Source of the DNA: Eledone cirrhosa
Lineage: Eukaryota
Direction of reading: 5' to 3'
Assembly (NCBI GenBank): GCA_964016885.1
Contig: OZ024762.1
Coordinates: 5,208,001 to 5,272,000 of the forward strand
Length of the DNA stretch: 64,000 nucleotides
Numbering within the stretch: the stretch's first letter is position 1; each line of letters opens with the position of its first letter. The notes under the pieces are model-generated. The model did no database searches and was not told where the DNA came from. It saw only the letters and a program-made list of their open reading frames with translations. Position numbers and translations under genes: made by a program. Below are positions 1 through 64,000 of this stretch, in pieces.

Positions 1-853
1 TGAGTTATCTCCGTTTATTTAGAGTTACTTCCCCGTTATGGAATTCTTTTTATTTTTCTTTCAATTCACTTCCGGTTCTTTGAAAGAAAATCGTTTTCCT
101 ATAACGAGGTAATGAAACTAAACCTTTTCTATATACACACTTTTTATTTACCGTGGCTTTCTGACACGATTTCTTTTAAACCAAAAAACTACTCATACGA
201 ATAGTGTTACTTCTTGTAAAGAAACAAAACTAGGCCATCTCGACACTATATACATTTCTAAGAACTATAACTCAAATTTCTCTATAAAACACATTCTGTG
301 TATCAGCTATCTTTCTTTATTGAAGACATTGTAAACCTTGTCAACAATACGTTTTACTATCTTCTCTTTTTAGAGACATACATATAAAGCTATTTACTTT
401 CTACTACGAAAAATATATTAACCTTCTCTATGCAGGAAAATACCTTTCCTATTTTTTATTAAGAAACAAAATATGTATAGCTACAGTTGTATTTTTTTCT
501 TCTCCATTTCTTTCACAACGAAGCACGGCAGCTTCATTTCTCGCACACGTGTGTGAATAAAAAACGTTAAACACTTGGATTTTACCAATTTTAGGTTGAT
601 CAGTTATTGAAACATGTTCTGTATATTTCCCTCCATAATGTTAGAAATAATTATTTAAACGTTAGGTTGTTTTTTTTTTGCTTCGGCTTAGGGTATGTAT
701 GTGCCATAGTATCTCCTGTGGCCAACTAAGCCCTGGTCATCATAAGCTTAGAGAGTGAAAGAAGCAGTTTTAGGTCATATACTTCACATAGCATCTCCTA
801 CACCCTGGGCAATGTCCCATAGTTTCTACCACGCTAGCATGGGTCGTTTTGCT

Positions 854-928
<75 letters not shown>

Positions 929-1179
929 GCAAGTATATTTGTCCATCAATTGTGTATACACAGGACAGAAGAATATTTGGTAGGTGAGGCAAGTTTAAGG
1001 GTGTAAACGTCTTGTAAGATCCTCTACGGCCAGCTGAACCATAGTCAGTGAATACTTAGGGGGCGAAAGGACCCTATGGATGCAACCAGTCTCGAAGTTC
1101 CTGATCTCCAGTCGTTTCACTCCAAGGCCATTTGCTGAAATGTTTCATAAAGTATATTGGTTGCTGAAAGGTTACTCTT

Positions 1180-2651
1180 TTCATCATCATCATCATCAGG
1201 TTTAGCGTCCGTGTTCCACGCTTGCATGGGTTTGGACGGGGGTTTTCCCACTTGAGGCAAGAGTGGTTGTCTTGCTCGCATAGGACTGTCTGGCGGGTTT
1301 TCTACAGTTGGATGCCCTTCCTAACACCAACCACATTTACAGTGTGGGGCTGGGAGGTTTTTACCGTGTTGCCTACACAGCCACATTACAGCGTGGACTG
1401 TCTGGCGGGTTTTCTACAGCTGGATGCCCTTCCTAACACCAACCACATTTACAGTGTGGGGCTGGGAGGTTTTTACCGTGTTGCCTACACGGCCACATTT
1501 ACAGCGTGGACTGTGTGTTTTTTTGTCGTGACACCTACACGATCTCATTTGTTTCGGCCTGGATGTTGTGGGACCAACATAACTGTACATTGAAAGGGGC
1601 AGTGTGGATGGGGTGGAGGTGGTGGGACGGGGGGGTGTTTTGATAGAGATGCCTACTGACTGTAGTAGGTTTTTACTTTGTATTTAGGTAAGGCGGGTCT
1701 TCTCTATTACTGAGTACCGCCAAAGGTCTCGGTCCAGTGACATTGTCTTGGAGAGGTGTAAGCATGTGAGGTCGGAATTTATCAGCTCGTCCCATGTTTT
1801 TCTGGGTCTGCCTACTCCGTGGCTACCGTCTATCTTTATTGCCCTGCACTTTGTTATACAGCTGTCGTCTTTCATGCGCATCACGTGACCGTACCAACGT
1901 AGCCTTCTCTCGAGTAAACAACATCTGATCCCTCTTATTTCTAATTTTTTCCTTAGTTCGTTTATGCTTTGCCGTTCACGTATATTACTATTGCACATCC
2001 AGCGGAGCATGCAAGCTTCATTCCTCTCTAGTCTGCGTATATCCTCTGCACACAATGCCCAGGTCTCACTGCCATGCAGCATTGCTGTTCGTATGCAGGC
2101 ATCGTATAACCTGCCTTTCATTTTTAGGGAGAACCCTCTAGCGGCTAATAGTGGTATAAGCTCTCTGAACTTTTTCCATCCAGTTCTGACTCTAGCTACT
2201 GTACTTTCAGAGCACCCTCCCCCACTGCTGATTTTGTCACCCAGGTAACGGAAGCTGTCCACTATTTCTATAGAACCCTCTGCGCAGTTGAAGGAGCTAG
2301 TATTTTGTGGGCACTTGCTGCTACTTATTGCACCAGAGCACCGGCCACATGTAAAATCTATGTTCTTAGTTAGCTTACCTGTGATCCCACTACATCTTTT
2401 ATGCACCCATACTTTGCATTTGGGACATAAAATGGAGTTTCTACCTACGCCTTTCCTACACACTGAGCATGGCCATTTCCCAGATGGGACTGCCGCCATA
2501 TTTTCTTTCCTACAAACTAGAACTTTTGTCTTAGCCAGGTTAATTTTAAGGCCTTTTGATTCTAGGCCGTGCTTCCATGTTTGGAATTTCTTCTCTAGTT
2601 CGGTCATTGATTCAGCTATGAGCGTTAGATCATCTGCGTATAGGAGTTCTT
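1180..2651 (-). mobile_element. 5'-truncated RTE-clade non-LTR retrotransposon: RT C-terminal region (open frame to stop at 1684), 3' UTR and (GAT)n tail
   Basis: ORF 1684-2691 has ELLYADD, GLKINLAKTK, FRYLG, MLHGSETW, RRLRWYGHVMR and GRPRKTW. Homology starts near ELLYADD (~2651). (CAT)n at 1183-1197 is the tail. Confidence 0.9.
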
Positions 2652-2779
2652 TTGTTTGTATATATAGAATCCGCCAATAAAATGTATACACACTTCAGGA
2701 AAAGATACATATATTCAATAATACATTTCTTGAATCAAGATATCTCAACATGGAAATTCATCTTTTGTATGTATATATC

Positions 2780-3112
2780 TATCTAGGGTGGGTAAAATTC
2801 CCTCTTCTAGTGTGTCCGTGGAGGGGCTCCCACAGGACCACTGAGTGCAGTATCAACACTGAATATCAGTGAGCATGTCCAGCTAACCTCAATTTCCTCT
2901 GTGTTACTTTCGAGAGGCTCCTGTACAGCTCAGAGCTCTTCATCCTCAGTTCATACTGATTAATGTTCAGAGCCATCCTCAGCATTCTCGTGTAGCTCCC
3001 ATCCAGCATTGGAGCAAAGACTGGGTGACATGTCACAGTTTGAGGTTGGACCTTCGTAAAGACCTGAAGATTCATCTGTATTGCTGTACGGGTCTGAGAC
3101 TTGGACACTGAC
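2780..3112 (-). mobile_element. Degenerate RTE-like LINE 3' fragment
   Basis: LDGSYTRMLRMALN...RKLRLAGH in ORF 2866-3108. Confidence 0.7.
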
Positions 3113-4604
3113 CAAGAGATTCACTCAGATGGTGAATGGGTGCTAAATATATATATTTATACAAATTTTTCTTTTCCTGAAGTGTGTAGACATATTTTTT
3201 GTATACACACTTATTGGCATTAGCTGTCTTGTTTCTTAGAAGAAATGAAAAAGCAAAAGTTTGGTTTATTTCACATGTTCGTCGCTAGATAAGGAAGTTT
3301 ATTTACATTCCTTTGAAGATGTCAGTAATATTTTCCTGTGTAGAGAAGGTTTAATTCTGTTTCTTAGTAAAAAAGAGAATCAGAAGTATATACGTTAGAG
3401 GGCTGACTGACCAAATGGAAAGAAACAATGCAGTTATTAGTAAGGAGAGTTTAAATTAATGCATGCAAGATTTCACTGTTCTAGCATCACTCCTTCATAG
3501 TTAGCCTATGAGCTTTTCAGTTGACCCTTGTTTGTACAGAAGAAGGTTTATATAAGTGTAACTTTATGTGTGTGTCTAGAGAAGATTTAGTTTTCTTTAT
3601 TAGACAAAGAAAGTATGTACATATAAATGTAACAGATAGAATGCCTTCATTTCAGCTGTCTGAATTCAAATCCCATCAAGGCCAACTTTGCCTTTCATCC
3701 ATTCAAGGTTGATAAAAAAAAAGTACCAGTCTAGTACTGGGGTGAATTCTTCCTCTACACTTCTCTAGAAGAAATCCGCTGTATTCAGACCTGGGCTCTG
3801 CCAGGTTTTAAAAAGAGCCCTAGAAACACTATGTCAATGCGTTGCCTCTATGACTCCCTCGGGAGTTACGGGTCCATACATATAACTCTCACAGCTTGGA
3901 AGTTCTGTATGTAAGTCTTTAAAAACGTTTCATCAGTACACTCAGCTGAGGAGTTAATCCTGCGATAGACCAGTGTCCTATCCAGGGAGAGTCTTATACT
4001 CTCAGACACTTAATTCCAAAGAAACTGGTGAGAAGCTGAGAACAGACTTTATATATACTATATTTAGGTTTAATCAATACATATGTTGATGATTGGAATC
4101 ATGGTCTTAAGATTACCCAAATCGATACTAACTATTACAAATACAGATCTGTCTAAGGCTATGTTACCTACATATTAATTGTTCTGAAAAGATGCATCAG
4201 TCTTCTCCTCTATGGAGCAGAAACGTGGCTCCACACAAAGTCGATTGACAGCAGAGCCCTGGGGACCATCTAAATCATCAGCCCACAGCCTTACTCTCGT
4301 TCAACACAGTAGCACCTGGTAGGCTCTACCCATGATGATGCCGGTCTAGATGTACAAAATACTCGAATATAAGGTGACCCTCCTCCCTATCTTATGTCTG
4401 AGAAGTGGGCAAAAATGCGAACTTTATTTACGTAGAATTTGAAGTTGGCGAAAATGGTCCTTGCTACAAAACTATTGACTCCCTATATAAGTCAACCCCT
4501 TACTACATATTCCCTGGCTTCTATTCGTGTATATCCCGTTATATATGTACCAAATACTAGTAGTTCCTTAATGGCTATATATCCCGTTATATTTATATAT
4601 AGAG

Positions 4605-4670
4605 AGAAACGGAAAGAAAGCGAGATAACACTCGGAATATGTCGTGTTATCTCGCTTTCTTTCCGTTTCT
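4605..4670. repeat. Perfect 27-bp-arm palindrome (12-nt loop) upstream of ncRNA copy 1; MITE-like remnant
   Basis: AGAAACGGAAAGAAAGCGAGATAACAC-TCGGAATATGTC-GTGTTATCTCGCTTTCTTTCCGTTTCT; mirrored at ~11466-11531. Confidence 0.9.
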
Positions 4671-4700
4671 TTTTTTTTAAAAAAGAAGGAAAATGTTAGC

Positions 4701-4706
4701 TATAAG
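4701..4706 (+). promoter_or_regulatory. TATA-like element (CTATAAGTATGACTA block) of ncRNA copy 1
   Basis: Identical block, first T 31 nt upstream of the predicted +1 G, in copies 1, 2 (11435) and 3 (13155). Confidence 0.65.
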
Positions 4707-4731
4707 TATGACTATTTGACTCTGTAGAATT

Positions 4732-4896
4732 GCGGCTTGTGCGTGGCGCTGCACGTAGCGTTTCTGGCTTCGATGTCGTACTTCGGTATGGCATGACCAC
4801 TCGATCGTGTCTGAAGTTCGAATCGTTGCGGGGTCGGCCGGGACCACAGCAGGCTGGCTTTATGCTGGCCTGCTCTCCCGCCGCGCATGAGTTTTT
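4732..4896 (+). ncRNA. Putative Pol III structured small RNA, copy 1 (unknown family, vault-RNA-like layout)
   Basis: A-box-like TGGCGCTGCACG 4744-4755, B box GTTCGAATC 4816-4824, TTTTT 4892-4896, 14-bp terminal stem, C(UUCG)G hairpin, 10-bp 3' hairpin. Confidence 0.7.
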
Positions 4897-7050
4897 GCCA
4901 AACAATTTGACGAGAGTTATCTCCCCTTAATTTGAATTATTTGCCCTTTGTTGACATTGTACTACTTCCGGTTTGTGGAACTCTTCTTCCTTTGTTGTCA
5001 TTTCTTTTCAGTGTATTGAAGCTGTAACATTATTCTATTTACTCTGGGACTATTAACGATATCTGTTTGGATTTTACGTTCGTGTAAAGAGGTATGTAAA
5101 GTTTTATTTGCACTCACGGATATTATTGAGACACAAAAATACATTTCACTATCTTGGAAATATACATACATTTAATTCTTCAATATAAATACATTCTTGT
5201 AGTGTTTTAGTTGCCATGTCTTTTAAATGTATTCTAAACACTCTTCACAGAACTAAACCTCCTTCCGAGAAACAAAACAAATAATATATACACGCAGCTA
5301 CCTCTTCTAACTAAACATACATGTTACTTTCCTCTCTATACCTTATACCATCGTAATTTCTACGTCGAGTTACCTCGGCATCACCACCTTTACTCCAACT
5401 CAGCATTCTCTCTTGCACATCATATCAACTATATATTTATATTATAATCGTATCTCTATTACACCTTCTCTGTATATACTTACTTAGAAGAAAGGTATAT
5501 CTCCTCATTATACACAGTATCCGGAGCTATATAAGAAACTGTAGTATATAGAATACAGACCCTCTCTCTATACATAAACACACTTCGAAGTATTGTATAT
5601 ATGCAGCATCTATATACACACAAGGCAAAGTTAAAACCCTCTTCTCTACTACTTTTCCCGAGGATACTTACATAAAACTCTGGATATTTTAATCAAGGCA
5701 TCTATTTTTTGTACGTAGAGATTCCCCTAACATCTAGAAGACATTATATTCAGTATCCTTCTCAATAGAGGAAAAAAACTCCCCATGTATTATATTACAC
5801 ATACATAGTTTCCTATAGATATGGTATTCCATAGAATACACTCCCTTGTTATACAAACATTGTACACACGTGTGTATATAATACACAGAAACTTACTACT
5901 AGATATTGTGTGTACACAGCAAAGAATCTACTGTTTGTATGTAGAGACTTCTCTGTAACATCTAGAAGGCTTATATATTTATTATCCTTCTCAATAATAA
6001 AAAAAAACATATATATTATATTATAAATACCTCATCTAGAGGCGTATAAGAAACTAAACTGTTCAGGATAAAGAGGTTTGATTTCTGCATCCAGACAATT
6101 ATTGGTGTTAGAGCTGTGTAATCTGGATTATTTTTATTAATATATTCTGTTTCTTTCCAGGTATATTGAAGATCTCCGCCAGCTCACCTGAGTGTGTAAA
6201 TACACACAGTCGTCTCAAGAAATAAAATAACTCCAACAACAAAATGTAGTTTATTTATTAATCTTTATTTCACTTAGAAGTAAGTATATCCTATAGAACA
6301 TTGTATTTTATTATATATATACACAGGTAGTATCTTACATGTAGATCGTTTAACTTCCACTCATAATATATGTATATATTTATGTAATTAGTGAGAAACA
6401 TCCTTCTTGAAAGAAGTGTATATATAGAATAGATTAATTAATGTGTATGTACACTATAGAATCCCAGTAAGAAACATCCTTCTTACTGAAAGAGGTAAGT
6501 GTGGTGCTATAGAAAAGTTTCTTTGAGAATGGAAACTGTATATATATATAATACAGTAATCCTAGCAAGTTTATTTCTTGCTGTGTATATAGGTATTCTA
6601 TATCTCCTGTAAGAGGTTATAATATCTATATATACCTCTCTCATACTTACCAGTAAGTATATAGGAATAGAGGTATTAATAAAGATGTTTCATATTATAA
6701 ACATTTATGATGTGTATATATACAGTATTCTAGTAAGTTTATTTCCTTCTGTATATAGAATAAATTTGTATTCTATATCTCTCCCAGTATGTATATAGGA
6801 ATAGAAGTATGAACTCAGTTCGAAACATCTTTCATGAAAGAAATGTATCTAATGCAGTATTCTAGTGAGGCCATTTCTTTCTGTATGTATACATATGCCT
6901 AGAGATAGAAGGGTGTTAATATGTATGGATTCTATAGAAGTAAGTGTATATATATATACACATGGTTTTAAGGTAATAGTATCCTATAGAATACACGTAC
7001 TTATATACATCTAGAGAAAAAAGTTCAACTCCTTAGCTATATTTATATAA

Positions 7051-9228
7051 ACATACATATACACACATATGTATATAGATATACATACATATGTGTATCT
7101 ATATACATATGTATGTGTATATATATATATATACATACATGTGTATATATACATACGTATGTATATTTATGCATACGCATGTATATATATACATACGTAT
7201 GTATACATATGTATATATACACATACGTATGTATATATACACATACGTATGTATATATATACTTATGTATATGTATACATACGTATGTTTATATACACAT
7301 ACGTATGTATATATGTATACATATGTATATATACACATACGTATGTATATATACACATACGTATGTATACATATGCATATTTATGTATACATACGTATGT
7401 TTATATACACATACGTATGTATATATGCATACGTATGTATATTTATGCATACGTATGTATATATACATACATACGTATGTTTATATACACATACGTATGT
7501 ATATATATACATACGTATGTATATATACACATACGTATGTGTATATATACATATGTATGTATATATACACATACGTATGTATATATATTCATACGTATGT
7601 ATATATATTCATACGTATGTATATATATACATACGTATGTATATATACACATACGTATGTATATTTATGCATACGTATGTTTATATACACATACGTATGT
7701 ATATATACACATACGTATGTATATATGCACATACGTATGTATATATATACATACGTATGTATATATCCACATACGTATGTATATATATATACATACGTAT
7801 GTATATATACATACGTATGTATATATGTACATACGTATGTGCATATATACACATACGTATGTATATATATACATACGTATGTATACATACGTACGTATAT
7901 GTATACATACGTATGTTTATATACACATACGTATGTATATATATACATACGTATGTGTATATATACATACGTATGTGTATATATACATACGTATGTATAT
8001 ATATACATACGTATGTATATATACACATACGTATGTTTATATACACATACGTATGTATATATGCACATACGTATGTATATATGCACATACGTATGTATAT
8101 ATGTATACATACGTATGTATATATACACATACGTATGTATATATACACATACGTATGTTTATATACACATACGTATGTATATATATGCATACGTATGTAT
8201 ATACACATACGTATGTATATATACACATACGTATGTGTATATACACATACGTATGTGTATATATACATACGTATGTATATATATACATATGTATATATAT
8301 ACACATACGTATGTATATATATTCATACGTATGTATATATATATACATACGTATGTATATTTATGCATACGTATGTTTATATACACATACGTATGTGGAT
8401 ATATACATACGTATGTATATATATACATACGTATGTATATATATATATACATACGTATGTATATATATATACATACGTATGTATATATATACATACGTAT
8501 GTTTATATACACATACGTATGCATATACATACGTATGTATATATATACATTCGTATGTATATATATATATACATACGTATGTATATATATACATTCGTAT
8601 GTATATATATACATTCGTATGTATATATATATATATACATACGTATGTTTATATACATACGTATGTTTATATACACATATGTATGTATATATATACATAC
8701 GTACGTATATATATACACATACGTATGTTTATATACACATACGTATGTGTACACATACGTATGTATATTTATGCATACGTATGTTTATATACACATACGT
8801 ATGTATATATATACATACGTATGTATACATATACATACGTATGTTTATATACACGTATGTATATATATACATACGTATGTATATTTATGCATACGTATGT
8901 ATATATATACATATACGTATGTATATATATACATACGTATGTATACACATACGTATGTATACATATACATACGTATGTATATATATACATACGTATGTAT
9001 ATATATACATACGTATGTATATTTATGCATACGTATGTTTATATACACATACGTATGTATATATACACATACGTATGTATATATATACATACGTATGTAT
9101 ATTTATGCATACGTATGTATATATATATGCATACGTATGTATATATATACATACGTATGTATGTGTATATATACATATGTATATATATATACACACGTAT
9201 GTATATATATATATACACATGTCTTTAA
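7051..9228. repeat. Satellite of ~18-24-bp self-complementary units (core CATACGTATG in TA/CA microsatellite), about 100 copies
   Basis: Direct reading; produces the spurious Y/I/H/T/M ORFs on both strands. Confidence 0.95.
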
Positions 9229-10676
9229 TCCTTAGCTATATTTATATAATACAGTAGTCTAGAGATATAAGGGTATTAATATGTCTGTAGGTTGTTGTCT
9301 TTATATCTGTGTAGGGTAACTTCTAAATTTACAATGAAGATATGCTTTATATACACAAAAGTGTTTATATGGAGTATGCCTGTCTAGAGGAGAACAGGGT
9401 ATTGATGTATCCTTTAAAGAAAAGGGTAACTGTGTACATAGGGTTCTACATACTGTACTCTATTGAACCCAACTTCAATATATAATGGAGGTACTTCTTC
9501 CAATATAGAGAAGAAGGTATATTATAGACATGAAGTAAGCTTTGTGTGTCATTGAATGTAAAGAACACTAAATTTCTTTGTATTTATACAGTTAGCTCTC
9601 TTGCTTCTTAGGAAGCATGTACACGTTCTACTGTGAGATCCTTATAAACAACTAGAAGAACAATAGTAGTAGTTTCCTAAGAGACGTATGTGTAGTATCT
9701 AGCGAGAATGTATTGATATGTATGTACAGATCAAAACCTCTTATCTTATATGTGTATGATGTTCATAAAGAGACACACACAATGTGGGTTTAGATATTTT
9801 CTTATATACAGACGTGTCTACTTTTATGTTATTTACCTGTATATAGAGATGGCTTGTTTCTAATAGGTGTGTATCTAGGCAATAACATTTCTCCTGTATA
9901 GAGGGGATTTATTTATATAATATGAATCTAGTATACAGTGACAGAAGGTTTTTGTCTTCCTACAGTGTAAGAGGTGTCTAGTGTGTGTATATATACAGGG
10001 AGTAAATAATAAGGCAACAAAGGAAAATACTGGTTTATTCTTTTATTTCACAATGTATTTACCTTTCTTCTTGAGATAGGGTTGTAGTAGTCTCCAGGTC
10101 TGGTGCTGTTCCTTAGGAATATAGAATAGGTTAGTTGTGTATATATAAAGATTTAGTTTTGTATCTAGTGAAGAACGTTTATATGTGGATGATGTAGCTA
10201 TCAAGCAGGTGAGGATGCTAGAAGTAGTAGTAGTGAGTCTTACGGCAGAGTAATGGAGCTACCATGCTTCGTTAGATATAACTGTATGGTTTAGCTTCTA
10301 TATTAATATGTCTAGAGGAGGTTTAGTTTCGTGTCTATTATTCCAGTATGAACAAGTTTGTATATTGCGCCTCATAAATATCTGTTATGATAAAAGGGAG
10401 ACCGTTTATATATGAATTTAGTTGTAACATGTTAGAAGAGGAAGCTGTGTGTGTGTGTATATATACAGATCATGTTTAGTTAGAAGAGGTAGCTGCGTGT
10501 ATATATTTAGTTTTGTTTCTCCGGAGGCGTTTTAGTTATGATTCTCAAAATATATACGTTTAAATAGGAAGAGTGTTTGTATATATAAATGTAGCTATAT
10601 GTGAGTGTTTAGAATAAAATTAGAAGACATGGCAACTAAAATATTACAAGAATGTATGTATTTTTGTGTCTCACTA

Positions 10677-12057
10677 ATATACAGAGAAGGTGTATGTGTA
10701 ATAGAGATGTTAAAAAGGGATATGAAGTGTGCAAGAGAGGATGCTGAGTTGGAGTAAAGGTGGTGATGCCGATGTAACTCGACGTAGAAATTACGATGGT
10801 ATAGTATCTAGAGTATCTACAGAAGATTAGAGGGAAGTAACATGTATGTTTAGTTCGATATATTATTTATTTTGTTTCTCGGAAGGAGGTTTAGTTCTGT
10901 GAAGAGTGTTTAGAGTAAATTTCAAAGACATGGCAACTAAAACACTACAAGAATGTATTTATATTGAAGAATTAAATGTATGTATATTTCCAAGATAGTG
11001 AAATGTATTTTTGTGTCTCAATAATATCCGTGAGTGCAAATAAAACTTTACAAACCTCTTTTCACGAACGTAAAATCCAAACAGATATCGTTAATAGTCC
11101 CAGAGTAAATAGAATAATGTTACAGCTTCAATACACTGAAAAGAAATGACAACAAAGGAAGAAGAGTTCCACAAACCGGAAGTAGTTCAATGTAAACAAA
11201 GGGCAAATAACTCAAATCAAAGGGAGATAACTCTCGTCAAATTGTTTGGCAAAAACTCGTGCGGGGGCGGGTAGCAGGCCAGCCTGCTGTGGTCCCGGCC
11301 GACTCCCGCAACGATTCGAACTTCAGACACGATCGAGTGGTCAGCCATACCGAAGTACGACATCGAAGCCAGAAACACTACGTGCAGCGCCACGCACAAG
11401 CCGCAATTCTACAGAGTCAAATAGTCATACTTATAGCTAACATTTTCCTTCTTTTTTAAAAAAAAAGAAACGGAAAGAAAGCGAGATAACACGACATATT
11501 CCGAGTGTTATCTCGCTTTCTTTCCGTTTCTCTCTATATATAAATATAACGGGATATATAGCCATTAAGGAACTGCTAGTGTTTTGTACATATATAACGG
11601 GATATACACGAATAGAAGCCAGGGAATATGTAGTAAGGGGTTGACTTATATAGGGAGTCAATAGTTTGACCATTTTTGCCCACTTCTCAGACATAAGATA
11701 GGGAGGAGGGTGACCTTATATTCGAGTATTTTGTACATCTATTCTTGTTAGACTAGACCGGCATCGTCATGGGTAGAGCCGACCAGGTGCTACTGCGTTA
11801 GACGAGAGTAAGGCTGTGGTGGTCCCATCTGATGTTTTAGATCGTCCTCGGGGCTCTGCTGTCAATCGTCTTTGTGAGGGGCCACGTTTCTGCTCCATAG
11901 AGGAGATGACTGATGCATCTTTTCAGAACAATTAACATCTAGGTAACATAGCCTTAGACAGATCTGTATTTGTAATAGTTAGTATCGATTTGGGTAATCT
12001 TAAGATCATGATTCCAATCATCAATATATGTATTGATTAAACCTAAATATAGTATAT
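10677..12057 (-). repeat. Right arm of inverted duplication (partner 4053-5476)
   Basis: Reverse-complement match to the left arm with scattered substitutions and indels. Confidence 0.92.
11251..11404 (-). ncRNA. Putative Pol III structured small RNA, copy 2
   Basis: Same TATA/A/B/T5 layout as copy 1; the 3' hairpin is apically shortened (AGCAGG-CTGG-CCTGCT) but still pairs. Confidence 0.68.
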
Positions 12058-12975
12058 TAAGAAGTGGCTCTTAAAATATGCAATGATAGTGTCGAGAGAA
12101 GGCTTAGTTAGTTACTTCTAACAATGTACCACTATGAATAAGACAGAAGGCGGTGTATGTAGATAGAATGTTTAGTTTTCCTGAGTATGAAGGGGTTTTA
12201 GTCATTATTCTTAGTAAAAAGACAGTTATATTATACATATACGTCTCTAACATTCCTCCTGTATATGAAGGGTAGTGAAATATATTCTTGTGTCTCAGGA
12301 ATAACTACGTGTTTATCGATGAATTGAAGGGACAACTAAAACATTACATACCTCTTTAGAAGAATGAAGGTGTATATATAAATGTAGCTTTATATGTGTA
12401 TATTGATCTAGATAGGAAACGTTTCTTCCAGTGTATGGATTAGAGAGGTAAATGCATACACTAAAGAATGTTAATATATATCTAAGACTGTATTTTCGAG
12501 TGTTTAGCAATGAATTAAAATATACATGGCAAATAAAGCGTTCGTATAGGTAAATTAGAGGGTATTTTACCTCAGCTAAAGAACATTTATATATATAAAT
12601 CTAGTTTTGTGTGTGTATTTAGGTTTAAATAAAACAATATGTACGTCTCTAGAATCTTTCTGTATATAGAATAATTGTTTCTACTTTTGGCACAAGGCCA
12701 GCAATTATCCAGTGCATTACTTCTACTTTATTTTATCGACCCCATAAGGATGAAAGGCATATAGAATAATGTATGTCTGTGAGTGTATATACGGCAAATA
12801 AAACATTACATACCTCTCACCATTAGTATAATATCCAGACTGATTCTATCAAATTACACGAGTAAATGCAAACGATGTTAACAGTTTAATTCAATAAAGA
12901 AGAATGACAACAAACGAGAAGAGTTCCAATCAGAGGCAAGTAATTCAAACGATAACTCTCAGCGAATTTTTTAGT

Positions 12976-13124
12976 AAAACTCAATGCGAGGCGGGGACGC
13001 AGGCCAGCATAAAGCCGGGCTGCCCCCGCAACGATTCGATCTTCAGACACATAGAATGGTCATGCCATACCGAAGTACGACAGCGAAGCCCGAAACGTTA
13101 CGTGCAGCGCCATGCACAGAGCGC
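12976..13124 (-). ncRNA. Putative Pol III structured small RNA, copy 3 (diverged paralogue)
   Basis: TATA 13150-13155, A box, B box GATCGAATC (fits GWTCRANNC), T4 at 12976-12979, UUCG hairpin retained. Confidence 0.68.
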
Positions 13125-13186
13125 AACTCTACTGAGTAAATTAGTCATACTTATAGTTAGAATTTTATTTATTAAAAAAACATATA

Positions 13187-13375
13187 TATAGAAACGGAAT
13201 GAAGACGAGATAACTGAGGGCGTGGAGAAATATCTCTTTCTGAATATATTTCGTATGGTGAGAGTTGAGATCTCTACCGAATAATTATCAATATTATACT
13301 TCGTCTCCGAAATATTTTCAGAAAGAAATTACTTTTTCACGACCGTGTTACCTTACTTTCATCCCGTTTCTATAT
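13187..13375. mobile_element. Imperfect ~185-bp foldback/MITE-like element upstream of ncRNA copy 3
   Basis: Ends ATAGAAACGGAATGAAG...CTTTCATCCCGTTTCTAT with internal inverted TTTCTGAATATATTTCG/CGAAATATTTTCAGAAA; ends resemble the 4605-4670 palindrome. Confidence 0.65.
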
Positions 13376-13489
13376 GTAACAAGTTTAAACTACTAGTATT
13401 TAATACATATATATACAGAACAATAAGTATATTTACTTCAAGATAGTAATGTTTATGTTAATACAGAAAATAAAAAATGCAAACCATCG

Positions 13490-14490
13490 ATCTTAGTAAT
13501 TAGTATCAATCACTAATTATCTATTTTGGTAATAAGCATCTTAAGACCATGATTTCCTTCATCGATATGTGATTAGACCAAAATTTAGTATAATATATAA
13601 AGACTGTTCTCAGCTTATGACCAGTTTGCTTGGTGTTAAGTGTCTGAGAGTACAAGACTCCCTGGATAGTACGCTGGTCTACCACAGGACTAACTCCTCA
13701 GCTGTGAGTACTGGAGCAATGTGATGAATGCAGAACTTCCAAACTGTGAGAGTTACATGTATGCATGGACCTGCAACTCCTAAGGGAGTCATACAGGCCA
13801 CACATTGACATACAGTATTTCTAGAGCACATTGACATACAGTATTTCTAGAGCACATTGACATACAGTATTTCTAGGGCACTTTACGATCTGAGTTCAAA
13901 TCCCGCCGAGGTTGACTTTGCCTTTCATCCTTACGGGGTCGATAAAATAAAGTACCAGTAATGCACTGGGTAATTGCTGGCCTTGTGCCTAAAGTAGAAA
14001 CAAGTATTTCTAGGGCACTTTTTAAAACCTGGCAGACCCATCTCCTCTCCAGGTCTGAATACAGCAGATTTCTTCCAGAGAAACAGAAGAATCAACCTCA
14101 ATACTAGTCTGGTACTTTGTTTTATCAACCTCAAATGGTTGAAAGGCAAAGTTGACCTCAGCAGGATTTTAATTCAGAGAACTGAAGGCATTCTGTTACA
14201 TTCATATATACATACTTACTTTGTCTAATAAACAAAACATCTTCTCTCTACACACATAACATATAAAGCTACATTTATATATACCTCTTCTAAGAAATTA
14301 AACCTACTCTAGACTTACACATAGATACAGTTATATATAAATACTTACCTTGTCAAATAAACACAACTAAATCTTCTCTAGTCAGACACACAAAGCTACA
14401 TTTATATAAACATTCTTCTCTACAAAAGAGGATCAGCTGAAAAGCTCATAGGCTGGCTTTGAAGAAGTGATGCTAGAACTGCGAGATATT
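13490..14490 (-). repeat. Older inverted paralogy to ~3470-4135 (upstream flank of the ncRNA unit)
   Basis: e.g. 3770 gaagaaatccgctgtattcagacctgg vs ~14050 ccaggtctgaatacagcagatttcttc; 3481 ctagcatcactccttc vs 14461 gaagaagtgatgctag. Confidence 0.8.
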
Positions 14491-14984
14491 GTGGTTAGGT
14501 TCATTATCATAGGACTTGGTGGAGCAATCAAAATTCACTGCCAACTCATGTACAACTTTATGATGTTCTTGATTCATCGGTGAAAAAGAATGACTCTGAT
14601 AGTTCTGTTTCATGTGAGGAAGACAAAAGTAAACCTTCAGAGTGTGCATTGAGCAATATGGGATATTTCTAGAATGTAACTAATGCCAACTTGAATCATC
14701 CTTGGACATCATCATACATAGTATATATATATAGTGTGTTTAGTACAGTGTAGTTGTAGCTAACTAGGTATTTGGTTTTATGAAATGAAAGGGACAAAAA
14801 AACAAACTATATATATACACTGATACTTCAATGTGTTATAAGCCATCCAATACCACTGTTGGATACATAGAGTGCTTAATCCTGCTTACACCAAAGTTTA
14901 TGGATTAAGGTGGTGCAAACACAACACTTAAATAAAGGAAACAATATATGGCCATAGTACAGAAAATTCTTATAATATATATAT

Positions 14985-15400
14985 ACATCTCAGGCTGGAT
15001 TCTGTTGAGGGTCTTTGCCACAAGTGACATCAATGAGATTCCCCTGTAGTTGTTCATGTTAGAGAGATCTCCCTTCTTTGGTACTGAGATGATGTTAGTG
15101 ATCAAGGGCAACTTTCTCCAGTGCCTGGTTACAGAACTCCAGGATGATATCATCAAAATCACACCTCTTCATCACTTTGTATGCCTCTCCATGGGTCTTG
15201 ATCTTCTTGGTTCGCTGAAGCCCCTCTCTGGCGAAGGTCCTGTCTCAATATCCAGTTCCTCAAACAGCTGTCTGATCTCCCTGGTATTCTGGGCTGTGGA
15301 AGGTGGCTCTCCTAGTAGGGTCTTAAAATGGTCCAGCCTCTTCTTATCCCCAGATCTAACTCAAACTCCCTCTCTTCCTTCCTGTAATCTCGTTGATCAT
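14985..15400 (-). mobile_element. Degenerate RTE-like LINE fragment (pre-RT region)
   Basis: VPKKGDLSNMNNYRGISLMSLVAKTLNR. Confidence 0.75.
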
Positions 15401-15829
15401 CATCCAGCTCGCTTTACACTTACATATATATATATATATATACACTGACCTCCTACAAGGTTACATCTCAAAGGAGGTTTACACCAGTTCTTTTATCTCA
15501 AAACTTTTTCAGGAACTGTGGACAAGGAGTTTCTTATGGTTGTAGGTTTTTTGAAAGGGGAAAAATAACAGAAGGTGATTGTCGTGTGAAGGAGGAAGAT
15601 TGGTAGAGCAATGGACTCCACAGACACTGGTAAGGGTAACTTAGAACAGGATGGAAAGGTATCGATGGTGAGTGAAAAATCTAACCATTGTTTCAGCTAC
15701 AGCAGCAGAGGAATTAAGTTATGGTGGTTGTGAAGAAAACAGAGTTGGATGTCTTCAATGTAGTGACTATATAGACCAGAGGCTTTCAACATAACTGATG
15801 AGTGTTTCAGTGGAGACCAGCAACCTCTG

Positions 15830-16060
15830 AAGAGCAGGGACTATAGTATTAGAGATAGAATAGGCAGAGGGAACGGCATATTTAGGGGCTGGGGAGAAGC
15901 AGAGACCACTGTAGTAGACGTAGAGAGGGAACAGCATATTTAGGGTTGGGGAGGAGCAGAGACCATTGTAGTAGAGGTAGAGAGGGAACATCATATTTAT
16001 GGGCTGGGGAGGAGCAGAGACCATTGTAGTAGAGGTATAATGTGCAGAAGGAGGAGAGAC
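15830..16060. repeat. ~59-bp degenerate minisatellite, ~4 copies
   Basis: Repeating gcagagaccattgtagtagaggtagagagggaac. Confidence 0.75.
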
Positions 16061-18102
16061 AATAATTGTGGACCAGAGCCTGTTGAATTGTTGATAAAGC
16101 TGGAGTGTCATCCCTTATTGTAGCAACCTTGTCAACATGAATGTCCTTGGGGGATAAACCCCTTTTCTACAGGTACTTGATAATACCACGATGCCAAATG
16201 TTGTCCATTTTCAAGAGGTCATTACTAATTACATTTGAAGTCCTCTTTCAACAGTCAGATGTCAGTTTACTTGGAAAGAAACAATGCAGTTATTAATAAG
16301 AAGAGTTGAAATTAATTCATGCAAGATTTCCCAGCTCTAGCATCAGTCCTTCATAGTCAGCCAACCTTCGTACTTCTGCTGAGTCAAGCCCGGCGGGGGC
16401 TGACGTCTTAAACAAGCCCCAACAAATAAGAAAGATTTAAAAGAGAATATACTAATTACTAGATATTCACACAAAAGTGACATTAGAATTATTGCTGGAA
16501 ATAGCAGCCAAATATTTATCGCTCGCCACGTTTTAAAATAATGAAGGACACATTAGAAGATGTAGTTTTAGATAGTCATATATACACATATTGGTCAACG
16601 CTGGAATCTCATTGATTCTATATACATAAGTCGGTTCTCAGAGGACCTATTCAGGTTATGGGAACTGTTTTTCCCCCGTGTAAAAATTTGGCGTATATAT
16701 ATATAGATATATATACTTATATATGTCTGTATGCATTTTGTTGGGGTTTAATTGGTGAAAATTTCATAAGGGAGCTGTTGTTTACTTTCATTGACAAGTC
16801 AGACCTGAGCGATCAAGACATATATTTACATATACATAATCAAAAGTAAAAACATTGTTAATATCTTCCTACACAGATAAAATATAAAAGATTGTATTTA
16901 CATGTGTCACAGCTAATTCACCTCCGTAATTCTTAGGAAACCTGGCTTCTATTTCTAGCAAGTGGAGCGTAGACGTGGAGACATGTTGCTGTTGTTTACT
17001 TTTATTCACATGTCTTGAACGAGCAAGACAAGATGACCCGACATGTGTGTAATGGATGGTATACCTGCCGTGACCATCCTGTGTTTATATGATTATCAAG
17101 GTACGCACATCTACATCGTTGAATGCACCTTTCATTGTTTTAAAAGGGGTTGTAGAAGACAGAACATCTGAGGGTGAGAGGCCGGAGATCGTCAGTGAGT
17201 GGCTTTAAATTAATTAGCCATGATTCTATGAAATAAAGAAGCGAAATCACTTTGAAGAAAAATTAGGAGAACAATAGTAATTATTATGAGGCCGGTGTAG
17301 CGATTAAATATTGCCCTTTGTTTACATTAACCCCTCCCGACACCATGGTAATTAGATATTCAGATTACAGGGAGGTGTGGGATGCAATTAATTCTTTTAT
17401 TTATTTACTTATATCAAACAACAAACACGGTGCCAAGGAGTAAATTAAAAAACTCGCCTTTCTTTTAAAATAAAATTCAAGCCTAACCTCTCCCATGATG
17501 CAACAGTGCGGGTAAATAAGTTGACGCTTTCGCGACATCAGTTCCTAAAATTTCACCAGGACGAAATCTCAAGAACGATAACTCTGTCTTTACTTAATCG
17601 CAAAAATGGGTGCAAAAATTATTTCGAAACAACACTTGCTATGGACGAAAACGACAATATTAAAAGTATTTTGTGGATTTTTAATAGGTGAACACATCAT
17701 TATATATATATATATATATATATATACATTTATATAGATATAAATATACATGTATATATCCATATATATACATGTATATATTATATATACACATATACTC
17801 TTTTACCTGTTTCAGCCATCCGGCTGAGGCCATGCTGGGGCACCGCCCTTGTTGCTAAACAATTTATCTCCAGCCTGTATAGGTTGGCCACTGGTGTAAG
17901 AGGGAGTTTGTTGCTGCTGCCCTTAGGTTTCCCTCGTGTCTTGCTGTGGGCTCATCCGGGATCCTGGATAACAAGGTGTCGAGATGTTTCTTGAAGACAT
18001 CCACCTCCACGTCATGCAAATCTCATGTATATATATATATATACATGTATATATATATACATGTATATATATACATGTATATATATATACATGTATATAT
18101 AT

Positions 18103-19265
18103 AGCATCACTCCTTCATAGGCTGACCAAGATACTCTCATGGAATGATCAAATGAGGTTTATTTTTTAACATGCAAGATTTCACAGCCCTAGCATCACTC
18201 CTTCATAGGCTGACCAAGTTACTCTCATGGAATGATCAAATGAGGTTTATTTTTTAACATGCAAGATTTCACAGCTCTAGCATCACTCCTTCATAGGCTG
18301 ACCAAGATACTCTCATGGAATGACCAAATGAGGTATATTTTTCAACATGCAAGATTTCACAGCTCTAGCATCACTCCTTCATAGGCTGACCAAGATACTC
18401 TCATGGAATGACCAAATGAGGTTTATTTTTCAACATGCAAGATTTCACAGCCCTAGCATCACTCCTTCATAGGCTGAACAAGATACTCTCATGGAATGAC
18501 CAAATGAGGTTTATTTTTCAACATGCAAGATTTCACAGCTCTAGCATCACTCCTTCATAGGCTGACCAAGATACTCTCATGGAATGACCAAATGAGGTAT
18601 ATTTTTCAACATGCAAGATTTCACAGCTCTAGCATCACTCCTTCATAGGCTGACCAAGATACTCTCATGGAATGACCAAATGAGGTTTATTTTTCAACAT
18701 GCAAGATTTCACAGCCCTAGCATCACTCCTTCATAGGCTGAACAAGATACTCTCATGGAATGACCAAATGAGGTTTATTTTTCAACATGCAAGATTTCAC
18801 AGCTCTAGCATCACTCCTTCATAGGCTGACCAAGATACTCTCATGGAATGACCAAATGAGGTTTATTTTTCAACATGCAAGATTGCACAGCTCTAGCTTC
18901 ACTCCTTCATAGGCTGACCAAGATACTCTCATGGAATGACCAAATGAGGTATATTTTTCAACATGCAAGATTTCACAGCTCTAGCATCACTCCTTCATAG
19001 GCTGACCAAGATACTCTCATGGAATGACCAAATGAGGTTTATTTTTTAACATGCAAGATTTCACAGCCCTAGCATCACTCCTTCATAGGCTGACCAAGAT
19101 ACTCTCATGGAATGACCAAATGAGGTTTATTTTTCAACATGCAGGATTTCACAGCTCTAGCATCACTCCTTCATAGGCTGACCAAGATACTCTCATGGAA
19201 TGACCAAATGAGGTTTATTTTTCAACATGCCATATTGCACAGCCCTAACATCACTCTTTCATAGT
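18103..19265 (+). repeat. 88-bp satellite array, ~13 copies
   Basis: agcatcac recurs at 18103, 18191, 18279 and onward. Confidence 0.95.
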
Positions 19266-19336
19266 GAGCCTATGAACTTTTAAGCCTACCTTATATGCAA
19301 ACAGTGTAAGTATATACAAATAATTACTAAGAAATT

Positions 19337-19773
19337 CGAAATAATTTTTGCACCCATTTTTGCGATTAAGTAAAGACGGAGTTATCGTTCTTGAGATTTC
19401 GGCTCGGAGAAATTTGAGGAACTGATGTCGCTAAATCGCCAAATCATTTACCTGACCCCGTTGCATCATGGGAGGGTAATGGCTGCCTTTTATTTTTCGA
19501 AAACCATGGCAGTCTTTTTAATATCTTTCTCGCCAAAATGTTTTAATTATTTACTTATATGAAACAAGGAACAAGATGTTGCGAAAGAAACTAAAGAATC
19601 TGCCATCGTTTAAAAAATAAAAGGCAGCCATTACCCTCCCATGATGCAACGGGGCAGGTAAATGATTTGGCGATTTAGCGACATCAGTTCCTTAAATTTC
19701 TCCGAGCCGAAATCTCAAGAACGATAACTCCGTCTTTACTTAATCGCAAAAATGGGTGCAAAAATTATTTCGA
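19337..19773. mobile_element. Foldback/MITE-like element with ~160-bp inverted arms and ~115-bp spacer
   Basis: Arms cgaaataatttttgcacccatttttgcg...ggctgccttttattttt; second copy ~21953-22384, older half-copy ~17395-17630. Confidence 0.7.
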
Positions 19774-19844
19774 ATTTCTTAGTAATTATTTGTATATACT
19801 TACATTGTTTGCATATAAGGTAGGCTTAAAAGTTCATAGGCTCA

Positions 19845-21183
19845 CTATGAAGGAGTGATGCTAGAGCTGTGCAATGTTGCATGTTGAAAAATAAACCTCA
19901 TTTGGTCATTCCATGAGAGTATCTTGGTCACCCTATGTAGGAGTGATGCTAGAGCTGTGCAATCTTGCATGTTGAAAAATAAACCTCATTTGGTCATACC
20001 ATGAGAGTATCTTGGTCAGCCTATGAAGAATTGATGCTAGAGCTGTGCAATCTTGCATGTTGAAAAATAAACCTCATTTGGTCATTCCATGAGAGTATCT
20101 TGGTCAGCCTATGAAGGAGTGATGCTAGGGCTGTGAAATCTTGCATGTTGAAAAATAAACCTCATTTGGTCATTCCATGAGAGTATCTTGGTCAGCCTAT
20201 GAAGAATTGATGCTAAAGCTGTGCAATCTTGCATGTTGAAAAATAAACCTCATTTGGTCATTCCATGAGAGTATCTTGGTCAGCCTATGAAGGAGTGATG
20301 CTAGAGCTGTGCAATCTTGCATGTTGAAAAATAAACCTCAATTGGTCATTCCATGAGAGTATCTTGGTCAGCCTATGAAGGAGTGATGCTAGAGCTGTGC
20401 AATCTTGCATGTTGAAAAATAAACCTCATTTGGTCATTCCATGAGAGTATCTTGGTCAGCCTATGAAGGAGTGATGCTAGGGCTGTGAAATCTTGCATGT
20501 TGAAAAATAAACCTCATTTGGTCATTCCATGAGAGTATCTTGGTCAGCCTATGAAGAATTGATGCTAAAGCTGTGCAATCTTGCATGTTGAAAAATAAAC
20601 CTCATTTGGTCATTCCATGAGAGTATCTTGGTCAGCCTATGAAGGAGTGATGCTAGAGCTGTGAAATCTTGCATGTTGAAAAATAAACCTCATTTGGTCA
20701 TTCCATGAGAGTATCTTGGTCAGCCTATGAAGGAGTGATGCTAGGGCTGTGAAATCTTGCATGTTGAAAAATAAACCTCATTTGGTCATTCCATGAGAGT
20801 ATCTTGGTCAGCCTATGAAGGAGTGATGCTAGAGCTGTGCAATCTTGCATGTTGAAAAATAAACCTCATTTGGTCATTCCATGAGAGTATCTTGGTCAGC
20901 CTATGAAGGAGTGATGCTAGAGCTGTGCAATCTTGCATGTTGAAAAATAAACCTCATTTGGTCATTCCATGAGAGTATCTTGGTCAGCCTATGAAAGAGT
21001 GATGCTAGAGCTGTGCAATCTTGCATGTTGAAAAATAAACCTCATTTGGTCATTCCATGAGAGTATCTTGGTCAGCCTATGAAGGAGTGATGCTAGAGCT
21101 GTGCAATCTTGCATGTTGAAAAATAAACCTCATTTGGTCATTCCATGAGAGTATCTTGGTCAGCCTATGAAGGAGTGATGCTA
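19845..21183 (-). repeat. 88-bp satellite array, inverted, ~15 copies
   Basis: Reverse complement of the 18103-19265 units. Confidence 0.95.
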
Positions 21184-21843
21184 TATATATAGTTATATAT
21201 ACATGTATATATATATACATGTATATATATATACATGTATATATATATATATACATGAGATTTGCATGACATGGAGGTGGATGTCTTCAAGAAACATCTC
21301 GACACCTTGTTATCCAGGATCCCGGATGAGCCCACAGCAAGACACGAGGGAAACCTAAGGGCAGCAGCAACAAACTCCCTCTTACACCAGTGGCCAACGT
21401 ATACAGGCTGGAGATAAAATGTCTAGCAACAAGGGCGGTGCCCCAGCATGGCCTCAGTCGGATGGCTGAAACAGGTAAAAGAGTATATGAGTATATATAT
21501 ATATACATGTATATATATATATCTATATCTATATATATATATAAATGTATATATATGTATCTATATATATATATATAAATGTATATATATGTATCTATAT
21601 ATATGTATATATATATAAATGTATATATATGTATATATATATATGTATATATATATATCTATATGTATATATATATAAATGTATATATATATATATATAT
21701 AAATAAATGTATATATATATATATAAATGTATATATATATATATATATATATAAATGTATATATATATATATAAATGTATATATATATATATAAATGTAT
21801 ATATATATATATATATATAAATGTATATATATATAATATATAA

Positions 21844-21880
<37 letters not shown>

Positions 21881-22454
21881 GATGTGTTCACCTATTAAAA
21901 ATCCACAAAATACTTTTAATATTGTCGTTTTCGTCCATAGCAAGTGTCGTTTCGAAATAATTTTTGCACCCATTTTTGCGATTAAGTAAAGACAGAGTTA
22001 TCGTTCTTGAGATTTCGGCTCGGAGAAATTTAAGGAACTGATGTCGCTAAATCGCCAAATCATTTACTTGCCCCGTTGCATCATGGGAGGGTAATGGCTG
22101 CCTTTTATTTTTTAAACGATGGCAGATTCTTTAGTTTCTTTCGCAACATCTTGTTCCTTGTTTCATGTAAGTAAATAATTAAAATATTTTGGTGAGAAAG
22201 ATATTAAAAAGACTGCCATGGTTTTCGAAAAATAAAAGGCAGCCATTACCCTCCCATGAGGCAACGGGGCAGGTAAATGATTTGGCGATTTAGCGAATTC
22301 CTTAAATTTCCCCGAGCCGAAATCTCAAGAACGATAACTCCGTCTTTACTTAATCGCAAAAATGGGTGCAAAAATTATTTCGAGTTTCTTAGTAATTATT
22401 TGCATATACTTACATTGTTTGCATATAAGGTAGGCTTAAAAATTCATAGGCTCA

Positions 22455-22825
22455 CTATGAAAGAGTGATGCTAGGGCTGTGCAATCTTGCATGTGGAAAA
22501 ATAAACCTAATTTGGTCATTCCATGAGAGTATCTTGGTCAGCCTATGAAGGAGTGATGCTAGGGCTGTGCAATGTTGCATGTTGAAAAGTAAACCTCATT
22601 TGGTCATTCCATGAGAGTATCTTGGTCAGCCTATGAAGAATTGATGCTAGGGCTGTGTAATCTTGCATGTTGAAAAATAAACCTCATTTGGTCATTCCAT
22701 AAGAGTATCTTGGTCAGCCTATGAAGGAGTGATGCTAGAGCTGTGAAATCTTGCATGTTGAAAAATAAACCTCATTTGGTCATTCCATAAGAGTATCTTG
22801 GTCAGCCTATGAAGGAGTGATGCTA
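22455..22825 (-). repeat. 88-bp satellite array, third block, ~4 copies
   Basis: Same unit, following the second foldback element. Confidence 0.9.
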
Positions 22826-23214
22826 TATATATATATATATAGTTATATATATGTACATATATATATATATACATGTATATATATATACATATATATGATA
22901 ATGTATATAATAATTGTTTCTACTTTTGGCACAAGGCCAGCAATTATCCAGTGCATTACTGGTACTTTATTTTATCGACCCCATAAGGATGAAAGGCATA
23001 TAGAATAATGTATGTCTGTGATTGTATATACGGCAAATAAAACATTACATACTTCTCACCATTAGTATAATATCCAGACTGATTCTATCAAATTACACGA
23101 GTAAATCCAAACGATGTTAACAGTTTAATTCAATAAAGAAAAATGACAACAAACGAGAAAAGTTCCAATCAGGGACAAGTAATTCAAACGATAACTCTCG
23201 GCGAATTTTTTAGT

Positions 23215-23362
23215 ACAACTCAATGCGAGGTGGGGACGCAGGCCAGCATAAAGCCGGGCTGCCCCCGCAACGATTCGATCTTCAGACACATAGAATGGTC
23301 ATGCCATACCGAAGTACGACAGCGAAGCCCGAAACGTTACGTGCAGCGCCACTCTACTGAGT
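23215..23362 (-). pseudogene. Pseudogenised copy 4 of the small RNA gene (within duplicate 22908-23362 of 12670-13137)
   Basis: 14-nt deletion removes the 5' end, terminator TTTT->TTGT, TATA region replaced by an RTE fragment. Confidence 0.7.
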
Positions 23363-24010
23363 CCTTACCTGTTAGTTTGCTTGCTATCCAACTACATCTC
23401 TTGTCTACCCAAGATCTGCATTGTGTTCATTTCATAGAATTTATGCCAGTTCCTTTTCTGCATATCGAACATGGCCATTTCCCTGATGGGATCAGAGTTT
23501 TGTCCTCTTTTCTCCTCATCAGTTGTCTTAGGTAGGTTCACTCTGTCCTCTTGATTCCAACTGCTGTTTCCATAGCTAGAATTTATTCTCTAGCTCCTCT
23601 ACTGATTCTGTTATAAGAACCAGATCGTCAGCATAGAGAAGTTCCCATGGACAACCAGTCTTAAACTCCTCTGTTATGGCTTGGAGGACTATAATGAACA
23701 AGAGTGGGCTGAGGATCAAACCCTGATGTACTCCTACTTGTATCTGGAATTCCACACTAAACTCCATTCCTACCTTCACTTTACTGACAGCACCGCTGTA
23801 CAAAGTTTGCACTGTCCTCACAAGCCATTCCTCAACACCAAGCTTCCTTAAGGACCACCAGATGACAGATCGGGGTACCCTATCAAAGGCCTTCTCTAGG
23901 TCAACAAAAGCTAAGTATAGTAGCTTATTCTTCTCTAAGAACCTCTCTTGTAATTGTCTCACTAAGAAGAGGGCATCCGTTGTACTTTTCCCAGGCACAA
24001 AACCAAACTG
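23363..24010 (-). mobile_element. RTE-clade LINE RT fragment
   Basis: QFGFVPGKSTTDA, AFVDLEKAFDRVP, GVHQG, ELLYADD; disrupted downstream WPCSIC region. Confidence 0.9.
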
Positions 24011-24781
24011 TGTCACAGAAACCTCCCACTGGATTATACCATCAATTTCCAGGAGGTTCAGGTAAATTCTTTTGTTAACCTGTTTAGCTTGCTTTTTTTT
24101 TTTGGGGCTCCGGTGGCTTCATAACCGCTGTTTTCAGTTTGTCTGGCCTCTATAATGTATGTTAATTGCTCTGGACTTCTTTTAGTCCATGTAGCGCTTG
24201 CCGCATATCTCGAAAATTGCATTCCGCTTTGTTTTTTACCACAGCCGAAATACGATCTCGCTGAAATTATATTTGTATATATACATATATGCACACATAT
24301 ATAAACATGGCAAAAAGACTACAAAGACAAAAACAAGAAATCAAATTGTGGAAAAGGACAAAAAAGTATTTTTATATCGTTTAAAATATCAAATTGTTTA
24401 GGCTTTATTGCATATTTTTGGTTTATTCGATTGTTGAATTTTTATTTTTATTTCGGAGAATTTATGTATAACAAGAAACATAAATAATACATTGGGAGGT
24501 GTAGGGTGGGGGAGCACAGTATCGTCATAGTGACAATGATGTCACAGTATGGTCACCATCTGGTTGGTGTCGTCATGGCGACAATATGATCACAATGGCC
24601 AGTCACCTCAACCGGTTAATGTGTAGTCAGTGTTGTCATGGTGACAGTATGGTCAATCTGTTGCCATGGGGACAGCATGGGCAATGTGTTGCCACGGGGA
24701 CAGCATGGTCAATGTGTTGTATCTCATGATAAAGCAATAGTTTCAAATCATAGAATGAAATTCCAGATGTCAGTGTCTGTG

Positions 24782-24812
<31 letters not shown>

Positions 24813-25117
24813 ACACACACACACACACACACATGTATATATAAGTCAGTATAGGCGTAAAATCTCTGATAATGGAATTTGCCTTCCAAAAGACTAAACC
24901 CCATGAAACTTAAGTATTTTTGAAGCTGAATACCTAACTACCATGTGTTAAAGTATATACTTAGGTGTGTATTTGTGCGTGTATATATATATATATAATC
25001 ATCATCACATATATATGTCTGTGTGTGTATGTATACCATCATGTCCACTTTCCATGTTGTCATGGGTTGGATGTGTTGTCAGAGCCTGAGCTAGCTCAGA
25101 GAGAACTTTTTGCTTAA

Positions 25118-25318
25118 CCCTTTAGCATTTACATTACTCTATACTTACTATTATATTCTCATGGTACAGGCTTCACTTTACATAGTTATCACACATAATA
25201 TCGAATCTATGAGATTTTGATATTTATAAACATAAACATGAGCAGCCGGTATGGCCAGTTTAAATAGGAAGAGGTGAGAGAATTCTGGCCGGATATGGCC
25301 GGTTTAAATGCTAGAGGG
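25118..25318. mobile_element. piggyBac-like MITE with TTAA target-site duplication (probably in CSE1L 3' UTR)
   Basis: TTAA-CCCTTTAGCATTTA...TAAATGCTAGAGGG-TTAA; relatives at ~27865-28020 and ~36020-36375. Confidence 0.75.
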
Positions 25319-25389
25319 TTAAACTTTCTATCTTGTTTTGGAACATAACTTGTCTAATACATGCCAGGGTGGTAAGTGGACATAAAATG

Positions 25390-25434
<45 letters not shown>

Positions 25435-25553
25435 GTGTGTATGTGTATGTATATATATATATATATGCATCTTTGTATGGAGAGAGAGAGTGTGTGTGTC
25501 TATGTACCACTGCACAAAGAACCACAGCATATACAGACACACAAACAGACAAT

Positions 25554-51723
<26,170 letters not shown>

Positions 51724-52479
51724 AGTGGAAATCTGAAATTAAAGAGAACAGAGAATTGTGAATATAAGAACTGAAAAACTAAAAGTAAATGAAGACAATA
51801 TAATGTTTGAGAAGAATGGATGAGCATATGACCTCTCTGGTGTTGGTACCACAATAAAATATACCCAGTACACTCTGTAAAGTGGCAGTGCTGGGGTACC
51901 ACAATGAAATATACCCAGTACACTCTGTAAAGTGGTAGTGCTGGTACCACAATAAAATATACCCAGTACATGTTTTTTTTATCCATGGACTACCTCTACC
52001 ACTTTACAAAGCTCACTGGAATATATGTATGTTCGGCTATCTCTCTACATCTGTGTGCCAAATACTCACACACATATATGTGTGTATTTCTAAAACACGT
52101 TATTTTCGACTGATTTGGAGATCGGATTCGTCGAAAACTCACGAAAAACCCTAGGAAATAGAACAATTTCCAGTCAAATGACTGAGTGGTGTTTTGAAGA
52201 TTTACTCATAGGTTTCACAAGTGTTTTTACCAAAATGAAATGCATAGCTCACACCTATGTTGGTTTGTCTGGGATCCTACAAGGCTGTATGTCACAGTTG
52301 GGTTCTTAAGTGTTTTAATGATAGAGGCTGCAGTTTTAGTAGGAAAAACAACATAAAATGAATCATTTCGTCCAAGAACACATCACGTTGATTCCGTCCA
52401 GGAATTGAAACCACAACCTTATAATATTGAGCCCATTATCTTGACCTGTGAATGAATAGGGGGAGAGTGTTGATCAGGT

Positions 52480-52812
52480 GAGCATGATGGGGGAGAGAGT
52501 TGAGAAACTGTGTATAAGTGGGATAAATTGTAGTGTGCTGGAGAGAAGACTGCGTTGGTATGGACATGTGGTGTGCATGGAGGATCACCGCTGGGTGAAG
52601 AAGTGCCAAGAAATCCCAGTGGAAGGAAGACGCAGTGGAGGAAGACCACGAAAAACATGGGCGGAGGTGGTGAGAGCAGACCTCAGATTGCTGAAGTTCA
52701 CAAAGGAGGTGACGAAGGGCAGTGACACGTGGAGAGATGCTGTGCTGAATAGGACCTGTCCCACCCTTGCAAGCAGGTAAAAGAGGACGTATGATGATGA
52801 TGATGATGATGA
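52480..52812 (+). mobile_element. RTE LINE 3' end with (GAT)n tail (second subfamily; also 37555-37737)
   Basis: ERRLRWYGHV...GRPRKTWAEVV. Confidence 0.85.
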
Positions 52813-53119
52813 ACAGGCAATGTAGGTGCTGCCCTCTAACACACAAAACACAGTTGACACACAAAAACACACACACACTACAGCGGGGAATGTTGGAGTT
52901 GTCCTCTATAAATCTTAGGTGGAAAATAGTTCACAGGAGCCTTCTGCCAATACAACAGGATTTTACGTAATATACTGAGACGAACAACTCGGTCTAAACG
53001 AACTACACACAATTAATAAGATTAATAAAATATGATAAACAATAACACTTTCTTTATTATGATAAACAATAACGACATGAGGAACTTTAGATATAGTGCC
53101 AAAACGTTTTTTTACTCAC

Positions 53120-53160
53120 GGCCCATTTTAGAAGTAAAACTATTTTGGCGCACTTCTCGA
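53120..53160 (-). other. Candidate CSE1L 5' leader exon (5' boundary uncertain)
   Basis: Strong donor CC/GTGAGT at 53119, YY1-like AAAATGG, local CpGs. Confidence 0.55.
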
Positions 53161-53826
53161 AAATATGTATTTATACATATCTACATAACATTTATACATA
53201 TCTATATAACACAATATAGAAATATAATTTAAATTACAGAATAATTATTTGTAGCCCTTTCTTTAGTCAATAAAATTAAGTCTTATTTTGTTTGTGTTTT
53301 TTTTTTTTGCGAAGTTTTCATTGTTAGTTTAGTTGATTCCCACTTTGACAGTTATATATAAACTTTATTACCAATTCCAATTTGTATTTTTCACATTTTG
53401 AAATAGAATTTTGCTCTTCAAGCGGCACACCGGTCTGTCATGCAGCAGAGTTTGGGACCACTGCGGCATAGTGGGAAGCCCTCTACGTAAATCAAAACCC
53501 TAAAAAGTTCAACTCTCCCCGGCCTTATACATACTTAAATTATTTTACGAATATTGTTAACTGTCATGTGTCTATCCTTCCTGTTGTTGCCGGCACAGAA
53601 CAGACCATCTCTACTTTCATAAGAATCAACTGGATTTTCTTTACATGTTAACATAAAGAGGCATTTTAAATGCGAAATTACCTTTAGATTATTGATGAGT
53701 TGTTTTTTTAGACCGAGGCTTGACATGAAGATAGACATACCTACATAAGATCAATTAGAATTCAAAAATAAGGAAGAAAAGCTGAATCAACGGAAATAGT
53801 GGAATAAATCGTTAAAAATTACTCAC

Positions 53827-53880
53827 ATGAGACAAAATACAGTTTTAAAATGGCGCCGTAAATCAGTTCGACAGAAGAGC
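53827..53880 (-). promoter_or_regulatory. Candidate first exon with TCT/TOP-like initiator and YY1 motif
   Basis: GCTCTTCT at 53880-53873, GCGCCATTTT, donor AT/GTGAGT at 53826. Confidence 0.5.
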
Positions 53881-54116
53881 TGCAATAGGGGATGTAACTC
53901 TCACTTATTACCTCTTCAAACTCGCACGTTTTATTATGTTAAAAATCTGATAATCCTCACCCAACAGCAAAGGTTAATTAAGGCCAACTAGGCGCCTTAT
54001 TCAAACTTAAAGAGTCACAGTTATCATCTAGCATAGACAATTATAATTTGATAATATAGACATAACTATAATTTGATGCTCCACCAACTATATTTCCTTT
54101 TTACTTACTTAATAAC

Positions 54117-54302
54117 TGTTTCTACTTTTGGCACAAGGCCATCAATTAACCAGTACATTACTGGTACTTTATTTTATCGACCCCCGTAAGGATGAACGGC
54201 AAAGTTAACCTCGGCGGGATTTGAACTCAGACCGCAAAGGGACGTAACTATGCTGGAAAACATGGCGTCCGACCCTCTACCGATACTGCCAATCCACCGA
54301 CC
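54117..54302 (-). mobile_element. Full-length Nin-like SINE with 18-bp TSD
   Basis: ttttacttacttaataac at 54099-54116 and 54310-54327. Confidence 0.8.
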
Positions 54303-54374
54303 GTTTTACTTTTACTTACTTAATAACGTATCTTTTTTTACATCTGTTAACAAGTTTTATTTATTACTCGGAAC

Positions 54375-55310
54375 AACCTGGCCCCTTTCAACGTTTGGTA
54401 CCTGGATGATGCCACGTTGCGCGGCCCCGTGGAGACTGTCTGTCGTGACCTGCAATCGGTGGTTCCTGTTCTGGCGAGAATCGGCCTTGAGATCAACTTG
54501 TCTAAGTCGGGGTTGGTGAATGTCAACTACGACCTAGAGGGCTTTCAATCTTCATCTCGGACGTGCTATCTATTCTCCGATAGGTGCAGGTGACCCCGAA
54601 AGGGGATGATCTCATCATCGGATCACCGATCCTCCCGCCGGCCAGGTCCAGAGAGCTCACGACCCTCACGAGTAGACTGGGCATGATTGACGCCCATCCA
54701 GCCCTCTTCCTGTTGAGAAACTGATTCGTCATGCCGAAGCTCCTCTACACATTACGTAGCGCTCCTTGCTACAGTCACGCAGTTAGTTTAGTCGACTCTT
54801 CCGGCCCTCACCCGCTGTCCTGCCGCTACAATGCCGGCCGCTTTCCACGCCATGCTGCTCTCAACGAGGTCATCAAGCATGAGTTGGATGCTGCAGGTTT
54901 TCCCTCCTAGCACAAGCTGGTATGGCTAGAAGGGACGGCAAAAGGCCAGAGAGCAAGACCATTTTCCCGTTCCACGATGGTAAACCCCTCATCTTGGATG
55001 CCACATGCAGCGACACATTCTCTTCCATCAACCTGATGCAGTCTACGACTAACCCAGGCTCTGCTGCACTTCGGGCCGAAGAGGGTAAACTCGCCAAATA
55101 TCGGTCGTTCCCCGACAGGTTTGCGGTCGAGCGCATGGCAGTAAAGACTTCTAGTGTCCTTGGTCCTAGGGCCACTTCCCTACTCCCTACCATCGGCACA
55201 GAGCTGGCTTCCCGCAGGTGTGAGCCTTGCGAGCTGGAATGACTCTTTCAACTCGTCTCCCTCACCATCCTCCAGGGAAACACTTTCTCTATTCTGTCCG
55301 CCGTGAGCGC
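54375..55310 (+). mobile_element. Decayed CRE-like non-LTR retrotransposon (RT plus restriction-like endonuclease)
   Basis: [47 protein letters not shown]...GKPLILDATCSDT; stops and frameshifts present. Confidence 0.75.
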
Positions 55311-55869
55311 AGGGTGGTGGTGCGTGCGCCCCCATTTGCTCACAATAGTGAAAGATGGAGAGAGAGGAAGAGACGAAGGAAGTGACAGTGGGAGTTTAGT
55401 TCTTTTATGTTTGGACCTGGTGTATATATATGTATAAACATTTGTGGGGTTTGGAAACTGAAGTTTTTGTGTCTATCCTTCTAAACCAGTGTTTCCCAAC
55501 ACTTGTATCCGAGTGCCAGCTGAGGAAATATGCAACGTCAGGTTTGGCGACCTTGGATGATAGACACTTTTCAATATTATGATTTATGTTTCTTATTTAC
55601 TTTTCTTAAAATTATTTTTAAAAAACAAACAAAAAAAACAAAAAAATTAAATGATTTAAAATTTAATTAATAATGTCTTTCTCACTTAATTACATTAAAA
55701 AAAATTTAAATTACATTTAAAAAAAACAAAAAACAAAATAATTTAACGCGGGCAAGTTCAAGATAACCCGCAATATAAAGTGTCTTGCTGAAGGACACAA
55801 CGCGTCGCCCGGTCTTGGAATCGAACTCGCAACCTTTAACCATTAAGCCATGCTTCATATTTTATATAT

Positions 55870-56278
55870 CTAAGTCTGAGATTCTTCCGCGCCGTTCGGT
55901 GCATCGAGCAGTAAGTACCCGCCAACGGTGACGATCAGCGGCAACTTTTTCGAGACCGTGCCAGGGGATGTTGGCTGCCATCAGGTCCTTCCGGAACGAT
56001 CGTCACCAGGTGATCCTTGGGCAACCCCGCCTCCGTTTACCGCCAGGCGGAGTCCAGTTCATCGCTGTTTTCGAATGCCGTTCATTTGGCAGACGCAGAA
56101 TATGGCGGCCAGCCAGACGGCACCGACGCTCCGTGACCACCTCTGTAGCATCCACGACTCGGCTCTCCGGTCGCGCCAGGTCACAGGAAGGATCTTTCGC
56201 AGGCACCGCTGGTTCAGCCGTCTCTCTATTTGTGCCGTACTCTTCCAGGTCTCGCTCGCATAAAGCACTGTCGGCAGC
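55870..56278 (-). mobile_element. RTE-like LINE 3' fragment (GC-rich family)
   Basis: VLPTVLYASETW...RCLRKIL and WTPPGGKRRRGCPRITW. Confidence 0.8.
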
Positions 56279-56711
56279 ACATATATATATTTAAAAAAAT
56301 TAAGAGTGAAGGTTAAAAATTCCAAGTTTATATACAAAAGTGAGAGAAGGTTTTAAAAATGCACACTAAAATAATATTTATTCGTTTCGGTAATTCATAA
56401 AAGACAAGTTATACATCTTTTATATATGTTTTTCTTTTGTCGGTTTCATTTTTAATTACGCCGCTTTTCTCCAGTTTTACCCCCAAACGATGTTGCTTAT
56501 CTTTATGTCCCATAACTTAATCGTTCGACAGTAACCGAAAACATAAATACTTGGATCAATATGATTCATGAAAGGCACGAAGGCGGCTGTGCTCCAGCAT
56601 AGCCACAGTCTGATGACTGAAACCTGAGAAAGAAATATAAAGGTATTAACCTAGCAAATACACAAATGTTTACACACACATACAGAGGACAGTATTAGAC
56701 GTTTCCTCATT

Positions 56712-56723
56712 CACTTCCGGAAG
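56712..56723. promoter_or_regulatory. ETS/GABP-type motif CACTTCCGGAAG upstream of the microprotein/NDUFB1 locus
   Basis: Palindromic CTTCCGGAAG ~40 nt upstream of the first ATG. Confidence 0.45.
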
Positions 56724-56763
56724 CCTTCAAGAGTTAAGTCCCCTGTGTAGACGAAACTTATAA

Positions 56764-56910
56764 ATGGCTGAGGAGCTGGGCAAGGTGAAAATTGTGAGGC
56801 AAATATTTCGTCGTTATAGCATTGTTATCGGTCTACCCGTATTTGTATCAGTGTGCATCTATAAGGACTACACAAGAACACGTGAATACAAACGGAAACA
56901 ACAGGGATAA
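56764..56910 (+). CDS. Putative 48-aa single-pass membrane microprotein MAEELGKVKIVRQIFRRYSIVIGLPVFVSVCIYKDYTRTREYKRKQQG
   Basis: ataaATGG start, TAA 56908-56910, basic-hydrophobic-basic profile; below the ORF-track length cutoff. Confidence 0.6.
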   Translation: MAEELGKVKIVRQIFRRYSIVIGLPVFVSVCIYKDYTRTREYKRKQQG

Positions 56911-57055
56911 TTCATCAGAGACGGCCACAGTGACCTTACGGAAGAGTGCGCTATCGACCTTAACGAGGTCGTTTTGTGTGCACTAAACTGAACTGCAAAA
57001 CTATTCTACAAAACCAAAGAGAAATCTCTGTAGTGGACTTGAACACTGATTGAAA

Positions 57056-57253
57056 ATGGCTTCATCTTCTCTAGGTTTCATGTTCCGGAAAAGGTGGTGG
57101 CCACTTTATACCCGAATGGCAGGTATTATGCTGATTTATTTCTATGGTGAATACGAAGCCCACAGGTTCGATCGGACGTATGCCTCTACGTTCAGGAACC
57201 GAAGCAAATTGTTTGGTGGCCGTGAATTACCCGAGGGTAAGGAAGCATGGTAG
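57056..57253 (+). CDS. NDUFB1: NADH dehydrogenase 1 beta subcomplex subunit 1 (MNLL)-like, 65 aa, intronless
   Basis: aaaATGG start; one hydrophobic segment, then STFRNRSKLFGGRELPEGKEAW resembling the NDUFB1 C-terminus (FRNKSMLF.REL....W); AATAAA at ~57513 and 57631. Confidence 0.8.
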   Translation: MASSSLGFMFRKRWWPLYTRMAGIMLIYFYGEYEAHRFDRTYASTFRNRSKLFGGRELPEGKEAW

Positions 57254-60200
57254 AAAACCCTGGAGAACTACGATGGGTGGTGTGGTGGAGGTTTTGTCTC
57301 CACCCCTCCCTATAGTGGATTACCAATATCGGATTTTGCTATTATGTTTATTTTCGTTATGGATGGTGATTAGAATGTTATATTTCATGTAAACTGTTCT
57401 TCTTAAAACATTTAATATAACATTTTCTTGTGTTGTTATCTTTTAATTAATCTTTTGTTGTATGTTTATAACCTGTGAAGACTTTCTATGACAACAGATC
57501 ATGATTGAAGAAAATAAAAATATCTTGTCCGATTCACCGGATTCATTTTGCATTCCCTCCGTAGGGCAGAATCTTTCTATATATATATATATATATATAT
57601 ATATGTAGGAGGTGAGTTTTATTGTAGTACAATAAAGCAATGCAGATATCGGATAAGAAGCACTCTACAGTTTGTAGGACTGGAGTATACATAATACGAC
57701 TTTTAATCATATATATATTATATATATGTTATAGAATACTATTAGCTTCTCGCTAAAACAATTTCTATACCTTTCATTTATATATATATATATGTATATA
57801 TATGAGGGGGGGGGGGTCCAACGCAAATAACCATAATAATAGTTGATCGACTATTATTATGGTGTCTTGAAATTTTCCCAGTGTGTTTATTTATCAATCA
57901 TTGTGTGTATGTGTATATGTGTATATATATCTTCCGCCCTTTGTCAGGTTTTGTCTTTTGTCCTGCAGGATGTCCAAAGTCACTCTCCTCGCCAAGTAAA
58001 CTTGGTGGGGTTGCCGGTTTCGTCGCCGACGACCGGACCATGCGACAGGTTGTACTATGTTACATGTTACCAATAGCACTCAAGAGTGACCAGACATCCA
58101 AAGTCAACGGCCATCCAAAAGTGTGTAAGTATGTATATACACATGTACATATGTGTATATGTGTATAGACATGGGCGCATGTGTATGTATATGCGCGGGG
58201 ACATAGGAAAGGACGAGCTGGACACCCGATCGCGCGTTTAAACCACTGGCAGTGAAGGACCCCTAGCCTTTGTCAGGACATTCTTCTAGGAGAAGGTAAC
58301 TCAGGAAACTGGGATAACTCCGATAAAAAAAAACCCTGCGGTTTAGTAGTTACCGATGATGTTGATCTTTTCTTCTTTTCGGGTTATATCTACTGTCGCT
58401 CAGAGAGTGGGATTGACTCAGTACACAGTCTTTCCTCACTGCACGATAGAATTAATAATTATTAATAATGGTATATCGTGCAATGGCCATACTCGATAAC
58501 GAGGGGGCATATATGTGTGTGTAGGTGTTAAATTAGACATGTCCTGGGCCAATACTGGCCGAAACCGATCAAAGTTATACAGGGTTTATCAAAGAGACTC
58601 ATATGATTTCAAAATCATGCAGTAACTTGTACAATACCTATCTGAATATAAAGGTTTATCTAAAATTCCTACAAATGCTCAATATGCCCTCCTCTGATCA
58701 TACGACATTGTCAAACTTGTGTTATACCCGTGTGATGATTCTTTTTAACACACCCTTTATATAGAGACACACATGAGACAATGAGGTAACTCTCACACTA
58801 ACGTGTGTATATATACACTGAATCGGGTGAATCAGATGAGATGCTTTCCTATCCATATTTGAAGCATTCCCAATGTTTTCTTTTCTTTTTCATATTTGAA
58901 GATGACCCCCCCCTCCCCACATGTACTCGAGTGTTCGGCAAACTGATGTAGAGAGGATGTTCATGATCTTACATATATAATGGTTTCTGATTTAGGCACA
59001 AGGCCAGCTGTTTTGTGGGAAGGGAAAGTCGATTAAATCGACTTCAGTGTATTACTGGTACATTATTTTATCGACTTGGCAGTATCGGTAGAGGGTCGGA
59101 CGCCATGCTGTGACGCAGAGTTACGGTCCTTGCCATTCTGAGTTCAAATCTCGCCGAGGTTAACTTTGCCTTTCATCCTTACAGGGTCGATAAAATAAAG
59201 TACCAGTAATGCACTGGGTAATTGCTGGCCTTGTGCCAAAAGTAGAAACAATTATTTTATCGACTACCTTATGATGAAAGGCAAGATTTGAACTCAGAAC
59301 GTAAAGGGCCGTAAGACTATGCCGTAAAGCATGTCCGACGCTCTAGCGATACTACCAATCCACCTCGATCTTACATATATCTTGCACACAATACTTTCCG
59401 ACGGATTTGGAGGTCAGATTCATTGAAAACATGAATAACCCATGGAAAAAATATTCCCACCAAAGAAACCTCCGTGGGTTTACCCCCCCCCCTCTGTTTT
59501 CTAAAAAGTGAGTCGTTCCCAACTGATTTGAGTTAGGTTCGTTGAAAACACAAAAAGGATTTCCCACTGAACGGCTGAGGTGTGCTTTTTGATAAATTTA
59601 CCTTTAATAGCCAGAAAAAAATGTTTATGGTGTGCCATATCACCACCGGGTACTGGTATCATATAACCCAGTACAAGCTGCTTCAGGGTTAGCAACTGAA
59701 CCAGCTCCTCCACCAGACCCTGGTCTGGGGTGGAGGGTAAGTTAAAGGATGGATGAACTCCTCAGAGTCAATGGCCATCCACCTTAACTATGGGTTAAAT
59801 AGCCTCACCACCTGCATTTGGCCAAGTATGGTGAGTACAGCTACATCCCTGAAGACATGACCAAAACCAAACAAACAGAAAGCAGTGGAGGTCAACTACA
59901 GGAATCTAATGCCACTATTTGAACCTTTTTCATATGAATCTGGTCAAAACTAGCTCTGGTTCTATTAAAAGAAATACATTTTAAAAGGTTCCTATTTAAA
60001 TTTTAATATCTTACAACATAATTTTATATAAAACCCATATCTCATCATCACGATTTAACATTTATTTTCCATGCTTGCACAGGTTAGATGGGCTGTCACA
60101 TGAAACAAGTTGGGTTAGTTGACCACGTTTCATACAGAACCGTTTCTAGTTTGATTTCTCCAGCTGGATGTCCTTCCTAACACCAACCACATTACAGTAT

Positions 60201-62589
60201 GAACTGGGACCTTGGTTTCTATGGCTGGATGTCCTTCCTAATACCAACCACCTTACAGGGTAGACTGGGTGTTCTTTGTCATGTCACCAGCACAACCACC
60301 TTTCTGGGTGGATTGAGTGTATTTTTATCATGTCATCAGCACAACCATCTTACAGGGCAGGACTGGGTATTTTTTGTTGTGTTACCAGCACAACCACCTT
60401 TCTGGGTGGACTGAGTGTAGTTTTATTGTGTCACCAGCACAAAGGTTAAAGTAGCCTGTTGTTGATGTCAGAAACTATGCTGAAGCCCGTCATATGTGTC
60501 TGTGTTTATTTCAATTTAATAGTAAGTGGTTCAACAAATAAAAGATTGATGAAACAAGAACAAGACTTGAGAAAAATAATATTGGGGTCAATATGATTGA
60601 ATAAATCAAGGCAGTGCCCAGCATGGCCACAGTCATCTGACTGAAACCTGCAAAAGAATAAAAGAATCTCATGCTCAGTTAATGTTTATAGTGAGATTAA
60701 GTTTGGGGTGGGGTAGACATTCTGAAACTAACCCTGGTTCTAGGATACAAAACTTTCTTTTAAAGTGTTTATATTTATCTAAAAAAATCTTCCACCATAA
60801 TTTTATGAAAGAGTGTTAAATGATATTCATCATACATCGAATAATATTTAAATAAAACCCCCCCAAAAAAGAATTAATATGAAACGGATGTAATTGTAAA
60901 AATTTACCCAGGGTATACTGTACATAGAAATAGATAACGAATACACCCCAGCTGTACTCATGTCGTTTATCAGTGTTGACTGGGGTTTGAAGAACAATGA
61001 CAAAGCATTACCACAATTTTCATCTGGATTTAAAAGTTGCTGATGGAGTTACTTCCCTTGAATACGAAGACTTAATTAATTCCTTTAGCATCAGTAATCA
61101 AAATGTTTTCTTTTTAATGGAGTACAAGTGAATCATCATCATCGTTTAACGTCCATATTCCACGCTTGCATGGGTTTGGACGGGACGATTGTATTATTTG
61201 TTTGGTACTTGTATACAGTGCCATCACTGCATTTAAGGTTGCCTATGGCACAGACCTCACAGATTAGCATTATTGAATCTTGATAAAATATTTTTCCTCT
61301 CTCTTTCATCCATGTTTTTGTGTATACACACGCACACGCGAGTGTTTATTTCTTGTAACTTGGTGGTTCGACAAAAGTAAGATTGATAAAAAAAATAAGT
61401 GCCTGTTTTGAAAATAAATAATACAGTGATCGATTAAAATAAAGGCAATACCGTTGCATGGCCATAGTCTAATGACTGAAACCAGTAAGGTGGTGCCCCA
61501 GCCTGGCTTTCGTCTAATGGCTGAAACCAGTAAGATGGTGCCCCAGCATGGCCACAGTCTGACAAACCAGTAAAAGACTAAAAGAATGCATGTTAAAAAG
61601 GACAGGTAAAATTTCTTACCTGAATCCCTTAAACTTTGTAATTCATCATCATAATCATCAATATGATTTCATGTTTTCCAGACTGGATGTCACAGTCCAA
61701 GACCAGATGGGGTAAACAACACTAGCTTGCTTATATGTTACATTTCTGACCTGGTTTCTACAGCTGGATATCTTTTGTAATACCAACCACTTTACAGAGT
61801 ATACTGGGTGCATATTATTGACACCAGCACTACCACATTATAGAGTGTACTGGGTGTATTTTATTGTAGAACCAATATTACTATCTAATGAGTGCATTTT
61901 AATGTAGAACCAGCATTACTTCTTTACAGAGTGTACTCGGTGTATTTTATCATGACACTAGCACTACCACTTTACAGAGTGCATTGGGTGTATTTTATTG
62001 AGACTAATATTTTACTTTTAACAGCATATAATAATTTAGGAAGCCATTCTTGAACAGCCCAATGACTGCATCACATTAAAAATTTAAGCCTTTGCTCTAA
62101 TACTACATATTTTGATAAGAATATGTTCACTAGTAAAGATACAATAACCATTTCAAATAATCTTGTTTTTATATAATTTCTTTTAAATCATTAAGAGTTA
62201 AAAAACACTTGAGAAACTTATGAGATATCTCTTAGAAGGCCAGCTAAACCTACCTAAGTGTGAGCTGTAACATAAGACTGGAGCCCCTATCAATAAACCT
62301 CTTATGAGATACAACCACGTAGAAGGCGAACTAAACCTGCATAAGTGTGAGCTGTAACATGATAGGACTGGAGCCGCTATCATGAAAACACCCAATATAA
62401 CCTTGTAGAAGACCAGCTAAACCTACATAGGTGTGATCTATAACATTAGACTAGGGCACTTCATCAGTAAAAGTCAAGAAACCTAAAGGAGGCCAACTAA
62501 ACCTACATCAGTATAAGCTGTAACATAAGACTACAACCCCTACCAATAAAACATCCAAGAAACCATCTACGAGATATCTCTTAGAAAGC

Positions 62590-63215
62590 CAACAAATACT
62601 ACCTCATAGGTGGCTAGCTAAAGCTACATGAGTGATAGATGTAGCAGCATAGGAGGCCAGCTAAAGCTACATGAGTGTGAGATGTAGCCACATAAGTGAC
62701 CAGCTAAAGCTACATGAGTGTGAGATGTGGCAACATAGGTGACCAGCTAAAGCTACATGGGTGTGAGATGTAGCAATATAAGTGACCGGCTAAAGCTACA
62801 TGGGTGTGAGCTGTAACAGGAGGCCAGTTAAAGCTACATGGGTGTGAGATGTAGCAATATAGGTGACCAGCTAAAGCTACATGAGTGTGATCTGTAACAT
62901 AGGAGGCCAGGTAAAGCTACATGGGTGTGAGCTGTAACATAGGTGGCCAGGTAAAGCTACATGGGTGTGAGCTGTAACAATAGGTGGCCAGGTAAAGCTA
63001 CATGGGTGTGAGATGTAACAACAGGTGGCCAGGTAAAGCTACATGGGTGTGAGCTGTAACATAGGAGGCCAGGTAAAGCTACATGGGTGTGAGATGTAAC
63101 AACAGGTGGCCAGGTAAAGCTACATGGGTGTGAGCTGTAACATAGGTGGCCAGGTAAAGCTACATGTGAGCTACAGCAACATAGGTCACCAGGTAAAGTT
63201 ACATGAATGTAAGCT
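62590..63215. repeat. ~40-bp tandem array at the end of a dispersed repeat (relatives at ~45610-45810 and ~52200-52330)
   Basis: aggtggccaggtaaagctacatgggtgtgagctgtaaca repeated ~15 times. Confidence 0.9.
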
Positions 63216-64000
63216 GTAAATTAAATTTCATTTTTTTATCATTTTATCACCCCCCTCCCGCCCACTTCCCAAAATACACAAAGAAATAAAAACAGCAAAA
63301 CAAAACAAAAAACACCTTTTGTTTAATTTATACTTTAATAAAAAATTTAATGTTTTTATGTCAAATATTTAGATTTTTTATCATTTTTCACCCCACCCCC
63401 CTTCCCATCCATTTTTTTTATTTTGCATTTGTTTTTTTAATTTTTGTCGAGTTTTTTTTAAAGTTTTTTGCCATTTTTCTCTATTTTCAAGGTAAACTTT
63501 TCTAATTTGCTTTACCTTTAATTTTTTCATGGGACTTATTTTTTTTGTTTATATATATATAATATATTATACATTGTATATTTATATATATATATGTAAT
63601 ATATATAATAATATTTATATATATATGTGTGTGTATATACATATATATGCATAATTTTTGTACATATATGTATATATAATTATTTTTTATATATATATGT
63701 ATATATATATTCAATATTTCATATTTGGTTTTATTTTCTCAATATTATAAATTAGTAAAAAAAAAATACTTCAAAATACTGTTTTTGTTTTTCTTTTATA
63801 TTATTTTTAGCTGTTTTGTCTGTGTGTGTGTCTGTTTGTCTTATGTTTGTACTGATCCCTGCAGTTCCGTTTGGTTCATTTATTTTATTATTATTATCAT
63901 TTTCTCCTCATCCCAGTTTCATGTACCCCTACCTCACGCCACTTACTGTACCCTATCTTTGTAATGTCCCCCTCAATCTTCACTGTTGCACTTGTGGCAA

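Follow-up and report, generated by a model that had tools for sequence, protein, structure and literature searches.

Rodent BC1 RNA comes from a tRNA-derived gene that has refolded into a rod and has an upstream TATA box; the gene is single-copy, conserved and expressed, and it is the master gene of a SINE. Primate snaR genes, in the part of the published account drawn upon here, derive from an Alu monomer, are about 120 nt long, occupy about 30 loci and have proven expression and NF90 binding (PMC3337139). Vault RNAs have previously been reported in two lophotrochozoan lineages, according to the portion of that report used (PMC2770079); an earlier, sequence-only reading of the DNA described here had taken them to be annotated mainly in deuterostomes. 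That DNA (hereafter the window) is a stretch of 64,000 nucleotides from Eledone cirrhosa, and with a probability of roughly 0.55 we consider that it carries a predicted, likely tRNA-derived Pol III gene which has multiplied within a non-coding duplicated segment, and whose RNA is likely to be a by-product and not a conserved effector.

The features of the gene and its immediate surroundings are as follows (window positions).

4592..4683, no strand: upstream inverted repeat with 40-nt arms and a 12-nt spacer, belonging to the unit in young and old subfamilies
4701..4706, plus strand: TATA-like box TATAAG, present in young and old subfamilies
4732..4896, plus strand: predicted Pol III transcript of subtype 1, 165 nt, its predicted +1 being 31 nt after the TATA box
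4744..4755, plus strand: degenerate A-box-like motif, the start of a block aligning ungapped with the 5' half of tRNA-Arg (19/30)
4766..4836, plus strand: tRNA-like core with a weak full-length fit to a tRNA-Arg covariance model
4816..4824, plus strand: B box, of the form GWTCRANNC in most young and old copies (counts below)
4892..4896, plus strand: T5 terminator, by motif position
4914..5110, plus strand: co-duplicated downstream module of short repeated motifs

The TATAAG, A-box-like, B box and T5 motifs had been proposed from the letters of the window and each was found at its claimed position. The GC- and CpG-rich island described there was also confirmed (60% GC, 18 CpG in 164 nt), with a CpG O/E of 1.24 in the gene against 0.07-0.45 in more distant parts of the unit, and the helices that had been drawn match the predicted fold of the 164-nt stretch (z -5.06, with 0/200 shuffles as stable), the opposite strand giving an unremarkable z of -1.5. 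The window copy is unusually good, being the best-folding ordinary variant among those listed; the pair that completes its 14-bp terminal stem was formed in 1/53 variants and is private to it, and the ninth pair of the UUCG hairpin is rare (formed in 8/53). Near-invariant A14 and a final G are consensus positions of an A box, and the A box read from the sequence here lacks A14; when it is read as 11 nt, its final G is missing too. The gene had been called unrecognised, and Rfam indeed gave no family match to the window at gathering level; among 20 weak Rfam matches in 4600-5000 the gene body was covered only by a 35-nt chance match. ARAGORN found no tRNA in the window, and RF00005 likewise gave no intact cloverleaf at the gene. 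The element is a member of none of the families tested.

It had been proposed that the gene was either a vault RNA or a new lineage-specific Pol III RNA. The multicopy Pol III-type gene stands, the vault identity does not, and a functional RNA comes without covariation and without excess conservation in old copies (see below). The relaxed-threshold search with the Rfam vault model that had been suggested was run, and RF00006 (gathering threshold 34 bits) left the window gene unmatched at E<=10. A model built from 7 of the animal's own vault genes, with filters off, matched none of the 4 window copies at E<=10, and in the reverse search the element's own model left the vault loci unmatched. Block-wise alignment to the animal's own vault genes was not significant (p 0.08-0.97), and whole-length comparison with five vault variants gave p 0.03-0.8. 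The search also located the genome's real vault RNA cluster, at C3:221.18-221.25 Mb, with 14 matches over the RF00006 cut-off (scores 34-43 bits); its genes (loci L081-L090) are in tandem and of two alternating types, 87 and 93 nt, with an upstream TATA and the conserved vault blocks, and a literature search on vault RNA with octopus found no description of this cluster. The vault-like letters on which the proposal had leaned, GTTCGA at the B box and GCTCTCC, proved to be confined to one young subfamily, subtype 1, while subtype 2 and most older copies have GATCGAATC and no GCTCTCC. As for the vault layout, the TATA box, internal boxes, closing stem and oligo-T are all present, but this layout is common to many Pol III genes and the A box is degenerate. 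The gene is not the animal's vault RNA, the cluster of which sits on another chromosome; vault RNA was ruled out by both models, the block tests, the reverse search and the true cluster on C3. A divergent, nc886-like vault paralogue would account for features that the gene has in common with the animal's own vault genes, namely a TATA box near -31, a closing stem and a T-run, and for a short stretch at the UUCG hairpin that resembles the vault 5' block, but as both vault models miss the gene, the block-wise and whole-length p values are as above, the element's model does not match the vault loci and the true cluster lies elsewhere, we find this scarcely credible.

A likeness to tRNA-Arg was first seen by eye and then tested with the genome's own tRNA genes, the comparison set comprising Arg, Thr, Ile and Ala/Val/Asp-like genes; tRNA-Arg(TCT/CCT) genes were not found by motif searches and this isotype is absent from the comparison. 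Subtype 1 aligned with a z of about 4 to 4/12 Arg genes and of <2.4 to 22 other tRNA-like genes (Thr/Ala/Val-like), and subtype 2 did not reach significance against tRNA genes except weakly. The block matching the tRNA-Arg 5' half from the A-box-like motif onwards gave p 0.02 in subtype 1 and was not significant in subtypes 2 and 3, and the old-family consensus gave z 3.4 to Arg(ACG) and up to 4.5 to Thr. A tRNA-Arg covariance model produced a full-length match at exactly 4766-4836, although a weak one (7.5 bits, E 8.2), and 9.6-10.4 bits in 3/18 older loci; as references, SINE heads score about 25 bits and intact tRNA-like genes about 50. This suggests, at about two in three, that the gene is tRNA-derived, its ancestor perhaps being of Arg isotype. 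What tells against the strength of a tRNA origin is that 7.5-10.4 bits compares poorly with the roughly 25 of SINE heads, that the tests came after the likeness had been seen by eye, and that with the old consensus Thr does no worse than Arg.

Two other tRNA-related observations were made in this genome. A dense cluster of about 45 tRNA-Arg(TCG)-type motif matches lies at C6:63.12-63.17 Mb. Separately, the tRNA-like genes L055 and L057-L065, which have varied anticodons (GGC, AGC, GAC, GGT and GTC) and lie on several chromosomes, have near-identical flanks on both sides, and are apparently another tRNA-bearing repeat copied with its flanks.

The gene is multicopy, as had been supposed: four copies lie in the window, and a fifth, older copy sits just before its first base. 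The remaining features of the window that concern these copies and the duplicated unit are given here.

1..800, plus strand: downstream module of the older copy (type 3), the gene itself, at C23:5207770-5207990, ending shortly ahead of base 1
6960..9230, no strand: TA-rich microsatellite between the two convergent subtype-1 genes
11252..11404, minus strand: second copy of subtype 1, its 3' hairpin shortened by an 11-nt deletion
12977..13124, minus strand: subtype-2 copy of 149 nt whose B box reads GATCGAATC; it lies upstream of the second copy of subtype 1, at a distance of 1.7 kb
17332..17702, no strand: repeat K, rich in CpG; it precedes subtype 2 by about 4.2 kb, and one old copy shows an equal distance
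18102..22825, no strand: inverted 88-bp tandem arrays with K/K fold-back junctions at 19335-19774 and 21952-22383, the palindrome centre of intact units
23216..23364, minus strand: subtype-2 copy, 5'-truncated

An exact 18-mer from the core occurs 92 times in the genome (control 0), on C22, C23, C25 and one scaffold only, and a 26-mer allowing <=3 mismatches identified 136 young copies genome-wide, of which the 100 listed are all on C22, C23, C25 and one scaffold (the other 36 are unlisted). The young copies are mostly on three small chromosomes and form two subtypes, of about 164 and 149 nt, which are usually in tandem and 1.4-1.75 kb apart. In the window the second subtype-1 copy lies in an arm (10719-12057) that is inverted relative to 4053-5426 (88% identity). 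One variant subtype-1 copy (L034:7674-7842) and its mirror copy in L036 have an inverted duplicate of the core replacing the 3' hairpin, which gives a near-perfect long hairpin of -102 kcal/mol. In a search with the older copy as query, 40 of 243 candidates were scored; these are 75-100% identical, are found on 13 chromosomes and are often in inverted pairs, and a search with the downstream flank added C14 to the chromosomes with older relatives. Besides the chromosomes of the young copies, at least 13 carry such relatives. Subfamilies cluster by chromosome, and the gene total is a few hundred copies.

The young units are palindromes of 29-49 kb with arms 85-96% identical, and the arms bear genes of subtypes 2 and 1 in tandem. 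Palindrome centres consist of inverted 88-bp arrays and fold-back junctions of the CpG-rich repeat K, and convergent genes are separated by AT-rich spacers, in the window a TA microsatellite. The TATA box, the upstream inverted repeat and >1 kb of downstream sequence co-travel with the gene, and kilobases of flank are shared; the outer palindrome ends are ragged and vary from one unit to the next, and the 3/3 units examined showed no evident target-site duplication. A retroposed tRNA-derived SINE, or the master gene of one, might have been expected from the weak tRNA likeness, the B box and the T-run, and tRNA-derived SINEs are common in molluscs (PMC4758252, in the part of that source used), but nearly every copy has been duplicated together with its upstream promoter and flanks, a tail is lacking, the units examined gave no sign of a target-site duplication and the copies number in the hundreds, making this a very improbable account. 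The element is not a SINE, because promoter and kilobase flanks are shared and the palindromes have ragged ends; copies do not start at the transcript 5' end.

These palindromes bring up another explanation, that the unit is itself a mobile DNA element of a non-autonomous kind, either similar to Helentrons or replicating via hairpin ends, which the Pol III gene would serve as a chromatin barrier or through a VA/BocaSR-like RNA. It would be in keeping with the way that units alternate head-to-head and tail-to-tail and with the position of repeat K, constantly about 4.2 kb upstream in the young copies and in one old copy. The internal tandem arrays and microsatellite are as in HINE elements, so far as the section consulted describes them (PMC4067079), and the tandem pair of Pol III genes is reminiscent of VA I/II and EBER1/2 as presented in the part used of another report (PMC11194592). 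Such an element is called into question by the ragged ends and by the target-site duplications that were not seen. Pfam searches of the 60 longest of 105 ORF clusters found no Rep/helicase, transposase or viral protein within the units (they did find LINE and other retroelement fragments, a zinc-finger ORF and a BTB ORF, and also an ISXO2-like and a Pif1 fragment outside the unit); the sole match to viral contigs was a single 18-mer that could not be extended and is put down to chance, and metagenome contigs gave 0. We think a mobile element distinctly unlikely. Taken to its full extent, the idea would be of a protein-free, palindrome-forming mobile element with its own pair of tRNA-derived VA/EBER-like Pol III genes, the RNAs of which, in that element or co-opted by the host, would be a double-stranded-RNA decoy or replication aid, with the young subfamily as the active, structure-optimised form; by analogy this could be entertained as a whole, but it is doubtful.

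Repeat K itself is widespread, an exact 27-mer having 240 matches genome-wide on many chromosomes, often in inverted pairs. It was seen at window 17332-17702, 19335-19774 and 21877-22383 and in L131-L142; the full form measures about 750 bp, with TA runs at its limits, and its outer part, absent from the window copy, resembles a second tRNA-derived sequence by eye, and one K pair (L137:4532-4993) flanks an ISXO2/Merlin-like transposase fragment. A piggyBac-type end at repeat K was considered and rejected because homology continues beyond the apparent TTAA. There is also a short abundant repeat with TA-run ends (L193-L221; 1220 candidates), often in fold-back pairs; this repeat is inserted upstream of one old gene copy. 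The unit spacers at 5430-6960 and 9230-10720 have a TpA O/E of 1.1 and a CTAG O/E of about 2.4, compared to 0.75 and 0.4-0.9 in the neighbouring gene. Exons of exportin-2 (CSE1L; Pfam Cse1 and CAS_CSE1) were identified on the minus strand at 29438-50092 of the window; its last exons were not located, and the unit may sit in an intron of CSE1L or 3' of it.

The young subfamily could instead be a structured RNA with a function specific to its lineage, comparable to primate snaR or rodent BC1, which would act via double-stranded-RNA-binding proteins or ribosomes, the old copies being pseudogenes of earlier versions. In 74 full-length young subtype-1 copies, which were chosen by gene (23/121 partial or short-flanked copies being left out), pi was 0.03-0.04 in gene and promoter compared to 0.09-0.18 in the flanks, and this low diversity favours a functional RNA and counts against a by-product, with the reservation that choice by gene carries. 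Also in its favour, the B box GWTCRANNC is kept in 106/111 young copies (a count that excludes 10 in which no start or terminator could be recognised), and in 31/36 old ones, and 9/15 substitutions at paired sites in subtype 1 preserve the pair. Coordinated changes distinguish the terminal stems of subtypes 1 and 2, effectively as one event, and a hairpin that is bulged in the old copies is capped by UUCG in the young lineage; both the stem change and the UUCG gain would fit selection on master copies, and the mode of spread equals that of snaR in the part of its description used (PMC3337139).

On the other side, only 8/29 paired-site substitutions in subtype 2 preserve the pair and 21/29 break it, and among 24 subtype-2 copies the gene (0.037) is no less variable than the downstream sequence (0.02). 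Covariation was absent from 32 diverged copies (2 double changes vs 2.3 in shuffles). Loci picked by their downstream flank lacked the gene in 4/27 cases and had large gene deletions in 3/27, and an alignment of the 22 gene-bearing old loci, from which one duplicate had been removed, gave diversities of 0.172 for the gene, 0.108 for its core and 0.114 for unselected flank; in copies sampled in this way, conservation of the gene does not exceed that of the flank. The folds of old copies have a median z of about -1.5, with 4/28 reaching -3, and the decay of the older copies shows no sign of preservation of the RNA fold. CpG changes are rare in young copies and raised 1.6-fold in old ones; CpG is retained and only mildly hypermutable. 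No independent cross-species copy could be set beside these: in the runs labelled as organisms B and C one contig each covers the gene, and because of their low depth (3-5) and because their changes also occur among own-genome copies they were not counted as such. The microRNA sequences in the supplement of PMC9699675 gave no match in the small part compared, a result that says nothing for or against a microRNA origin. A functional lineage-specific RNA is possible but unsupported, and on this balance we rate it as rather improbable.

Our preferred reading, of a by-product RNA from a gene multiplied in duplicated DNA, would work in the following way. A tRNA gene, perhaps Arg, would have degenerated and been extended at its 5' and 3' ends, so that it took on a new fold, a long stem topped by two hairpins, keeping its TATA box, B box and T-run. 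TFIIIC and TFIIIB would bind to intact copies, from which an RNA of 150-190 nt would be transcribed, and the binding of these factors would maintain a local unmethylated CpG island, which would fit the CpG island that is retained (O/E 1.24). The surrounding segment, both tandem and inverted, would spread by DNA-level duplication, mostly intrachromosomally. The palindromes would arise where the self-complementary sequences, TA microsatellite and K/K junctions, fold back, fold-back being a generally known mechanism of palindrome formation. Each subfamily would then expand and afterwards decay about as fast as its flank.

Literature searches on octopus and cephalopod Pol III RNAs, tRNA-derived repeats, vault RNA and Pol III genes in DNA elements, which left most subscription journals outside, turned up no description of the element. 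It is apparently an undescribed multicopy Pol III-type gene, of predicted transcription, in an unusual palindromic context. If our preferred reading is true it would be an invertebrate parallel to snaR, in which palindromic duplication of DNA, and not retroposition, has spread a Pol III gene, and it would provide a marked set of young 30-50 kb palindromes for studying rearrangement of small chromosomes; a young subfamily that was expressed and bound by double-stranded-RNA proteins would, with its roughly 130 copies, count as a new lineage-specific RNA.

Compared with known systems, the element shares with vault RNA (RF00006 and the C3 cluster) an upstream TATA, internal boxes, a closing stem and a T-run, but it is 149-165 nt long where the vault RNAs are 87-93 nt, it lacks the vault blocks and it differs in locus and arrangement. 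Like BC1 it would be tRNA-derived and refolded into a rod with an upstream TATA, but BC1, being single-copy, conserved and expressed, is unlike it. With molluscan tRNA SINEs and Helenus TRIMs, as described in the parts of those reports used (PMC4758252, PMC10886601), it has in common that it is a repeat with a tRNA-like Pol III promoter; in contrast to these repeats it has neither a tail nor an evident target-site duplication, paired direct LTRs with a primer site were not noted in it, and it is copied as DNA, with kilobase flanks and in palindromes. Adenovirus VA RNA, EBER and bocavirus BocaSR resemble it in a length of 140-170 nt, a tandem gene pair and long stems, and BocaSR sits in a hairpin-ended genome (PMC11194592, again in the part used), but no viral protein or match surrounds the element and the resemblance is one of layout only. 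With snaR, in so far as the sections used describe it (PMC3337139), the likeness is that of a structured Pol III-type gene which has an earlier Pol III RNA as its source, has been reshaped by indels, and is carried by segmental duplication with conserved flanks, largely intrachromosomally and in inverted arrays. The element differs from snaR in that it is likely tRNA-derived, has a predicted gene of 150-190 nt and exists in hundreds of copies, and no homology is claimed, but by this analogy it would appear, in its origin and its spread, to work most like primate snaR.

Follow-up and report, generated by a model that had tools for sequence, protein, structure and literature searches.

What is the GC-rich, hairpin-forming element that recurs in the stretch of Eledone cirrhosa DNA analysed here (64,000 nucleotides; the window): a gene for a functional non-coding RNA, and if so of which kind, or a cassette carried along by local duplication? 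The window is eukaryotic and rich in repeats. An exon at 43.7-43.9 kb matches Pfam Cse1; among proteins it is closest to Octopus sinensis exportin-2, at 95% across the exon, and an Argonauta protein is among the next-best matches. The RNA copies are intergenic, beyond the 3' end of the exportin-2 gene. This gene (CSE1L; 51723 to 25557, minus strand, about 25 exons) is usable as a synteny anchor for the RNA cluster.

Four copies of this low-copy family were found in the window, three intact predicted Pol III genes and one broken copy (Table 1). An upstream 15-mer occurs exactly three times in the 64 kb (4700 on the plus strand, 11436 and 13156 on the minus strand), while with up to two mismatches allowed, 100 shuffles gave 0.53 matches on average and three matches were reached by 2 of them. 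When +1 is placed at G4732, G11404 and G13124, the T of TATAAG stands at -31 in each intact copy; the start site was inferred from the -31/-24 spacing, so that the agreement in TATA position is partly circular. This is the spacing of the TATA-like box in rodent 4.5S genes, as described in PMC7279448. We also scanned both strands of the 64 kb with a relaxed pattern (A box, 30-80 nt, B box, 20-90 nt, T4), using consensus boxes and leaving A-box position 7 free, and obtained exactly three sites, which are the three intact copies, each with a TATA upstream. The T-run is T4 in copy 3 and T5 in copies 1 and 2, and the inferred ends give predicted RNAs of 149, 154 and 165 nt for copies 3, 2 and 1. 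The original prediction placed the TATA of copy 3 at exactly -31, and the coordinates agree with it, given +1 at G13124; the A box, B box, UUCG hairpin and T-run (T4) that it described as kept in this copy were each located.

Table 1. Positions of the gene copies and their elements in the window
Copy	Feature	Position	Strand	Remarks
1	15-mer	4700..4714	+	
1	Predicted RNA	4732..4896	+	165 nt; longest 3' domain; T5 end
1	A box	4744-4755	+	
1	B box	4816-4824	+	
2	Predicted RNA	11251..11404	-	154 nt; lacks 11 nt at the apex of the 3' domain and 1 nt at the core junction
2	15-mer	11422..11436	-	
3	Terminator-like run	12976..12979	-	T4
3	Predicted RNA	12976..13124	-	149 nt; 58% GC vs 28-31% in flanks; putative start
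3	Variable 3' hairpin domain	12993..13027	-	
3	B box	13033..13041	-	GATCGAATC; 3' strand of the inner stem (13033-13027) comes directly after
3	Invariant UUCG hairpin	13064..13081	-	
3	A box	13101..13112	-	Same in all four copies; off the consensus at position 7
3	15-mer	13142..13156	-	TATA-like octamer at -31/-24 (13155-13148)
3	Upstream element	13191..13214	-	Near -90 to -67; common to copies 1, 2 and 3
4	Probable pseudogene	23215..23362	-	Missing from the original prediction

The upstream element is possibly a distal promoter element. A palindrome with two perfect arms of 27 bp stands just upstream of the gene in copies 1 and 2 (4605-4670 and about 11453-11544); the element forms its right arm, and copy 3 retains mainly this arm. 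The palindrome attracts weak microRNA-model matches.

Over 448 bp (12665-13112 vs 22904-23351) copy 4 duplicates copy 3 at 97%; in it, LINE reverse-transcriptase sequence replaces the TATA region, a 14-nt deletion runs across the start site and the 5' stem strand, and the T-run is interrupted. Judged by its letters, it has lost TATA region, start site and terminator and is probably a pseudogene; that the three were lost together in one copy speaks for function of the intact ones. Copies 1 and 2 belong to a duplicated block as well (4053-5426 vs 12057-10719; 88%), and since both upstream and downstream flanks are common to copies, the family spread as DNA. A covariance model built from the three copies finds, in the window, the four copies and one partial antisense match at E=1.5. 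The first letters of the window (1-136) resemble the downstream flank of copy 1 (score 52; mean 31.5 and maximum 50 in 300 shuffles), so a further copy may adjoin the left edge of the window.

Copy number was approached with four contig runs of a close relative, from at most two samples of one study, which are nowhere recorded as RNA and behave as genomic DNA. They contain 40-53% of the sampled words, and their alignment to 10900-13450 leaves none of the 30 bins empty, as expected for DNA. Summed contig depth, which is no true copy number, is 3.0-5.5 times that of the neighbouring spacer over the RNAs in the four runs, compared with about 20,000 times spacer depth for a SINE in the same stretch (run X1), and this gap excludes a high-copy repeat at a likeness of at least 82%. 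Low-depth contigs (5-18 vs about 220) carry further versions. For example, one that is present in three of the four runs aligns only over 11309-11454 (promoter and 5' domain) with 17 differences in 146 letters, and is distinct from copy 1 (1 mismatch) as well as from copy 3 (22); another covers 12994-13170 with 23 differences and 16 gap letters, near the pattern of copy 1 against copy 3. A low-depth contig aligns upstream too (13176-13312; 15 differences in 137), and therefore such contigs give no sign of stronger conservation within the RNA. In runs X1-X3, contigs with about 10% divergence reach 3-8% of the main depth, which suggests that the sample contains DNA of a second, related genome.

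By folding, the intact copies are predicted to form a GC-rich panhandle of 149-165 nt, with the ends pairing in all three. The z-scores of copies 1, 2 and 3 are -5.7, -2.1 and -3.8, and 0, 5 and 0 of 200 shuffles, respectively, are as stable. Several structural statements made from the letters alone hold: the inner-stem variants are one-sided changes compatible with pairing, a terminal-stem G.U becomes G-C in copy 2, copy 3 gains three terminal-stem mismatches (positions 7, 12 and 13 are unpaired, where the helix of copy 1 is continuous), and each rewritten version of the 3' domain folds as a hairpin that its indels preserve. Three adjacent two-sided changes at the base of the copy 3 terminal stem, overlooked before, may be a single register shift. 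Copy 2 as assembled gives its inner stem and UUCG hairpin a probability of 0.00, and forcing them costs 6.2 kcal/mol; copy 2 alleles from the related DNA runs restore both (0.86 and 0.80). A copy-3-like allele in the runs carries four changes in the 3' domain and terminal stem that weaken the fold from -63.2 to -56.1 kcal/mol, and it still has the 3' hairpin.

In order to judge the proposed selection on structure, divergence inside the RNA was compared with that of the flanks. Between copies 1 and 3, the part from A box to inner stem has 6 substitutions in 86 positions against 122 in 762 for the flanks (p=0.026), the flank pool being three alignable blocks with a fourth block (27 of 166) left out and the stretch from about -90 to -600 unalignable. 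When the 5' end is included ungapped, the count is 10 of 98 (p=0.18). The promoter (-35 to -1) diverges at the flank rate (5 of 35; p=1.0). When copies 1 and 2 are compared, 7 of 55 aligned sites of the 3' domain are different, in addition to the deletion of 11 nt, whereas the flanks have 13 differences in 624 sites (p=0.0005) and the 5' domain has only 1 in 96. We made 2000 random mutants, each with one deletion and six substitutions: both core helices are kept in 17.8% of them, and at the stability of copy 3 in only 3.8%. In the three-sequence alignment 96% of cells are paired, and in three pairs both partners are replaced; covariation on these three sequences has no significance (25 of 500 shuffles reach the observed level), the tested structure being derived from the same sequences and the three two-sided pairs being adjacent.

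From the above, the 3' domain changes faster than its flanks and yet forms a hairpin each time, so the contrast between a constant 5' domain and a variable 3' domain, as first proposed, is well supported. Selection on structure is moderately supported by the compared letters: the slower 5' core and the rarity of mutants with the same fold and stability speak for it, while the second alignment and the covariation test do not, and the promoter is as divergent as the flanks. Part of the core is constrained as a DNA promoter rather than as RNA, and gene conversion between paralogues could mimic conservation.

Which RNA would such genes make? We give about an even chance to a lineage-specific, protein-binding Pol III RNA of BC1, 4.5SI or vault type, derived from a tRNA gene. 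The cluster would then be a small set of functional Pol III genes, spread by local segmental duplication and encoding a structured non-coding RNA of 149-165 nt, whose source is probably a tRNA-type gene, with tRNA-Arg(UCG) as best candidate. A and B boxes, TATA-like boxes and T-runs are used by TFIIIC, TFIIIB and Pol III. Here TFIIIC would bind the internal boxes, TBP/TFIIIB would use the TATA-like box at -31/-24 and Pol III would stop at the T-run. In the predicted fold the paired transcript ends close the panhandle, which encloses a constant 5' arm, made up of the inner stem, a three-way junction and the UUCG hairpin, and a freely varying 3' hairpin. The constant arm may be the binding surface, and the 3' hairpin a spacer that needs only pairing. 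La binds the 3' U-tail, according to PMC6114260, and the product would most likely be stabilised by La and bind protein, much as BC1, 4.5SI or free vault RNA do.

Two rodent systems are among the nearest models. BC1, according to PMC6114260, is a Pol III RNA of about 150 nt with tRNA origin, whose 5' domain is refolded to an extended stem and followed by a 3' stem-loop, and by analogy only it resembles the predicted octopod RNA in size, polymerase, extended-stem 5' domain and 3' stem-loop. However, BC1 is derived from tRNA-Ala, is rodent-specific and has a central A-rich tract that is absent here, while the octopod RNA has its ends paired in the predicted fold. The 4.5SI and 4.5SH genes share A and B boxes and a TATA-like box at -31/-24, and 4.5SI has a tRNA origin (PMC7279448 and PMC10137851), but they are confined to mouse-like rodents and no sequence relationship is expected.

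An origin from a tRNA-Arg(UCG) gene is suggestive only. The core hairpin matches the tRNA-Arg(UCG) anticodon arm in 11 of 12 letters, as do 21 of 20000 shuffles, although this lead was chosen post hoc and, with roughly 50 isoacceptors allowed for, we estimate about p=0.05. A pattern made from the hairpin and the B box retrieved an ARAGORN-called tRNA-Arg(UCG) in 38 of 60 metagenome loci; 21 of the remaining loci have no matching tRNA call and one has a tRNA-Pro. The parts of a tRNA can be traced in sequence along the 5' domain (D-stem-like pairing, 14-nt insert, anticodon-like arm, long variable arm, T-stem-like pairing), and copy 1 also agrees with 6 of 8 letters of the 3' end. The differences are a 6-nt loop, the 14-nt insert before the arm, a T-stem mismatch and the long 3' extension. 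In whole-gene alignments to four eukaryote-type tRNA-Arg(UCG) genes, 22-283 of 1000 shuffles score at least as high; for a bacterial-type gene the score was better (10-57 of 1000). No excess similarity was seen with five control tRNAs taken from the flanks of loci, a number too small for ranking isoacceptors. At the 90% threshold of ARAGORN copy 1 is among three calls, and at 80% there are 91 calls in the window, so the matches on all four copies mean little.

A tRNA itself was rejected: the element has no cloverleaf with a 7-nt anticodon loop and no acceptor stem, is uncalled by default ARAGORN and has no match in Rfam. Rfam gave no match at gathering score, the weak ones being the upstream palindrome or chance, and a match to the mascRNA model (E=6.7) is at noise level. 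Homologue searches returned none in metagenome contigs, none in viral contigs with a gapped pattern and none in 50,697 phage records, and a viral contig held one isolated 18-letter match without the rest of the element; from these viral and phage searches, a viral VA/EBER-like origin is unsupported.

The main rival is a divergent vault RNA, that is, an octopod vault RNA beyond the reach of Rfam RF00006 that binds TEP1 in the vault particle, which we rate as a serious though rather unlikely possibility. Vault RNA genes have A and B boxes, an upstream TATA element, paired ends and clustered paralogues with a pseudogene (PMC7058938 and PMC10491885), and promoter type, paired ends and clustering recur in PMC7904556 and PMC7916137. 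The octopod genes resemble them in the internal A and B boxes, in the predicted panhandle and in local paralogues with a pseudogene; of the upstream elements of vault RNA genes (TATA, CRE/TRE-like), a TATA-like box stands in 3 of 3 intact copies, and their A box is predicted to pair with a pyrimidine-rich 3' motif. Vault RNAs are reported for lophotrochozoans in PMC2770079 and PMC8824774, the latter listing Lottia and Helobdella; in the latter paper, the putative vault RNAs of Fasciola likewise form local clusters and have about 45 nt with a hairpin-like stretch after the B box. MVP is reported in Aplysia. Moreover, the vault motif is present here with 7 of 8 letters, invariant across copies.

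However, this motif, TTACTTCG, comes directly after the A box in human and Fasciola (PMC12992080, from primers, and PMC8824774), while here it stands 22 nt further away, and 915 of 20000 shuffles equal its 7 of 8 letters. Five Rfam scans, four of them at E up to 10, gave no match to RF00006, although E-values that count all 4227 families could let a weak match escape. In vault RNAs the central domain between the boxes is the variable one (PMC7058938), whereas here the central part is the most constant and variation lies 3' of the B box. Vault RNAs are 80-150 nt long, and the ends placed here give 149-165 nt. For the missing Rfam match, the displaced motif and the variable part elsewhere, the RNA was not filed as a vault RNA. 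Eleven consecutive letters in the 3' domain of copy 1 (4852-4862) equal the start of a human vault RNA primer (PMC12992080); copy 2 lacks these letters and copy 3 has them in altered form, so this is probably chance.

That the element is a non-functional, tRNA-pseudogene-like cassette in segmental duplications, its core likeness being due to gene conversion, recent duplication or chance, seems to us improbable. Every copy sits in a duplicated block, the statistics are weak, the promoter changes as fast as the flanks, one copy is clearly broken and copy 2 misfolds as assembled. Against this, TATA spacing, both boxes, end pairing and terminator are kept in three copies across 12-24% flank divergence, the 58% GC island persists within flanks of 28-31% GC, and the 3' domain still forms a hairpin after each of its indels.

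Far less probable still is that the element is a SINE or that an octopus SINE family arose from it. The internal Pol III promoter would fit, and tRNA-derived SINEs are reportedly known in octopus. But the contig depth, an indirect measure of copies, lies about four orders below that of a real SINE and short of the 100 copies that SINEBase takes as its criterion, the flanks are homologous between copies, which indicates spread as DNA unlike retroposition, and three local SINE heads share no similarity beyond the boxes (186-842 of 1000 shuffles as high). The high-copy SINE of the window is found at 12663-12759, 28021-28260, 54100-54400 and 59040-59290, and in its head the A and B boxes are 64 nt apart, a wider spacing than that of a tRNA.

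A 7SL(Alu)-derived or Y-like RNA is hardly credible: a small hairpin that may form at the 5' end, with GUAR after it, resembles the layout of the Alu domain and the G12-to-A change of copy 3 is compatible with it, but this hairpin has probability 0.00 in all three folds, Rfam gave no SRP or Y RNA match, and the terminal stem is without the bulged C that forms the Ro60 site in the Y RNA stem.

Returning to the lineage-specific, tRNA-gene-derived RNA, its boldest form is a long shot: an octopod-born RNA in which the anticodon arm of a tRNA-Arg(UCG) gene was refolded to the UUCG hairpin, and which by analogy would act as a neuronal translational regulator. If true, the BC1/BC200 design would have arisen independently a third time, in cephalopods; if the RNA is vault-bound instead, it would be a vault RNA that still displays a tRNA anticodon arm at the vault signature motif. 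The gene kind is known, while the family and its layout appear undescribed. In a literature search mostly outside subscription papers no description of such an RNA in cephalopods and no paper on a cephalopod Pol III transcriptome were found, and the main text of an octopus small-RNA paper (PMC9699675) contains none of six relevant terms; this transcriptome looks little described. The gene model comprises promoter, ends and, as an internal control, a pseudogene; it opens the question of the identity of cephalopod vault RNA and also lets an octopod-specific BC1-like RNA be tested. The promoter could serve cephalopod genetics as a native Pol III driver.

The surroundings of the cluster hold further repeats. 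Copies 1 and 2 are separated by a TA/ATAC-rich simple repeat of 2.3 kb (6990-9260), and LINE fragments with reverse-transcriptase matches lie at 1684-2694, which carries a PHD-finger match too, and at 23576-24118. Tandem arrays of an 88-bp unit occur in inverted orientation within a larger palindromic duplication (18102-19264, 19845-21183 and 22455-22825), and a piece of this unit recurs near 3466-3537.
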